Origin: Acidimicrobiales bacterium
GTDB taxonomy: Bacteria; Actinomycetota; Acidimicrobiia; Acidimicrobiales; SZUA-35
DNA: 64,000 bases
Assembly: GCA_028285495.1 (NCBI GenBank)
Contig: JANQPB010000014.1
Span: forward strand, 213,704 to 277,703
Direction of reading: 5' to 3'
This document shows positions 1-64,000 of this stretch, piece by piece. The notes beneath the pieces are model-generated. The model saw only the letters and a program-made list of their open reading frames with translations, searched no databases and had not been told where the DNA came from. Each line of letters starts with the position of its first letter. Position 1 is the stretch's first letter. Both the position numbers and the translations under genes were made by a program.

Positions 1-2
1 GC

Positions 3-641
3 TACCGCGACCACGATCGGCTGGCCGAGCGCCATCCCGACGTCGAGCTGCTCGGCCCGACCGCCTTCATCTCACCGAGTCCGGAGGACCTGGCCGAGGC
101 CCACGCCTTGCGGCCCGATGGTCTGGTGGCGGCCAGGCCGAGCATCCTGGCCAACGTCCCCTCGGTGCTCGACCCGACGCTGGTCACCGCCGATGGCCAC
201 CACGTGCTGAGCGTCGAGGTGCTGTTCACCCCCTACGACCATCCCGGGGGCTGGGCCGACTCGGACGAGCCGGCCCGGTGGCTCGACGTCTGGGCCGGGT
301 TCATGGAACCGGGGGCCCGCGACCGGATCGTGTCGTGGCGGGCCATGACCCCCGACCGCTACGAGCGGGAGTTCTCGATGCACCGCGGCCACACGCCGTC
401 GTATGCGGGCTCGCCGATGGCGGCCCTGCTCGGCCGACGCAGGGAGCTGACCCGCTACCGGACACCGATCGAGGGCCTCTACCTGTCGGGTGCCGGCACC
501 TTCCCCGGGGCCGGGATCTTCGGGGCGGCGGGGCGAAACGCGGCCGGCGTGGTCGAGCGGGACCTGACCGGCCGGATCGGTCGGCGGCTGCGGTCGTTGC
601 GGCGGCTGTCGCCTCGGCGCACGGTCCGGGCCCCGAGCTGA
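3..641 (+). CDS. Phytoene desaturase-like NAD(P)/FAD-dependent oxidoreductase, 5'-partial
   Basis: Frame open from window start; C-terminal motif YRTPIEGLYLSGAGTFPGAGIFGAAGRNAA typical of the family. Confidence 0.8.
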   Translation, partial: YRDHDRLAERHPDVELLGPTAFISPSPEDLAEAHALRPDGLVAARPSILANVPSVLDPTLVTADGHHVLSVEVLFTPYDHPGGWADSDEPARWLDVWAGFMEPGARDRIVSWRAMTPDRYEREFSMHRGHTPSYAGSPMAALLGRRRELTRYRTPIEGLYLSGAGTFPGAGIFGAAGRNAAGVVERDLTGRIGRRLRSLRRLSPRRTVRAPS

Positions 642-654
642 GCCGTCCAGCGCC

Positions 655-1641
655 GTGACCGATCACCGGGGCCACGACGTGTTGCCCCTCGCCGTCAACC
701 TGATGCCGGACGGTCCCGTCGACCGGGTGGCCGAGCTCGCCGCCCTGGCCGAGGACCGGGGCGCGGCCCGCTGCTTCGTCTACGACGAGGGGCTGCACAC
801 CCGGGACGTCTACGTGGCGCTCGCCGCCGTCGCCGCCCGGACCGAGCGGGTCGGGCTCGGTCCGGGCATCACCAACCCGTTCGTCCGTCACCCGGGGGCC
901 ACCGCCTCGGCCATCGCCACGCTCGACGAGGCCAGCGGCGGCCGGGCCGTGCTCGGGCTCGGCGCCGGGGGTGGGCTGACGCTCGGCCCACTGGCCATCG
1001 AGCGCCGACGGCCCGTTGCGGCGGTCGAGTCGATGGTTCGCACGCTGCGTCGCCTGTTCGCCGGCGAGCGGGTGAGCCACGACGGCGACGCCTTCGGCTT
1101 CGCCGGGGCCGAGCTCCACTACGGGCGACCGGACGTCGAGATCGTGCTGGCCGGGCGGGGCCCGAGGATGCTCGACCTGGGGGGCCGCCTGGCCGACGGG
1201 TTCAACCTGAGCTACGTGCACAAGGACCTGCTCGGCGAGCACGTCCGCAGCCTGCGAGCGGCGGCCGGCGACCGGCCGTTCCTGGTCGGCTACTCGACGA
1301 TGCTCGTCACCACCGACGCCGACCTCGAGGCGGCCAGGGCCCAGCTCACGTTCCGGCTGGTCGACTCGCCGGACGAGGTCAAGGAGCGCCTCGGCCTGAC
1401 CCCGGAGCGGGTGGCTGCGATCCGCCGGGCGCTCGGCGATGGCGGCCCGCCGGCGGCGGCCCGCCACATCGACCCTGAGTGGGTGTCGGCGTTCGCCGTG
1501 GTCGGCACCGTCGCCCAGTGCGGGGCGGAGCTGCGGCGCCTCCTCGACACGAACGGGATCGACGAGTACCAGCTGCCGCTGCCCTCGGTCGACGGCGCCG
1601 GCGAGCGGATCGAGCAGGCGGCGGCGATGCTCACGCCCTGA
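655..1641 (+). CDS. LLM class flavin/F420-dependent oxidoreductase (Mer-like)
   Basis: TERVGLGPGITNPFVRHP, ATLDEASGGRAVLGLGAG, AGRGPRML motifs. Confidence 0.85.
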   Translation: MTDHRGHDVLPLAVNLMPDGPVDRVAELAALAEDRGAARCFVYDEGLHTRDVYVALAAVAARTERVGLGPGITNPFVRHPGATASAIATLDEASGGRAVLGLGAGGGLTLGPLAIERRRPVAAVESMVRTLRRLFAGERVSHDGDAFGFAGAELHYGRPDVEIVLAGRGPRMLDLGGRLADGFNLSYVHKDLLGEHVRSLRAAAGDRPFLVGYSTMLVTTDADLEAARAQLTFRLVDSPDEVKERLGLTPERVAAIRRALGDGGPPAAARHIDPEWVSAFAVVGTVAQCGAELRRLLDTNGIDEYQLPLPSVDGAGERIEQAAAMLTP

Positions 1642-1690
1642 GCCACCGGCTCACGATCCACAACCGAACCGATCTCCAGCGCACCCCCAC

Positions 1691-2254
1691 TCAGCCGCCG
1701 TGCCAGCGCTCGGTCTCACCGGCCTCGATGCCCAGGTGCTCGATCGCCCGGACCACCGAGTGGGTCACGAGATCGTCGATCGTCTCGGGGCGGTTGTAGA
1801 ACGCGGGGACCGGTGGTTGCACGATGGCCCCGATCTCGGCCGCCCTGGTCATCAGCCGGAGGTGCCCGAGGTGGAACGGCGTCTCCCTCACCAGCAGCAC
1901 GAGGGGACGCCGCTCCTTGAGGGTGACGTCGGCCGCTCGGGCCACCAGCTCGGACGAGGCCGAGGTGGCCACCGCGGAGAGCGTCTTGATCGAGCACGGT
2001 GCCACCAGCATCCCCGCCGTGCGGAACGAGCCGGAGGCGATCGGGGCCGCGATGTCGCGGTTGCCGTGGACGTGGTCGGCCAGCGCCTCGACCCGCTCCA
2101 CGCTGACCGCGGTCTCGATCCCGATCGTCATCTTCGCTGCGCTCGTCAGCACGGCGTGGGTCTCGACGTCGTCGACGTCGCGGAGCAGCTCGAGCGCCCG
2201 GATGCCGTAGACCGCACCACTCGCCCCGGTGATGGCGAGCACGACCCGCCTCAC
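1691..2254 (-). CDS. ubiX: Flavin prenyltransferase UbiX
   Basis: RVVLAITGASGAVYG, PIASGS, APCSIKTL, RAADVTLKERRPLVLLVRETP; GTG start overlaps the ubiD stop (GTGA). Confidence 0.93.
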   Translation of the reverse strand: MRRVVLAITGASGAVYGIRALELLRDVDDVETHAVLTSAAKMTIGIETAVSVERVEALADHVHGNRDIAAPIASGSFRTAGMLVAPCSIKTLSAVATSASSELVARAADVTLKERRPLVLLVRETPFHLGHLRLMTRAAEIGAIVQPPVPAFYNRPETIDDLVTHSVVRAIEHLGIEAGETERWHGG

Positions 2255-3621
2255 GTCAGGTACCGGTGGAGGTCGACCATCGGGTACGAGACCCGCTCGC
2301 CGTACTCGCGCCGCTCCCGCTTGTAGGTGGCATCGATCCCGACCTTGGTGCTGACACCCCGCTGATCGGCGGTCGGGTCCATCTCGTGACCCTGGGCGCC
2401 GGGGACGGTGAACACGTCGGTCGTCCAGTGGACTCGGTTGGTCAGCGCCCACTGGACCTCGGCGGGATCGTGGTAGTCGATGTCGCGGTCGACGACGATC
2501 ACGTTGCGGATGTTGAGGTGGGCCGCCATCGCCGCCATGGCCAGGTTCTTCGGCGTGCCCGGGTTGTCCCGCTCGATCCGGACGATGGCCAGGAAGCCGT
2601 TGCCGTACGGCGGTATGTGGACCTCGGCGGTGGCATCGAGGTGGCGGACGAAGCGGCGAAGCAACGGCTCGCGGGGCAGCACGTTGCCGATGTAGATGTG
2701 CTCGTACCAGCCGGGGATGATCGTCTGGTAGATCGGGTCGTGGCGGTGGTTGATGGCGGTGACCTCGAACGTCGGGCTGTTCCAGGCCTCGCCGTGGTAG
2801 CCGTGGAACTCGGCCAGCGGTCCCTCGGGCTCCCGCACGGTCGGGTGCAGCAGCCCCTCGATCACGATCTCGGCCGCGGCCGGGATGTCGACGTCGACGG
2901 TGACCCCGCGGCACACCTCGATCCCCTGGCCCCGGATGGCACCGGCGATCAGCAGCTCGTCGACCGGGGTCTTCACCCCGGCCGCGATCATGATCGCCGG
3001 GTCGAGTCCGATGGCCAGCGCGATCGGGAACGGGGCGTCCGGGTCCTCCCGCGACTTCCAGAACGTCCCGACGTCGCGCCACTCGTTGACGTTGAATCCC
3101 AGGCGGTTCCGCCCGGCTCGGCGGTCGTCGAAGCGCAGCATCCGGTTGTAGCCGAGGTTGCCCCGACCCGAGATCGGGTCCTTGGCCACCGTCACGGCCC
3201 CGGTGATGAAGGCACCGCCGTCACCCCGGCTGTGGGTCGGGATGGGGATGGCGTCGAGGTCGACCTCGTCGCCGGTCACCGAGTTGGCCAGCCATGGCAC
3301 CCGCTCCCGGTCGGGATCGACCCGGACGGGGGTGATGCCGTTGGCCGGATCGAGCACCCGGTCCATGACGTCGACGATCTCGTCCTGCTCGCAGCCGAGG
3401 GCGATGGCGGCCCGGCGGTGGGAGGTGACGCCGCCGCACACGATCGGCCAGGGGCTCCCGTCGACGTTGCTGAAGTAGCCGGCGCCGGTGTCGGTGCGGG
3501 CCAGGGTCGAGCCGACGTCGGCCAGCTCGTGCACCATCGAGACGGGGGCGTCGATCCGGGCCAGTTGCCCGGCCCCCTCCAACACCCTCAGGTAGCTGCG
3601 GAGGTCGGAGATCTCGGACAT
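2251..3621 (-). CDS. ubiD: UbiD-family prFMN-dependent (de)carboxylase
   Basis: DLRSYL N-terminus, NLGYNRM, EIVIEG, EGPLAEFHGY, VIVVDRDID, KVGIDAT motifs; coupled to ubiX. Confidence 0.9.
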   Translation of the reverse strand: MSEISDLRSYLRVLEGAGQLARIDAPVSMVHELADVGSTLARTDTGAGYFSNVDGSPWPIVCGGVTSHRRAAIALGCEQDEIVDVMDRVLDPANGITPVRVDPDRERVPWLANSVTGDEVDLDAIPIPTHSRGDGGAFITGAVTVAKDPISGRGNLGYNRMLRFDDRRAGRNRLGFNVNEWRDVGTFWKSREDPDAPFPIALAIGLDPAIMIAAGVKTPVDELLIAGAIRGQGIEVCRGVTVDVDIPAAAEIVIEGLLHPTVREPEGPLAEFHGYHGEAWNSPTFEVTAINHRHDPIYQTIIPGWYEHIYIGNVLPREPLLRRFVRHLDATAEVHIPPYGNGFLAIVRIERDNPGTPKNLAMAAMAAHLNIRNVIVVDRDIDYHDPAEVQWALTNRVHWTTDVFTVPGAQGHEMDPTADQRGVSTKVGIDATYKRERREYGERVSYPMVDLHRYLT

Positions 3622-3847
3622 GGTCTGGTCCCTTCGCGCTCGGTCGACGGCCTCAACCTACCGTCACCGGTGACCGGCAGGAAGACCGGCCGGTCACCAT
3701 CACCGCGAGCGCTCGACCCAGCCTTGACGACCGCAACGGCCGTCGGTGCGGGAGGGGGCGCCGACCGCCGCCAACCGGTGCGGGGCCATGGGTACGTCGC
3801 AGCGTCGACAGGACTGCGGTCGGACGACCCGAGTATCCTGGCCGCTC

Positions 3848-4852
3848 GTGGGCTCCCCTCCGCTCGTCGATCTCCGGCCGCTGCTGCCCGCCGAGCCCGG
3901 CGGCCTCGCCAACGGCGCGGCCGCCAGGGCGACGACGATCGAGCGCCTGCATCGGGCCTGCACCGAGACCGGTTTCGTGGTGGCGACCGGCCACGGCGCC
4001 GAGCGCGAGCTGGCCGGCCTGATGGAGGCGGCTCGGGCCTTCTTCGCCAAGCCCCAACGCGACAAGGAACGGACGCCGAGGGTCGAGCGCTACGGCTTCG
4101 TACCCAACGCGGCCACCGCCATCGACACCGCTCGGGCGAGCGATCGAACCGAGTACCTCGACCTCGGGCTCGGCGACGAGGTCCCGGTGCCCGACGTGCC
4201 GGGCCACGACCTGGCTGCGGCCGTCCGGGCCTATCAGCGGGCGGTGCTGCCGGTCGGGCATGCGGTGCTGGCCGCACTCGCCACCGCCATCGGTATCGAC
4301 GACGGCTTCTTCCTGGCCAACATGGAGCGACCGCAGTGCCGGCTCCGGCTGCTGCACTACCCGCCGGTCGAGCCGGCGCCCGACGGCACCCTGCCCGTCC
4401 CGACCGAGCCCCACACCGACTACGGCCTGATCACGCTGCTGGCCACCGACGGCGTCGCCGGACTCGAGGTGAAGCCGCTCGGCGGCGCCTGGACACCGGT
4501 CGACGCCCGACCGGGTCAGCTCGTGGTCAACCTCGGCGACATGATGGCCCGCTGGACGAACGACCTCTACCGGTCGACGCCACACCGGGTGGTCGGGCCG
4601 GCCGAGGGCGACCGGATCTCGATCCCGTTCTTCGTCAACCCCGACCCGGCCACGATCGTCGAGACGATCCCGGCCTGCGTCACCGACGAGCGACCGGCCC
4701 GCTACGAACCGGTCACCGCCGGCGAGTTCCTGGCCCGCCGCATCGACGGCTACGACGAGCCCTACGTCGACCGCAAGGAGGGCCCGGCCCGCCGGGTGCC
4801 GACCGCCCCGGCGCCGGCGTCGTCGGACGGGGCGGGGACGGACCGACCGTGA
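3848..4852 (+). CDS. Isopenicillin N synthase-family 2OG-Fe(II) oxygenase
   Basis: LRLLHYPP, HTDYG, VVNLGD, STPHRV, RISIPFF; start chosen downstream of a TATCCT -10-like hexamer. Confidence 0.88.
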   Translation: MGSPPLVDLRPLLPAEPGGLANGAAARATTIERLHRACTETGFVVATGHGAERELAGLMEAARAFFAKPQRDKERTPRVERYGFVPNAATAIDTARASDRTEYLDLGLGDEVPVPDVPGHDLAAAVRAYQRAVLPVGHAVLAALATAIGIDDGFFLANMERPQCRLRLLHYPPVEPAPDGTLPVPTEPHTDYGLITLLATDGVAGLEVKPLGGAWTPVDARPGQLVVNLGDMMARWTNDLYRSTPHRVVGPAEGDRISIPFFVNPDPATIVETIPACVTDERPARYEPVTAGEFLARRIDGYDEPYVDRKEGPARRVPTAPAPASSDGAGTDRP

Positions 4853-5643
4853 CGCCGGCGAGCACCGTTCGGGTCCTGTCGCTCATCCACGACCCGACCT
4901 GGACCGAGTCCAGGGTCGACGACGAGCTGCGCCGTCGGGGCCACGAGGTCGAGCTGCGATGCCACGCCGCCGGCGATCCGCTCCCCCGTCCGGACGAGCT
5001 CGGCGACGAGTTCGGCGCGGTCGTCGTCAACGGCGGGCCGGTCAGCACCTGGCAGGCGCCCGATCACCCGTTCATGGGCAGGGAGATCGAGTTCGCGGCC
5101 GAGGTCCTCGCCGCCGGCGTCCCCTTCCTCGGCCTGTGTCTCGGGGCCCACGTGCTCGGCGCCGCCCTCGGCGTGTCGACCGAGGCCAGGGCGGACGGTG
5201 TGGCCGAGTTCGGCTTCTGCCCCATCGAGCCGACGGCGGCCGGCCTCGACCTGTTCGGCGACCTCGACCACGTCTTCCAGTGCCACTACGAGGCCCTGAT
5301 CGACCTGCCGGACGGGGCCGAGCTGCTGGCGACCGGCTCCCTGTTCCCGATCCAGGCCTTCCGGCTGGCACCTCGGCCGGCGGCCGGCGCCGCCATCGGC
5401 CTCCAGTTCCACCCCGACGCCCGCCGCGACATGATCGAGGGCTGGTGGGCCGGCAACGCCGCCACCCGGGAGCGTCCCGGGGTGCAACCCCTGGCCGAGC
5501 AACTGGTCGACGCCGAGCGCTTCGAACCGGCCAGGGCGGCGTTCGTCGGCCGCCTGGTCGACCGCTGGCTGCCCGCCACCGGCGAGACGCGAGCACCGGC
5601 CCCGGAGGCGACCCCCGCCCGACCCGAGGTGGGGGCCCGATGA
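4849..5643 (+). CDS. Type 1 glutamine amidotransferase
   Basis: VVVNGGP, PFLGLCLGAH nucleophile elbow, GLQFHPD; GTGA overlap with upstream stop. Confidence 0.85.
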   Translation: MTPASTVRVLSLIHDPTWTESRVDDELRRRGHEVELRCHAAGDPLPRPDELGDEFGAVVVNGGPVSTWQAPDHPFMGREIEFAAEVLAAGVPFLGLCLGAHVLGAALGVSTEARADGVAEFGFCPIEPTAAGLDLFGDLDHVFQCHYEALIDLPDGAELLATGSLFPIQAFRLAPRPAAGAAIGLQFHPDARRDMIEGWWAGNAATRERPGVQPLAEQLVDAERFEPARAAFVGRLVDRWLPATGETRAPAPEATPARPEVGAR

Positions 5644-6938
5644 CCACCACTGCTGGCCCAACCCTGCTCACCGATGCCCGCCTGGCCGACGGCCGGATGG
5701 TCGACGTGTCGATCGACGCCGGCCGGATCACCGCCGTCTCGCCGAGCGCCGACCGCCGGACCGGCGATCGCACCGACACCCCGATCACCGACGCAACCGT
5801 CCACGACCTCGGCGGCTGGCTGCTCCTCCCGGCCCTGGCCGAGCCCCACGCCCACCTCGACAAGGCCCTCACCGCCGACCTCGTGCCCAACCCGGCGGGG
5901 GACCTGATGGGCGCCATCGAGGCCTGGGTCACGGCGGCCGGCGAGGGTCGCATCACGCCCGAGGGCATCACCGAGCGGGCGGCCAGGGCGCTGGAGTTGT
6001 TGCTCGTCCGGGGCGTGACCGCGGTGCGGACCCACGTGAACGTCACCGCCGACATCGGCGTGACCGCCCTGCTGGCGGTCCAGGAGGCGGCGGCCCGCTT
6101 CGATGGCCTGCTCGACGTCCAGACGGTGGCCCTGACGTCCAGCCCGATGGCGGGGCCGGACGGGGCCGCGAACCGGGCGGCGCTCGCCGCCGCACTGGAG
6201 GCCGGGGTCGACCTCGTCGGGGGCTGCCCCCACCTCGACCCGGACGGACCGGGCCTGATCGCCAACGCCATCCGGGCTGCGACCGAGGCCGGTGTCGGGA
6301 TCGACCTGCACACCGACGAGATGCTCGACCCGTCGGTGCTGACCCTGCGGGACTACGCCAGGCAGGTCATCGACGCGGGCTTCGACGGGTCGGTGGCCGC
6401 CAGCCACTGCGTGACCCTCGGCATGCAGACCCCCGAGGTCCAGGCCGAGGTGGCGGGACTGGTGGCCGAGGCCGGCATCGCCGTGTTCCCGCTGCCCCAG
6501 ACCAACCTGTTCCTCCAGGGCCGCGACCACCCGACCGGCACCCCCCGGGGCCTGACCGCCGTGGCGGCGCTGCGGGAGGCGGGTGCGCTGGTGGCGGCCG
6601 GTGCGGACAACGTCCAGGACCCGTTCAACCTGGTCGGGCGGTCCGACCCGTTGGAGACGGCGGCGCTGATGGTGATGGCCGGCCACCAGCTGCCGGACGA
6701 CGCCTACGACCTGGTGTCGAACGACGTCCGCCGGGCGATCGGCCTGGAGCCGGTCGCCATCTCGCCCGGCGCCCCCGCCGACCTGCTCGCCATCGACGCC
6801 CCGTCGATCCGGGGGGCGGTGGCCGACGCCCCGATGTCGCGCCGGGTGTTCCGGGCCGGCGTGCTGGTGGCCTCGGCCGACCAGTCGACGACCGTCCATC
6901 GCCCGGTCGACGGCGACGGCGGGATCGGGGCAGGCTGA
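5640..6938 (+). CDS. Cytosine deaminase-like metal-dependent amidohydrolase
   Basis: EPHAHLDK, DLHTDE, ASHCVTL, AGADNVQDPFN motifs. Confidence 0.88.
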   Translation: MTTTAGPTLLTDARLADGRMVDVSIDAGRITAVSPSADRRTGDRTDTPITDATVHDLGGWLLLPALAEPHAHLDKALTADLVPNPAGDLMGAIEAWVTAAGEGRITPEGITERAARALELLLVRGVTAVRTHVNVTADIGVTALLAVQEAAARFDGLLDVQTVALTSSPMAGPDGAANRAALAAALEAGVDLVGGCPHLDPDGPGLIANAIRAATEAGVGIDLHTDEMLDPSVLTLRDYARQVIDAGFDGSVAASHCVTLGMQTPEVQAEVAGLVAEAGIAVFPLPQTNLFLQGRDHPTGTPRGLTAVAALREAGALVAAGADNVQDPFNLVGRSDPLETAALMVMAGHQLPDDAYDLVSNDVRRAIGLEPVAISPGAPADLLAIDAPSIRGAVADAPMSRRVFRAGVLVASADQSTTVHRPVDGDGGIGAG

Positions 6939-6940
6939 TC

Positions 6941-7510
6941 GTGGAGCTGCGGACCTGGATCGTCGGCGACCTGGTGTCGCTGCGGCAGCGACTGGCCGGC
7001 GGCGTGCTCGCCCGGATCCCGACCGATCGACGGGCCGAGCGGGTCGACGGTGGCGGCATCGCGCCCACCTACATCCTGTGGCACCTGGCCCGCCACCACG
7101 ACGTCGCCGTCAACCGGGTCCTCCGTGAGGTCGACGAGACCGTGCACGGCTGGACCGACCGGCTCGGCGTCGCCGACGACCTGTGGCGAGGGCTGGCCGA
7201 GGGGGAGGACGCCGACCTGGTCGACGTGCTCGATGCCGAGTCGGTCGAGGGCTACACGCTGGCCGTGCTCGACGGCACCCGGACCTGGCTCGACGAGGCC
7301 GACCTGTCGATCCTGGAGCAGCCGTCGCTCGACACCGACGCCGCCCTGGCCGCCCTCGGCACGCCGGAGGACCGGATGGGATGGCTCTACGACATGTGGC
7401 GGGGTCGGCCGGCCTCGTTCTTCCTGCAGTGGGAGGCGATCGGGCACGGGGTGAACCACCTCGGCGAGTTGACCTCGATCCGCAACCGCATGGGCCTCAG
7501 CCCGTTCTGA
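6941..7510 (+). CDS. DinB-family protein
   Basis: ILWHLARHHD and C-terminal HGVNHLGE His motifs; 2 nt after the deaminase stop. Confidence 0.7.
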   Translation: MELRTWIVGDLVSLRQRLAGGVLARIPTDRRAERVDGGGIAPTYILWHLARHHDVAVNRVLREVDETVHGWTDRLGVADDLWRGLAEGEDADLVDVLDAESVEGYTLAVLDGTRTWLDEADLSILEQPSLDTDAALAALGTPEDRMGWLYDMWRGRPASFFLQWEAIGHGVNHLGELTSIRNRMGLSPF

Positions 7511-7512
7511 GC

Positions 7513-7564
7513 CCGTTCTGACGGCGGATCGGCCCGGAAACGGGCATCCAAACCGTCAGAACGG
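7513..7564. terminator. Long hairpin between convergent genes
   Basis: CCGTTCTGACGG...GCCCG GAAA CGGGC...CCGTCAGAACGG inverted repeat. Confidence 0.65.
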
Positions 7565-7606
7565 CCGGGCCGCCGGTGCGGGGCAGCCGGGGCGGAGCCC
7601 AGGCCG

Positions 7607-8845
7607 TCACCGCCGGAGCGAGTCGCTGAGCGGGATCGTGTCGAGGTCGGTGTCGGGACCGACGATGTAGTTGCCGGCCACGACGGTCTCCGGACCGGCG
7701 GCCTCGTCGAACGACACCCCGACGGGGTCGCCACCGTCGGCGACGATCCGGACCTGCTCCTTGAACTGGCGGCGGACCAACGACACGCCCCGATCGGAGG
7801 TAGCGAGGCGCTCGGTCGAGTGTCGGGTGATCGGCCCCTGGCCGACCTGGGCCTCGTAGTCGCCCGGGTAGTACTGGTGCTCCTCGTCGGTCAGGTCGAA
7901 CCAGCTCTTGTCGCCGGCGTAGACCGCCATCCCCTGGGCCTCGGCCCCCTTCGGCTTGCGCAACATGGCGAACACCCGCGTCGTGGTGTCGTCGATCGGT
8001 AGCGCCCACGAGAGGTTGTTGGTCTTGCCCAGCACGGTCAGGGTCGGGGTGGCGATGACCCGGACGGTCGGCACTCGGACCTCGGTCACCCGGTGCAGGA
8101 TCGTGCCGTCCGGCAGATCCCGGTCCTGGGTCGAGGTGATCCCCCAGTCGTGGCGCTGCCACTCGATCCGGGGCCAGATCTCCAGCTGGGGGCTGAACTG
8201 GGGCCCGCTGATGGCCACGTGGAGGATGAACACGTGGTACGGGTCCATCACGTTCTCGTGGGTCTGGAACCAGTTGCACGGCGCGACCGACGGTCCGCCG
8301 AAGGCGAAGTGGTCGACGATCTCGATCTCCTCGGTCTCCGCATCGAAGCCGTCGAAGATGTCGTAGCGGGGGAACACCGGCTGGCGGTCGGCCGGGCCGA
8401 GGTAGGCGAACAGCAGCCCGTGGTACTCCACCACCGGGTACCAGGGCTGCCGGTAGCGGGCCCGGTTGCGACCGCCGTCGGGCTCGCACGGCTGGTCGAT
8501 GCAGGTCCCGTCCGGGGCGAACAGCCAGCCGTGGTAGGGGCACCGGATGCCGTCGTCCTCGACCCGACCGAAGTAGAGGGTGGTGCCCCGGTGGCAGCAG
8601 CGGGGCTCGAGCAACCCGGGGGTCCCCGACCGGTCGCGGAACAGGATCAGGTCCTCGCCGAGGATGCGGACCTCCCGGGGTCGCTCGGTGGCCTCGGCGC
8701 TGGTGGCGATCGGATGCCAGTACCGGCGGAGCAGCTCACCGGACGGGGTGCCGGCCCCGACCTCGACGAGCTCGGGATCCCAGGTGCCCGCATCCCGCCC
8801 GTAGGCCCGCCCGTCGGACTGTGCGCTCGTGCCGCTCGTCGTCAT
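7607..8845 (-). CDS. Rieske non-heme iron oxygenase alpha subunit (phthalate 4,5-dioxygenase-like)
   Basis: CCHRG...CPYHGW Rieske motif; ENVMDPYHVFILH mononuclear Fe motif. Confidence 0.9.
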   Translation of the reverse strand: MTTSGTSAQSDGRAYGRDAGTWDPELVEVGAGTPSGELLRRYWHPIATSAEATERPREVRILGEDLILFRDRSGTPGLLEPRCCHRGTTLYFGRVEDDGIRCPYHGWLFAPDGTCIDQPCEPDGGRNRARYRQPWYPVVEYHGLLFAYLGPADRQPVFPRYDIFDGFDAETEEIEIVDHFAFGGPSVAPCNWFQTHENVMDPYHVFILHVAISGPQFSPQLEIWPRIEWQRHDWGITSTQDRDLPDGTILHRVTEVRVPTVRVIATPTLTVLGKTNNLSWALPIDDTTTRVFAMLRKPKGAEAQGMAVYAGDKSWFDLTDEEHQYYPGDYEAQVGQGPITRHSTERLATSDRGVSLVRRQFKEQVRIVADGGDPVGVSFDEAAGPETVVAGNYIVGPDTDLDTIPLSDSLRR

Positions 8846-8863
8846 CGGGCCATCATCGCAAAA

Positions 8864-8904
8864 CGACGGGGAGCCGGCCCCTTCCGGAACCGGCTCCCCT
8901 GTCG
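8864..8904. terminator. Stem-loop downstream of ABC substrate-binding gene
   Basis: CGACGGGGAGCCGG ... CCGGCTCCCCTGTCG inverted repeat. Confidence 0.55.
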
Positions 8905-8916
8905 AACGATCGTCGA

Positions 8917-10068
8917 TCAGAGACCGATGCTGTCGTCGATGAACTCGTTGGTGAACATGTCCTCGGCCGTCAGGTCCTCGGGGATGTCGATCCCGGCGCC
9001 CCGCTGGGCGTCGAGGATGGCCTGGATGCGGCTGGCCTCCATGTTGCCGACCGTGTCGTCCGGACCGTTGCTGACCAGACCGAGCTCGAGCTGCTGCTCG
9101 ACCGACCAGTCGGCCAACTCGGCCGAGTAGACCCAGTCGGCGTCGAACTGGGCGACGGCGTCGACGATCACGTCGTTGGAGATCGAGGCGTCGTCGGCCC
9201 AGCTGACCACGGCCCGCTGGAGGACGGGGATGAACTGCTCGAGGCAGGGGCGGAGCTCCTCGAGATCATCGGGCTTGACCCCGATGGTCTGCGAGTAGAC
9301 CTGCCAGCCCGCGTCGTGAAGCAGCTCGAAGGCCGGGGCCTTGCCGTACTCCTCGAACACGAACTCGTAGTTGTAGGGCTCGGCCGAGGCGAAGCCCTGC
9401 TGGGCGATGTCGCCCTCGGCGATGAACCGGGCCGGCGTGCCGTCGTACGACGGGTTGAGCTGGTCCTCGGTCCAGATGCCCTGGGCAACGAACGCCTCGG
9501 GGAAGCCGTCGACACCGAACAGGTTGACCTCGATGCCGGCCTCGCCGACATCGGCGATGGTCTCGACGTCCGGATAGGTGTCGGGGTCCCACATCACGAT
9601 CTGCGGGTTGACCTCGAGCGGCGCCATGACCGAGATCAGCGGCAGGTCGTCCCAGCTCGTGGCCTGGGAGTCGGTGGTGGTGTACCCGAGGTGGATCGAG
9701 TCGTCGGTGTACATCTGGACCCGGGGGGCGGCGAAGCCGATCGACGGGCCACCGGAGCGGATCTCGAAGTCGATCCCCAGCTCCTCGCCGTCGAGCACCA
9801 TCGGCCCGGTGACGATCCGGTTCTCGACGTCGACGGTGTAGCCGTCGCCGATCAGCTGGTACAGCGCACCGTGCTCGGCCTCGGCCCACCAGTCGGTCTG
9901 GATGACCAGGGTGGCCGGGCAGACGTCGGACAGGGCGCCCGCCGCCGCTGCCTCGCCGTCCCCGTCACCCTCGGCATCGGTGTCGCTGTCGTCGTCGCCA
10001 CAGGCCGCAGCGACGAGTGCCAGAGCCAGCAACAGGCTCAACAGACGTGACCATTTCGTGTTTCGCAT
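8917..10068 (-). CDS. ABC transporter substrate-binding lipoprotein (NMT1/THI5-like)
   Basis: Lipobox LVAAAC; QTDWWAEAEHG and QQGFASAEP motifs; downstream of NitT/TauT-type permease and ATPase. Confidence 0.85.
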   Translation of the reverse strand: MRNTKWSRLLSLLLALALVAAACGDDDSDTDAEGDGDGEAAAAGALSDVCPATLVIQTDWWAEAEHGALYQLIGDGYTVDVENRIVTGPMVLDGEELGIDFEIRSGGPSIGFAAPRVQMYTDDSIHLGYTTTDSQATSWDDLPLISVMAPLEVNPQIVMWDPDTYPDVETIADVGEAGIEVNLFGVDGFPEAFVAQGIWTEDQLNPSYDGTPARFIAEGDIAQQGFASAEPYNYEFVFEEYGKAPAFELLHDAGWQVYSQTIGVKPDDLEELRPCLEQFIPVLQRAVVSWADDASISNDVIVDAVAQFDADWVYSAELADWSVEQQLELGLVSNGPDDTVGNMEASRIQAILDAQRGAGIDIPEDLTAEDMFTNEFIDDSIGL

Positions 10069-10139
10069 ATCCCCTCCCCGGAGATAGGTGTCGATCCGGG
10101 CCTAGCGGCCCGGGCGAAGTTGTGTCGGCTCGCTCGGGT

Positions 10140-11045
10140 CTAGATCCCGCCGGATCCCGATTCGTGCCAGCGGCTGATCGCCAGGTTCTGGATCCAGCCG
10201 AAGATGAGGAAGACCGCGACGCCGAGGGCCGACGACATGAACACCGCGGCCAGCAACTGCTCGCCGTCGAGCTGGTTGGCGTAGCGCTGCAGGAGCTGGC
10301 CGATCCCGACGTCGCCCCGCCCGAAGAAGAAGTCGCCGACGATGGCGCCGATGACCGACAGGCCGGCCGAGATGCGGAGGCCGGCGAAGATGGCGGGCAT
10401 GGCCGCCGGCAGCATCAGCTTGCGGAGTCGGGTGAGGCGGCTGGCGTTGTGCAGCGTGAACAGGTCGTGGGTGCCCCGCTCGGCCGACTGCAGCCCGAAC
10501 AGCGTGTTCACGATGATCGGGAACAGCGAGATGATCACGCAGACGAGGATCCTGGCGGTCTGGCCCGTACCGAACCAGAACGAGATCAGGGGAACGATGG
10601 CCAGGATCGGGATGGCCTGGAGCACGACCATGAACGGGAAGATGCCCCGCTCGATCACCTTGGCCTGGCTCATGATGATGGCGAGGAAGAAGCCGATGGC
10701 GATGGCGATGGCGAGGCCGATCATCGCCACCCGGGTCGACGACCAGAGACCGCCGAGGATCTCGGAGAAGTTCTCCCAGTCGGCGAAACCGACCTGCCAC
10801 ACCTCGTGGGGCGGGCGCAGGAGGAACCGCTTGCCCGGGTCGAGGAACACGTAGGTGACGACGTACCAGAGGCCGATGATGGCGGCCCCGAGCACGAGCG
10901 GGGGCAACACCGTCTCGGCCGTCTGTCGAGCCCGGCTCTTCGTGCGGTACGGCTCGGGCGGAGCGGCGTCGAAGGTCGGCGTCTGGTCACCACCGGGCCC
11001 GGCGGCCCCGTCGACGCCGACCGTGTCGGTCAGTTCCGTGGTCAT
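10140..11045 (-). CDS. ABC transporter permease (NitT/TauT family)
   Basis: QAIPILAIVPL, KLMLPAAMPAIFAGLRISAGLSVIGAIVG. Confidence 0.9.
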   Translation of the reverse strand: MTTELTDTVGVDGAAGPGGDQTPTFDAAPPEPYRTKSRARQTAETVLPPLVLGAAIIGLWYVVTYVFLDPGKRFLLRPPHEVWQVGFADWENFSEILGGLWSSTRVAMIGLAIAIAIGFFLAIIMSQAKVIERGIFPFMVVLQAIPILAIVPLISFWFGTGQTARILVCVIISLFPIIVNTLFGLQSAERGTHDLFTLHNASRLTRLRKLMLPAAMPAIFAGLRISAGLSVIGAIVGDFFFGRGDVGIGQLLQRYANQLDGEQLLAAVFMSSALGVAVFLIFGWIQNLAISRWHESGSGGI

Positions 11046-11827
11046 GAGTGGCCTCCCCGGAGGGCGTGCGACACCTCGCCGGCCAGATTGGCGAACTCGG
11101 GGTCGAAGCGGAGATCGGGGACCCGGGGGTAGTCGAACGGGACCTCGTACTCGGCGACGATCTGACCCGGCCGGGCCGACATGACGAGGACCCGGGTGCT
11201 CATGAACACCGCCTCGCTGATCGAGTGGGTGATGAAGAGCCCGGCGAAGCCCTCGCGCTGGAACAGCTGCTGGGTCTCGTCGTTGAGGTGCTCTCGGGTG
11301 ATCTCGTCGACGGCGCCGAAGGGCTCGTCGAACAGGAACACCGGCGGCCGGAGGGTGAGCGTGCGGGCGAGCGAGGCCCGCATCTTCATGCCGCCCGACA
11401 GCGACTTGGGGTAGTGGTTCTCGAAGCCCTTGAGGCCGACCAGCTCGATCGCCTCGTCGGCCAGCTTGCGACGCTCGGCCTTGCCGATCTTGTGCAGCTC
11501 GGCGAACAGCTCGACGTTGGCCTGGACGTTGCGCCAGGGCAGGAGCGTGGCGTCCTGGAAGACGTAGCCGATGCGCTCGCGGTCGACCTGGACCGTGCCC
11601 GCGGTGTTGGTCAGCAGACCGGAGGCGATCTTCAACAGGGTCGACTTGCCGCAGCCGGACGGGCCGACGATCGTCACGAACTCGCCCCGGTCGACCTGGA
11701 ACGAGATGTCTCGAAGGGCCTCGGTTCCGTCGGGGAAGACCATCCCGATCTCGTCGAAGGCGAGAGCGGTGCGGCCATTGGCACCGGCGCCTGCCGGTGC
11801 CGATGCGGATGTCACGGTGTCAGCCAA
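11042..11827 (-). CDS. ABC transporter ATP-binding protein (NitT/TauT family)
   Basis: GPSGCGKST, LSGGMKMR, FLFDEPF, FITH. Confidence 0.93.
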   Translation of the reverse strand: MADTVTSASAPAGAGANGRTALAFDEIGMVFPDGTEALRDISFQVDRGEFVTIVGPSGCGKSTLLKIASGLLTNTAGTVQVDRERIGYVFQDATLLPWRNVQANVELFAELHKIGKAERRKLADEAIELVGLKGFENHYPKSLSGGMKMRASLARTLTLRPPVFLFDEPFGAVDEITREHLNDETQQLFQREGFAGLFITHSISEAVFMSTRVLVMSARPGQIVAEYEVPFDYPRVPDLRFDPEFANLAGEVSHALRGGHS

Positions 11828-11950
11828 GATCCGGTTCCTCGTCTCGCGCCGTTAACCGCGCTCTGCACGACGGCCCCTCCGGACGTTGTCGATGCTACAC
11901 CGGGGTCGGGGCCCGGCCGTAGACTCGGGCGTCGGCGTAACATGCCGTTC

Positions 11951-12241
11951 ATGGTCATCGAGTTCCTCACCTTCGACGTCCCACCGGGGGAAGTGGACGC
12001 CTGGCTGCCGATCGAGGAGGCCAACTGGAGCCGATTCCTGGAGGCCCAGGACGGGTTCGTCCGCAAGGAGATGTGGCGATCGGCCGACGATCCGGGCAAG
12101 GTCCACGCCGTCATCTGGTGGGAATCGATGGAGCAGTGGAAGGCGATCCCTCAGCACGAGCTCGACGCCGTGATCGAGGCGATGGGCGTGCACGAGCGGG
12201 AGGCGACCCTCACCGTCTACGACCTGCTGCGGACCTGCTGA
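11951..12241 (+). CDS. TIGR03792-like small dimeric alpha/beta-barrel protein
   Basis: MVIEFLTF...WSRFLEAQDGFVRKEMW...WESMEQWKAIP; TAACAT -10 seven nt before ATG. Confidence 0.7.
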   Translation: MVIEFLTFDVPPGEVDAWLPIEEANWSRFLEAQDGFVRKEMWRSADDPGKVHAVIWWESMEQWKAIPQHELDAVIEAMGVHEREATLTVYDLLRTC

Positions 12242-12270
12242 CCCGGCGGTCGGGCCGGGGTGGTCGCCGC

Positions 12271-13077
12271 TCAACCCCGGCCGAGGACGCCGGCGGCCCG
12301 CTCGACGGCGGCGACCGGATCGGCCGCCGGATCGAGCAGCTCGACGAGGTTGACGCCGAGCGAGGTCGGCGGCGGATCGCCCATCCTGGCCGCCTCGGCG
12401 ACCAGCAGCGAGGCCACCTCGTCCCATCGGGCGACGCCGGGCCTGGCCTCGTCGGCCGCCGACTGGTAGAGCGCCAGCCCGGCCGACGACCCCGACCCGC
12501 CGGCCGCACGCCGGATGGCGGCCACCCGGTCGTGCTGATCGGGGGTGCAGCCGCTCACGAAGATGCCGTCGGCCTCGGCCGCCGCCAGCTCGAGCAGGCG
12601 AGGGCCGCGGGCACCGACCCAGATCGGCACCTGCCGTGGTGGCGCTGCGTGGTCCGGCGGCTCGTAGCCGTCGCTCGCCCGGCCGGCCAGGACCGCCCGG
12701 GCGGTGGTGATGGCCTCGGCCAGCCGGGCGACCGGCCGGGCCGGCTCGATGCCGAACGGGGCCAACGACTTGTCGCCGCCGACGCCGAGGCCGAGCACGA
12801 ACCGGCCGCCGCCGCTCAGCTCGTCGACCGTCGCCGCCGTCGCCGCCACGGCCCCCGGGTGGCGCAACAGCGGCGAGGTGATCCCGACTGCGAGCCGGAT
12901 CCGGCCGGTCTCACGGGCCGCCGCGGCCAGCACGGTCATCGGCTCGCGGGCCACCCCCTCGTCGGCCAGCCAGACCTCGTCGAGACCCAGCTCCTCGGCC
13001 CGGACGACGGCGGCGATCAGGCGGTCGGCCGGCGCCGCCGGGAACAGCCACACCCCGGCCGGCAGCCGGTCGATCAT
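12271..13077 (-). CDS. LLM class flavin-dependent oxidoreductase
   Basis: VWLADE, RIRLAVGITSPLLRHP, VDELSGG.RFVLGLG, WVGARGPR. Confidence 0.85.
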   Translation of the reverse strand: MIDRLPAGVWLFPAAPADRLIAAVVRAEELGLDEVWLADEGVAREPMTVLAAAARETGRIRLAVGITSPLLRHPGAVAATAATVDELSGGGRFVLGLGVGGDKSLAPFGIEPARPVARLAEAITTARAVLAGRASDGYEPPDHAAPPRQVPIWVGARGPRLLELAAAEADGIFVSGCTPDQHDRVAAIRRAAGGSGSSAGLALYQSAADEARPGVARWDEVASLLVAEAARMGDPPPTSLGVNLVELLDPAADPVAAVERAAGVLGRG

Positions 13078-13117
13078 CGACGACGCCGTCCGGCGTCGGT
13101 GAGGGCGACGGCGCCCT

Positions 13118-13981
13118 TCAGCGCTCGACGCTCCAGCTCTCGGGCGGGGCTGCGGCCTCGCTGACGATCGCCTCGGCTCGTCTGGACACCGACTCCTCCG
13201 ACTCGGGGTGGGTGAGGATCCAGAGCTTGCCGGTGCGGACGGCGGCCAGGACGGTCTCGGCCACCTCGCTCGGTTCGATCCCGCCGTCGACCCCGGCGGT
13301 CAGGAACTCGGCGAACTGGGCACCGGCCTGCGAGCCGCCGGTGACCCAACCGCCCATGCCGTCGGGCTGGTTGCGGTCCGAGCGGGCGATGCCGGTGCGG
13401 ACGAAGGCCGGGCACAGCACCGAGATCCCGACGGTCGATCCGACGAGCTGGCCCTCGTGCCACAGGCCTTCGCTGAGTCCGACGACGCCGAACTTGGTGG
13501 CGAAGTACGGCGCCATCAGCGGGCCCCCGCCCATGCCGGCCATCGAGGCGGTGTTGACGATGTGGGCCGGCCGGCCGTGGGCCTTCATCCGGGGAAGGAA
13601 CTCCCGGCAGCCCCAGATCACCGCCCGGAGGTTGACGTCGAGCACCCAGTCCCACTGCTCGTCGGTCTGCTCCTCCGCCAGGCCCGTCGTCACCACACCG
13701 GCGTTGTTGTGGAGGAAGTGGAGGTCGCCGAACCGGGCCTGGGCGGCGTCGGCCAGGGCGGTGATCTGGGCCCGGTCGCTCACGTCGGTCCGGACCGGCT
13801 CGACCGGGTAGCCGGCGTTGGTCAGCCGCTCGGCCGCCCGTTCGAGGGCCTCGTCCTCGACGTCGGCGATGACGAGGTTCGCGCCCTCCTGGCCGAGGCG
13901 GTCGGCGACGGCGAACCCGATGCCCGAGGCGCCGCCGGTGATGACGGCGGTGGCGCCGCCGAAGTCCTGCAGATGCTCCAT
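13118..13981 (-). CDS. Short-chain dehydrogenase/reductase
   Basis: TGGASGIG, NNAG, NTAS, YFATK catalytic motif. Confidence 0.9.
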   Translation of the reverse strand: MEHLQDFGGATAVITGGASGIGFAVADRLGQEGANLVIADVEDEALERAAERLTNAGYPVEPVRTDVSDRAQITALADAAQARFGDLHFLHNNAGVVTTGLAEEQTDEQWDWVLDVNLRAVIWGCREFLPRMKAHGRPAHIVNTASMAGMGGGPLMAPYFATKFGVVGLSEGLWHEGQLVGSTVGISVLCPAFVRTGIARSDRNQPDGMGGWVTGGSQAGAQFAEFLTAGVDGGIEPSEVAETVLAAVRTGKLWILTHPESEESVSRRAEAIVSEAAAPPESWSVER

Positions 13982-14050
13982 GGCCGTCGATGGTGGCAGA
14001 GGGCGGGCGAACCGGCGAACCGCCGACGGGATCTCCGGTAAGGTTCGGCC

Positions 14051-14389
14051 ATGGGTGAGGGTACGGACCGGGAGGGATCGACCGCCGAGACCGTGTTCTG
14101 GGATCTCGCGGCCGAGCTGATGGGCGCCGACGAGCGGATCGTCGAGGGCACGATCATGAGCTCGCGCTGCCTCCGGGTTGGCAAGGAGTTCCTCGCCATG
14201 CCGCACCACAAGACCGATGGTCTGGTGGTGAAGCTGCCGGCCGGGCGGGTCAGCGAGCTGATCGACGCCGGCCAGGGCGAGTCGTTCGCCCCGGCTGGCA
14301 AGGTGTTCAAGGAGTGGCTGGCGGTCACGGAGATCGACGAGGCCAACTGGCGCCAACTGCTGCGCGAGGGCATCGCCTTCGTCGGCTGA
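14051..14389 (+). CDS. Hypothetical protein (TfoX/YjbR-like fold possible)
   Basis: GLVVKLP...GKVFKEW pattern; TAAGGT -10 six nt before ATG. Confidence 0.6.
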   Translation: MGEGTDREGSTAETVFWDLAAELMGADERIVEGTIMSSRCLRVGKEFLAMPHHKTDGLVVKLPAGRVSELIDAGQGESFAPAGKVFKEWLAVTEIDEANWRQLLREGIAFVG

Positions 14390-14393
14390 GCCC

Positions 14394-15347
14394 GTGCTCG
14401 ACCACACACCCGAACCCGCCGCCTCCGGGCTGCTCGACGTCGGCGACGGTCACGCCCTCTACTGGGAGATCGTCGGCCCGGACGACGGGGTTCCCGTGGT
14501 CTACCTCCACGGCGGACCGGGGGGCGACGCCTCGCCCGGCATCCGCCGCTGGTTCGACCCCGAGCGGTTCCGGGCCGTCCTCGTCGACCAGCGCGGCTGT
14601 GGCCGCAGCCGCCCGCCGGCCGAGCAGCCGGACCACGACCTGTCGGTCCAGACAACCGACCATCTCATCGCCGACCTCGAGGCGATCCGCCGGCACCTGG
14701 GCATCGACCGGTGGCTGGTGCTCGGCCTGTCGTGGGGGTCGACGCTGGCCCTGGCCTACGCCCAGGCCAACCCGGACGCCGTGCGGGGCCTGGTGCTCGG
14801 GCTCGTGACCACCACCTCCGAGGAGGAGGTGGCGTGGATCACCGAGGGCGTCGGTGCCATCTTCCCCGAGGCCTGGGACCGATTGGCCGACCACGTGCCC
14901 GAGCGCTTGCGGGACCGGCCGCTGGTCGACGCCTACGGCGAGCTGCTGATCGACCCGGACCAGGCGGTCGTCGAGGCCGCCGCCGTCGAGTGGTGCCGGT
15001 GGGAGGACACCCACGTGTCGCTCGCCCCGGGCCACACCCCCAACCCGCGCTTCGAGGACCCGGCGTTCCGGGTCCGCTTCGCCAAGCTGGTGACCCACTA
15101 CTGGCGCCACCACGCCTTCCGTGGTGCCCGGCCGTTGCTGGCGGGCGCGGCCGACCTCGGCGACCTGCCGGGGATCCTGATCCACGGGCGCTACGACGTG
15201 AGCGGCCCGCTGCGCACCGCCTGGGAGCTGACCAAGGTCTGGCCAGGGGCCGAGCTGATCGTGATGGAGGACGGTGGCCACGGCGGGGCCGAGCTGCCCC
15301 AGTTGTGCGCCGACGCGTTGGTCCGGTTGGCGGCGGCCACCGACTGA
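14394..15347 (+). CDS. pip: Prolyl aminopeptidase (proline iminopeptidase)
   Basis: LHGGPG, DQRGCGRS, GLSWG nucleophile, HGRYD, GH. Confidence 0.88.
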   Translation: MLDHTPEPAASGLLDVGDGHALYWEIVGPDDGVPVVYLHGGPGGDASPGIRRWFDPERFRAVLVDQRGCGRSRPPAEQPDHDLSVQTTDHLIADLEAIRRHLGIDRWLVLGLSWGSTLALAYAQANPDAVRGLVLGLVTTTSEEEVAWITEGVGAIFPEAWDRLADHVPERLRDRPLVDAYGELLIDPDQAVVEAAAVEWCRWEDTHVSLAPGHTPNPRFEDPAFRVRFAKLVTHYWRHHAFRGARPLLAGAADLGDLPGILIHGRYDVSGPLRTAWELTKVWPGAELIVMEDGGHGGAELPQLCADALVRLAAATD

Positions 15348-15380
15348 GGAGCGGCCGGCCCGTCGCCCCCGGCGGCGCGG

Positions 15381-16535
15381 TCAGGTCAGCTTTGGCAGGA
15401 CCTCGGAGGCGAAGCGGTCGATCTGCTCGGCCGTCCTGGTGTAGGGGTCGCCGGGCATGTTGGGGAAGATGATCAGGTTCTCGATCCCGCCGAGCGCCTC
15501 GGCGTACTCGAGGATCTGGCCGGCCACGTCGTCGCCGGTCCCGACCAACCACGTGCGGTTGTCGAGCGACTGCTCGAGCGTCGGGATCAGCCCTGGCGGT
15601 GACGGCTTGCCGTCCTCGCCCATGTAGCCGCGGCTCCAGCCGTAGGGCCCGAGGAACTTCCAGAACTCGTCGTGGCCGTCCCGGACCTCGGCCATCGCCT
15701 GCTCGCGGCTGTCGGCGATCCACGGATTGATCACCAGGGTCCGCTTCTCCCCCACCGCCAGCTCGGTGCCGTTGGCGGCGGTGTAGCGCTCGGCGAAGCC
15801 GTGCCAGAACTGGCGGGTGAACTCGTGGTGCTTCAGCCAGAACACGCCGCCCCAACCCTTGGACGGCACGTAGTCGAGCGTCGGCGGCGAGGTGATGGCC
15901 TGCCAGGTCTCGAACGGGTGCAGCGGCCGGGGCACCAGGGTCAGCGTCTCGACGAAGCCGCCCCGATCGGGGATGCCGGGCGGCGGGAACTGGTAGATGT
16001 CACCCTGGAACGAGAACGTCTCCTGGTTGAGGGCGAGCTGGATGACGTCCATCGCCTCGTCGAACTGCTGGCGGTTCAGCGCGTCGGCCGCAGCCTGGTC
16101 GGGGTTGTCGTAGGAGCCGATGTCGGTGCCGAGGCTGCGGGCCTCGCGGGGCACGGTGCCACGGCCGACGCCGAGGATGGCCCGACCACCGGAGATGTTG
16201 TGGACGGTGGCGAAGTCCTCGGCCAGCTTCAACGGGTGCCACTGACCGACGATGTTGAACATCGTGCCGATCCGGATCCGCTCGGTCCGCTCGGCCAGGA
16301 TGGCCGAGAACAGCAGGCCGTTCGGCACGACCTCGTACCCCTCGTACTGGAAGTGGTGCTCGGTGAGCCAGTAGCTGTCGTAGCCGAGGCGGTCGCACTG
16401 CACGCCGATGTCGAGCAGCTGCTCGGATGCCCGCCACATCGCCTCGTTCGAGTAGCGACGATCCGTCGGGGCCGGTGGCCCGGCACCGGCGTCATCCATC
16501 TCGACACCACCGAACAGGAACACACCGACTCGCAT
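15381..16535 (-). CDS. Luciferase-like (LLM) flavin monooxygenase
   Basis: WLTEHHF, TERIRIGT, HPLKLAEDFAT, FASEVLP. Confidence 0.88.
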   Translation of the reverse strand: MRVGVFLFGGVEMDDAGAGPPAPTDRRYSNEAMWRASEQLLDIGVQCDRLGYDSYWLTEHHFQYEGYEVVPNGLLFSAILAERTERIRIGTMFNIVGQWHPLKLAEDFATVHNISGGRAILGVGRGTVPREARSLGTDIGSYDNPDQAAADALNRQQFDEAMDVIQLALNQETFSFQGDIYQFPPPGIPDRGGFVETLTLVPRPLHPFETWQAITSPPTLDYVPSKGWGGVFWLKHHEFTRQFWHGFAERYTAANGTELAVGEKRTLVINPWIADSREQAMAEVRDGHDEFWKFLGPYGWSRGYMGEDGKPSPPGLIPTLEQSLDNRTWLVGTGDDVAGQILEYAEALGGIENLIIFPNMPGDPYTRTAEQIDRFASEVLPKLT

Positions 16536-16584
16536 GCCCCCGATGCTAGCCGCGGCCCCCGATGGCGCTCCGGTCGAGCGTCCG

Positions 16585-17379
16585 CTACCCGTCCGGGCGG
16601 GTCACGAAGTAGTCGAGCGTGGCGACCGGACGGAAGCCGACGGCGGCGGCGGTGGCCGCCGAGCCGGCGTTGTCGGCCCCGTGCCGGTAGAGCGGCAGTC
16701 GCCCGTCGGCCAGCAGCCGGGCGGTGGTGTTGGCCACCACGAAGGTGGCCAGGCCGCGGCGGCGGTGATCGGCCCGGACCAGCACCCCGATGTCGGCCAG
16801 CACCGGATCCCAGTCGAAGGCCGAGGCCGAGGCGTAGGCGATGATGTCGAGGTCGTCGTGCCGATCATCGCCGCCGGTGGGGACGACGACGTTGATCGCC
16901 GCCTCGGCGAACTCGTCGAGCTCGTCGAGGGCCGCAGCCTCGACCTCGTCGGGGTCGCACCGCTCGGTGAACGCTCGGACGGCGTCGACGACGCCCGGCT
17001 GGTCGTCCCGCAACCAGCGCTGGCCCAGGCCGGGGGCGAGGTCGCCGGGGCCGGCCGGTCGACCGGCCAGGAGGTTGTTGCGGACCGTGGCGAACCGCTC
17101 GAAGCCGGCCGCGTCGAGCCTGGCCGCCAGCTCGTCGGCGGTGACGGTGGCGGGCCCCGCCAGGCCGGCGGCCCGGCCGACGACGGCCGGATCGCCCCAC
17201 ACGAGCACGTGGGCGCCGGCCCGGTAGCAGGCCAGGGCGCCCGATCCGGCCCGGTCGTCGCGTCCGACCACCGTGGTGCCGGCGCGGCCGAGGAGCCCAC
17301 GATCGAGTCCGGTGGCGTCGGTCAGGGAATCGAGGAAGCGTCGCTCGGCCACGACGGGGTCGCGGAGATCGTCCGACAT
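16585..17379 (-). CDS. GNAT-family N-acetyltransferase
   Basis: DIGVLVRADHRRRGLA acetyl-CoA motif, NAGSAATAAAVGF. Confidence 0.78.
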   Translation of the reverse strand: MSDDLRDPVVAERRFLDSLTDATGLDRGLLGRAGTTVVGRDDRAGSGALACYRAGAHVLVWGDPAVVGRAAGLAGPATVTADELAARLDAAGFERFATVRNNLLAGRPAGPGDLAPGLGQRWLRDDQPGVVDAVRAFTERCDPDEVEAAALDELDEFAEAAINVVVPTGGDDRHDDLDIIAYASASAFDWDPVLADIGVLVRADHRRRGLATFVVANTTARLLADGRLPLYRHGADNAGSAATAAAVGFRPVATLDYFVTRPDG

Positions 17380-17458
17380 CGGGCCCGATGCTGGCCGGTC
17401 CCCGGCACCCCGGCAAGCGAATTCGAGCCCGATCGGGGCGTCGCCGTAGGCTCGCCCC

Positions 17459-19258
17459 ATGGCCGACGACCAGCAGGCGACGCACGATTCGACCTACGAC
17501 GCCATCATCATCGGGGCCGGCGTCTCGGGTCTCTACCAGCTCCACCGGTTCGTGCAGCTCGGCTTGTCGGCGCTGGTGATCGAGGCCGGGACCGACGTCG
17601 GCGGCACCTGGTACTGGAACCGCTACCCCGGGGCCCGGTTCGACTCCGAGAGCTACAGCTACGGCTACTCGTGGTCGGACGAGCTGCTGGAGGAGTGGGA
17701 CTGGCAGGAGCGGTTCTCGGCCCAGCCGGAGAACCTGAGCTATCTCAGGCACGTGGCCGACCGGTTCGACCTGCGGCGACACATCCGCTTCGGCACGTTC
17801 GTGACCGGCGCCAGCTACGACACCGACCGCAGCCGGTGGCGGGTGACCGCCAGGCCGGCAAACGCGGACGGCGGCGAGCACCGACGAGCGGGGCCCGCAT
17901 CGGGCATCGCCGGCGACCACGGCGGTGACGGCACGACCATCGAGGTCGAGGACGTCGAGGTCGAGGCCCGCTACCTCGTGACCGCCGTCGGCCCCCTGTC
18001 GGTCCCCGTGTACCCGACGATCGACGGCCGTGACCGGTTCGGCGGCCGCTCGTGGCACACCTCGCACTGGCCCCGCAACGGCGACGGCTCGACCGACACC
18101 GGTCCGCTGGCCGGCAAGCGGGTTGCGGTGATCGGCACCGGAGCAACCGCCGTGCAGCTGATCCCCGAGGTGGCCGAGGTGGCCGGGCAGCTCACCGTCT
18201 TCCAGCGAACGCCGAACTGGTGTGCACCCCTCCACAACGGTCCGATCCCGCCGGAGGAGATGGCCGAGATCAAGACCCGCTACCGGGAGATCTTCGACAC
18301 CTGCGACGGCACGTTCGCCGGGTTCCTGCACGTACCCGACCGGCGCAAGGCCCTGGAGTGCACCCCCGAGGAGCGCGAGGAGCTGTGGGAGCGGCTCTGG
18401 GGCGAACCCGGCTTCGGCATCTGGATGGCCAACTTCCGCGACGTGCTGGTCGACGAGGAGGCCAACGGCCTGCTGTCCGACTGGGTGGCCGGCAAGATCC
18501 GGCAGCGGATCGACGACCAGGCGATCGCGGACCGGTTGATCCCGACCGACCACGGGTTCGGCACCAGGCGGGTGCCGATGGAGACCAACTACTACGAGGT
18601 CTACAACCAGCCGAACGTCGAGCTGGTGTCGCTGATCGAGACGCCGATCGTCGAGATCACCACGACCGGGATCCGCACGGCGGCTGCGACGGGTGACTCG
18701 GCCGACGACGCCAAGACCGGGGACGGCTACGGCGACGCCGAGCACGTCGACCGCGAGTTCGACGTCATCGTCTACGCCACCGGCTTCGACGCCGTCCTCG
18801 GCGGATTCAGTCGGCTCGACATCCGGGGCGTCGACGGGGTCGCGCTGGCCGACGTCTGGGCCGACGGGCCCCGGACGTTCCTCGGGCTCCAGGTGAGCGG
18901 CTTCCCCAACCTGTTCACCCTCGTCGGGCCGAACAACGCCTCGACATTCTGCAACATGCCCCGCTGCATCGAGCAGAACGTCGACTGGGTGACCGACCTC
19001 GTCGCGTTCTGTGAGCGGGAGGGGCTCACCCGGGCCGAGCCGACCGAGGAGGCGATGGCGGCCTGGGGTGAGCACGTCGTGACCAGCGGCGAGCGGATGC
19101 TGTTCACCAAGGTCAACTCGTGGTTCACCGGCGTCAACTCGAACCTCGAGGGCCGGGATCGGCGGCAGTTCCTGCTCTACGCCGCCGGGTTGCCGGCCTA
19201 CCGGGAGTGGGCCGACGACGTGGCGGCCAACGGCTACGACGGCGTCGTGTTCTCGTGA
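17459..19258 (+). CDS. Type I Baeyer-Villiger monooxygenase
   Basis: GAGVSG, GGTWYWNRYPG, FGGRSWHTSHWP fingerprint, GTGATA, ATGF. Confidence 0.92.
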   Translation: MADDQQATHDSTYDAIIIGAGVSGLYQLHRFVQLGLSALVIEAGTDVGGTWYWNRYPGARFDSESYSYGYSWSDELLEEWDWQERFSAQPENLSYLRHVADRFDLRRHIRFGTFVTGASYDTDRSRWRVTARPANADGGEHRRAGPASGIAGDHGGDGTTIEVEDVEVEARYLVTAVGPLSVPVYPTIDGRDRFGGRSWHTSHWPRNGDGSTDTGPLAGKRVAVIGTGATAVQLIPEVAEVAGQLTVFQRTPNWCAPLHNGPIPPEEMAEIKTRYREIFDTCDGTFAGFLHVPDRRKALECTPEEREELWERLWGEPGFGIWMANFRDVLVDEEANGLLSDWVAGKIRQRIDDQAIADRLIPTDHGFGTRRVPMETNYYEVYNQPNVELVSLIETPIVEITTTGIRTAAATGDSADDAKTGDGYGDAEHVDREFDVIVYATGFDAVLGGFSRLDIRGVDGVALADVWADGPRTFLGLQVSGFPNLFTLVGPNNASTFCNMPRCIEQNVDWVTDLVAFCEREGLTRAEPTEEAMAAWGEHVVTSGERMLFTKVNSWFTGVNSNLEGRDRRQFLLYAAGLPAYREWADDVAANGYDGVVFS

Positions 19259-19644
19259 CCGGCCGAGCGGCCGCGCCGGACCCGGGGCCGATCACGCCGG
19301 AGCGGGCCCTCGCCGTCTACGGAACGCTGGCCCCCGGCGAGTCGAACCATCACGTCGTCGCCGGGATCGAGGGCGCCTGGGTGCCGGTCGCCATCCGGGG
19401 ACATCGCTTCACGGCGCGCTGGCGGGACACGCCCGGCTACCCGGGCTTCACCCCGGACCCGACCGGTCCGGCCGTCGGGGCGCTCGCCCTCGTCGCCGAC
19501 GAGCTGGCCGGCCACTGGGACCGACTGGACGGCTTCGAGGGCCCCGGCTACCGGCGGGTCGAGATCGAGGTCTTCGATCCGGCGGGTAGCCGGGCGCTGG
19601 GTCGGGCGTTCGTCTACCAGACCCTGCCCGAGTTCTGGGATTGA
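19255..19644 (+). CDS. Gamma-glutamylcyclotransferase-family protein
   Basis: AVYGTL, LDGFEG..YRRV; GTGA overlap with BVMO stop. Confidence 0.8.
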   Translation: MTGRAAAPDPGPITPERALAVYGTLAPGESNHHVVAGIEGAWVPVAIRGHRFTARWRDTPGYPGFTPDPTGPAVGALALVADELAGHWDRLDGFEGPGYRRVEIEVFDPAGSRALGRAFVYQTLPEFWD

Positions 19645-19666
19645 GTCGGGGCGTGCGGAGCGCCGG

Positions 19667-20200
19667 TCAGCCGCGGGTGGCGCCGATCGACCCGATGGCC
19701 TGCAGACCGGCGCCGGCCAGGACGAGGGCGACGCCACTGCACACGGTGCGGATGAGGTTGAAGAACTGCCAGCGGCCCGAGTAGTCGTCCCAGATCTCCG
19801 CCGCGGCGTCGACCGAGTCGGGGACGGCCACCGTGGCCAGGTCCTCGTTCATGGGGACGTTGACCGTGGCGGTGAGGATCAGGCCACCGAGCAGGTACAC
19901 GACCGCCCCGGCCCCGAACAGCCTGGCCGCCCGGCGGCGGCCGGACGAGCGAGCCAGCAACGCCGTGGCGCCGAGCACCACCGGCGTGAGGAAGAAGCTC
20001 GGGAAGAACACGGCATTGCGGACCGAGGCGTTCATCGACTGCATGGCGGCGATGGCGACCCGGGGATCGGCGTCGTCGAGGCCCCACATCGTGGTGCACA
20101 CCCAGGCGTAGAAGGCGCCGAAGATGGCGCCGGCGAAGAGCACCGAGGCCAGACCGCTCGCTCGCAGCAGCGGAGTGGGTCGATGGTCGGTCGAGGTCAC
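19667..20200 (-). CDS. DUF1772 / anthrone oxygenase-family membrane protein
   Basis: AMQSMN, TVNVPMNEDL, W..FNLIRT; GAGGAG RBS upstream. Confidence 0.8.
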   Translation of the reverse strand: MTSTDHRPTPLLRASGLASVLFAGAIFGAFYAWVCTTMWGLDDADPRVAIAAMQSMNASVRNAVFFPSFFLTPVVLGATALLARSSGRRRAARLFGAGAVVYLLGGLILTATVNVPMNEDLATVAVPDSVDAAAEIWDDYSGRWQFFNLIRTVCSGVALVLAGAGLQAIGSIGATRG

Positions 20201-20293
20201 GGTCGACTCCTCGTCGGTCGGGGTTGGGGTGGCATCGCCGGTCAGGCCTCGCTCCCGTGCGTCGTGGCTGGTCCGCACGTTCTCGCCGTTATC

Positions 20294-20336
20294 CGTACCT
20301 TTGAGTACGTCTAGAGTATTCGTACGCCGTGGTACG
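20294..20336. promoter_or_regulatory. Two CGTAC-N6-GTACG palindromes, probable TetR operators
   Basis: CGTACctttgaGTACG (20294-20309) and CGTACgccgtgGTACG (20321-20336) between divergent DUF1772 and tetR. Confidence 0.7.
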
Positions 20337-20344
20337 CTTGTCAA

Positions 20345-21055
20345 GTGGTTTCGAGAGGGAAAACCGGAGCGGCGAGCCCCCGGCGGGGGCGGCTGCCGGC
20401 GGCGGAGCGGGAGGCCCGCGAGCGGGCCGTCCTCGACGCTGCGCTCGAGACGCTGATCGCCGAGGGCGTCGACCGGATGACGATGCTGGCGGTGGCCAAG
20501 CGGGCCGGGGCATCGAAGGAGACCCTGTATTCGTGGTTCGGGAGCCGCGAGGGCCTGCTCCGGGCGCTGATCGAGCGCAATGCCGACGTGTCGGCCGAGC
20601 GGGTCAAGGCCGCCCTCGCCCCCGGCCCGGCCGACGGCGACGGCGACGGCGACGATGACAACGACGCCGACCGGCCGCTCACCGATCCGGCGGAGACCCT
20701 CGTCGGCTATGCCATCGGGCTGCTCCGCCTGCTCACCAGCCCGCCGTCGATCGCCCTCAACCGGGCGGCGATGGGCGATGCCGACCTCGCGGCGGCGCTG
20801 CTGGCCGGTGGTCGCCACCGGGTCGGTCCGCTCGTCGAGCGCTATCTCGCCGACCAGGCCGAGGCCGGCCACCTCGATCTCGTCGTCGAACCGGGCCCCG
20901 CCTTCGAGCTGCTCTACGGTCTGGTGGTGCAGGACACGCAGATCCGGGTGCTGCTCGGCGAGGACCCACCCCCCGCCGACCAGCTCGAGCGACGGGCCCG
21001 CACCGCCGTTGGCCGCTTCCTCCGCCTCGCAGCCGAGGGCGAGCCGCCGACGTGA
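20345..21055 (+). CDS. TetR/AcrR-family transcriptional regulator
   Basis: TMLAVAKRAGASKETLYSWFGSREGL HTH. Confidence 0.9.
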   Translation: MVSRGKTGAASPRRGRLPAAEREARERAVLDAALETLIAEGVDRMTMLAVAKRAGASKETLYSWFGSREGLLRALIERNADVSAERVKAALAPGPADGDGDGDDDNDADRPLTDPAETLVGYAIGLLRLLTSPPSIALNRAAMGDADLAAALLAGGRHRVGPLVERYLADQAEAGHLDLVVEPGPAFELLYGLVVQDTQIRVLLGEDPPPADQLERRARTAVGRFLRLAAEGEPPT

Positions 21056-22089
21056 GCGACACCGAGCCGTACTTCGACGACGTCGATCCCTGGGCCCGGG
21101 TCCAGCTCGGGCTCGGCGTGCTCGCCGGCGTGCTCGCCGCCGGCACCGTCGCCTACCGCCTGCTCGGCCTCCCCTGGCTCGATGCCTTCTATCAGGTGGT
21201 CATCACGGTCACCACGGTCGGCTACGGCGAGGTCCTGCCACCCGATGGCGAGATGACCTCGAACTACCGGCTGGTGACGTCGATCCTGGTGCTCGTCGGC
21301 GTGGCCGTCGGCGCCTACACCCTCGGCGTCTTCTTCGAGGCCCTCATCGAGGGCCGCCTGTCCACACACCTCGGGAGGCTTCGCATGCAACGGGAGATCG
21401 ACCAGATGTCCGACCACATCGTCATCTGTGGCTTCGGACAGGTCGGGCAGGCGATCGCCGGGTCCATCCGGACCCACGGCGAGCCGGTCGTGATCATCGA
21501 CGTGGCCGAGGACATCCACGAGATCTGCGATCTCCCCACCATCCGGGGAGACGCCACCGACGACGAGATCCTCCGCTACGCCGGGATCACCCGGGCCCGT
21601 GGGCTGGTCACCGCGCTCGACACCGACGCCGGCAACCTCTTCGTCACGATCAGCGCCAGGACGCTCCACCCCTCGCTCTACATCGTCAGCCGGGCCAACG
21701 AGCGCTCCGCGGTCAAGAAACTGGAGTCGGCCGGCGCCGATCGGGTGGTCAACCCCCACCAGATCGGCGGCAGCCGGATGGCATCGTTCATGGTCCGCCC
21801 GAACGTGGCCGACTTCATGGGCGAGACGATGCAGGACGACCAGCTCGAGGTCGAGCTGTCCGAGCTGCAGGTCGGCAAGGGCAGCCGCCTGGCCGGGCTG
21901 AGCCTGAGCACCTCGGGCATCCGGGCCGCGTCCGGGGTGATCGTGCTCGCCATCCGCCGTCCGGACGGGACGTTCGTGCACCAACCATCGGCGTCGACGA
22001 AGCCGGCCGTCGGCGACGTGCTGATCACGCTCGGAACGGCCGACCAGCAGTCGGCCCTCGCCTCCTGGGTGTCGACGTCGTCCCGCTGA
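21052..22089 (+). CDS. Potassium channel (Ion_trans_2 + RCK/TrkA-N + TrkA-C)
   Basis: TTVGYG selectivity filter, ICGFGQVG RCK motif, GDAT. Confidence 0.9.
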   Translation: MSDTEPYFDDVDPWARVQLGLGVLAGVLAAGTVAYRLLGLPWLDAFYQVVITVTTVGYGEVLPPDGEMTSNYRLVTSILVLVGVAVGAYTLGVFFEALIEGRLSTHLGRLRMQREIDQMSDHIVICGFGQVGQAIAGSIRTHGEPVVIIDVAEDIHEICDLPTIRGDATDDEILRYAGITRARGLVTALDTDAGNLFVTISARTLHPSLYIVSRANERSAVKKLESAGADRVVNPHQIGGSRMASFMVRPNVADFMGETMQDDQLEVELSELQVGKGSRLAGLSLSTSGIRAASGVIVLAIRRPDGTFVHQPSASTKPAVGDVLITLGTADQQSALASWVSTSSR

Positions 22090-22141
22090 GCGGCGGGAAA
22101 CCCTCGGCGAGCCCATCGAGCCAGCACCTACGCTCGCCCCA

Positions 22142-22888
22142 ATGGCAGCCACGATCTCGGTCCTGATCGACCTCCCCGCCGAGCAGGCCTACCACGCGGC
22201 GACGGTGACGGCGCTCGACCACGCAATCGTCGCCGGCGGACACCGGGCCGACGTCCGGGTCGTTCCGACGGCCACGATCGACGACGCCGTGGTCGCCGAT
22301 CCCGGCGACGGCGTGGTGGTCGGACCGGGCTCGCCCTACGACGAGCCCGAGCGGGTGCTCGAGGTGATCCTCGGGGCCAGGGAGCGGGGCGTGCCCCTCG
22401 TCGGCACCTGAGGCGGGTTCCAACATGCTCTGGTCGAGCATGCTCGCTCGCTGGTCGGCATCGCCGATGCCGCCCACACCGAATACGGTTCCGGCGCGGC
22501 CGGGCGGGGCACACCCGTGATCTCGCTCCTGGCCTGCTCCCTGGTCGGGGTCGACATCGAGATCGAGGTCGCCCCCGGCTCGTTGCTCGACGACCTGCAC
22601 CGCCGCCACGGCGGGCCGGCCGACGATGAGCGACCGAGCCGCCGTCGGGAGCGGACCACCTGCAACTACGGGCTCGACCCGGCCATGCAGGCGATCGCCG
22701 CCGAGCACGGGATGCGGGTGTCGGCGATCGACGACACCGGTGAGGTCCGGGCCATCGAGCGGACCGACCATCCATTCTTCGTCGCCACCCTCTATCAGCC
22801 GCAGCTGTCGAGCGAGCCAGGCAAACCCCACCCGGTGCTGGTCGGGTTCGTCGATGCGGCCGTCGAGCGGGCCCGCAACCGCGGCTGA
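22142..22888 (+). CDS. CTP-synthase C-terminal-like glutamine amidotransferase, probable selenoprotein (Sec at TGA 22409-22411)
   Basis: ORFs 22142..22411 and 22517..22888 are one frame; PLVGT-[TGA]-GGFQHALVEHAR matches the GTCGGFQH nucleophile elbow; SECIS-like hairpin follows. Confidence 0.82.
22413..22447 (+). promoter_or_regulatory. Putative bacterial SECIS element
   Basis: Upper stem CAUGCUC/GAGCAUG with UGGUC loop starting 20 nt after UGA; lower stem GCGGG/CUCGC. Confidence 0.68.
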
Positions 22889-22933
22889 CGGCATGGCGGC
22901 CGGGCCCGGTTCGACCGACCGCTCGACGCCGGG

Positions 22934-24049
22934 CTAGGCGGCGACGCAACCGGCGGCGATGCTGGAGATCGCCGTGCCCCGGCGGGGCTCCCGGACCTGG
23001 TGACGGTCGTAGCCGTTGGTGACGTAGCCGAGCGAGAGGCCGGTGGCCGGGTCGGCCCAGGCCAGCTGGCCGCCGGCGCCGTTGTGGCCGAAGGCCCCCG
23101 GTGACACCGCTCGGCCGAGGCCCCGGATGTTCGACAGGCCGTCGTCGCCGGCCAGGATCAGCCCGAGCGAGCGGTTGGCTGGCACGCCGGCGGGGTCGGG
23201 CAGCGTGTTGCGGACGTTGCCGGTGGCGTCGGCCAGGATGTCGGGATCCCAGATGCCGTTGGGGTTGTGCAGGAGCTCCTGGTAGAAGAGCGCCAGGTCC
23301 CTGGCCCTGGCGTAGCCCCCGCCGCCGGGCACGCCGACGGCCCTCGTGTCGGTATCGTTGAACCGGAGCACGACGTCGTCGGTCACCTCGGTCAGCGGGA
23401 GCTCCCGGACACCGAAGGCCGCCTCGAGCTCGTCCGGCGTCGCCGGTTGGCCGACGAGTGCGAGGTCGGCGATGCCGTCCTGCTGCTCGGGGGCGAGGCC
23501 GAGGATGCGGGGCAGGCCGGCCGGGGTGGTGATGCGGGTCGCCACCTCGTCGCGGTAGTCGCCGCCGGTCACCCGGTCGATGATGGCCGCCAGCACCCAG
23601 TGGGCCGACGTCGGGTGGTACTCGAAGCGGGTGCCCGGCTCCCAGTTGAGGCGCCAGCCAGCCATGCGGGTCAGCCGGGCGCCGGGGTCGGCCCAGTCGG
23701 GCGGTCCGAGCGGGGCATGAGGGAAGCCGGAGGTGTGGAGCATGACCTGCTCGACGGTGATGGCGGCCTTCGTGTCGTCGCTCCCGAACTCGGGGACGTA
23801 GTCGACGACCGGGCGGGTGACGTCGACCGCCCCCTCGGCCATCAGCGTCCAGATCACCGAGGCGACGAACGGCTTGGTGGCCGAGAAGATGCAGTAGCGG
23901 GTGTCGAGGTCGGCGTCGCCGAAGACCTCCTCCGCCACGATCCGGCCGTCGTGGGCCAGGGCCACCTGGGCGGAGGGCAGGAGTCCCTCGTCGACCTCTC
24001 GCCTGGCTCGGGTCAGGAGCCGGTCGACCGCTGCGTCATCGATCGTCAT
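22934..24049 (-). CDS. Serine hydrolase (beta-lactamase class C-like esterase)
   Basis: FSATK (SxxK), LHTSG, PGTRFEYH, FGHNGAGG. Confidence 0.88.
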   Translation of the reverse strand: MTIDDAAVDRLLTRARREVDEGLLPSAQVALAHDGRIVAEEVFGDADLDTRYCIFSATKPFVASVIWTLMAEGAVDVTRPVVDYVPEFGSDDTKAAITVEQVMLHTSGFPHAPLGPPDWADPGARLTRMAGWRLNWEPGTRFEYHPTSAHWVLAAIIDRVTGGDYRDEVATRITTPAGLPRILGLAPEQQDGIADLALVGQPATPDELEAAFGVRELPLTEVTDDVVLRFNDTDTRAVGVPGGGGYARARDLALFYQELLHNPNGIWDPDILADATGNVRNTLPDPAGVPANRSLGLILAGDDGLSNIRGLGRAVSPGAFGHNGAGGQLAWADPATGLSLGYVTNGYDRHQVREPRRGTAISSIAAGCVAA

Positions 24050-24205
24050 GGCCGTCACGTTACGTGGCCGATCGCTGCCGATCGAGTTGGCGCCATGGCG
24101 AGACTGGGTGGAGCTACCCACCACTTTCTGACGATTCGGTGACATCGGGATCCGTCCCCGGCTCTCCGACGTCTTGTACGGGTGATGGTGGGCAAGACTG
24201 ACCCG

Positions 24206-26530
24206 ATGGACGAGCCAGTCGAACCCCTCGTGAGCGAACCGGTGGTGCCGGGTCGCCGCCTGGGTTCGAACTACGTCGTAGGCGAGCGGCTCGGTCGCGG
24301 CGCCATGGGCGTCGTGCACGAGGCCTCCACCCACGACGGCCGACCCCTGGCCGTGAAGTTCCTCCGGGCCGAGCTGGCCGCCGACCACAAGACCGTCGCC
24401 CGGTTCCTGCAGGAGCGGCAGATCTTCCGCAAGGTCGACCACCCCAACGTCGTCCGGGTCCACGATCTCGTCGCCGAGGGTGACGACCTCGCCATCGTGA
24501 TGGAGCGGGTGTCGGGCGGCGACCTGAAGCAGCGGATCGCCGAGCAGTCGCTGAACCCCCGCCAATCGATCGCCATCGCCACCGGCATCGCCGCCGGCCT
24601 CGGCGCGATCCACGGGGCCAGGGTGATCCACCGGGATCTCAAGCCGGCCAACATCCTGCTGACCCCCGAGCTGTCGCCCAAGATCTCCGACTTCGGTATC
24701 TCCCGCCTCGTGACCGAGGCGATGACCCGCACGTCGGCCACGATCGGCACCCCGATCTACATGGCCCCCGAGGCCGCCGATCAGCGTGGTGCCGATGCGC
24801 CGGCCGACATCTATGCGCTCGGCATCATCCTGTTCGAGCTGCTGATCGGCCAGCCCCCGTTCGCCGAGGGCGGCACCTTCGCCGTGCTGCGGGCCCACGC
24901 GATGGACGTGCCGCCCCGCATCGAGGGCATCCCGGCGGAGCTGTCCGACCTGATCGCCCGCATGCTGGCCAAGGAGCCGGCCGAGCGACCCGACGTCGTC
25001 GAGGTGCACGGGCGCCTCGCCGCGCTGATCCCGCAGATGGACGAGCGGGCGGTGCCGGCCGCGGTGCCGCCACCGGCCGGGTCGGGCGGCGAGGGGTTCG
25101 ATTCGCAGGAGACCACCGGGCCCCGGGCCAGCGGCGATCCGACGGTCGTCGGTGGCGGCGTCGGCCCATGGGCCGCCCCCGCTGCTGGCGCCGCTGGTGC
25201 CGCCGCCGGGTCGGCACCACAGCCGGATGAGTCCGACGAGCGGGCCGGCGCCATCGGCGCGGCCGGCGCCGGTGCGGGGCTCGCCGGGCTGGCGGCCAGC
25301 GGCGCGCTGCAGCGAGCCGGGGCCGACGGCGTTCCCGCCGACGCGGCCGAGACCGTGGTCGGGGCCGAAGCGCTCGAGGCGAGCGACCAGGTGCTTCGCA
25401 GCGAGGTGGCCGAGACGGTCGTCGACGGGGCTGGCGCAAGGTCGGCCGGACACGGCGCCCAACCGATGGCCAACAACCCGTCGTCGAGCTCGGCCGAGAC
25501 GGTCGGCTCGGGTCCGGGGGCCGACGGCGGGGCCGGTCGGTTCGGCGGTCTGCCGGGATCGGAGGCGCCATCCGACGGCGTGCCCTACATCGCCGGGCCG
25601 AGCGGCGCGGCGACGACCACCGGCGGGCTGCGCTCGCTGTTCCCCAACCGGATCCCCCGCCGGGTGGCCGAGGTCGGCCTGGCCGCCGCCTCGCTCGCGG
25701 CCGTGCTGGCCGTGGTGGCGTTCGTCCTGAACTCGGGCGACGGTGACGGCGACGGGACAACGGCGATCGGGAGCGAGAACACGTCGACGACCGGTGTGGC
25801 TGGCCCTGGCGTCGACGGCGACGGCAGCGGCGAGGACGGTCCGACCCAGTTCAGCAGCTCGCTCGACGACGGTGAGGGTGGCGCCGCGAGCGGAGGGGGC
25901 GACGGCGAGGGGGGCTCGTCGACGACGGCGACGACCGACCCGGCCGGGGGCACGAGCACCGAGCGGACCTCGACGACCAACGGGGCCAGTACCAGCTCGA
26001 CGAGCTCGTCGACGTCAAGCACCGGCTCCACCACCTCGTCGACCTCGACCACGTCGTCGACGACGTCGACCACCCGGCCGACCACGACGAGCCTCAGCAC
26101 CACCACGACCAGGCCGACGAGCAGCACGACCTCGACGTCGCTCAGCACCACCACGTCGAGCACGGCGATCGTGGCGGTCCCGATCCGGATCGTGAGCGGG
26201 CCGACGGTGAACGTGGTGAACGCCACGTCGTTCCAGTTCAACTACTCGACCAACGACGTGTGCGGCACCGGGAGCTTCAGCGTGACCGAGGTCGCCACCG
26301 GGGTGTCGGCCGGCTCGTTCTCGGGCCAGGACGTCTGCTTCGGACCGCTGCACGGCGGGTTCCCGGGGTTGGCGAGCAGCCCCGAGTTCCGCAACTTCGA
26401 CATCAAGCCGGCGACCGAGTATCGGGTGTCGATCACCGTGCGGGGGACGTCGCCCGGGTCGGGTGACACCAAGCCGGCGGGGTCCGGGTCCGACTCGACG
26501 TCGTTCCGGGTCACCACCGCAGCCGGCTGA
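24206..26530 (+). CDS. Membrane Ser/Thr protein kinase with Thr/Ser-rich extracellular stalk
   Basis: GRGAMG, AVK, HRDLKPANIL, DFG, GTPIYMAPE; one TM segment; start could be 24182-24206. Confidence 0.9.
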   Translation: MDEPVEPLVSEPVVPGRRLGSNYVVGERLGRGAMGVVHEASTHDGRPLAVKFLRAELAADHKTVARFLQERQIFRKVDHPNVVRVHDLVAEGDDLAIVMERVSGGDLKQRIAEQSLNPRQSIAIATGIAAGLGAIHGARVIHRDLKPANILLTPELSPKISDFGISRLVTEAMTRTSATIGTPIYMAPEAADQRGADAPADIYALGIILFELLIGQPPFAEGGTFAVLRAHAMDVPPRIEGIPAELSDLIARMLAKEPAERPDVVEVHGRLAALIPQMDERAVPAAVPPPAGSGGEGFDSQETTGPRASGDPTVVGGGVGPWAAPAAGAAGAAAGSAPQPDESDERAGAIGAAGAGAGLAGLAASGALQRAGADGVPADAAETVVGAEALEASDQVLRSEVAETVVDGAGARSAGHGAQPMANNPSSSSAETVGSGPGADGGAGRFGGLPGSEAPSDGVPYIAGPSGAATTTGGLRSLFPNRIPRRVAEVGLAAASLAAVLAVVAFVLNSGDGDGDGTTAIGSENTSTTGVAGPGVDGDGSGEDGPTQFSSSLDDGEGGAASGGGDGEGGSSTTATTDPAGGTSTERTSTTNGASTSSTSSSTSSTGSTTSSTSTTSSTTSTTRPTTTSLSTTTTRPTSSTTSTSLSTTTSSTAIVAVPIRIVSGPTVNVVNATSFQFNYSTNDVCGTGSFSVTEVATGVSAGSFSGQDVCFGPLHGGFPGLASSPEFRNFDIKPATEYRVSITVRGTSPGSGDTKPAGSGSDSTSFRVTTAAG

Positions 26531-26610
26531 CCGATCCGCCGAATCCGGGTGCCGCCCGGGGTGGTCGCGGCCTACACTCGAAGCCCCAGCCCACCGGCTG
26601 GATCACGACT

Positions 26611-26684
26611 GCGCTCGTAGCTCAATTGGATAGAGCATCTGACTACGGATCAGAAGGTTGGGGGTTCGAGTCCCTCCGAGCGCG
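26611..26684 (+). tRNA. tRNA-Arg(ACG)
   Basis: Cloverleaf GCGCTCG/CGAGCGC acceptor stem, TCTGA-CT ACG GA-TCAGA anticodon arm, GGTTCGAGTCC T-arm; CCA not encoded; TACACT -10 at 26573. Confidence 0.95.
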
Positions 26685-26754
26685 CTAGTCACCAAGCGGG
26701 TATTCGGCCTCATGGGCGACCGACCACCACCCGCTGAGTGACAGACTGCGCGAC
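26678..26754 (+). repeat. att-like direct repeat, copy 1
   Basis: GAGCGCGCT...TCGGCCTCaTGGGCGACCGACCACCACCCGCTGAGTGACAgACTGCGcGAC, recurring at 38564-38640. Confidence 0.8.
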
Positions 26755-26768
26755 AGCTAGCCCCGCAG

Positions 26769-27335
26769 CTACCTTCTCCGCCGCCCCTGAGCAGCTTCCC
26801 TCGACACCCGTTTGCGTGCTCCAGGAGCATTGAGACGGAACCTGGCCGCCGCTTCGCTCACGCCCATGAGCCCCGCGCACTCCCGTAGGGGCAAGTTCGA
26901 CCGAGCGAGAGCCAGTGGGCCTCGTCCGGGACGAGTAGGGAGAAGCCAAACCAGTCCGCCTCTCGCTTGTGGTCCGGGCTATGGACCTCGATGATCCCGT
27001 TGTTGATCACACAGGTCGGGTGGTCGAGATAGACGTGGCCGAGTTCGTGGGCGATATCGCTTCGTTGACGAACTTCCGAAGACAGGTCGTTGTGAATAGT
27101 CAACTTACCTATCCACCCATCAAGCACAGCTACCGCATGGAAGCGCTGGCTCGCTCCTGTCAACCGAAACCCGGCGACGACTTCATCGCCAAGCCGAGAG
27201 ACACCAACCACAGTCACCGAGAGCCAAGCAGCCACTGCGAAGGGGTCGAGCCCGTCTAGAGGCTTGACGCCGAACTCGGCCCCTGACCTCCGCTACCAGA
27301 TCAGCGACCTCTCGCTTCAAGCCACGGCAAACTTC
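26769..27335 (-). pseudogene. ImmA/IrrE-family metallo-endopeptidase, frameshifted
   Basis: RGLKREVADLVAEVR / LDPFAVAAWL...IAHELGH...READWF..LLVP / GVSEAAARFRLNAPGARKR spread across frame changes; 5' end approximate. Confidence 0.7.
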
Positions 27336-27693
27336 GACACTTGCACGGACCGTCGCAGCCCCACCTACTCGCCGTGCTGGACGTACGCAGTCTTGATCAT
27401 CGCTTCGATCAGGTCCACTTGGCCTGCGGTGGCTCACGATCTGACAGGCGATGCATGGCCGCCAAAGCCCGCGTTGGCTCGGCTCGCGGCACAGCTCTAC
27501 CCGGAGGACATCCGGATCGACGACACCGGAATGCTCACGCGACCCGACTGGACACCGGGCGTCCCGGTGCCCCTCGAGGGCATCAAGATCTCGCTCGACG
27601 ACCAGACGTCGGCGCCTGCCATCGACGGGCAGGCTGACGACGTCAACGGTGTCCTACCGCTGGCAATGACGGACGACCGTTCGCCTGGTACAG

Positions 27694-28140
27694 CTACGCC
27701 ATAAGGGAGCTCAACCCATCGTCGCTCTTCGAGAACCGGCCACGCTGGCGGCTCACGGGCGCCGAGATCGGTGGTGGCCGAGGACGGATGACGTTGCCCG
27801 GGGTGTAGTCGTATTCGGCCGGAGGGTCAGCGATCGGATAGCCAGCTGTCAGGACCACCTCTACGATGCGGTCGACGTCGTCGGGCGAGTCGGCGCAGAG
27901 CGCGAGGTGATCGATCCCCGAGGCGTATCGCTCGTGCCGGCGACGGGCCGGACGCTCGCGAGGCGGGCGAACCTCGATCGCGAACACGGCACCGCCAGGC
28001 ATCGAAAGCGACCAGATGGCCCGGTCGGCACCGAGGTTCGTCTGCTCGAAGCCGAGCTCACCAAGCACGAGCGCATAGAAGGCAACCGAACGTGACGGCT
28101 CGGCGACGTTGAGATCCAGGTGACTCAGAAACCCCCGCAC
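27694..28140 (-). pseudogene. VOC/glyoxalase-family protein, C-terminally truncated
   Basis: SHLDLNV..SVAFY, GIDHLAL, PPAEYDYTPG, then lacks the usual YYAVFF.DPDG..LE end. Confidence 0.62.
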
Positions 28141-28257
28141 AGGTATGGACACAGTGTTCCAGCACCCGCCCGGTATCGGCACGGCCGGCGAGCCCTGGTA
28201 CAACCGGGTGTCGGACGGCTGGACCACCGCCTGTGTCTCGTCGGTCCTGCGGCGGTG

Positions 28258-29139
28258 CTATTGGGTCTGCTGATTGGTGCGGTGGGTTCGGTTGTCGGCC
28301 GGGATGACGAGTGGGGTGTGGCTGATCGGGTCGTCGATGACGGCGCACCGGAGGCCGAAAACGTCGTGGACGGATCTGTCGGTGATGACGTCGGAGGGGT
28401 GGCCGGCTTCGACGATGGCGCCGTTGCGCAGCATGATGATGTGGTGGGCGTAGCGGCTGGCCAGGTTGAGGTCGTGGAGGACGGCGACGATGGTGCGTCC
28501 TCGTTCACGGTTGAGGTCGTGAATGAGTCCGAGGACGTCGAGTTGGTGGCTGATGTCGAGGAAGGTGGTGGGTTCGTCGAGCAGGAGGAGCTCGGTCTCT
28601 TGGGCGAGGGCCATGGCGATCCAGACCCGTTGTCGCTGGCCTCCGGAGATCTCGTCGACTCGTCGTTCGGCGAGGTCGAGCGTGTCGGTGACCTCCAGGG
28701 CGTTTCGAACGGCCTGCTCGTCGTTCGTGGACCACTGTCGGAAGACCGTCTGGTGGGGGGTTCGGCCTCGGGCGACGAGGTCGATGACCAGGATGCCGTC
28801 GGGTGCGATGGGTGCCTGTGGTAGGAGTCCGAGTCGGCGCGCGACCTCTCTGGTGCCGAGCGAGTGGATCTGCTTGCCGTCGAGGATGATCTGGCCGGCC
28901 ATGGGTTTCAAGAGCCTGGCCATGGCGCGCAGCAGCGTGGACTTGCCGCAGGCGTTTGGTCCGACGATGGCGGTGATCTGGCCGTCGGGGATCGTGACGT
29001 CGAGCCGGTCGATCACGATCTGGTCGTCGTAAGCCAGCTGTATCTGATCGGCCCGCAGCCGCGAGGCGCAGCCGCCATCGACTGCGGGCGTTCGGGTGGA
29101 GCCGGTGTTGGTCGCTGGGAGCGTGGGATCGTGGTTCAC
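28258..29139 (-). CDS. Iron-siderophore ABC transporter ATP-binding protein (FepC/FhuC-like)
   Basis: GPNACGKST, ISGGQRQRVWIAM, LLLDEPT, LHDLN. Confidence 0.92.
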   Translation of the reverse strand: MNHDPTLPATNTGSTRTPAVDGGCASRLRADQIQLAYDDQIVIDRLDVTIPDGQITAIVGPNACGKSTLLRAMARLLKPMAGQIILDGKQIHSLGTREVARRLGLLPQAPIAPDGILVIDLVARGRTPHQTVFRQWSTNDEQAVRNALEVTDTLDLAERRVDEISGGQRQRVWIAMALAQETELLLLDEPTTFLDISHQLDVLGLIHDLNRERGRTIVAVLHDLNLASRYAHHIIMLRNGAIVEAGHPSDVITDRSVHDVFGLRCAVIDDPISHTPLVIPADNRTHRTNQQTQ

Positions 29140-30236
29140 AGCGCTCCCGTGCGAGATTGGCGGGTTAGTAGCCAAAGTAGGTAGGGGGCGCCGACGGCTG
29201 CGGTCATGACGCCAACGGGCAGCTCGGTTGGAGCAAGCACTCGCCGCGCCCCGAGGTCAGCGGTCACGGTGACGAGCGCGCCGACGAAGGCGGCGGGCAC
29301 GACGCAGGCGCCAGGCGTTTTGGTGATCCTTCGGGCGAGGGGTCCTGCGACGAATGCGACGAAGGCGACCGGCCCAGCGGCCGCCACGCCGAGGGCGGCG
29401 AGGCCGACCCCAACGAGGACGAGTCCGAGCTTGGCCCGGCCGACCCGCACGCCGAGGGCGGCAGCGGTGTCGTCGCCAAGGTCAAGGCGGTCGAGGCTTC
29501 GTTGCATGACGATGGCGAGCGGCGCCAGCACGGCCAAGGCAACGGCGATGATGCGGACCTCGTCCCACCCGCGTCCGTTGAGTGAGCCGGTGAGCCAGAC
29601 CGTGGCGCGCTGGACGTCGCTGATGTCGGCCCGGGTGATCAGGTAGCTGTTGACGGCGCTGATCGAGAAGCCGGCGCCGATGCCGACGAGGACCAAGCGC
29701 GAGGCCTCGAGGCCGCGTTTCCACGCGAGGACGTAGACCGCCAGGGCAGTAGAGAGGCCACCGGCAAGTGCGCCGATCGACACCTGCAGCGACGAACCGC
29801 CCCACACCACGATGGTCCCGACAGCTCCAAGCGCAGCGCCCGCATTGAAGCCGATGATGTCGGGTGAGCCGAGCGGGTTCCGGGCCAGCGACTGGAAGAT
29901 GGCGCCCGACATCCCGAAGGCCGCTCCGACGCCGATCGCAGTGAGAGCGCGGGGAAGCCGAAGCGTGCCAACGATGAACTCCGAGTCTGCAGTCGGGTCG
30001 CCCAACAAGGTGGCAATGACGTCCGACACCGGGACCGGGGCGTCGCCGACGCTGATCGAGTACATCCCGACGGCGATGATGACCGCCGCGACGACGAGAC
30101 ACACCACGGCGGAGCGGACATCGAGGCGGGCCGAGAAACCTCGGCCTCGGACGATCCGTCCCCGGACGGGCAGCCGCGTTGCTGGTCTGCGCTCGCAAGC
30201 ATCGGGGTGCCATCGTTCGCCGATTGCGTCAGTCAC
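29136..30236 (-). CDS. FecCD-family iron-chelate ABC permease (FepG-like)
   Basis: LRLPR, RNPLGSPDIIG, WLTGSL, ELPVG. Confidence 0.92.
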   Translation of the reverse strand: MTDAIGERWHPDACERRPATRLPVRGRIVRGRGFSARLDVRSAVVCLVVAAVIIAVGMYSISVGDAPVPVSDVIATLLGDPTADSEFIVGTLRLPRALTAIGVGAAFGMSGAIFQSLARNPLGSPDIIGFNAGAALGAVGTIVVWGGSSLQVSIGALAGGLSTALAVYVLAWKRGLEASRLVLVGIGAGFSISAVNSYLITRADISDVQRATVWLTGSLNGRGWDEVRIIAVALAVLAPLAIVMQRSLDRLDLGDDTAAALGVRVGRAKLGLVLVGVGLAALGVAAAGPVAFVAFVAGPLARRITKTPGACVVPAAFVGALVTVTADLGARRVLAPTELPVGVMTAAVGAPYLLWLLTRQSRTGAL

Positions 30237-31318
30237 AGCTGGGCCATCCTGGCGCGCCGAACGAGAATGATGAACGCCGGCCCACCGATGGCAGCGGTCA
30301 TGATCCCGACCTGGATCTCCGACGGACGGGCGGCGACCCGCCCAAGCGTGTCGCAGAACAGCAACAGCGCTGCACCGAGGAGGGCTGACGTCGGCAGCAA
30401 CCATCGCTGATCGGGACCGAACCATGCCCGGGCGACGTGGGGCACGACGAGGCCAACGAATCCGATCGGCCCCGCAACCGCCACCGCACCACCACAGAGC
30501 AGGGTGACCGCCACGAGGCTCATGGTGCGGGTCGTTCCGATCCTGGTGCCCAACGCCCGGGCGGTGTCATCCCCGAGGGCAACCGCATTCAACTGGCGGG
30601 CCACGCCGAACGCCAACAACAACCCGACCGCGATGATCGGAGCGACGTGCCATGCCACGTCGTCATCGCGGCCCTCGAGTGACCCCACAGCCCAGAACCG
30701 GAACGCGTCCAGCGTCTGTTGATCCAGGAGCACCACCGCGCTGGTCCATGCCCCCAACAACGCCGACAAGGCGGCGCCGGCCAACGCCAAGCGGACCGGT
30801 GTCGCCCCGCCCCGACCCGCCGTCCCCAGCAGGTAGACCACGACCGATGCGACGGCCGCCCCGGCGAACGCGAACCATGCGAGCACCAACACGTTCGACG
30901 TGCCCAGCCACCAGATCCCAGAGACCACAGCGAACGCCGCTCCGGCATTGACTCCCAAGATTCCCGGACCGGCGAGGGGGTTGCGGGTGACACCCTGCAT
31001 CAACGCCCCCGCCGCACCCAATGCCACGCCGACCGCCACTCCCAGGAGTGTGCGCGGCAACCGCAGCTCACGAACGATCACGTGGTCCGAGCTCGACGCG
31101 TCGTGGCTCGCCAAGGCGTCGAACACCGTCCCCCAGGCGATCGGCTTCGTCCCTACCGCCAACGACAGAAGGGCCCCGAGGCCAACTGCGGCCAGCAACG
31201 CAATGGCCCCGATCGTTCGCCGGACGAACGTGTCCCGGGCGACCCGGCTGTCTCGGTCACCAGCTGCATCGTCTCGATCATCGGCGAGTCCGATAGATGA
31301 GTCCGGCGTCGACCTCAT
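30233..31318 (-). CDS. FecCD-family iron-chelate ABC permease (FepD-like)
   Basis: LRLPRT, TRNPLAGPGILGVNAGA, GPIGFVGLVVPH. Confidence 0.92.
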   Translation of the reverse strand: MRSTPDSSIGLADDRDDAAGDRDSRVARDTFVRRTIGAIALLAAVGLGALLSLAVGTKPIAWGTVFDALASHDASSSDHVIVRELRLPRTLLGVAVGVALGAAGALMQGVTRNPLAGPGILGVNAGAAFAVVSGIWWLGTSNVLVLAWFAFAGAAVASVVVYLLGTAGRGGATPVRLALAGAALSALLGAWTSAVVLLDQQTLDAFRFWAVGSLEGRDDDVAWHVAPIIAVGLLLAFGVARQLNAVALGDDTARALGTRIGTTRTMSLVAVTLLCGGAVAVAGPIGFVGLVVPHVARAWFGPDQRWLLPTSALLGAALLLFCDTLGRVAARPSEIQVGIMTAAIGGPAFIILVRRARMAQL

Positions 31319-31400
31319 CCGAGCGTTCTGTGAGACCGGCCAACGCCGTGCGTGCCCACCTGGGTCGTCTCCGTTGGCGGACAGCGGTTGGCGCTCATGT

Positions 31401-32495
31401 TCATCGGGGAACGACGAACTCGTTCCAGATCTGCAGCTGGTCGTCCGGGCCGAAGGGCTCCTCGCCGTCGAGCACGATCCGACGGAGGTCGGCCAGAACT
31501 CGGAACGAGCCGACCACGTCCTCGCTCCAGCCGTACACGTAGACCTTCACCCCGTCGTCGCTCCGTAGCGGCGATTCGTTGACCGTTGGCTCGATGGTCA
31601 GGTCCGTCTCGACGATCATGAAGTCGGCGTCGTGGTCACCGAGCGTCTCCTCGGAGAGTTCGCTGATGACGCCGGTTCCCTCAACCTGCTCGACCGCTGG
31701 TCGTGCCAGTCCAACCTGTTCCAGGATCGACGGTGCGAGCCGTCCGCTCTGCGACAGGCTGATCCCGCCGGAGGTCTCCTCCAGGTACGACACGGTCGCC
31801 CCTTCGAGGCCCGCAGCGGCGATTTCGTCACGCAACTCTTCGATCGCCGAGTCGACCGAATCCTCCAACTCTGCGAGCCGATCTTCGGTGCCAGTGACCG
31901 ACGCCAGCAGGTCCAGTTGCGCCCGCCAGTCGCTGCTCAGGAAGTCCACGAGGACCGTCGGTGCGATCTCGTCGTCGATGGTGTCGCGCACCTCGACGAT
32001 CGTCGGGAAGTTGAGCCCGGCCACCAACGCCGCATCGGACTGCGACAGCTCCTCGAGGTTGGGAGTGAACGGCGCGCCGGTGAACACGTCGACGCCCTCC
32101 GCCTCCAGGATCGCGTCAACCTCACCCAACTGGAAGAAGTTGACCGCCCTGATCGGCGTCACCCCGAGCGACAGCAGGTTCACCGCGGTGTACTCGTCGA
32201 GCGCCAGGACATCATCGCTCGAAACAGGAACCGTGATCTCGCCGGTCGCGTCCACCACGGTCGCCGTGTCGCCCGGCGTCGGCTCGCCTTTCCCAGGTGC
32301 CTCCGCATCCTCAGCTGGTGGCTCCGTGTCTTCCGCCGTCGATTCCGTACCGTCCTCCTGCGCAGGGGCTGCGGTCGTCGAGGCGCCGTCCTCGTCGTCC
32401 GATCCGCAGGCAGCGAGCGCAACCGTCGCGACGAGCAGAGCAGCAGCGAGTCGCAGCGCTGAACGTGAGGAGGTCCCGAGCTTGTGCCACTGCAT
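31401..32495 (-). CDS. Iron-siderophore ABC substrate-binding lipoprotein
   Basis: Lipobox LAAC; VVDATGEITVP, PNLEEL, IAPTV. Confidence 0.85.
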   Translation of the reverse strand: MQWHKLGTSSRSALRLAAALLVATVALAACGSDDEDGASTTAAPAQEDGTESTAEDTEPPAEDAEAPGKGEPTPGDTATVVDATGEITVPVSSDDVLALDEYTAVNLLSLGVTPIRAVNFFQLGEVDAILEAEGVDVFTGAPFTPNLEELSQSDAALVAGLNFPTIVEVRDTIDDEIAPTVLVDFLSSDWRAQLDLLASVTGTEDRLAELEDSVDSAIEELRDEIAAAGLEGATVSYLEETSGGISLSQSGRLAPSILEQVGLARPAVEQVEGTGVISELSEETLGDHDADFMIVETDLTIEPTVNESPLRSDDGVKVYVYGWSEDVVGSFRVLADLRRIVLDGEEPFGPDDQLQIWNEFVVPR

Positions 32496-32533
32496 TGGTG
32501 CGTCCCTTTCGCCGAGGATCGTCCGAGCTCGCG

Positions 32534-32589
32534 TGAGACTCGTTCTCAGGAGCTCAGGCTACACACTTTACGGTTCAGAACCGGAAAGT
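32534..32589. promoter_or_regulatory. Fur-box-like 7-1-7 palindrome plus a 25-bp palindrome (probable TetR operator)
   Basis: TGAGACTCGTTCTCA at 32534-32548; ACTTTaCGGTTC-A-GAACCGgAAAGT at 32565-32589. Confidence 0.6.
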
Positions 32590-32612
32590 CCCTCGCGTAT
32601 GATGAGCGGGTA

Positions 32613-33248
32613 GTGAACAGTCAGACCAAGACGTCGCCGATCGGACGACCGCCAGCGGCATCAGTCGACGACATCGTCGACGCCGCCCTCGCCGTCGGTC
32701 TTCCAGGGCTCACCATGGACGCGGTCGCGGACCACCTCGGTATCGGGCAAGCAACCCTCTACAACTACGTCGCCAGCAAGCACTCCCTGATCGGAGCCGT
32801 CGCCGTGCGATTGATGAGCGAACTGGCCATCCCAGTCGACCCGCAGTCCGACCTCCGCTCCCAACTCTTCGACTTCGGGATTCGCCTACACAACCTGCTC
32901 CAGGAAGTTCCGGGCTTCGCCAATGCGCTGACCGAACAAGTCGGTGACCCGGCGATGCTCGAGATCGAAGACCGCTGCTACGCGGCGCTCATGACCTACG
33001 GAATCGACGCCCCGACCGCCGTCGTCCTCGGCGCCGACATCTTCTGTTTCGTGCTCGCCGCCAACACCTTGGCCTTCGGCGACACCCCCGAGGAGCAACC
33101 TCCACCCGAGGTGATCGCAGCCGCCGCTACCACCTTGGCCGCAACCACCGCCCGACAACGCTTCGAATGGACACTCGCCGCCCACCTCGATGGGATCATC
33201 GCCGCTATCGAACGAGGATCCCGGCCCTGGCCGTCAGACCAACCTTGA
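32613..33248 (+). CDS. TetR-family transcriptional regulator
   Basis: LTMDAVADHLGIGQATLYNYVASK HTH. Confidence 0.88.
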   Translation: MNSQTKTSPIGRPPAASVDDIVDAALAVGLPGLTMDAVADHLGIGQATLYNYVASKHSLIGAVAVRLMSELAIPVDPQSDLRSQLFDFGIRLHNLLQEVPGFANALTEQVGDPAMLEIEDRCYAALMTYGIDAPTAVVLGADIFCFVLAANTLAFGDTPEEQPPPEVIAAAATTLAATTARQRFEWTLAAHLDGIIAAIERGSRPWPSDQP

Positions 33249-33575
33249 GAACGCGCCCGCGGCTGACCATCGGCCGCCCTGGCACAGCCAAGCGCATGCG
33301 GACCAGCGCATCGCACGACCACAGACAACGCGACATCGCTCGACTCGCAACCCATGCCGTACCCGGTCTACGTCCGGCGATCGCATCGGGTCATGCCATG
33401 GGCCGGAGCCAAGTGGATCTCACCAGCCGCCCCGATAGTGCTCGCCCCGGCTCCCCAGCACCACAACTCACCGGCTCGTCAGGCGTGCGGCATGTCAACA
33501 GCGGGCTGGCGTCGTTGGCCACCGGCCGTGGCTGCCTGATCAGCCCGGAACCGGCTGTGCGACCTGGGTTGGTCG

Positions 33576-34185
33576 CTACGGCAGTCGAGCCGGCTCGACC
33601 CCGTCGAACTGGATCCGGCCGAGGAACCACAGCCATTGCCGTGTCCGATCTGCTGATGCCACCGGACGGGGCAACACTTGGGACCCGTGCGACGTCGCCG
33701 CCCACCAACGCCAGAGGACCTCGAGATCCCGGCTCACGAAGTCGGTCGGGACGTCATCGAACTCGTAGCCGAGACCAAGGTCCACCCGGTGCACCTCGAC
33801 TTCGCGCTGACGAGCGTTCGGTAGGCCGCTGGCTGGCTGTGTGCCCATGAGCATCGGCGCTGGCCGGTCCCAGTCGGAAGTCTCAGCGAAGGTAGCAGCG
33901 AGCCGAGCACACGAAGCGTCGACATCGTCGACCAGCGCCCGCCAACCGCGATCGGCCCCTTGGTCGATGTCGGCGTTCCGTTACTCCCATCCACCCTCGT
34001 ACTGCGCTCGGCCCAGAAGGAGCGACCGATAGCTGCCGGCATTGCGTGCCAGGCGCGTCAGAACGTGTCCGGACTGTCCAGCCATCGAGCCTCGACGGTT
34101 GATTGCCAGCCACGCAGTCCAAGGTCCCGAGATGCTCGACGAGAGCCAACTGGGCAGCGACGCAAGCCTCCACGCGATCTTCGAC
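33576..34185 (-). pseudogene. Maleylpyruvate isomerase-family (mycothiol-dependent) enzyme, disrupted
   Basis: PSRLDGWTV / GHVLTRLARNA...QYEGG [TAA at 33981-33983] RNADI...REVEVHRVDLGLGY; frameshift near 34070; 5' end approximate. Confidence 0.75.
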
Positions 34186-34417
34186 GTTCGAGCTACCCGA
34201 AGTCGTTGACCGGCTGTACGACCGGTGCCACGCAGCACGGCACTGTTCGATCGCAAAGGAATCCAGCGATTGGGGATTGGGCGTCGCTCGCCACGTACAA
34301 CGACGGCCAGACGCTCGTTCGCTTGGCGTCGGTGGGATGTCGAAGGCGGCGCCCACCAATACATGACGAGGCCACGGTCGAACCTAGGAGCGCTCATCGC
34401 ACCCTCGGTCGCCACGC

Positions 34418-34855
34418 TCACGAATGTCCGCGGCGAGCACCCCCGGTCGCCAGCGTCGCCGGATGACGATCAGCCAATACAGGTCGGGAGAGACGAACGG
34501 TCCGACACCGATCGAACTCAGTGGCCTCGACGAGCGCCAGAGACACAAGTCCCGGCACCAGCGGATCTAGGCGCCGCCACAGATGACGGACGATCTCTTC
34601 GACCGTTGGCTCCCGCTCCCAGACCACAGGCCGGTACCCCTTCCAGACACCGCCGCCCTCGTGCGTGAGGTAGCACCCCGCCCAGGGTCTCACCGCGTCC
34701 TGGAGGATCTGCTCGAGCTCGTCGGCGGGAAAGACCCTGTCACAGTCCACTGAGCCCTCGACCGTCGCTTCGACCGTCCATGCATGCGTATGGACCAGGC
34801 CATCGACTTGATGACCCCACCGAGCCTGTATGGACGCAGTAATCGTGAGTTGCAT
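34418..34855 (-). CDS. 6-pyruvoyl-tetrahydropterin synthase / QueD-like T-fold protein
   Basis: GH....HTH.W.VE..V.G and PTVEEI motifs; AGGAAGAGG RBS upstream. Confidence 0.65.
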   Translation of the reverse strand: MQLTITASIQARWGHQVDGLVHTHAWTVEATVEGSVDCDRVFPADELEQILQDAVRPWAGCYLTHEGGGVWKGYRPVVWEREPTVEEIVRHLWRRLDPLVPGLVSLALVEATEFDRCRTVRLSRPVLADRHPATLATGGARRGHS

Positions 34856-35452
34856 TGCCTCTTCCTTTCCAGCCCGAACGCCGGCAGTACCTCCAGGTCA
34901 GTCCGACCGATGCACCCGAGCGGTCACATCGTGCCCAACTTCTCACCACGGCCCTACCGTGGCAAACCGTCTTCTGAGACGGCAGCGCACAACACCGAAA
35001 CAGCCGCTGATGGTGCATACCGGTACGAGTCGCGTAGGCAGCGAGGTCGGCGTCCGTGCCTTGGCCGTCACCGACGGCGGCAACGAGGCGGACGTCGAGC
35101 TAGCAACGCTCGACCACTGCGGTTGGTTGTGTTCCCGAGCGCTCAACGGAACTCGATCTCGGGCAGATGATCTGCCAGGAGCGTCTCGTAAGCGATCGGG
35201 GCATCTCGGCCGACGCCGGCGAGGTCGAGCGCGTCGATGGCGACGAGCATGAAGTCTTCGCCGGGGAACGTGTGATGCGGGATGTGGAGCTCGCCGGCAG
35301 CGGCGATCAGAGCCTTGATGCCGCCACTGTCGTCCGCCAGCCAGCCGAGGAGGAGTTGTCTGGCTTCGTCGCGGTCGTCGTCGGTGATCTCCCGGCGTTC
35401 AATGTGGCCAAACGTAACGCCGCTGCGGATGCGGTGCCGGTCAAGGTTGGGG

Positions 35453-35950
35453 TCATGGCGCAGCGGCGATGAAGGTGGCGACCACGTAGGTGGCGTGCCG
35501 GTCGAGGGAGTAGCGGGCTCGGTCGTAGCGCATCGTGGTCCGAGGATCGGAGTGGCTGGCCGCTGCGTCCTGGACGTCTCGAAGCGCAACGCCGGCGTCG
35601 AGCGCTGCGGTGATGAAGCCATCGCTTGACGATCCCTGCTCGGCGGGGCGATCCGTTTCACGGCCCGGCCCCGCAGCGTGGCGGTCCATCCGTTGGCCCT
35701 CAGCGCCGAGGAAGACCGGGCCGGCAGTTCGTTCGCCGACATGGAGCCGGATCGCTCGAGCGGTTCGACGGGCGAGCGGGATGAGAGCGCCCTTGTCGCC
35801 CTTGCGGACGATCCGGCGTGTGATGGCCTCGTTGGAACCCGAGGTCGTCGATGTCGGCGTTCAACGCTTCGGACACCCGGAGTCCACTGAGCGCCAACCG
35901 GAAGGCGAGGGCGCGTTCTCGGTGGGACCGGACCGGATCGCCCCCGAGGA
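35453..35950 (-). pseudogene. Tyrosine recombinase/integrase remnant
   Basis: LSGLRVSEAL and FITAALDAGVALRDVQ.AA.HSDPRTTMRYDR in different frames; extent approximate. Confidence 0.8.
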
Positions 35951-36231
35951 GCAGCCTGCATCATCCGGGAGCCGAGCGATGAGCCATAACCCACGCCCAC
36001 AGGCGACCTTCGGCGACCCCCACTGGACGCAGACCCCAGTGAATCGGCCAGTCCCGACCCATAGCGACTCGTACCTTCCCGCCTGCTGAGGAGGCGCACT
36101 CGCCCAGAGAAACGGGCAAGCAGAAGCATGAAAGCCACCCCCTCCGCAAACCAGATTCCAGAGGTAGTCCGCACTTGACCGGCGGCGCCAACAACCCGCA
36201 GTTGAAGCAGACGAACCGTCGGATGACCAAG

Positions 36232-37059
36232 TCACTCCTCAACCCGGCACGACGGGAGCCGTCCGTTGTCGCCTAGCAGCGCCCCGTCACACAGTTCATC
36301 TTCGGTGATCAAGGCCGACGTGAAGTCGGCACCAGTGAAGTCTGTACCCCGAGCCCGAACCCCGAGCAAGTTCGATGCGAAGAAGTCGACGTCATGGAGG
36401 TCTAGCCTTGACAGGTCCAGCCGACGCAGGTCCGATCCGCTGAGGTCTATCTGGCGTCCATCAAACGCACCGGCTCGGCCAATTACCTGGATTGCGGCCT
36501 GAACCGAGGCTGCGACCTCGGGTTCACCTCGAGAACCTCTCGGCCATGGTGAGCGTGTCCGAATGAACAACGTCAGCGATTCGACAACTTCGGGGTAGTG
36601 CTGGGAGTCCCGTTCGGCGACAGCTTCGAGCGCGTATATTCCGCGAATCACCGTGGCCTCGTCATCTGAGGAAAGCAGCGCGGTTGCTTCGGACAATCGC
36701 TGGTTGAGCCTGTCATCGACATCACTTCGATACTCCATCCAGGCAATCAGACCTGTCAACATCGCCATCATAAATAGGCCAATTGCCAGAATCGAGTGCC
36801 GGTACTTGAAGGCGATCTCCCAGGCCTCAACGGTAGGATCATCTTCGTCGAAGTTCTGCTTGCGGAACGCCCGAAGGCCCAGAACTGCAACCCCCAAAGC
36901 TACTACAACACCTAGGCCAACCAACGGTGCAATGATCAGCAAGACTTGGTCGCCGACGAGGAGACCTCCTGCTAGCAAAACCACACCAAACAGGGCGAGC
37001 ATCGCGATCAGGAGGGACGAGGAACCCAATACCCGCCAGTAGAGTGTGCTTATGCGCAT
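36232..37059 (-). CDS. Membrane protein with C-terminal pentapeptide repeats
   Basis: Three TM segments, RGIYALEAVA helix, DLSGSDLRRLDLSRLDL...DFTGADFTSA. Confidence 0.78.
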   Translation of the reverse strand: MRISTLYWRVLGSSSLLIAMLALFGVVLLAGGLLVGDQVLLIIAPLVGLGVVVALGVAVLGLRAFRKQNFDEDDPTVEAWEIAFKYRHSILAIGLFMMAMLTGLIAWMEYRSDVDDRLNQRLSEATALLSSDDEATVIRGIYALEAVAERDSQHYPEVVESLTLFIRTRSPWPRGSRGEPEVAASVQAAIQVIGRAGAFDGRQIDLSGSDLRRLDLSRLDLHDVDFFASNLLGVRARGTDFTGADFTSALITEDELCDGALLGDNGRLPSCRVEE

Positions 37060-38135
37060 TAGCAGCCCATAGCGGATTGCAACACCGAGGCGTTCTCAAC
37101 CAAGGCAGGCCCGAAGTCAACGAGCTCAGTTTGACCGTCAGCGGCGAGCCACGGAGGAGAGCCCTCGAGTGACAGAAGGTAGTCAGGCACCCCATCCAGC
37201 GCGTCCGTAGCAGCAGCGAAGCCGTTGAGTTCACTCGTCTGCTGCGTGGTATCTCCGGAGTAGAAGAAGGCGAGCGTTCTATTGTCGTCCTGAAGCAGCT
37301 CCAGCTCTCGAATCCGATCCCGCTCGTCAGATTCATCTAGGCGTCCACCACCAGGCTTGGTCACGGCGAACTGGACTAGTTCATATCGATCCGCCAGATA
37401 CCCATAAGAAGGATGCTCGGGCACGATTACGCCATCTACACAACCGGACAGGTGGGCAGACATCTGAGCACTCGCAGATTGCAGCTCGGCCAGTACGCCG
37501 GCTAACCCGTCCTGGAGATCGCTCTCGTATTCTTCCCTCGTCGTTTCTCGCCTGATGCTCTGAGCACCGTCGAATCTGTACGCACCGCGCAGACGTTCGG
37601 CTACCCACTCCGCAGCAACCTGAGTTCGGTCGGGATCCAACCAAAAGTGCGGATCCACTGCAGCAGTGCCCGGATCACCCCACTCTATCGGCTCACCATT
37701 CGTGTCAAGCCAAGCGAGATCAACGTCTCGAGTGATGTCAGCGATCGTCGGATCATTCGCCAAACGGGCCTCGGATTCCGGAGTGAAGACACCTACAAAT
37801 AGCTGTAGATCGGCGTCGCCCCCTTCGCCCTCGTGATCTTCTTCGCCCTCGTGACCCTCTTCGCTCCCGTGACCTTCTTCGTCCTCGTGAACTTCTTCGC
37901 CCTCGTGACCCTCGTCCTCGGCGATCTCACCGTGACTATGACCAAGCAGCGCCACCTCGACGTACTCGCCACCAATCCGCTCTACAAGCCACTGAAGAGC
38001 ATAGACATTTACATCGACATGTATCGATTCATGCTCGTCGTCAGCTGGCTCGCCCTGTTCCGAACCAACACAGGCAGCGGCCACAGCGCAGACCAGTAGC
38101 ATCGTGAGACCACGTTTTCCCAGGGCGAAGTGCAT
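37059..38135 (-). CDS. Cluster A-I metal (ZnuA-like) substrate-binding lipoprotein with His/Glu-rich loop
   Basis: AAAC lipobox, VERIGG, DPHFWLDP, HPSYGYLADRY; start uncertain (38102-38201). Confidence 0.8.
   Translation of the reverse strand: MHFALGKRGLTMLLVCAVAAACVGSEQGEPADDEHESIHVDVNVYALQWLVERIGGEYVEVALLGHSHGEIAEDEGHEGEEVHEDEEGHGSEEGHEGEEDHEGEGGDADLQLFVGVFTPESEARLANDPTIADITRDVDLAWLDTNGEPIEWGDPGTAAVDPHFWLDPDRTQVAAEWVAERLRGAYRFDGAQSIRRETTREEYESDLQDGLAGVLAELQSASAQMSAHLSGCVDGVIVPEHPSYGYLADRYELVQFAVTKPGGGRLDESDERDRIRELELLQDDNRTLAFFYSGDTTQQTSELNGFAAATDALDGVPDYLLSLEGSPPWLAADGQTELVDFGPALVENASVLQSAMGC
37823..37918 (-). repeat. 18-nt tandem repeats encoding (E/D)xHEGE-like units
   Basis: Degenerate CTTCGCCCTCGTGACCCT units encoding DEGHEGEEVHEDEEGHGSEEGHEGEEDHEGE. 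Confidence 0.75.
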
Positions 38136-38549
38136 CCTTGCCTTCCTAAGGCGAGAGCGGGTCGAGGAAGTGACTTTGGGTGGGGATGGCACCCCGCCCA
38201 ACTAAGGACGATATCGCGGCTTATCGAACCGGGGTAGTAGTTGGCATAGAGGTCGCTCACCTCATCAGTCCGAGGCAGTCGTTCGGTCGGTCTCCAGATT
38301 GAGGAGTGGATCTACAACCAGGAGAGACTGCAGCGCCTCCTTTCAAGGCGCTATTTGCGCTCCTCTGCTCATCGCCCGCGGCAGGCCGGACCGGACCGCT
38401 GCCGACACGGGTGACGACAAGGTCACAGCTATCGACGGTCACCAGCGAGCAACACGGGCCCGCAACACCACCCACAGGAGCGGCACCCAGGCGCAGGAGT
38501 GCGCAGGGAGCGACGCCGTACACCGTGTAGTTCAGTGTCCCCGATTTCG

Positions 38550-38640
38550 ACGGACCAGAAGGTGAGCGCGCTCGTCAGGGAGCGCGTGGTCGGCCTCCTG
38601 GGCGACCGACCACCACCCGCTGAGTGACAAACTGCGTGAC
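38550..38640 (+). repeat. att-like direct repeat, copy 2, preceded by degenerate tRNA 3' half
   Basis: ACGGAcCAGAAGGT-GAGCGCGCT (tRNA 3' half with T-arm missing) followed by the same TGGGCGACCGACCACCACCCGCTGAGTGACA block. Confidence 0.8.
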
Positions 38641-38715
38641 TGGAGAGCTGCGAGGGGCTTGCGGCTCGCCGGTTGACCCAACCCGAGGCACTGTCGCCAT
38701 CCGTCCAGTGGGGCC

Positions 38716-38952
38716 TCAGCAAGCGCATACCGTCAGAGGGTCGGAGGCGTCCATTGCGCTGCCGCCGGTCTGGATGACGGGGAGGATCTGGTGGAGGTAG
38801 ACGACGGTCTCGGTGGTCGAGGTGCCGCTGTGGCCGACGAGCTCGGCGATCTCCTCGATCGGGACACCATGGTCCGAGAGCGTCGAAACGAAGGAGTGTC
38901 GGAGCTCTCGGGGCGTCCAGTCGACCGGATCGATCTCGGGGATTCCGGCCAA
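38716..38952 (-). pseudogene. Tyrosine integrase C-terminal fragment
   Basis: WTPRELRHSFVS..GVPIEEIAELVGHSGTSTTE.VY.H. Confidence 0.82.
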
Positions 38953-39023
38953 GGCTCCGCGGAGGTCCTTGCGGACGTTGGAGGCATCCCAACTCGATAC
39001 CCAGGCTGCTCGGGAGCACGAGA

Positions 39024-39395
39024 TCAGTCGCCATCGGCGTCGTCGATTGTGCTCGCCGCTACTCCGAGAACGCCGGCCGCCACGGTGGCGATGGTGGTCC
39101 GGTGGGCCCGGCCGTGGGGGAACGTGCCGCAGCGGACCGCCACCGTACCGTCGTCGGCGACCTCGACACAGCCCTGCTCGCCGCTGGCGTCGACGACCGA
39201 GACGTAGCTGGCGAACCCGATGCCGACTGCGGTCAGGTCGTCGCGGCTACGACGATCGGCCTCTTCGGCCCGCACGTCGTCGAAGCCGATCAGGTCGGCC
39301 GCCCGGTCGAGGGCCGCGGTGGAGTCGCCGCCCCCGTAGGTGAGACCGGTCGGTGTCGTGTCGGGCAGCTCGACCCCGGCGATCAGGTTGCGGCG
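39024..39395 (-). pseudogene. Xanthine dehydrogenase/CoxL-family molybdopterin subunit internal fragment
   Basis: RRNLI..LP..TPTGLTY..GD, GIGFASYV, DGTV.V..GT.PHG..H.T. Confidence 0.72.
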
Positions 39396-39872
39396 CGATG
39401 CTGACGGGCGCCGGTGCATTCACGCTGAGATCGCCATCGACGCCCGACCAGCAGACGTACGGGCCGCCACGAGTGACTTCTCGACCATGAAGAGCGTGGG
39501 CATCGACCGCTGTCCAGAACGTCGACCCTTTTCTTCGGTGGCCAACCGGTCAAGGTCGAGTTCGAGCAGGACCCCGGGCTCATGAGCTCCAACGCACCCC
39601 CACCATCTCCAAGGGGCGCCTCGTTCGGCTTTGTCCGGACCGTACGCTCCCGGCCTGGCCGATCATCACTTCGGTCGTTGAGGCGCGACCCAGCGCCAGG
39701 GCGCGCCCCAGGGACTCCCCATTGCCGCGTGTGGGTAGCGGGGAGCGCGGCATCGCCCATCGCATGCCTGCACCGTAGGCGAATCGTCTATTCCCAGTCG
39801 GGGTGGTCGGCACCTCGAGCCCGTGCCCGTGCTGGTGGCCCAGCAACGACGTTGGCCAGGACCGACGGCAAG

Positions 39873-40424
39873 CTAGCCGAGGTCGCCGGCGGCGCGGCGA
39901 ACACCCGTCAACGCACGAAACACGAGACGGGCCTCGTCCTCGGTCATGGCCGCGAGCCCCGCTTGCGCCTCGACCAGTGCTGGCATCGATTGCTCGATGC
40001 GCTCGCGGCCGAGGGGAGTGATTCGGGCCCGCACGCCGCGCCGGTCGTCTGGGTTGGGAAACCGCTCGACGAAGCCGAGTCGCTCGAGCGCGTCGACCGT
40101 GGTGGTCACGCTGGTCGGGTGGAGGAACAGGCGGGAGCTGATGCGCCCGAGTGACATCTCCCCGTGTGCGCTGAAGTAGAGCACAGCCAGGAGCTCGTGG
40201 CGGCTGAACGTGAGATCGAAGCGCTTGAGCACATCGGTCACGCTCTGGCGGGCCAGCGCGGCCACCCGATGGATCGCCAGCGCGGCCTGCATGCGCTCGC
40301 CTCCGTGCCACCCATGGTCCTCCCAGTGTGATGCCGCTGCCCGAATGGGGTCGACCCGGCGCGACGACGGGCCGAGACCGGTGTCGGTCGAATCGACGCT
40401 CTTGGCGGTGGGGTCGTCGATCAC
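39873..40424 (-). CDS. MarR-family transcriptional regulator
   Basis: LTFSRHELL, HPTSVT..VD.LE..GFVER.PNPDDRR. Confidence 0.9.
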   Translation of the reverse strand: MIDDPTAKSVDSTDTGLGPSSRRVDPIRAAASHWEDHGWHGGERMQAALAIHRVAALARQSVTDVLKRFDLTFSRHELLAVLYFSAHGEMSLGRISSRLFLHPTSVTTTVDALERLGFVERFPNPDDRRGVRARITPLGRERIEQSMPALVEAQAGLAAMTEDEARLVFRALTGVRRAAGDLG

Positions 40425-40481
40425 TCGGGTGCCTCCCGATCGTCGCGTCGCTCCATGGGTTTCGCTGTCATGAACCCGATG

Positions 40482-40516
40482 TTAGTCGGTTTGCCGATAA
40501 TTGGTTATCCAACTAA
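40482..40516. promoter_or_regulatory. Overlapping MarR-type operator palindromes
   Basis: TTAGTCGGtttgCCGATAA and TAATTGGttatCCAACTAA between divergent marR and the hpaB-like gene. Confidence 0.6.
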
Positions 40517-40559
40517 TGTCCGGGGGGTTCCGGCCGTGTCCTATCGACGGGGGTCCAAG

Positions 40560-41948
40560 ATGTTGACCGGCGAGCAATACAAGGAGTCGCTGCGCGATGG
40601 GCGCGCCACCTATTTCGAGGGCGAGCGCATCGACGACTTGGTCGGTCATCCGCTGCTTGGCCAGACGGTTGAGACGACGGCCAGCGGCTACGACCAGCAC
40701 TACGACCCGGCGCCCGATGCCAGGTCGCCGCTACTCGCTGTGCCCCAGTCGGCCGACGACCTGCGCGAGCTGATCCCGATGCTGCACCACGCCGGCATGA
40801 TGGCTCACGTCACCTCGACTTCCATCCAGACGCTCAAGACGGCGGCCGGCCGCATGACTGGTGTCAAGCCCGAGTACATCGAGCGCATCGGGGGCTACAT
40901 CGACGAGGCCCAACGCAACGACGTGCGCATCACCCAGTGCATCACCGATGCCAAGGGGAACAGGGCAAAGAAGCCGAGCGACCAGGATGACCCTGACAGC
41001 TACACGCGTGTCGTGAGTCGTGAGCGCGACGGTGTCGTGATCCGGGGAGCGAAGCTGCACATCACCGGCGCCTCGTTCGGCCATGATCTGCTGACGATTC
41101 CGACCAAGGCGATGAAGCCGGGCGAGGAGGACTGGTCGATCGGTTGCGTCGTGCCGGTCAACGCCGAGGGCGTGAAGATCATCAACACCACCTACGCACC
41201 TCGTCACGAGGATGCTCGGGTGTTCCCGGTCTCGGGCACGCATCACTACCCAGAAGGCTTCGTGATATTCGACGACGTGTTCGTGCCATGGGAACGGGTG
41301 TTCCTCGACGGCGAGACGGCGTTCGCCGCCGTGTTCGCCCACAGCCTGGGGCTGTGGGAGCGCCTCGGTGGCTTGTCGGCGTTCGTCGAGGAGTGCGACC
41401 AACTGGTGGGCTTCGCTCAGCTCGTGGCCGAGGCCAACGGCACCGCCGGCATCTCCCACGTCAAGGAGAAGATCAGTGAGATGATCATCCACGCCACGCT
41501 GATCCGCTCGACGCTCGAAGCCGCGATCATGAACTGCAACACGGGTCCCGATGGTGCGGCGTTCCCCAACGAGCTGTTCGTCAACGCCGGCAAGTTCCAC
41601 GCCGCCGCCAACTACAACCTGATGGTCCGCCACCTGCACGACATGTCCGGGGGCGCGGTGCTGACCGCGCCGGCGCCGGCCGACTTCGAGAACGAGGAGG
41701 TCGGCGACCTCGCCCGCAAGTACATGTCAACCGGCCACGACGTCGATGGCGAGTACCGCGCCCGGTTGATGCACGCGATTCGGGATCTCACCGCTGACGC
41801 CTACGGCGGCTGGAAGTTCGTGACCAACCTCCAAGCCGGTGGTGGGCTCTACGCTCAGCGCATCGTGACCCGGCGTCACTACGACCTCGACGGCGCGAAG
41901 CGCAAGGCCCTCGCCATCGCCGGGCTCGCCGAAGACGATGTCCACTGA
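40560..41948 (+). CDS. 4-hydroxyphenylacetate 3-hydroxylase-family flavoprotein (HpaB-like)
   Basis: MLTGEQYKESLRDGR, ITDAKGNR, GVVIRGAKLHITG, FDDVFVPWERVF. Confidence 0.85.
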   Translation: MLTGEQYKESLRDGRATYFEGERIDDLVGHPLLGQTVETTASGYDQHYDPAPDARSPLLAVPQSADDLRELIPMLHHAGMMAHVTSTSIQTLKTAAGRMTGVKPEYIERIGGYIDEAQRNDVRITQCITDAKGNRAKKPSDQDDPDSYTRVVSRERDGVVIRGAKLHITGASFGHDLLTIPTKAMKPGEEDWSIGCVVPVNAEGVKIINTTYAPRHEDARVFPVSGTHHYPEGFVIFDDVFVPWERVFLDGETAFAAVFAHSLGLWERLGGLSAFVEECDQLVGFAQLVAEANGTAGISHVKEKISEMIIHATLIRSTLEAAIMNCNTGPDGAAFPNELFVNAGKFHAAANYNLMVRHLHDMSGGAVLTAPAPADFENEEVGDLARKYMSTGHDVDGEYRARLMHAIRDLTADAYGGWKFVTNLQAGGGLYAQRIVTRRHYDLDGAKRKALAIAGLAEDDVH

Positions 41949-42225
41949 GCGCTCGCCGGGGGCTGCCCGAATGGACGCTCCTGGGCGGATCCAGCAGGAA
42001 CGCCGCCCGGCACGCTCGTTCGGTCAGTCGTGGGAGCGGCGCCGCTGCAACTGGAGCTCGGCCCCGAGCACCCAGGAGTGCGACTGGATCGCGGAAGCGA
42101 GGATCGGGCTCCTGGTGACGAGCACGTCTGTTGCCGCTGACACCGGAGAGATCCAACACGAGGTCACCGGCGAGCACGTGCTGGGGCCGTCGCGAGCGCG
42201 CCGAAACGTCGATCCGGAAGGCTGA
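41938..42225 (+). CDS. Small hypothetical or degraded gene inside operon
   Basis: Overlaps the hpaB-like stop and ends 3 nt before the KS start; no clear motif. Confidence 0.3.
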   Translation: MSTERSPGAARMDAPGRIQQERRPARSFGQSWERRRCNWSSAPSTQECDWIAEARIGLLVTSTSVAADTGEIQHEVTGEHVLGPSRARRNVDPEG

Positions 42226-42228
42226 TCG

Positions 42229-43491
42229 ATGGACCTGGCCATCACGGGGATGGGGACGGTGTCGCCGCTCGGCACATCGGCCGACGAGCTGTGCGACGGC
42301 CTGCTGTCGGGTCGTCGAGGCATTCGGGTCGCACCGTGGGCCGACGATGTCGAAGGCGGCCTCTACGCCGCGGTCGATGATCGTTTCGATCCGGCGGCCA
42401 CGATCGACGGGCGCGTCGTTGCCGGTACCGACGGCTTCGCCCGCTTTGCGCTCGCCGCGTGCGCTGAGGCGATCGGCGACGCCGGCCTCGGTTCGACCGA
42501 TCTCGATCCTTTCCGCACCGGCGTCGTTCACGGGACGTCGATGGGCGGACACTTCACGGTCGCCCGATCCCAGTGGCAGTACGAGCACGGAGGTTTCGAC
42601 GCCACCGACCCGAAGACCCAGATCAAGATCTGGCCGAACATGGCCGCCGCTCAGATCTGCCTGGCCCACGGCCTGCATGGACCGTCGATCACGATCACGA
42701 CCGCCTGCGCATCGTCGCTCGACGCGCTGGGCACCGCCGCGCTGTACCTCCGGGCGGGCCTGGCCGACATCGTGCTCGTCGGGGCTACCGAAGGCGGGTA
42801 CACCGCCGACGACGGCGACCACTTCGTACCGGGTTTCGTCGCCGCCGAGCGGGCGTACGGCATGAGTTCGGGTCAGACCGATCCCAGCCGGGCGATGTTG
42901 CCTTTCGACATCGACCGGGTCGGCATCGTGAGCGGTGAGGGGTCGGCCTTCCTCGTGTTGGAGACGGCCGAACACGCAGCCGGTCGGGGCGCGGTGGCGC
43001 GAGCGTGGTTGCGGGGGACTGCGTCGTTGGCCGACGCTCATCATCCGAGTTCACCGCAACCCGACGGCCGGTGGGAGCAGCTCGTCATGGAGCGAGCCCA
43101 CGAGTCGGCCGGCATCGGACCCGAGCAGGTGGACGTGCTGATCGCCCACGCCACGGGAACGCCGAAGGGCGACCAGGCCGAGATCCGAGCCATCAATCGC
43201 ACGTTCACATCGAACCCCGACCTCGTCGTCACCGGTCTCAAGGGTCACACCGGACACACCGGTGCTGCATCGGGTGCGATGAGCGTCATCGCCGGCGTGC
43301 GGGCAATGGCCGACGGTGAGCTCCCCGCCATCGCCGGCACCGAGGTCGTCGACCCGGAGGCAGAGTTCGATGTCGCAGTGCGTGCGTCACGGGTCGTCGA
43401 CCTTGCGGTGCTCCAGGTGAACTCGTTCGGCTTCGGTGGCCAGAACGCTTCGGTCGTGATCAGCCGGGAGGCGCCCGATGGTGGTTCGTGA
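42229..43491 (+). CDS. Beta-ketoacyl synthase (FabF-like, Cys-His-His)
   Basis: TACASS, AHATGT, KGHTGH, NSFGFGGQN. Confidence 0.9.
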   Translation: MDLAITGMGTVSPLGTSADELCDGLLSGRRGIRVAPWADDVEGGLYAAVDDRFDPAATIDGRVVAGTDGFARFALAACAEAIGDAGLGSTDLDPFRTGVVHGTSMGGHFTVARSQWQYEHGGFDATDPKTQIKIWPNMAAAQICLAHGLHGPSITITTACASSLDALGTAALYLRAGLADIVLVGATEGGYTADDGDHFVPGFVAAERAYGMSSGQTDPSRAMLPFDIDRVGIVSGEGSAFLVLETAEHAAGRGAVARAWLRGTASLADAHHPSSPQPDGRWEQLVMERAHESAGIGPEQVDVLIAHATGTPKGDQAEIRAINRTFTSNPDLVVTGLKGHTGHTGAASGAMSVIAGVRAMADGELPAIAGTEVVDPEAEFDVAVRASRVVDLAVLQVNSFGFGGQNASVVISREAPDGGS

Positions 43492-45052
43492 CCAGAGCTT
43501 CACCATCGCGGCATGTGTCGCCGCACACGCTCGGTCGTTTCCCGATCGCATCGCCGTCGACGAGATCGCGCCGCGGGACGCACAGCGGCTCGGAACCGTT
43601 GCCTACGGCGAGCTCAAGCAACGATGGACCTATGCCGACCTGTGGGGCCGGACCCAGGCCATTGCCGCTGCGCTCGCGCCGGTCCAGCCGGGCCCGCACG
43701 GTCCAATGGTCGGCCTGCTGTTGCCCAACGGCGCCGATCACATCGCGGCGTACCTCGCCTGCCAGTTGGTCGGTGCCGCCGCCGTGCCGATCAACACCCT
43801 GCTCACCGGTCCCGAGATCGACTTCATCTTGAGCGACAGTGGAGCCTCGGTACTGCTCACGTCCGAGCCGTTCTCGGACGTGGTCGGCGGGCTCGAGGCC
43901 GGGGTCGGCGTCGTCGACGCGGCCGCGATCGAACCGGTCGGTGAGCGAGATGCCCCGCCCCTGACCTCGGCCCAGGGCGAGGCGGCTCGTGAACGGCTCG
44001 CCGTCATCGCCTACACCAGCGGCACGACCGGATTCCCGAAAGGCGTCATGGTCCGCAATGGCGATCTGCTCGATCGGGCGGCGCAGTGGGCGTGGACGTT
44101 CGGCCTGAGCCCGACCCAGGTGCTGTCGACCCCCGGTCCAATCCACCACATGTCCTACGGTGGGCTGAGCCTGACCCATCTCGTCGCCGGCGGCTACAAC
44201 CGAGTACTGACCGAGTTCGACGCCGCGTACGCCTTGACCGAGTACGCCGAGCACTCGTCGTGGGTGTTCCTCGTGCCGTCGATGACGGCCATGATCAACC
44301 AGGCGTGGCGTGACGCAGGCAAGCGGGCCATGGGCCGGCTCGAGTTCGTGCTGTCGTCGGGTGCACCCGGCCCCCACAGCCTCCTCGACGCAGCGTTCGA
44401 CATGTTCCCCGCAGCCGCCATCGTCGAGGCCTACGGCTGGACCGAGGGCGGATGGGTCGCCTACGAGCACAAGGAGCGCAACGCCATCGTTCCCCACTGC
44501 GTCGGGTGGCCGATGATGCGCAGTGCGCTGGCCCTCCTCGGCGATGACGACCAGCCCTGCGCGACGGGCGAGCCAGGTGAGGTCGTGGTTCGGCCCCTCA
44601 CGCCGTTCCACGGGTATCTCGGTCGAGACGAGGCCACCCGGGCCGCCACGACCTCCGACGGATACTGCCGCTCCGGCGACGTCGGCATCCTCTTGCCAGA
44701 CGGCCGGTTGACGATCGTCGACCGCCTCAAGGACATGATCATCTCCGGAGGTGAGAACGTCTACTGCGCCGAGGTCGAGCGAGTGCTGACCGACGCACCC
44801 GGCGTGGATCAGGTGGCGGTGTTCGGGACACCAGACGAGCGCTGGGGCGAACGGGTCACGGCCGCAGTCGTTCTCGACCCCGGCACCAGCGTGCCGGTCG
44901 ACGAGCTCATGGCCTACGCCCGAGCGAACCTCGCCGGCTACAAGGCGCCCAAGGAGTTCCACGTTGTCGACGAGCTGCCCCGCAACTCCATGGGGAAGGT
45001 GCAGAAGTATGCGCTCGTGGAGGCCCTGTCGAACGGCGGAGCGCGGCGGTGA
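43478..45052 (+). CDS. AMP-dependent acyl-CoA synthetase
   Basis: YTSGTTGFPKG, YGWTE, SGD, DRLKDMIISGGENVY, PRNSMGK. Confidence 0.92.
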   Translation: MVVRDQSFTIAACVAAHARSFPDRIAVDEIAPRDAQRLGTVAYGELKQRWTYADLWGRTQAIAAALAPVQPGPHGPMVGLLLPNGADHIAAYLACQLVGAAAVPINTLLTGPEIDFILSDSGASVLLTSEPFSDVVGGLEAGVGVVDAAAIEPVGERDAPPLTSAQGEAARERLAVIAYTSGTTGFPKGVMVRNGDLLDRAAQWAWTFGLSPTQVLSTPGPIHHMSYGGLSLTHLVAGGYNRVLTEFDAAYALTEYAEHSSWVFLVPSMTAMINQAWRDAGKRAMGRLEFVLSSGAPGPHSLLDAAFDMFPAAAIVEAYGWTEGGWVAYEHKERNAIVPHCVGWPMMRSALALLGDDDQPCATGEPGEVVVRPLTPFHGYLGRDEATRAATTSDGYCRSGDVGILLPDGRLTIVDRLKDMIISGGENVYCAEVERVLTDAPGVDQVAVFGTPDERWGERVTAAVVLDPGTSVPVDELMAYARANLAGYKAPKEFHVVDELPRNSMGKVQKYALVEALSNGGARR

Positions 45053-45240
45053 GACCACACGAGCCAGGTGTCGCACCGGCGCCTGGCTGAGGGCGGGACG
45101 GATGGCCTTCTGCGCAGTCGTGTGCCCCGCGGCGGGCCACGTGTCCTGGCCGGCCGCCGGATGGCCGCTGGGGAGGCCCGAGCCTCCGAGCGGACCGTCG
45201 GTCTGGGCAGCCGCCAACGATGATGACCCGTTGGCCCAGT

Positions 45241-45711
45241 TCAGGGGTCGTCGGTTCTGTCTGGTCGTCCGGCCCTCGTCACGATCGGTTTCGGGTTGAG
45301 CTCGTTGAGGGGTCGCCCGGTGTTGCGGTCGATCAGCAACGGGTCGAGTTGCTGCCCGGTGTGACCGTCGACGAGGACAACCGGTGGTTCGTCGAAGCCG
45401 GCGTACTGGTCGCCCCACTGGAGGAGGCCAACGATGACGGTGCGGAGGTCTCGCCCCTTTGACGTCAGGTGGTAGTCGTAGCGGGGTGGGTGGTCCTGGT
45501 AGCGGCGGCGGTCGAGGATCCCGTGGTCGGTGAGGAGCTTGAGCCGGTCGGTCAGTGTGTTGCGGGGGATCTCCAGCCTTGCCTGGAAGTCAGCGAATCG
45601 AGTGATCCCGGAGAGTGCATCGCGGACGATCAGCAGCGTCCAGGGGTCGCCGACCACATCGAGGGTCTGGGCGATCGGACAGGCCATTCCTGAGTAGGTC
45701 TTTCGTCTCAT
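45241..45711 (-). CDS. HxlR-family winged-helix regulator
   Basis: CPIAQTLDVVGDPWTLLIVRD, YQDHPPRYDYHLT.KG. Confidence 0.9.
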   Translation of the reverse strand: MRRKTYSGMACPIAQTLDVVGDPWTLLIVRDALSGITRFADFQARLEIPRNTLTDRLKLLTDHGILDRRRYQDHPPRYDYHLTSKGRDLRTVIVGLLQWGDQYAGFDEPPVVLVDGHTGQQLDPLLIDRNTGRPLNELNPKPIVTRAGRPDRTDDP

Positions 45712-47150
45712 GCGCTGGGCTCGGGGTGCGTCTTGGCCTGCGGTGTCGTGTGGCTGGGTAGGGTCGCCTGACCGGTACGCAGACCGGCTGAGAGCGCCGT
45801 CGTTGCGAGACCTCCTACCACCAGCAGTATCCAGATCCGATCGAAGCCGGTCACGAGGGCATCGAGCGAGGACGGCTGTCCCAGGAAGGCGACGGTGAGG
45901 GCGACGCCGAAGGTGCCTCCGAACTGGCGCACCGCCTGGTTGGTGGCGCCGCCGACGCCGAGGCGGTCGGGCGGCAGCGCCTGGGCGGTGACACTGGAGA
46001 GTTGGGGCAGGCACATCGCGACACCGATCCCGGTCAGCAGCATCGACGGAAGGTAGTCGACCACGTAGTCGACGTCGGGTCCGAGCATGAGCAGCCGCAA
46101 GACGCCGCCGGCGGCGAAGAAGGCCCCGCCGATCATCAGGAGGGGCCGTTGGCCGAATCGGGCGGCCAGTCGACCCATCTGCGGGGCGAGGACGGCAACC
46201 AGGAGGGGCCCTGGCGCTATCCCGAAACCGGCGGCCAGGATCGACCACTTCCACACGTCGGTGAGGAACAGGATCGACCCGAAGAACATGGCGATGAACA
46301 CCACCCCGAAAGCCAACGCCGCGGCGTTTCCCCAGGCGAAGTTCCGGATTGCGAACAGTTCGAGGTCGAGAACCGGTGCGGTACTTTGCCGCTGAGACAG
46401 GATGAACAGGCCGAGCGCAACCGACCCGAGGGCCAGGCTGGACACAGTTCGGGCATCGCCCCAACCCCACGACTCACTGTGGACCACCCCGAACGACAGC
46501 AGCGCCGCAGCCCCGGCGATCAGGACGACCCCGGATGGGGCAGGCAGTTTGGTTGCCTCATCCTTCGACTCGGCCAGCACCCGCGACCCGGCCAGGACCG
46601 CATAGGCGCCGACCGGCAGATTCAGGTAGAAGACCCAGCGCCAGCCCGCCCACTCGACGACCATGGCTCCGAGCGTCGGTCCAAGGGCCGCGGCGACGGC
46701 ACCGGTCGCGCCCCAGATGGCCACCGCCACCGGCAGTCGCTCGCGGGGGAAGGCCCGCAGGATCAGGGCCAGCGATGCGGGGAGGAGCACGGCTGCGCCG
46801 ACGGCCTGGACGATCCGGGTGGCGATCAAGACCGATGGGTGCGGAGCAAGGCCTGACAACAGCGAACCGACCATGAACACCACGACACCGGTGAGGAACG
46901 CCCGCTTGTGCCCGAGGCGGTCGGCCACCTTGCCGGCGGGGACCAGGAGGGCCGCGAAGACGATGGTGTAGGCATTCAGAACCCACGACAGCTGCGCCGT
47001 ACTCACCTCGGGGAACGAAGCCACGAGGTCGGGGAAGGCGACGAACAGCGCCGTGGTATCGAGGAACACCGTCAGGACAGCCAGCGACGCCACGGCCAGG
47101 GTGGTCCTGGCAGGTCGAGGAGCGGGCGACGAACCAGCGGGACGGGACAT
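45708..47150 (-). CDS. MFS drug:H+ antiporter (DHA2/EmrB-like)
   Basis: LDTT, WVLNAY, GKVADRLG.K, GPTLG, WRWVFYLNLP. Confidence 0.9.
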   Translation of the reverse strand: MSRPAGSSPAPRPARTTLAVASLAVLTVFLDTTALFVAFPDLVASFPEVSTAQLSWVLNAYTIVFAALLVPAGKVADRLGHKRAFLTGVVVFMVGSLLSGLAPHPSVLIATRIVQAVGAAVLLPASLALILRAFPRERLPVAVAIWGATGAVAAALGPTLGAMVVEWAGWRWVFYLNLPVGAYAVLAGSRVLAESKDEATKLPAPSGVVLIAGAAALLSFGVVHSESWGWGDARTVSSLALGSVALGLFILSQRQSTAPVLDLELFAIRNFAWGNAAALAFGVVFIAMFFGSILFLTDVWKWSILAAGFGIAPGPLLVAVLAPQMGRLAARFGQRPLLMIGGAFFAAGGVLRLLMLGPDVDYVVDYLPSMLLTGIGVAMCLPQLSSVTAQALPPDRLGVGGATNQAVRQFGGTFGVALTVAFLGQPSSLDALVTGFDRIWILLVVGGLATTALSAGLRTGQATLPSHTTPQAKTHPEPSA

Positions 47151-47797
47151 GGCCGAACGCTAAGCCAGTAGATTCAATAATACAACTCACTCGGCCGGCA
47201 CCGCCGACGTCATCGGCGTGAGCCGCTCGGCGATCCGACGACATCGTCGACGGACTCCGGGCCCCGCATCCGTGACCCGACGCCAGGCCACGCGAGGCCT
47301 GAACTCGACGTCGTTCGGTGGGGAGATCTTCTCATCGAGACACAAAACCGAGATCGCCACGACAAGATAATGTTGTGATGGGTTCGTGGTCCGACCACCC
47401 CCGCCTTCCTGGCAGCGCAGGTGCGCAGCCGTGCTGGGCGGCTGGTTCGGTGCCTCGAGTGCAACACGACGGCGGGAAACGCGGCTCGTTGCTCCCGATC
47501 GTCGACGACCTGGAGCAACCGACCGGAGAGAGAGCAGGGCGATCACGATGCTCACGTTCGAGGACGAGTTGCCGGCCCCGGCGGCCGAAGAGCGCGGGCC
47601 GGGGGCCCAGCCCGCGACGGAGCCCGCGGTGGCGGGTGTCGACCGCCGTGTCGACCAGCAGGCGATCCCGGGCCACCGCCTCGGCCGCACCGACGACCGC
47701 CACCGTTCGGGGCGGGGCCTAGTCTCGGACCGGCGGTCGCCGCACCTCCGACCCGGCAGGCGACGGCAACAACCCCGAGCGACAGAGGTCTGGACCT

Positions 47798-48163
47798 ATG
47801 AGGCGCATGTTGGCGTTGATCACCGGGATCGCCGTGCTGTTCGCAGCGGCGCTCTGTGCACTCCTCTCCGTCGAGTCGCTCGGGCTCGTTGGGTCCGACG
47901 CGTCGTACAACCTCTGGCTGGTCACGGTTGCCCTGTTGCTCTACGCCACCACCGGCTTCGTCGTCGCCCGAGTCGCTGGTCACCAGCGATGGGCCCGCAC
48001 GGGGATCGCCGCAGTCGGCGCCGCCGCGGCCCTGCTCCTCGTCTCGGCCCTGGCCACCGGATCGCTCTTCTTCGGGGCCCTGTTCGGCGGGGTGACCATG
48101 CTGGCACCGGCGCTTCTCGGCGACGGCGGCGGGCCGCTGGCACCACGAGACGGCGCGGCCTGA
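47798..48163 (+). CDS. Hypothetical membrane protein
   Basis: About four hydrophobic segments; GAGG upstream. Confidence 0.55.
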   Translation: MRRMLALITGIAVLFAAALCALLSVESLGLVGSDASYNLWLVTVALLLYATTGFVVARVAGHQRWARTGIAAVGAAAALLLVSALATGSLFFGALFGGVTMLAPALLGDGGGPLAPRDGAA

Positions 48164-48263
48164 GCGCACCGTCGGCACCAATCGCAGAAGCAATCGGGCT
48201 CGGCCGGTGCGGTATCGCACGGCGGTCGCGCCGCGGACCCGAACGGATGGGGAGAGACAGCCG

Positions 48264-51200
48264 ATGAACCTGTGGAGAAGGATCCTGATCGCGGGTCTGG
48301 CGCTCGTGGCCGTCTCGGCGACGAGCGCGGCGTCTGCGCAGCCTCCCGCCGACGAGTCGCCGACGCCCGGCACGGCGCCGGCCGCGCCGCGGACCGCCAG
48401 CGCAGCCACCACCGCCCAGGCCGCCATCCTGCCGGCCGAGCCGGTGCGTCCCTTCATCACCGCCACCGGCTCGGTGAGCGTGTCGGTCGATGCGATCGGC
48501 ACCAACAGCCCGAACGGTGGTCTCGTCACGGTCGAGAAGCCGCCTGGCGCCACCGTCCGTCAGGCCTTCCTGCTGGCGGCGACGACCGGCTTCACCCAAC
48601 AGGTCCCCCAGGACGGCGACATCAACCTGGGCGGCGTCGACATCTCCTGGGACGCCGGTCGGACGATGGCAAACGGCATCTCGTCGTTCAACGCGTTCGC
48701 CAACGTCACGGGCAACGTCAAGAACGCCATCGATGCAGCCGCAGCCGGTCCCGTCAACTTCCGCATCACCGAAGCGGTCCCGTCTCGCTACGACGGAGCG
48801 ATCCTCGCCGTCATCTTCGACGATCCGTCGATCGAGGTCCCGACCACGGCGATCCTCGCCTACGGGGCCCAGCAGGTCACGGGTGACAGGATCCGGCTCG
48901 CCCGACCGGCCGAGATCCCGACCGAAGACGTCGAGGTTCGTCTCGGCGTCGGCATCTCGTACGGATTCCAGCCGGCCCCGAACGTCCCCCAGGACAGTCG
49001 CATCAACGTGAACGGCATCCGGCTGACGAGCTCGGCCGGTGGGCAGGACGACGGCGAGGGTCAGAACGGAGCACTCATCACCGTCGGCGGGGTCGGCGAC
49101 GACCTCGCCAACCCGACCGACCCGTTCGCCGACGGCAACTCCCCCGGCTGTCCTCGTTGCGACGACGAGTACTACGACCTCCAGCCGTTCCTCTCGGCAG
49201 AGCTGGTCGACGAGCTCGAGCTCACGACCCAGAACCCGTCGGCCGACGACAACTTCTTCTTCGCCGCCCTCGAAGTGGTCGGGGCGACGGCCACCTGGAC
49301 GTCGTCGTTCGCCGGCCCCAGCCCGCTCGTGGTCCTGCACGGCATCACCGGGTCCTACCTCGAGGACGCCGACGGCAACGAGATCTGGCCGGACGAGGGG
49401 CAGACCGCCGACAAGTTCGAGGACAACCACCTCGACGTCCTCGCCCTGGACGAGAACGGTGTCGACCCGGCCGACCCGAACGATCAGATCTCGGTGAGCA
49501 CCAGCCGGGGGATCGACGGCCTGATCGGCCAGTCGGAGCTGTGCACCCCGATCTTCTGCAAGAACATCGGTGACGCCTACAACCTGACCTTCAACCTCCT
49601 CGAGGACGAGGGCTACGAGCGGGGCGAGGACCTGTTCCCGTTCGCGTTCGACTGGCGGCTGTCGACCAAGACCAACGGCGACCTGCTGATCGACTTCATC
49701 GACGAGATCCTGGCCGAGACCGGGGCCAGCAGCGTCAACATCCTGGCCCACTCCCAGGGCGGCCTGGTCACCAGGAACGCCGTCGAGAGCCCGCGGTCGG
49801 TCGGGAAGGTCGACCGGGTCGTGACGTTCGGGACGCCCTACCTCGGTTCGCCGAAGTTCGTCGGCGTCCTGGACTACCGGGAGCCCTGCCAGGCCGAGGT
49901 CCCGTTCGGCGGGCCGGGCTGCTTCCTCGCTCGGGCCAAGGCCCAGGAGCTCGCCACCAACTGGCCGGGGGCGCTGGAGCTCTTGCCGTCGAGGGCGTTC
50001 TTCGACACCTACGGCTCCGTGATCAACCGCGACGTCGACGATGACGGCGACGGCACCGTCGAGGGCCTGCTCCCCTTCGACGACTTCCGGGACACGCTGG
50101 CCGACCGCAACCTGACCCTCATCGATGCGGCGACGGCGCTGCACCAGACGATCGACCCATGGGACCCGGCTGACGACCGCGTCGAGCTGCTCCGGCTCGC
50201 CGGAACCGGAGAGACGACGATCCTCCGCATCCGTCAGTTCCAGAAGGAGGACTGCCTCTTCAGCTGGTTCCGGAACTGTGAGCTCGTCGAGGCCTTCGAG
50301 TTCGAGCACGGCGACGGCGACGGCACCGTCCCGACCAGCTCGGCGTCACTGATCGGCGACGGCCTCGACCTGTCCGGCGACGCCCGGGTCTGCTACATCT
50401 CCGGCCCGGGCGCCGCTCACGGCAAGCTCCCCCAGCGCGAGCTGGCCATGGGGATCGCCCTCGACTGGGTCGAGGACGGCGAGTACACCTGTGGGCAGGA
50501 GGCGTCGCGGTTCGCGGCGACGACACAGGCGGCCTCCCGCGCCGCCGCAGCGGCCCCGGCGACGACAACGGCGAGCTCCGAGCCGGCGCGACTGACCGCA
50601 ACCGAGCTCGTGGCCAGAGGACCGATCACCGGCTACGTCGAGCGGCTCGGCACCGAGGGGGCCGAGGTCATGGGCTTGGTGCCGGACGGCGACGATCGGA
50701 TCGAGATCAACAGCGTCGTCAACGGCTCGTACTACACGGCACCCGAGTCGGTCAGCTACTCGTTCAACGGCGCCGGCGACTACCTGGCGAGGTGGGAGAT
50801 GGTCGACGACGGCGAGTTCGCCCTGCTCCTGCGGACCTACGACGGCGGGATCGCCTCCGTGCGTTCCGTCCTGCCGATCCGCCTACCGGCCGGGGCGACG
50901 ATGACGCTTGCACTGAGCCATCCCAGCCCGACATCGGTCGTCCTTCGGATCGACGAGAACGGCGACGGCACCGTCGACCGGGAGCTCCCGGTCGAGGACG
51001 AGGTCGTCGACTCGGCCGCCCAGGACACCATCGCACCGACGTCGACGGTCACCCTCATCCCGGTCACCGGCGACCCTGGCTCGGTCGAGGTCGAGATCAC
51101 CGCAGTTGATCTCGGCGGGTCCGGGGTCGGCGTGATCGAGTACGCGCTCGAGCCCGAGGGCATCAGCGCGGTCTACGAGGGGCCCTTCACCGTCCCGGCC

Positions 51201-51878
51201 ACGGGAACGTTGCACGTCCGGTCGATCGATCGAGCCGGCAATGTCGAGGCGCCGGCTCAGGTCCTCAGCCTGAGTCTGGATCTCTGCCAATCGCCGACGA
51301 TCGTGGCCGATGGCAGCGCGATCGTGATCGGCACCGAGGGTGACGACGTGATTCTCGGGACCGACGGTCCCGAGCGGATCGAGGGTCTCGGCGGCAACGA
51401 CGTGATCTGCGGCGAAGGCGGCAACGACGTGATCTACGGCGGCCCGGGGGACGACGTGCTCGACGGCGGCGCCAACAGCGATCGTGTGTTCGGCGGCGGT
51501 GGCGACGACGTCATCACCGATCCGAGCGGCCAGAACCTGCTTCACGGCCAGGGCGGCAACGACGTGATCAGCGGCGGCGGCAGCATCGACCTGATCTTCG
51601 GAGCGGGTGGCCGCGACGTCCTGAAGGGCTTCGCCGGCGACGACGTCATCGACGGTGGCCGGGGCGGCGACACGATCGACGGCGGCGCCGGCGACGATCG
51701 GCTGAGCGGCGGCCCCGGGAACGACCGGGTGCGGGACGCCGCGGGCGACGATCGGCTCGACGGCAACGGCGGCAACGACCGCCTCACCGACCTGCAGGGC
51801 ACGAACCGTCACGACGGTGGCGACGGCAACGATCGCTGCCGGACCGGCGCAACGGACGTCGTCGTCAACTGCGAGTGA
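48264..51878 (+). CDS. Large secreted lipase/acyltransferase (LCAT/PGAP1-like) with C-terminal RTX Ca2+-binding repeats
   Basis: Sec signal peptide, VVLHGITGS, FDWRL, AHSQGG, GTPYLGSP, GDGTVP, many GGxGxD nonapeptides. Confidence 0.82.
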   Translation: MNLWRRILIAGLALVAVSATSAASAQPPADESPTPGTAPAAPRTASAATTAQAAILPAEPVRPFITATGSVSVSVDAIGTNSPNGGLVTVEKPPGATVRQAFLLAATTGFTQQVPQDGDINLGGVDISWDAGRTMANGISSFNAFANVTGNVKNAIDAAAAGPVNFRITEAVPSRYDGAILAVIFDDPSIEVPTTAILAYGAQQVTGDRIRLARPAEIPTEDVEVRLGVGISYGFQPAPNVPQDSRINVNGIRLTSSAGGQDDGEGQNGALITVGGVGDDLANPTDPFADGNSPGCPRCDDEYYDLQPFLSAELVDELELTTQNPSADDNFFFAALEVVGATATWTSSFAGPSPLVVLHGITGSYLEDADGNEIWPDEGQTADKFEDNHLDVLALDENGVDPADPNDQISVSTSRGIDGLIGQSELCTPIFCKNIGDAYNLTFNLLEDEGYERGEDLFPFAFDWRLSTKTNGDLLIDFIDEILAETGASSVNILAHSQGGLVTRNAVESPRSVGKVDRVVTFGTPYLGSPKFVGVLDYREPCQAEVPFGGPGCFLARAKAQELATNWPGALELLPSRAFFDTYGSVINRDVDDDGDGTVEGLLPFDDFRDTLADRNLTLIDAATALHQTIDPWDPADDRVELLRLAGTGETTILRIRQFQKEDCLFSWFRNCELVEAFEFEHGDGDGTVPTSSASLIGDGLDLSGDARVCYISGPGAAHGKLPQRELAMGIALDWVEDGEYTCGQEASRFAATTQAASRAAAAAPATTTASSEPARLTATELVARGPITGYVERLGTEGAEVMGLVPDGDDRIEINSVVNGSYYTAPESVSYSFNGAGDYLARWEMVDDGEFALLLRTYDGGIASVRSVLPIRLPAGATMTLALSHPSPTSVVLRIDENGDGTVDRELPVEDEVVDSAAQDTIAPTSTVTLIPVTGDPGSVEVEITAVDLGGSGVGVIEYALEPEGISAVYEGPFTVPATGTLHVRSIDRAGNVEAPAQVLSLSLDLCQSPTIVADGSAIVIGTEGDDVILGTDGPERIEGLGGNDVICGEGGNDVIYGGPGDDVLDGGANSDRVFGGGGDDVITDPSGQNLLHGQGGNDVISGGGSIDLIFGAGGRDVLKGFAGDDVIDGGRGGDTIDGGAGDDRLSGGPGNDRVRDAAGDDRLDGNGGNDRLTDLQGTNRHDGGDGNDRCRTGATDVVVNCE

Positions 51879-51989
51879 TGGCCCGCACCGCCGAGGCGAA
51901 ATGCTGATCACGCACGGACGGCGCCGACCTGCGGTCGGCCGAGTTGCCCGCGTCGGCCGCCGCGGCCGATCGTCCTCGGCCGGGAGCCC

Positions 51990-52210
51990 TCAGGCGAGGA
52001 CGGGAATCGGGACGCGGTCGTCGGCGATGGCGACGTTCTTGGTCTCCATGTAGACGTCGAAGCTCCGGTCACCGCCGTCGCGGCCGATGCCGCTGCGCTT
52101 GGTCCCGCCGGACGGGGTCGGCCCTCGATCAGGTGCGGGGTCGGTGCCTCGGCGAAGCGGGTGCGGTCGGCGGCGGCCAGGTTCTCCTCGACGCCGACTT
52201 CGGTTGGCAT
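51990..52210 (-). pseudogene. hpaE: hpaE (carboxymethyl-hydroxymuconate semialdehyde dehydrogenase) with large internal deletion
   Basis: N-terminus EENLAAA..RF...HLIEG fused out of frame to ALDH C-terminus PTPSGGTKRSGIGRDGG..SFDVYMETKNVAIA; divergent from hpaR. Confidence 0.72.
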
Positions 52211-52241
52211 CGTGCCGTTCCTCGCTGGTCGACATCGACAC

Positions 52242-52280
52242 TTGTTAACATGTACAGCAATCGATTAACATGTGTAACAT
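52242..52280. promoter_or_regulatory. Probable HpaR operators / divergent promoter
   Basis: AT-rich TTGTTAACATGTACAGCAA and ATTAACATGTGTAAC; TTAACATGT occurs twice. Confidence 0.65.
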
Positions 52281-52781
52281 ATGACGGAAGCCGACTTCGC
52301 CATGCGGGGCTTCGACCGCTCGCTGCCGATGGTCCTGCTGCGGGCCCGAGAGGCGGCGATGGGTCTGTTCCGGCCGATGCTGGCCGAGTACGGACTCACC
52401 GAGCAGCAGTGGCGGGTCCTGCGGACGCTGGCCTCCGATCGGGCCCCGATGGACGCCGGCCAGCTGGCGGACACCACGTTCCTCCTCGCCCCGAGCCTGT
52501 CCCGGATCCTGGCCGGCCTGGAGCGGCAGTCGCTCATCACCAGGGAGACCTCGCCGGACGACGGGCGCCGCGTCGTCCTCTCCCTGTCGCCACCGGGGCG
52601 CGACCTGGTCGCCCGCATCGCACCGCACTCCGAGGCCGTCTACGAGGAGCTGGAGGAGCGCTACGGCCTCGAGCGCCTCCAGGCGCTGATCGTCGAGCTC
52701 AACGCACTCTGCGAAGTCGGCCCGTCGATCGCCGACCGCAACGGCCGTCGACGCCGCACCCCCGAACAACAGCAGACCTGA
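52281..52781 (+). CDS. hpaR: Homoprotocatechuate degradation regulator HpaR (MarR family)
   Basis: RSLPMVLLRAREAAMGLFRPML...LTEQQWRVLR...LLAPSLSRIL. Confidence 0.88.
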   Translation: MTEADFAMRGFDRSLPMVLLRAREAAMGLFRPMLAEYGLTEQQWRVLRTLASDRAPMDAGQLADTTFLLAPSLSRILAGLERQSLITRETSPDDGRRVVLSLSPPGRDLVARIAPHSEAVYEELEERYGLERLQALIVELNALCEVGPSIADRNGRRRRTPEQQQT

Positions 52782-52801
52782 CCGACCCAAGGAGGAGCGA
52801 C

Positions 52802-53680
52802 ATGGGCGAGATCGTCCTGGCCGCCAAGATCACCCACGTCCCGTCGATGTTCATCTCGGAGCAGCCCGGCCCCCACCACGGTTGCCGGCAGGCGGCCATC
52901 GACGGCCACCACGAGATCGGTCGCCGAGCCCGGGCCGCGGGGGCCGACACCTTCGTCGTCATCGACACCCACTGGCTGGCCAACTCCGGCTACCACCTCA
53001 ATGCCAACCCGGTCCATGCCGGCACCTACACCAGCACCGAGTTCCCTCAGCTGATCAAGGGCCTCGAGTTCCACCACCCCGGAGCCACCGACCTCGGCCA
53101 CGCCGTCGCCGAGCTGGCCACCGCTCGGGGCGTCCGCACCATGGCCCACGACGACGTGCCCTCGCTCGGCCTGGAATACGGGACCCTGGTGCCGATGCGG
53201 TACATGAACGCCGAGGACCAGCTCGACGTGCTGTCGATCTCGGGGTGGCTCAACGACGCCACGTTCGACGAGTCCCGGATCGTCGGCGAGGCGATCCGCG
53301 ATGCGGTGGTCGCGAGCGACCGCCGGGTGGCGCTGCTCGCCTCGGGCTCGCTGTCGCACCGGATCTGGCCGAACGCCGAGACCGCCGCCGGCATGTTCGA
53401 GGTCAGCCGGCCCTTCAACGAGCACGTCGACAAGATGGTCCTCGATCTCTGGACCGCCGGTCGCATCGGCGAGTTCATCGCCCTGCTCCCCGACTACGCC
53501 GACCACTGCTCCGGTGAGGGCAACATGCACGACACCGCCATGCTGCTCGGCGCCCTCGGTTGGGATCGCTACGACCGCCCGGCCGAGATCATCACCGACT
53601 GGTTCCCCTCGTCCGGCACCGGCCAGTGCAACGTCGTCTTCCCCGTCCCGACGCCGGCCCCGACCCGAGTCCCGGCCTGA
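52802..53680 (+). CDS. hpaD: 3,4-dihydroxyphenylacetate 2,3-dioxygenase (LigB-type)
   Basis: MGEIVLAAKITHVPSM, DTHW, LEYGTLVPMRYMN, SGSLSHR, SSGTGQ; AGGAGG RBS. Confidence 0.92.
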   Translation: MGEIVLAAKITHVPSMFISEQPGPHHGCRQAAIDGHHEIGRRARAAGADTFVVIDTHWLANSGYHLNANPVHAGTYTSTEFPQLIKGLEFHHPGATDLGHAVAELATARGVRTMAHDDVPSLGLEYGTLVPMRYMNAEDQLDVLSISGWLNDATFDESRIVGEAIRDAVVASDRRVALLASGSLSHRIWPNAETAAGMFEVSRPFNEHVDKMVLDLWTAGRIGEFIALLPDYADHCSGEGNMHDTAMLLGALGWDRYDRPAEIITDWFPSSGTGQCNVVFPVPTPAPTRVPA

Positions 53681-53708
53681 GCCGGCCGCCTCGATCCAGG
53701 AGCGCACC

Positions 53709-54986
53709 ATGCCCGATCCCTACCATCACCTCAGGACCGCACCCGAGCGCCCTCCGTCCGGGTGCCCGATCGACCACTCGTTCACACCGCTGATGGACGC
53801 CTACGTCGCCGACCCCTACCCGCTGGCCAACGAGCTCCGTGAGGAGCGCCCGGTCGTCTACGCCGAGCCGCTCGGGTTCGTGGTCGTGACCCGGATGGAC
53901 GACGTCCAGGAGGTGTTCCTCAACCCCGACGTCTACTCGTCGGCCAACGTCCAGGACCCGGTGTTCCCGATCTGCGAGGAGGCGGCTGCGATCCTGGCCG
54001 CCGACGACTTCGACCCGGTCGCGGTCATGTCCAACCGCCAGGAGCCCGACCACGGTCGGATCCGGCAGTTCACCAAGAAGGGGTTCTCCAACCGGCGGAG
54101 CAAGACCCTCGAGCCCTACATCCGTCGCCGGACCGACGAGCTCATCGACGACCTGGTGGCCGGCGGTCCGCCGGCCGACGTGATCGCCGGCCTGGCCTAC
54201 CCGCTGCCCGGCGAGGTCATCTTCCGGTTCATGGGCTTCCCCGAGGCCGACGACGAGCAGCTGAAGGAGTGGTGCGCCGACCGGCTGGCCTTCTCGTGGG
54301 GGCAGCCGAGCCAGGAGGAGCAGGTGGCCATCGCCCACAAGATGCTGGCCTACTGGCGCTATGTGCGGGAGTTCACGGCGGCCAAGCGCGAGGACCCCGG
54401 CGACGACTTCGCCTCGGAGCTGCTGGCCGACCACGAGGCCAACCCCGAGCTGTTGAGCTACCGGGAGGTCGAGTCGATCCTCTACGGACTGTCCTTCGCC
54501 GGCCACGAGCCGGTGACCCTGCTGCTCGGCAATGCCCTCCGGGCGCTGCTGGCCAGGCGGGACGACTGGCAGGCGCTGTGCGACGACCCCGAGCGGGTCG
54601 GCGGGGCCCTGGAGGAGGTCATCCGCTGGGATTCACCGCAGATCGGCTGGCGGCGCATCACGACCCGCGACACCACGCTGGCCGGGGTCGACATCCCGGC
54701 CGGCACCCAGGTGTTCCTCAATCTGGCCGCGGCGAATCACGACCCTCGCCAGTTCGACGATCCCGAGCCGTTCGACATCGACCGGGCCGACAGCCGCAAC
54801 AACATCTCGTTCGGCAAGGGCAACCACTACTGCCTCGGGGCCAAGTTCGCCCGCTTCGAGGCCCGGGTGGTGCTCGAGATCCTCACCCGTCGGATCCCCA
54901 CCCTCGAGCTCGTCCCCGACCAACCGTTCGACCCCTTCCCCAACATCAGCTTCCGGGGGCCGAGCCGGCTGCTGGTCAGCTGGTAG
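53709..54986 (+). CDS. Cytochrome P450
   Basis: FGKGNHYCLG heme motif, EEVIR (ExxR), I-helix AGHEP. Confidence 0.93.
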   Translation: MPDPYHHLRTAPERPPSGCPIDHSFTPLMDAYVADPYPLANELREERPVVYAEPLGFVVVTRMDDVQEVFLNPDVYSSANVQDPVFPICEEAAAILAADDFDPVAVMSNRQEPDHGRIRQFTKKGFSNRRSKTLEPYIRRRTDELIDDLVAGGPPADVIAGLAYPLPGEVIFRFMGFPEADDEQLKEWCADRLAFSWGQPSQEEQVAIAHKMLAYWRYVREFTAAKREDPGDDFASELLADHEANPELLSYREVESILYGLSFAGHEPVTLLLGNALRALLARRDDWQALCDDPERVGGALEEVIRWDSPQIGWRRITTRDTTLAGVDIPAGTQVFLNLAAANHDPRQFDDPEPFDIDRADSRNNISFGKGNHYCLGAKFARFEARVVLEILTRRIPTLELVPDQPFDPFPNISFRGPSRLLVSW

Positions 54987-55058
54987 TCCTCGCCAGCGAC
55001 CGACCGCTCCGGGCATGGTCGTTCCTGCTGGTCCGGCCCCGGCGCCGACCCATCCGGC

Positions 55059-55457
55059 TCAGTCGGTCGCGAGCGGTTCGGACTCGGGTCCTCCGTAGAG
55101 CCACTTCGTCGGGGTGATCTCCCAGAGGACGACGGTGCCGACGTCGGGGTCGTCTGCAATCGTGATGTCCCAGCCGTACTTGGCCATGAACGCGTCGACG
55201 ACGTCGTCCGGTCGTTCGCGCTGATGGACGGTGACGGTGCCCTCGGCCACCACCGGATCGTCGCCGTCCTGGAGCGAGACCGACACGGCCGGGTTGTCGA
55301 GCGCGTTGCGTGTCTTGACGTTGTCCCGGCCGGTGCCGATCCAGAATCGACCGCGCCGATACACGAACCAGATCGGGGTGAGGTGGGGTCGACCATCGGG
55401 TCGGGCGGTGGCCAGCCAGACGTTCCGTTCGCGGTCGAGTCGGTCGGTCGTGGTCAT
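55059..55457 (-). CDS. Pyridoxamine 5'-phosphate oxidase-family (PPOX) protein
   Basis: WLATARPDGRPHLTPIWF, KTRN..NP.V. Confidence 0.82.
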   Translation of the reverse strand: MTTTDRLDRERNVWLATARPDGRPHLTPIWFVYRRGRFWIGTGRDNVKTRNALDNPAVSVSLQDGDDPVVAEGTVTVHQRERPDDVVDAFMAKYGWDITIADDPDVGTVVLWEITPTKWLYGGPESEPLATD

Positions 55458-55617
55458 CGTCACCCTCCGGGGTCGCCCGTCGCAGGCGAGTCGATCTCGT
55501 CGATGCACACGCTGCCGGATCGGGCGACGACGAGGGCGACCGACCGGCGGAGCTCCGACCGCGATCCAAGGCTAGGGCCGTCGGCCGGCCGCTCGGACCG
55601 GCGGCGAGGAACGCGGC

Positions 55618-55821
55618 CTACCTGGTCCTGGCGTTGTGCCAGGCCTCGATGGCGGGCCGGAGCCAGAGGCTGGGGCGGCCCCGTCCGAGGCTGACGACCG
55701 GCCGGGGCATGTCGGGATAGCGCCGCTGGTAGAGGCTCACGCTGTTGGCGTGGGACAGACCGAGGATCTCTGCGATCCCGCGGGCGTCGGTGAGATCCTC
55801 GGTGTTGACCATCGGCGACAT
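55618..55821 (-). CDS. Small AlpA/excisionase-like HTH DNA-binding protein
   Basis: DL.DARGIAEILGL....VS.Y..R..DMPRPV......LW....IEAW; TAGACT -10 six nt upstream. Confidence 0.7.
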   Translation of the reverse strand: MSPMVNTEDLTDARGIAEILGLSHANSVSLYQRRYPDMPRPVVSLGRGRPSLWLRPAIEAWHNARTR

Positions 55822-55836
55822 GAGCGAAGTCTAGCT

Positions 55837-55875
55837 TGTCTCCGCCCGTAGACAATCATGTCTCCACCCGTAGAC
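55837..55875. promoter_or_regulatory. Two 17-bp direct repeats with palindromic ends (operator-like)
   Basis: TGTCTCCGCCCGTAGAC (55837) and TGTCTCCACCCGTAGAC (55859), 22-bp period, GTCT-N8-AGAC. Confidence 0.75.
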
Positions 55876-55882
55876 TGCACGC

Positions 55883-56875
55883 ATGGAACGAATCCGGTCC
55901 AACAGCCCGTGCTGGTGCGGAGCGAACGCGAAGTACAAGCGCTGCCACGGCGACCGACGACTGCTGCGGCGCGATCGCGTCCAGATCGGCGCCGTCGGCC
56001 CTCCGCGCCCGGTCCCCGACCACATCGAGCGGCCCGACTACGTCATCACCGGAACCGTTGGCACCCCTCGCAGCTACCAGATCCAGGACGACGAATCGCT
56101 GCCTCGGCTCCGGCGGGCCTGCCGGGTCGCCGCCGAGGTCTTGCAGGAGGCCGGCCGAGCGGTCGCCCCGGGGGTCACCACCGACGAGATCGACGCCATC
56201 GCCCACCGGGCCTACATCGAGCGGGGCGCCTATCCGAGCGACCTGCACTACAAGGGCTTCCCCAAGTCGGTGTGCACGTCCGTCAACGGCGTGATCTGCC
56301 ACGGCGTGCCAGACGACCGCCCCCTCGACGACGGCGACATCGTGAACGTCGACGTCACCGCCTACGTCGAGGGCATGCACGGCGACACCTCCGCCACCTT
56401 CGTCGTCGGCGCCGTCGACGAACCGACCCGAGCCCTGGTCGAGACCACCAGGCAGGCGACGCTCCGCGGCATCGACGCCGTGCGACCGGGCGAGCCCATC
56501 CGCCGGATCGGCGAGGCCATCGAGCCCTTCGCCCGATCTCGGGGCTTCACCGTGGTCCGCGAGTACGGAGGACACGGCATCGGCGCCACCTTCCACGCCG
56601 CCCCCCAGGTCCACCACCACATCGCGCGGCACGACACCGAGCGGTTCCAGGTCGGGATGAGCTTCACCGTCGAGCCAATGCTGCTCTCGGGCGGCACCTC
56701 GTTCACCCAGGCCGACGACGGGTGGACCGAACGCATCGACGACGACATGCCATCGGCCCAGTTCGAGCACACCGTCCTCGTCACCGAGGCCGGCGCCGAG
56801 ATCCTCACCGTCACCGCAGACGGAATCGGCGCAACGAGCCGCACCTCCGTCGCGGTGCCGGCACCGCCGGCCTGA
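55883..56875 (+). CDS. map: Type I methionine aminopeptidase with N-terminal SEC-C motif
   Basis: NSPCWCG...KYKRCHG; CTSVNGVICHGVP, DVT, HGDTS, GHGIG, FTVEPM, SAQFEHT. Confidence 0.92.
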   Translation: MERIRSNSPCWCGANAKYKRCHGDRRLLRRDRVQIGAVGPPRPVPDHIERPDYVITGTVGTPRSYQIQDDESLPRLRRACRVAAEVLQEAGRAVAPGVTTDEIDAIAHRAYIERGAYPSDLHYKGFPKSVCTSVNGVICHGVPDDRPLDDGDIVNVDVTAYVEGMHGDTSATFVVGAVDEPTRALVETTRQATLRGIDAVRPGEPIRRIGEAIEPFARSRGFTVVREYGGHGIGATFHAAPQVHHHIARHDTERFQVGMSFTVEPMLLSGGTSFTQADDGWTERIDDDMPSAQFEHTVLVTEAGAEILTVTADGIGATSRTSVAVPAPPA

Positions 56876-56898
56876 CCATCGCCGGATCCGGACTGCGC

Positions 56899-56932
56899 GT
56901 CAACGGCCGTCCACGACGGGACGGCCGTTGAC
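56899..56932. terminator. Hairpin between convergent genes
   Basis: GTCAACGGCCGTCC-acgacg-GGACGGCCGTTGAC, 14-bp perfect stem. Confidence 0.7.
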
Positions 56933-56941
56933 ACCGAGCAC

Positions 56942-57694
56942 TCAGGCGTCCGGGGAGCTCCCGACGTCCTGGCCGTCGCCGCCGGAGGCACCCGAGGTCT
57001 CGAACTGTCCCGAGAGCCCGTCGTACACGCGGGGCCAGAAGCGGTCCCGGGCAGCCCAGATGCCGCCGACGCCGAACTTGATGACCAGGATGAGGCTGAG
57101 GCTGGCGAAGATCGCGGTCGTGACGGTGTCGACGAGATCGCTGGCGACCTGCGCCTGGTCGAGGGCGGCGAGCCCGAACAGGAGCCAGATGCCGATGCCG
57201 GCCGCGTTCGTGACGAAGTTGGAGTACGACTGCCCGGCGGTGATCCCGCTGACGATGTCTCGGACGACGTTGGCCACGATGCCGCCGACGACGACCAGGA
57301 CGAGGGCGACCAGGGCCTTCGGAATCCACTCGATCAGCTCGTCGAACGGTTCGTTGAGGGCGAGGATGTCGAGGGCACCGAAGGCCAGCTTCAACACGAG
57401 CAGCATGACCGTGTAGTAGATGATCTTGGCCACGAATCGTCCGCTGTCGGCGTAACCCGCACGCTCGAGTGGCGCGCCGAGACCCGCCCGATCGAGGTAC
57501 CGGTCGAGGTCGATGGCGGTGAACAGCCGACCGGCGAGACGTTCGATGAACCGGGCCACCCACCAGCCGATCAGCAGGATCAACAGGAAGCCGATCAGGT
57601 TCGGCAGGAAGCCGAACAATTGACTGAAGAAGTCGGTGATGCCCGTCTGTATCGAGTCGACGACATCGATGCCGTCCTGCGCGAGAACGCCCAT
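56942..57694 (-). CDS. TM-helix repeat / CmpX-like mechanosensitive channel-associated membrane protein
   Basis: FLPNLIG.LLILLIGW.VA, WIPKALVA, AALDQ, FGVGG. Confidence 0.75.
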   Translation of the reverse strand: MGVLAQDGIDVVDSIQTGITDFFSQLFGFLPNLIGFLLILLIGWWVARFIERLAGRLFTAIDLDRYLDRAGLGAPLERAGYADSGRFVAKIIYYTVMLLVLKLAFGALDILALNEPFDELIEWIPKALVALVLVVVGGIVANVVRDIVSGITAGQSYSNFVTNAAGIGIWLLFGLAALDQAQVASDLVDTVTTAIFASLSLILVIKFGVGGIWAARDRFWPRVYDGLSGQFETSGASGGDGQDVGSSPDA

Positions 57695-57910
57695 TGCTTT
57701 CCCCCTACTGGTTCGCGGATGGTCACCCACCCTGCGGGCTCCCCGGCCCGCTTGGCTGGCAGTCTTCCACGTCGCCGTCGGGCCGACGCGGATGTGATGC
57801 CGGCCCCGTCGGATGGTGACCGACCGCGCCGATGTTTTGCGTCGGTCCTGCTGGGTATGTCTCGTTCGAGAGCGGATGACGGACACCGCTTCGACGAAGG
57901 GATTGGTCCC

Positions 57911-58297
57911 ATGAAGACCATCGGTCACCTGGCCCAGGCGGGCGCCGCTCTGTGGATCTACAACGTGTGGTTCCACCGATTCGACAAGGACACCGGTTAT
58001 CGCGGTGGCAACGCCACCAACATGCGCGAAGAGTTCGAGGAGTACGGTCTCTCCGAGACGACCATGTACACCGTCGGTGCGATCAAGGTCGGACTGGCCA
58101 GCCTGATGCTGGTCGGCCTGTTCGTGCCGAAGGTGGCCAGGCCGGCCTCGGCATCGCTCGCGGCGATGATGCTCGGCGCCGTCGGCATGCACGCCAAGGT
58201 CGGCGATCCGGTCAAGCGGGCGCTGCCCGCGCTGTCGGTGCTCACCGGGGCCGCCGTGGCCGCCGTGGCCGACGGCACACGATCCGCCGCCCGATAG
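57911..58297 (+). CDS. DoxX-family membrane protein
   Basis: YRGGNATNMREEF..YGL, MLGAVGMH.KVGDP. Confidence 0.82.
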   Translation: MKTIGHLAQAGAALWIYNVWFHRFDKDTGYRGGNATNMREEFEEYGLSETTMYTVGAIKVGLASLMLVGLFVPKVARPASASLAAMMLGAVGMHAKVGDPVKRALPALSVLTGAAVAAVADGTRSAAR

Positions 58298-58414
58298 CGC
58301 CAGGGGCCGAACCGGCCCCCATCACCCGGCAACCATTGTTGTGGCTGCTGCTAGCATCGGCGTTCTGGTGAGAGAGCGTGGCGGCGATCGTGGATCCGAG
58401 ACCGTGGATTCGTA

Positions 58415-59098
58415 GTGCTTGGCTACAAGGATCAGTCGACCGACCCCGCTGACGACGACGTCGAGCCGGAGCCGGAGCCCGAGTCGGACACCGACGACTC
58501 GGACCCCGAGCCCGATGGCGTCATCACGGGCCCGGTCCCCGCCTCCACCCGCTCCCCCCACCCGCTCGACGACGTCGCCCGCGACCTGGAGTCCCGCACC
58601 CCGGCGATCTTCGAGCACCTCTACGATCTGATGGCCGACCGCATGTTCCGGCTCGCCCTCCGCATGCTCGGCGACTTCCACGAGGCCCAGGATGCGGTGC
58701 AGCAGGCGTTCCTCGAGCTCGCCCGCACCGACGAGCTGCCAGCCGAGGGCCGGAGCCTGCAGGCCTGGCTGTACGCCAGCGTCCGCTTCAACTGCCTCGA
58801 CATCCAGCGCTACCGGGGCCGGCGACCGGCGGTGCCGTTCGCACAGATCCCCGAGACGGTCAACGAGCCCCCCGACTACGACCTCGGGCTCGACCCGAGC
58901 CTCGAGGCCGCGCTGGCGCTCCTGACCCCCGATCAGCGCCTCGTCATCCACCTCAAGCACGTCGAGGGGCTCGACGGTAACGAGATCGCGGAGGTCATCG
59001 ACTCGACCAGGGCTGCGGTCTACGCCATGGCGGCCAGGGCCGAGCGGCGCCTGCGCCACTACCTGGAGCTTCGCTCCAAGTCGGGACGGCCGGCATGA
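58415..59098 (+). CDS. ECF RNA polymerase sigma factor
   Basis: AQDAVQQAF, WLY..VR..CLD, LTPDQRLVIHLK..EGL...EIAEV; start uncertain. Confidence 0.88.
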   Translation: MLGYKDQSTDPADDDVEPEPEPESDTDDSDPEPDGVITGPVPASTRSPHPLDDVARDLESRTPAIFEHLYDLMADRMFRLALRMLGDFHEAQDAVQQAFLELARTDELPAEGRSLQAWLYASVRFNCLDIQRYRGRRPAVPFAQIPETVNEPPDYDLGLDPSLEAALALLTPDQRLVIHLKHVEGLDGNEIAEVIDSTRAAVYAMAARAERRLRHYLELRSKSGRPA

Positions 59099-60276
59099 GC
59101 GACACGCTGGATCTCGTCGAGCGGCTCCAGGCGCTGAGCACGCAGGTGCTGCCGGACGAGGTGCGATCGAGCCATCTCGAGCGGCTCTGCGAGGAGCTCG
59201 AGACCGAGCCAGAGGAGCCACCGTCCGACCGCTGGGAGGCCCAGCGACGGCTGGTGGTCAGCGCCGCCGGTCTGGTCGTGCTGATCGGCTCCGCTGCGCT
59301 GCTGGTCATGGCCTCCGCCGCCATGCCGGGTGACCGCCTGTACGGCACGAAGCTGACGATGGAGCAGGTCATCGGCACCTTCGACCGCGACGTGGCCGCC
59401 TCGAACCGGGTCGACGAGCTGGAGGCCCTGATCGACCGGCGGGCCGAGCCGGCAGAGATCCGGGCCGCCCAGTCCCGGCTGGCCTCGAGCCTCGTGCCGT
59501 TCGCCGACGACCACGCCCTCCGCCAGCGGCACCACCAGCTCGTCCTCGGTTCCGGTCCGAGCGGTGTCCCGGTCGAGGTCGCCATCGGGTGGGAGCGGGG
59601 CGACACGTTTGCATCCTCGTTGAGCGACGGCGAGCTGGTGTTCGTCGATCGGATGGTGGCGGCCGACGGGTCGATCACCGACGAGCTCACGGTCACCGGC
59701 GAGTGGACCGCAGCCGAGAGGTCCGGCGGGTGGGACCTCGCCCGACCGACCGACGCGGGTGATGGCGCAACGTTGCGGATCGTGGCCGACCGCGACGGTG
59801 TCACGATCGTCACCGGCGCCCCCGACGGGCCGGCCGGCAGCCAGCAACAGGCCGCACCGGCGCCGCCCGAGCGGCAGTCGACCTTCACGACCGACACCCC
59901 GTCGGCCTCGTCCGGCGCCTCGACCACCGAGACCAGCGCACCGGCGACCTCCGACCCGCCACAGACGACACCACCGCCGCAGACGGCCGCCACCTCGTCG
60001 ACGTCGGCGTCGTCGAGCACCACCACGACGACAACGACGGCAACGACGGCAACGACGACGGTCTCGACGACGTCGGCATCGACGACGACCCGGCCGACGA
60101 CCACCCGCCCGACCACGACGACGACCCGACGGACGACGACGACCAGGCCGACCACCACCACGACACGGCCGACCACCACAACGACCAGCCAGCCGACCAC
60201 GACGACAACCGCACCGACCACGACGACGACCGACGACGACGACGATGACGACGGCGGCGGCGATGACGACGACTGA
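59095..60276 (+). CDS. Putative membrane anti-sigma factor (DUF5667-like) with Thr-rich and Asp-rich tail
   Basis: ATGA coupling to sigma gene, one TM, AMPGDRLYGTKL..E motif, long Thr tract, poly-Asp end. Confidence 0.65.
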   Translation: MSDTLDLVERLQALSTQVLPDEVRSSHLERLCEELETEPEEPPSDRWEAQRRLVVSAAGLVVLIGSAALLVMASAAMPGDRLYGTKLTMEQVIGTFDRDVAASNRVDELEALIDRRAEPAEIRAAQSRLASSLVPFADDHALRQRHHQLVLGSGPSGVPVEVAIGWERGDTFASSLSDGELVFVDRMVAADGSITDELTVTGEWTAAERSGGWDLARPTDAGDGATLRIVADRDGVTIVTGAPDGPAGSQQQAAPAPPERQSTFTTDTPSASSGASTTETSAPATSDPPQTTPPPQTAATSSTSASSSTTTTTTTATTATTTVSTTSASTTTRPTTTRPTTTTTRRTTTTRPTTTTTRPTTTTTSQPTTTTTAPTTTTTDDDDDDDGGGDDDD

Positions 60277-60382
60277 CTCGTCGCTGCGGGACAGCTCGGC
60301 CCGGATCTCGCCATCGGCGAAGCGCCGGTGGCTCGATCGGGACGCCCAGACGATCGATGCGGCTGCGGGTCTCGAGACCGCC

Positions 60383-61933
60383 GTGACGCCGGTCGGCAGC
60401 GGCCCCCCGGTCGCCGTCACCGAACCTCCTTCGGGAAGGGCCGCCGCCGGCCGAGCGCCGGCCGCTGGCCGCAACCGATCCGACCGCTCGACGGTGCCGA
60501 TGGTCGACGGGGCGTCACTCGGCTTCCTGCGCATCGGCTTCGGGCTGATCGTCGCCTGGGAGGGCGTGCGGTACCTCGACCGTGGCTGGGTCGATCGCTA
60601 CTACGGCGGCGACAAGCAGACCTTCACCTACTGGCCCCTCGACGTCGTCCAGCCGCTCCCCGAGCCGTTCCGGGCCTTGCCCTGGATGGTGATGATCGTG
60701 GCCGGCCTCTGGCTGGCCAGCGGCATCCGCCATCGGGCCGCGGCCACCCTGTGCCTGGCCACGGTCGGCTACACCCTGCTGCTCGACAAGTCGCAGTACC
60801 TCAACCACATGTACCTGATGGCGCTGCTGGCCTTCCTGCTCGTCCTCGTGCCGGCGGGGAACGCGCTGACGCTCGCTCGCCGCCCCGACCGACCCGTTCC
60901 CGAGCTGGCCGTCGACCTCCTCGCCTTCCAGCTGGCCGTGCCCTACGTGTACGGCGGCGTGGCCAAGCTCAGCGGCGAGTGGCTCGCCGGACGGCCGCTG
61001 ATCGCCTGGCTGGCGGAGTCGGACGACGTGCCCCTCCTCGGCCCGATCCTGGCCAGGGAGCCGGTCGGCCAGGCCCTGGCGGTCGCGTCGACGGTGTTCG
61101 ATCTGACCATCGTCGGACTGCTGCTCTGGCGACGGACCCGAGCGATCGCCTTCCTGTGCGTGGTGATGTTCCACGTGCTCAACGCTCGGCTGTTCAGCAT
61201 CGGGGTCTTCCCCTGGCTGATGATCCTGGCCACCACGATCTTCCTGCCCCGCGACTGGCCCCGCCGGGTCGCAGCCAGCCTCCGCGACCCCGGCGACCCC
61301 CGCCGCCGGCCGGCGGCGCTCGCTGCGCTGGCCGGCGCCGCCGTCGGCGCCTGGTTCTTCCCGACCGTGGTGCCCGTGCACGTGGTCGTGTCGGCCGTCG
61401 GGTCCGGTCTGACGGCCTGGCTGGTCGTCGATCGGCGCCTCGGGTCACCGACCTCCGGCCGCCCACCGGCACCGGCCACCACCGGTCGACGGTGGCGCAA
61501 CATCGTGGTGGCACTGGCCGCAGCCTGGATCGCCGTGCAGGTCACCGTACCGCTGCGTCACCATCTGACGTCGACCGACGTGCTCTGGGCCGAGGACGGG
61601 CACCGCTTCTCGTGGCGGATGAAGCTCCGCGACAAGGACGGCACCCTGGCATTGACGATCCGCGAGCAGGACGGCACCGAGCTCGCCGTCGATCTCGACG
61701 AGCACCTCCGGCCGCGCCAGATCGACAAGATGGCGACCCGCCCGGACATGATCGTCCAGTTCGCCAGGAGCCTCGAGGACGACGCAGGCCACGACATCGG
61801 TGTCTACGCCGAGTCGTTCGTCTCGTTGAACGGGCGGGAGCCGGCCCGCTTCGTCCTGCCGGACGTCGACCTGACCGAGGTCGAGACGCCCTGGCTCGGC
61901 TCGGCCTGGTACCTCGCTCCCCCACCCGACTGA
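60383..61933 (+). CDS. HTTM domain protein (vitamin K-dependent gamma-carboxylase-like)
   Basis: LGFLRIGFG, YLNHMYL, GGVAKL..EWL.G, FH..N..LFSIGVFPW, GHRFSWRMKL, SLNGR; start uncertain (60383-60500). Confidence 0.85.
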   Translation: MTPVGSGPPVAVTEPPSGRAAAGRAPAAGRNRSDRSTVPMVDGASLGFLRIGFGLIVAWEGVRYLDRGWVDRYYGGDKQTFTYWPLDVVQPLPEPFRALPWMVMIVAGLWLASGIRHRAAATLCLATVGYTLLLDKSQYLNHMYLMALLAFLLVLVPAGNALTLARRPDRPVPELAVDLLAFQLAVPYVYGGVAKLSGEWLAGRPLIAWLAESDDVPLLGPILAREPVGQALAVASTVFDLTIVGLLLWRRTRAIAFLCVVMFHVLNARLFSIGVFPWLMILATTIFLPRDWPRRVAASLRDPGDPRRRPAALAALAGAAVGAWFFPTVVPVHVVVSAVGSGLTAWLVVDRRLGSPTSGRPPAPATTGRRWRNIVVALAAAWIAVQVTVPLRHHLTSTDVLWAEDGHRFSWRMKLRDKDGTLALTIREQDGTELAVDLDEHLRPRQIDKMATRPDMIVQFARSLEDDAGHDIGVYAESFVSLNGREPARFVLPDVDLTEVETPWLGSAWYLAPPPD

Positions 61934-62033
61934 GCGACCGCCCACTCGGCCGCGGGCGGACGTCCGGGAGCCGCCGAATTCGACGGGCCGATTCGCTCAG
62001 GTCCGGAACCCGGCCGCTGCGTACCCTGTGTCG

Positions 62034-63389
62034 ATGCTGCTGGCAGGACTTCTCGTGCTCGCAGTCCCGGTGGCCGCCCTGCTCCGCAAGCTGGTCCTCC
62101 GCCCCCAGCGAGGGGTCCTCGTCCTGGCCGCCCTCGCTCCGTTCGACGGCCTGCTGCTGCTGGTCGACGGACCCGACCTCCGAGCCGGGTGGAAGGAGGC
62201 GCTGGTGCTCCTCACCCTCGGCGCCACCCTCGTCGCCCCCCGCTCGGCCCGGCCTGCGGTCCGGAGTCCCGTGCCGGCCTGGGTCGCTCCGACGTTGGCC
62301 ATCGTCGCCCTGACGCTGGCCACCGCCTCCCGCTCGACGCTGCCCTTCCTGGCCGCCGGGCTGAAGGTCGACCACTTCTATCTCCTGCTGGCGCTGGTCA
62401 TCTGGCGGTGCCCCTTCGATCGTCGCGAGCGCGACCAGCTGGTCACGATCCTGATGGTCGGGGCGGTGGTGACGTCCCTGGCCGGCATCTTCCAACAGGC
62501 GCTCGGGCAGGGCGCGCTCAACGCGCTCGGCTACGACTTCAACACCGTCATCCGCACCACCGGCGATTCGGTCCTGCGCTCGTTCTCCACGTTCGAGCAG
62601 CCCTTCCCGTTCGCCTTCTACGTGGTGTTCGTCCTGGCGATCGCCGTCCCGGTCGCCCTGCAGGAACCGCTGCGGACCCGGAACCGGCTGTTCCTCTGGT
62701 GCACACCGATCCTGCTCGTCGGCGTGCTCACCGCCGTCGTGCGAGCCGCCCTCGTCGCCCTCGCCGTCGCTGCCCTGTACCACCTGGCGCGCAACTACCG
62801 GGCCGTGCTCTCGATCACGCCGCTGCTGTTGCTGCTGGTGACGCTGGCCCCGGCAGCGCTGATCAGCGCCGTCCTGTCGGCCAGCTCGTTCGGGGAGCGG
62901 GTGGACGGCTGGTCGCTGATCGCCGACGCGGTGACCTCCGAGCCGTTCGGAGCCGGGATCGCCACGACGGGGTCGGCGGCCGAGGTCGCCGCCGACCTCG
63001 GCGGGGAGAACCGGGCGACCTTCGGCCTGCCACCCGACCTGCGCCCCTACCAGCCGGACAACTACTACGTGAAGCGGTTGCTCGAGCTCGGCCCGCTCGG
63101 CCTGTGGCTGACGATCCTCGTGCTCCGCCACGTCATCGGTGGGGCTCGCGACGTCAGGACCCGCGCCCGACCGCCCGACCGGGCGCTCATCGACGGTTGG
63201 ATCGCCTCGGTGCTCGGCGCCATCGTCGCCGCCACCGTGGCCACCTACTGGGAGATCTTCCCGCTCGACCTGTACTTCTACCTGATGCTGGGGGTGGTGA
63301 CATCCATCGACCGAGCCGAGTCGCCTGCGCCGGACCTGCCCGCCGACCAGACGGTCGCAGCGTTCAGGCCGACCCTTGCGAGCGCTTGA
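62034..63389 (+). CDS. O-antigen ligase/Wzy-like membrane protein
   Basis: Multi-TM; R.FSTF..P, PFGAGI, DNYYVKRLLELG. Confidence 0.78.
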   Translation: MLLAGLLVLAVPVAALLRKLVLRPQRGVLVLAALAPFDGLLLLVDGPDLRAGWKEALVLLTLGATLVAPRSARPAVRSPVPAWVAPTLAIVALTLATASRSTLPFLAAGLKVDHFYLLLALVIWRCPFDRRERDQLVTILMVGAVVTSLAGIFQQALGQGALNALGYDFNTVIRTTGDSVLRSFSTFEQPFPFAFYVVFVLAIAVPVALQEPLRTRNRLFLWCTPILLVGVLTAVVRAALVALAVAALYHLARNYRAVLSITPLLLLLVTLAPAALISAVLSASSFGERVDGWSLIADAVTSEPFGAGIATTGSAAEVAADLGGENRATFGLPPDLRPYQPDNYYVKRLLELGPLGLWLTILVLRHVIGGARDVRTRARPPDRALIDGWIASVLGAIVAATVATYWEIFPLDLYFYLMLGVVTSIDRAESPAPDLPADQTVAAFRPTLASA

Positions 63390-63489
63390 GCGCCGTCGTC
63401 GACCGGACGACACCCGAGCGCACCGGCGGGTCGGGGGCCACGCCGGCCCGGGCCGTTGCCGCGCACCATCGACGTCTGGCGGGTCGACG

Positions 63490-64000
63490 ATGAGCCTCCG
63501 GGTGGCCATGGTCGTCGACCGCTTCCCGAACGAGCCGTTCCTGGCCCAGCAGGTGGCCGCCCTGCTCGGGCGCTCCGTCGACGTCCACGTGCTCTGCCAG
63601 ATCGCCGACGACAGCAGCGATGCCTGGTCGCAGCTCGATCGGGCCGAGATGCGGGGACGGATCCACCCCTGGCCCGACCGTGGGCGCCCGGCTGCCCTCG
63701 CCGCCGCCGCAGCCAGGACGGCGCTCGGCGGGCTCCGCCGTCGCCGCGGCGCGCTGGTCCGACCACTGGCGTCGGCGATCCGGGCCGAGCACAACGGCGT
63801 CGGCGACGGCCACAACCCGCTCGGCCGCCTGCTGTTCGACCTGCGGTTGATCGCCGTCGAGCCAGACGTCGTCCACTTCCAGTTCGGCGACCTGGCCCGG
63901 GCCAGGACCCACGTCGCCGGCGCCGTCGACGCCGGCTTCAGCTCGTCCTTCCGTGGCTACGACCTCGCCTACGCCGGCCTCGACCAGGCCGGGTTCTACG
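63490..64000 (+). CDS. Glycosyltransferase (GT4/WcaL-like), 3'-partial
   Basis: MSLRVAMVVDRFP.E.F..QQV..L; PDVVHFQFG, SFRGYD; frame open to window end. Confidence 0.72.
   Translation, partial: MSLRVAMVVDRFPNEPFLAQQVAALLGRSVDVHVLCQIADDSSDAWSQLDRAEMRGRIHPWPDRGRPAALAAAAARTALGGLRRRRGALVRPLASAIRAEHNGVGDGHNPLGRLLFDLRLIAVEPDVVHFQFGDLARARTHVAGAVDAGFSSSFRGYDLAYAGLDQAGFY

Follow-up and report, generated by a model that had tools for sequence, protein, structure and literature searches.

A putative selenoprotein related to the CTP synthase glutaminase domain and lacking its catalytic His-Glu pair in an Acidimicrobiales genome

The window analysed here is a 64,000-nucleotide stretch of one contig from an Acidimicrobiales genome assembled to 6.75 Mb in 45 contigs (G000). 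On its forward strand, from an ATG at position 22142 to a TGA stop at 22886-22888, lies a gene of 72% G+C with a frame for 248 amino acids, whose sole interruption is an in-frame TGA at 22409-22411. Mechanical gene calling divides it into two ORFs that share this frame, one of 89 amino acids before the TGA (22142-22411) and one of 123 amino acids after it (22517-22888). In the read-through product the codon is residue 90, in the context PLVGT-U-GGFQH, between a strand (residues 86-89) and a helix (residues 91-105). Upstream lie a TetR regulator (20345-21055) and a TrkA-type potassium channel gene (21052-22089), and a convergent beta-lactamase-family gene follows at 22934-24370. Judged from its sequence, the locus is very probably one intact gene for a stand-alone selenoprotein resembling the glutaminase domain of CTP synthase, with the UGA at 22409 decoded as selenocysteine (Sec, U90); the downstream ORF would be a fragment of it and no separate gene.

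The best NCBIfam match of the read-through product was NF004836 (E = 7e-60, 202 bits), below the curated cut-off of 260 bits. The alignment ran from end to end, with residues 4-240 placed on positions 2-227 of the 228 in the model. NF004836 describes stand-alone proteins with a GxUxG or G-T-[U/C]-G-G-F-Q-H nucleophile motif, and the window protein is of this type. In Pfam, PF00117 (GATase) was matched with 28.6 bits against a gathering threshold of 22.8, and PF07722 (Peptidase_C26) with 17.1 bits, below its cut-off of 20.5. The CTP synthase models also scored below their cut-offs (87.7 against 308 bits for NF003792 and 77.5 against 462.75 bits for TIGR00337). CTP synthase itself (PyrG) was ruled out as an identity, the 248-residue product having no N-terminal synthase domain and no full-length match.

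Sec forms of this family had been annotated earlier, as the first-pass annotation of this DNA correctly indicated. Apart from the NCBIfam model, the accessible sections of a 2026 review (PMC13188914) list the family in a table of selenoproteins with the motif GxUxG, citing Xiao & Zhang 2025. In the accessible part of that study (PMC12013277), a 'glutamine amidotransferase (COG0504, PyrG)' selenoprotein is predicted in Desulfosediminicola ganghwensis, and TGA-containing and Cys-containing homologues are given. The sequence in its Table S2 has GTUSGFQH, CSL, C-S-Y and LFQPQ and, to judge from these motifs, plainly belongs to the same family as the window protein. Neither source, in these sections, discusses a lost triad or the function. 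Sec forms of the family are therefore already published, and the window copy is a new member of a divergent, under-annotated clade.

Homologues of the 248-residue product align with it end to end. In 40 relatives searched, the gene was found in three (G014, G025 and G007, with 87%, 63% and 56% identity, respectively), all with TGA at the nucleophile column. Among congeners, two of 24 carry it and 22 do not, which makes it an accessory gene. A draw of 400 genomes from the phylum, Actinomycetota, contained 15 carriers, three with TGA (G088, G396 and G342) and 12 with TGC or TGT; G088 is an unpublished genome that contributes one row, and no result depends on it. The nucleophile codon of the genome copies is accordingly TGA in seven, the window copy and six others, and TGC or TGT in 12. 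When species genomes were scanned for the Cys motif GTCGGFQH, at least 600 stretches matched, at least 594 of them relatives, from very diverse bacteria and some archaea, and the TGA form of the motif was found in at least 120 metagenome contigs. All of the metagenome TGA contigs that were fetched (80/80) encode read-through homologues (E <= 1e-3), with G+C from 0.40 to 0.74 and about 90-110 open codons before the TGA and 140-150 after it. One protein in the set, from G258, is identical to one in a Rubrobacteraceae record, and the nearest named fragments come from Acidimicrobiia MAGs.

These data bear on the reading in which the TGA arose by nonsense mutation or through faulty assembly, the locus being a pseudogene or two small genes. 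Standard gene calling does yield two ORFs, the gene is missing from most congeners, and broken copies may exist, since the Cys-form homologue of G201 has a TGA in place of the conserved Arg203 codon, away from the nucleophile column. This reading is nevertheless extremely unlikely. Six other genomes and the 80 metagenome loci have TGA at the very same column, so the outcome in which homologues never carry it, named in the first-pass annotation as grounds for rejection, was not found. Selection is also evident on both sides of the codon, where dN/dS relative to the G014 copy is about 0.2 (0.18 for the 89 codons upstream of the UGA and 0.22 for the 158 codons downstream). A split into two genes is further opposed by the conserved GGFQH...EH..R stretch, which sits between the TGA at 22409 and the next possible start codon. 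As for an assembly error (the first-pass annotation had named reads with TGC or TGT as grounds for rejection), a Logan contig of run X1 (7030 nt) has 0 differences over positions 22000-23000, although this match is not an independent confirmation because X1 is probably the source sample. X1 was also the only run found to hold the stretch, and a search for RNA or proteome data on the gene found none. Overall, the description of two ORF calls in one frame, parted by a single TGA at the position of the GATase-elbow Cys, with coding sequence running on to 22888 and no other lesion, agreed with the frame, the alignment and the dN/dS values.

The distribution of Sec and Cys was followed on a tree built quickly with IQ-TREE from 101 rows, hand-picked for spread (17 genome copies, 5 database proteins, 34 of 68 full-length Cys ORFs and 45 of 57 full-length Sec ORFs), unrooted, with no outgroup and with the nucleophile column left out. 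The Sec/Cys label changes at least six times on this tree (at least three changes are forced by starred branches; shuffled mean 34), so the alternation of TGA with TGC/TGT that the first-pass annotation proposed to look for does occur at this column. The window protein is one of 16 rows forming a clade, and a branch of length 0.71 (SH-aLRT 100%) sets these apart from the remaining 85. The clade comprises 13 Sec and three Cys forms, in a sample drawn from motif searches that favour metagenome Sec forms. The Cys forms P0004, P0005 and P0008 lie in this clade. Elsewhere on the tree, f47 groups with Streptomyces.

The divergence of this clade is also visible in the NCBIfam scores. Of 60 homologues scanned, the 12 most like the window protein, all members of its clade (L023-L026, L123, L139, L148, L159, L183, L190, L196 and L198) reached 188.7-221.6 bits against NF004836, all below 260, while 47 of the other 48 scored at least 260, the exception being L039 with 255.4 bits. 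The window protein has in common with NF004836 members a stand-alone chain of about 230-250 amino acids with the fold of the CTP synthase C-terminal domain, Sec or Cys in G-T-[U/C]-G-G-F-Q-H, a hairpin directly after the UGA, the cysteines of CSL and C-[NS]-Y-G, and L-[FY]-x-P-Q in place of QFHPE. It differs from them in the N-terminus, I-x-V-L-I-D-L rather than I-G-I-I-G-D-[YF], in LYQPQ at the triad position, and in an insert of about 10 residues (153-166) in the window copy. Among the best 120 relatives in a collection of 5.8 billion proteins, 56 are fragments of 136-154 amino acids from after the UGA, with 54-73% identity, and the two C-terminal fragments that were inspected start six residues past the Sec position.

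The source genome contains the Sec machinery that the first-pass annotation had listed as a check. selA (403.7 bits), selB (272.4 bits), selD (352.8 bits) and, with Rfam, tRNA-Sec (64.8 bits) were all found above their cut-offs. selB adjoins selA, and the 629-codon selB frame gave a further match to the SelB C-terminus; selD has one in-frame TGA. ARAGORN likewise called a tRNA-SeC with anticodon tca. In the other genomes with the TGA form, selA was present in 6/6 and tRNA-Sec in 5/6, the lone miss being G025, which is 81% complete and in 920 contigs. Both selA and tRNA-Sec were found in 8/12 genomes with the Cys form, and selA occurs in all congeners (24/24). Carriage of the family as a whole showed no enrichment with selenium use in the phylum draw, with selA in 11 of 15 carriers compared with 262 of 400 genomes overall.

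Directly after the UGA, a bacterial SECIS element (bSECIS) is predicted within the coding sequence on the forward strand, at 22412-22452. Its upper stem pairs CAUGCUC (22424-22430) with GAGCAUG (22436-22442) over 7 bp and encloses an apical loop of 5 nt, UGGUC (22431-22435), with G in second place, and in the fold a lower stem pairs 22412-22418 with 22446-22452. The stems and the G-containing loop are those described in the first-pass annotation, and the spacing between UGA and loop, given there as 20 nt, was measured as 19 nt. The upper hairpin alone has -8.9 kcal/mol and the 48 nt after the UGA -18.9 kcal/mol. The bSECIS model in the legend to Fig. 2A of PMC13188914, the part of the review used here, calls for an apical loop of 3-9 nt with G in the first two loop positions, an upper stem of 4-16 bp, a spacing of 16-37 nt and an MFE of at most -7.5 kcal/mol, and the values of the window hairpin lie within these four published constraints. 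Compared with shuffled sequences, the window hairpin on its own was not significant (z = -1.64, with 15 of 200 shuffles folding as well). It is the comparative evidence, and not the fold of a single hairpin, that exceeds chance, namely the conservation of TGA across genomes and contigs together with hairpins specific to the TGA forms.

This comparison used the 51 nt from the nucleophile codon onward, in 87 Sec segments reduced to 78 distinct ones and 92 Cys loci with the exact motif reduced to 89. The longest uninterrupted stem within nucleotides 12-40 averaged 6.94 bp in the Sec forms and 4.31 bp in the Cys forms, and stems of at least 6 bp were present in 63/78 and 17/89, respectively. Mean MFE was -9.48 kcal/mol for Sec and -4.59 kcal/mol for Cys forms, despite the lower G+C of the Sec forms (0.574 versus 0.608). 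Mann-Whitney p values for these contrasts were about 1e-19 to 1e-22 and are overstated, because related sequences are not independent. With energy evaluated on the whole fold, the four bSECIS constraints were passed by 54/78 Sec forms and 8/89 Cys forms, and 24 of the 78 Sec forms failed. The whole-fold test replaced one applied to the upper hairpin only at -7.5 kcal/mol (15/78 Sec and 10/89 Cys forms), which was uninformative because about 40 Sec forms lie at -7.4 or -7.0 kcal/mol. The SECIS prediction suggested in the first-pass annotation thus came out in favour of the window element and of most TGA forms.

The hairpins differ in sequence by lineage while keeping the same place, as in CAUACUC..GAGUAUG, CGUGCU..AGCACG and CGCGAUC..GAUCGCG. 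In a fixed register, paired cells made up 77.1% for Sec forms and 53.0% for Cys forms, and sliding the register by +2 or -2 gave 54.9%. Covariation in the fixed register was weak, with two pairs that change on both sides, a number reached by 102 of 500 shuffles; this test has little power, since at least two different registers are used among the hairpins. Of the hairpin covariation sought in the first-pass annotation, the association of a hairpin with TGA forms was therefore upheld, but the base-by-base covariation was weak.

Decoding of the UGA as an amino acid other than Sec, by a genome-wide TGA sense code or by near-cognate read-through to Trp or Cys, is very unlikely. The database translation of a close relative, P0002, does show W at the UGA codon. 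However, both the selenoprotein gene itself and the channel gene upstream end in TGA, no internal stops occur in the selA and selB frames, the full Sec machinery is in the genome, and the bSECIS-type hairpin accompanies the TGA forms far more than the Cys forms, as given above. Taken together, the machinery, the alternation, the TGA-tied hairpin and the selection leave very little probability to the pseudogene, split-gene and other-recoding readings. For Sec decoding, the proposed sequence of events is as follows: the tRNA would be charged by means of the genome's own selD, selA and tRNA-Sec; the hairpin at 22412-22452, with its G-containing apical loop 19 nt past the UGA, would recruit SelB with Sec-tRNA(Sec); and the UGA at 22409 would be read as Sec, whereas the TGA at 22886 would act as the real stop.

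Genomic context gave no indication of function. No conserved partner gene was found in 80 Cys-form loci with 6-kb flanks or in the six Sec-form genome loci. The only recurrent neighbour was a divergent LysR-type regulator, in 18/80 Cys-form loci, mostly of actinomycetes, and none of the seven LysR regulators that were scanned exceeded any specific NCBIfam cut-off. Among the six Sec-form genome loci, synteny with the window was seen only in G014, of the same genus. Fused forms were limited to two singletons, P0122 (HAD hydrolase with GATase) and P0123 (dCache).

An AlphaFold2 model of the read-through product, made with the 101-row alignment, had a pLDDT of 95.4 and a pTM of 0.93 and placed U90 at the nucleophile elbow. 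The best PDB matches in Foldseek were CTP synthase glutaminase domains (TM 0.80-0.86), and phmmer against PDB sequences retrieved CTP synthases only, 9kao_A being the best (E = 1.8e-16). With CTP synthase (PyrG; PDB 2vkt, 1vcm, 9kao and 1s1m) the protein shares the glutaminase fold and the nucleophile elbow, the Gln four residues past the nucleophile, the E-x-A-R helix, the (S/H)-T-E motif and the HP-[FW]-F strand. The parts retained in the family are the G-x-[U/C]-G-x-x-Q elbow, the E99-x-x-R102 helix, Glu114 (96/101 rows) and the HPFF strand. Unlike CTP synthase, the window protein has no synthase domain, carries Sec in place of Cys379 and has Gln219 and Gln221 at the positions of triad residues His515 and Glu517 (E. 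coli numbering, from the accessible text of PMC9138612). The same text describes Arg468/470 as lining the GTP cleft of the E. coli enzyme; these arginines are not conserved in the family, where position 171 is Arg in 24/101 rows.

In HMMER alignments with 9kao_A and 1vcm_A, LYQPQ of the window protein aligns to QFHPE of CTP synthase, with Gln219 under the triad His and Gln221 under the triad Glu of FHPE, so the His-x-Glu pair is indeed missing, as the first-pass annotation had noticed. At position 219, the 101 rows have V (41 rows), Q (31), L (26), C (2) or I (1), and never His (0/101); at position 221 they have Q (89), E (11) or R (1). The His is lacking in the Sec forms and likewise in each of the 49 Cys forms, so the loss of the triad characterises the family as a whole and is not specific to Sec, and the earlier idea that Sec makes the His dispensable was not borne out. 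Sec may, even so, be advantageous where the active site lacks a base. With the triad His missing family-wide and the Glu missing from most members, the alignments indicate that the protein is not a canonical glutaminase.

Several conserved residues of the family are new with respect to CTP synthase. Two cysteines, Cys174 (101/101) and Cys132 (99/101), have no counterpart in the CTP synthase alignments, from which Glu170 (99/101), His112 (96/101), His18 (94/101) and His95 (101/101) are also absent. Part of the invariance of His95, as of residues 88-95 generally, comes from the sampling, since the motif containing them was used to fetch most rows.

Two readings of the chemistry share the Sec decoding and come closest to these data. 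In the first, which we regard as quite possible and adopt tentatively, the selenolate would act as a covalent catalyst, forming a selenoester intermediate with a substrate that is an amide or gamma-glutamyl-like, with no canonical general base or a relocated one, for which His112, His95 and His18 are candidates. It is suggested by the retention of the elbow and the (S/H)TE motif and by the low pKa of Sec, 5.2 compared with 8.3 for Cys in section 8 of PMC13188914, the section consulted. Such a low pKa would be most important if the site has no base. Among known systems, the Peptidase C26 and PuuD gamma-glutamyl hydrolases are stand-alone proteins with the class I amidotransferase fold that act as hydrolases, and the PuuD structure 6vtv_A gave a Foldseek TM of 0.64 to the window protein model. 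Those enzymes keep a Cys-His catalytic pair. The DJ-1/PfpI superfamily has a related fold whose nucleophile elbow carries a reactive Cys; in DJ-1 itself, no catalytic His assists this Cys, and an acidic residue after strand 1 tunes it. The window protein has Asp10 and His18 after strand 1, an analogy that may serve as a lead only; none of the listed Pfam and Foldseek results was a match to this superfamily in sequence or fold.

The second reading, the main rival to covalent catalysis and possible in our view with rather more doubt, is redox catalysis. In each cycle U90 would pass through a selenenic acid or selenenylsulfide state, to be resolved by Cys132 and/or Cys174, which would form a cysteine relay on a glutaminase scaffold without an acid-base triad. 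The first-pass annotation had spoken of a 'non-redox hydrolase', but the invariant or near-invariant Cys132 and Cys174, without CTP synthase counterparts, keep a redox or metal reading tenable. The redox reading is in line with these cysteines, with the complete disappearance of the triad His and with the repeated exchange of Sec and Cys on the tree. It also agrees with the general statement, in the accessible sections of PMC13188914, that selenoproteins are mostly antioxidant or redox enzymes and that Sec favours redox cycling. Less compatible with it are the lack of a UxxC or CxxC motif and of a cofactor domain, the absence of a thioredoxin-like or other redox partner from every neighbourhood examined, and the preservation of the glutaminase residues near the nucleophile, with G-x-[U/C]-G-x-x-Q present in every row and nearly all rows having Glu114 of the (S/H)TE motif.

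A metal site with U90, Cys132, Cys174 and one conserved His as ligands, again under the same decoding, is improbable. Sec is a metal ligand in [NiFeSe] hydrogenase and formate dehydrogenase, and the three invariant or near-invariant Cys/Sec positions together with His18, His95 and His112 would provide candidate ligands. However, the spacing of these residues fits no recognised metal-binding motif, and the conservation of His95 owes something to the way in which the rows were collected.

A wider proposal, doubtful at this stage, is that the family is no amidotransferase, most clearly in the mostly-Sec LYQPQ clade, and that a Sec/Cys90-Cys132-Cys174 centre (plus His), redox or metal-dependent, replaces the triad. 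If this is true, the family would represent a novel type of selenoenzyme, and the LYQPQ clade would deserve its own family model. For annotation, an HMM specific to the clade would recover the members under the cut-off as selenoproteins, many of which are held in databases as C-terminal fragments of about 137 amino acids. The family is widespread, as the Cys-form loci and Sec-form metagenome contigs counted above indicate, and this breadth, the repeated Sec/Cys swaps and the loss of the His in all examined members would make it a tractable case for a Sec nucleophile on a hydrolase scaffold.

The gene for selenophosphate synthetase, selD, was located outside the window in the same genome (contig C34, 101680-102603, reverse strand) and contains one in-frame TGA, indicating that selenophosphate synthetase is itself a selenoprotein in this organism. 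At the level of the phylum, selA was found in 263 of the 401 genomes of the Actinomycetota draw, which was sampled evenly across families and not across species; this frequency was well above what we expected for the phylum. A second, weaker match to the family model NF004836 was also detected in the genome (contig C21, 429022-429741, reverse strand), scoring 131 bits, with no stop and within a 663-codon open frame. Given this length, the match probably corresponds to the C-terminal domain of the genome's real CTP synthase.

Database proteins showed other residues at the nucleophile position. P0006, a full-length member of the window's clade found on one contig, carries Arg (VVT-R-GVFQH), which from its sequence could derive from a one-base change of TGA to CGA, yielding a dead paralogue. 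In the database entry P0002, Trp was deposited at the TGA codon. A stop codon was also observed at a different place from the Sec position in the Cys-form homologue L041 (genome G201, contig C90; GTCAGFQH), where an in-frame TGA (DEI-TGA-IIELP) takes the place of the codon for Arg203 (numbering of the window's protein), a residue that is near-invariant in the other homologues. This TGA probably arose from CGA by a nonsense mutation, or else reflects an error in sequencing.

Within the window, the ORF listing includes a 782-aa frame (24182-26530, forward strand), which opens with an apparent Ser/Thr kinase domain, containing the stretch HRDLKPANILL, and closes with a very long low-complexity tail rich in Ser, Thr and Gly.

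Regarding the Cys forms, two paralogues (L080 and L102) are encoded on the single chromosome NZ_CP169550.1 of Streptomyces stoeckheimensis and fall in different branches of the family. At L102 and four other loci (L068, L075, L087 and L118) from Streptomyces, Actinokineospora and Lentzea, the Cys-form gene adjoins genes for an EPSP-synthase-like protein, an iPGM-like metalloenzyme and ATP-grasp proteins, whereas the window's clade does not have this neighbourhood. The gene set at these five actinomycete loci may constitute a small biosynthetic cluster.
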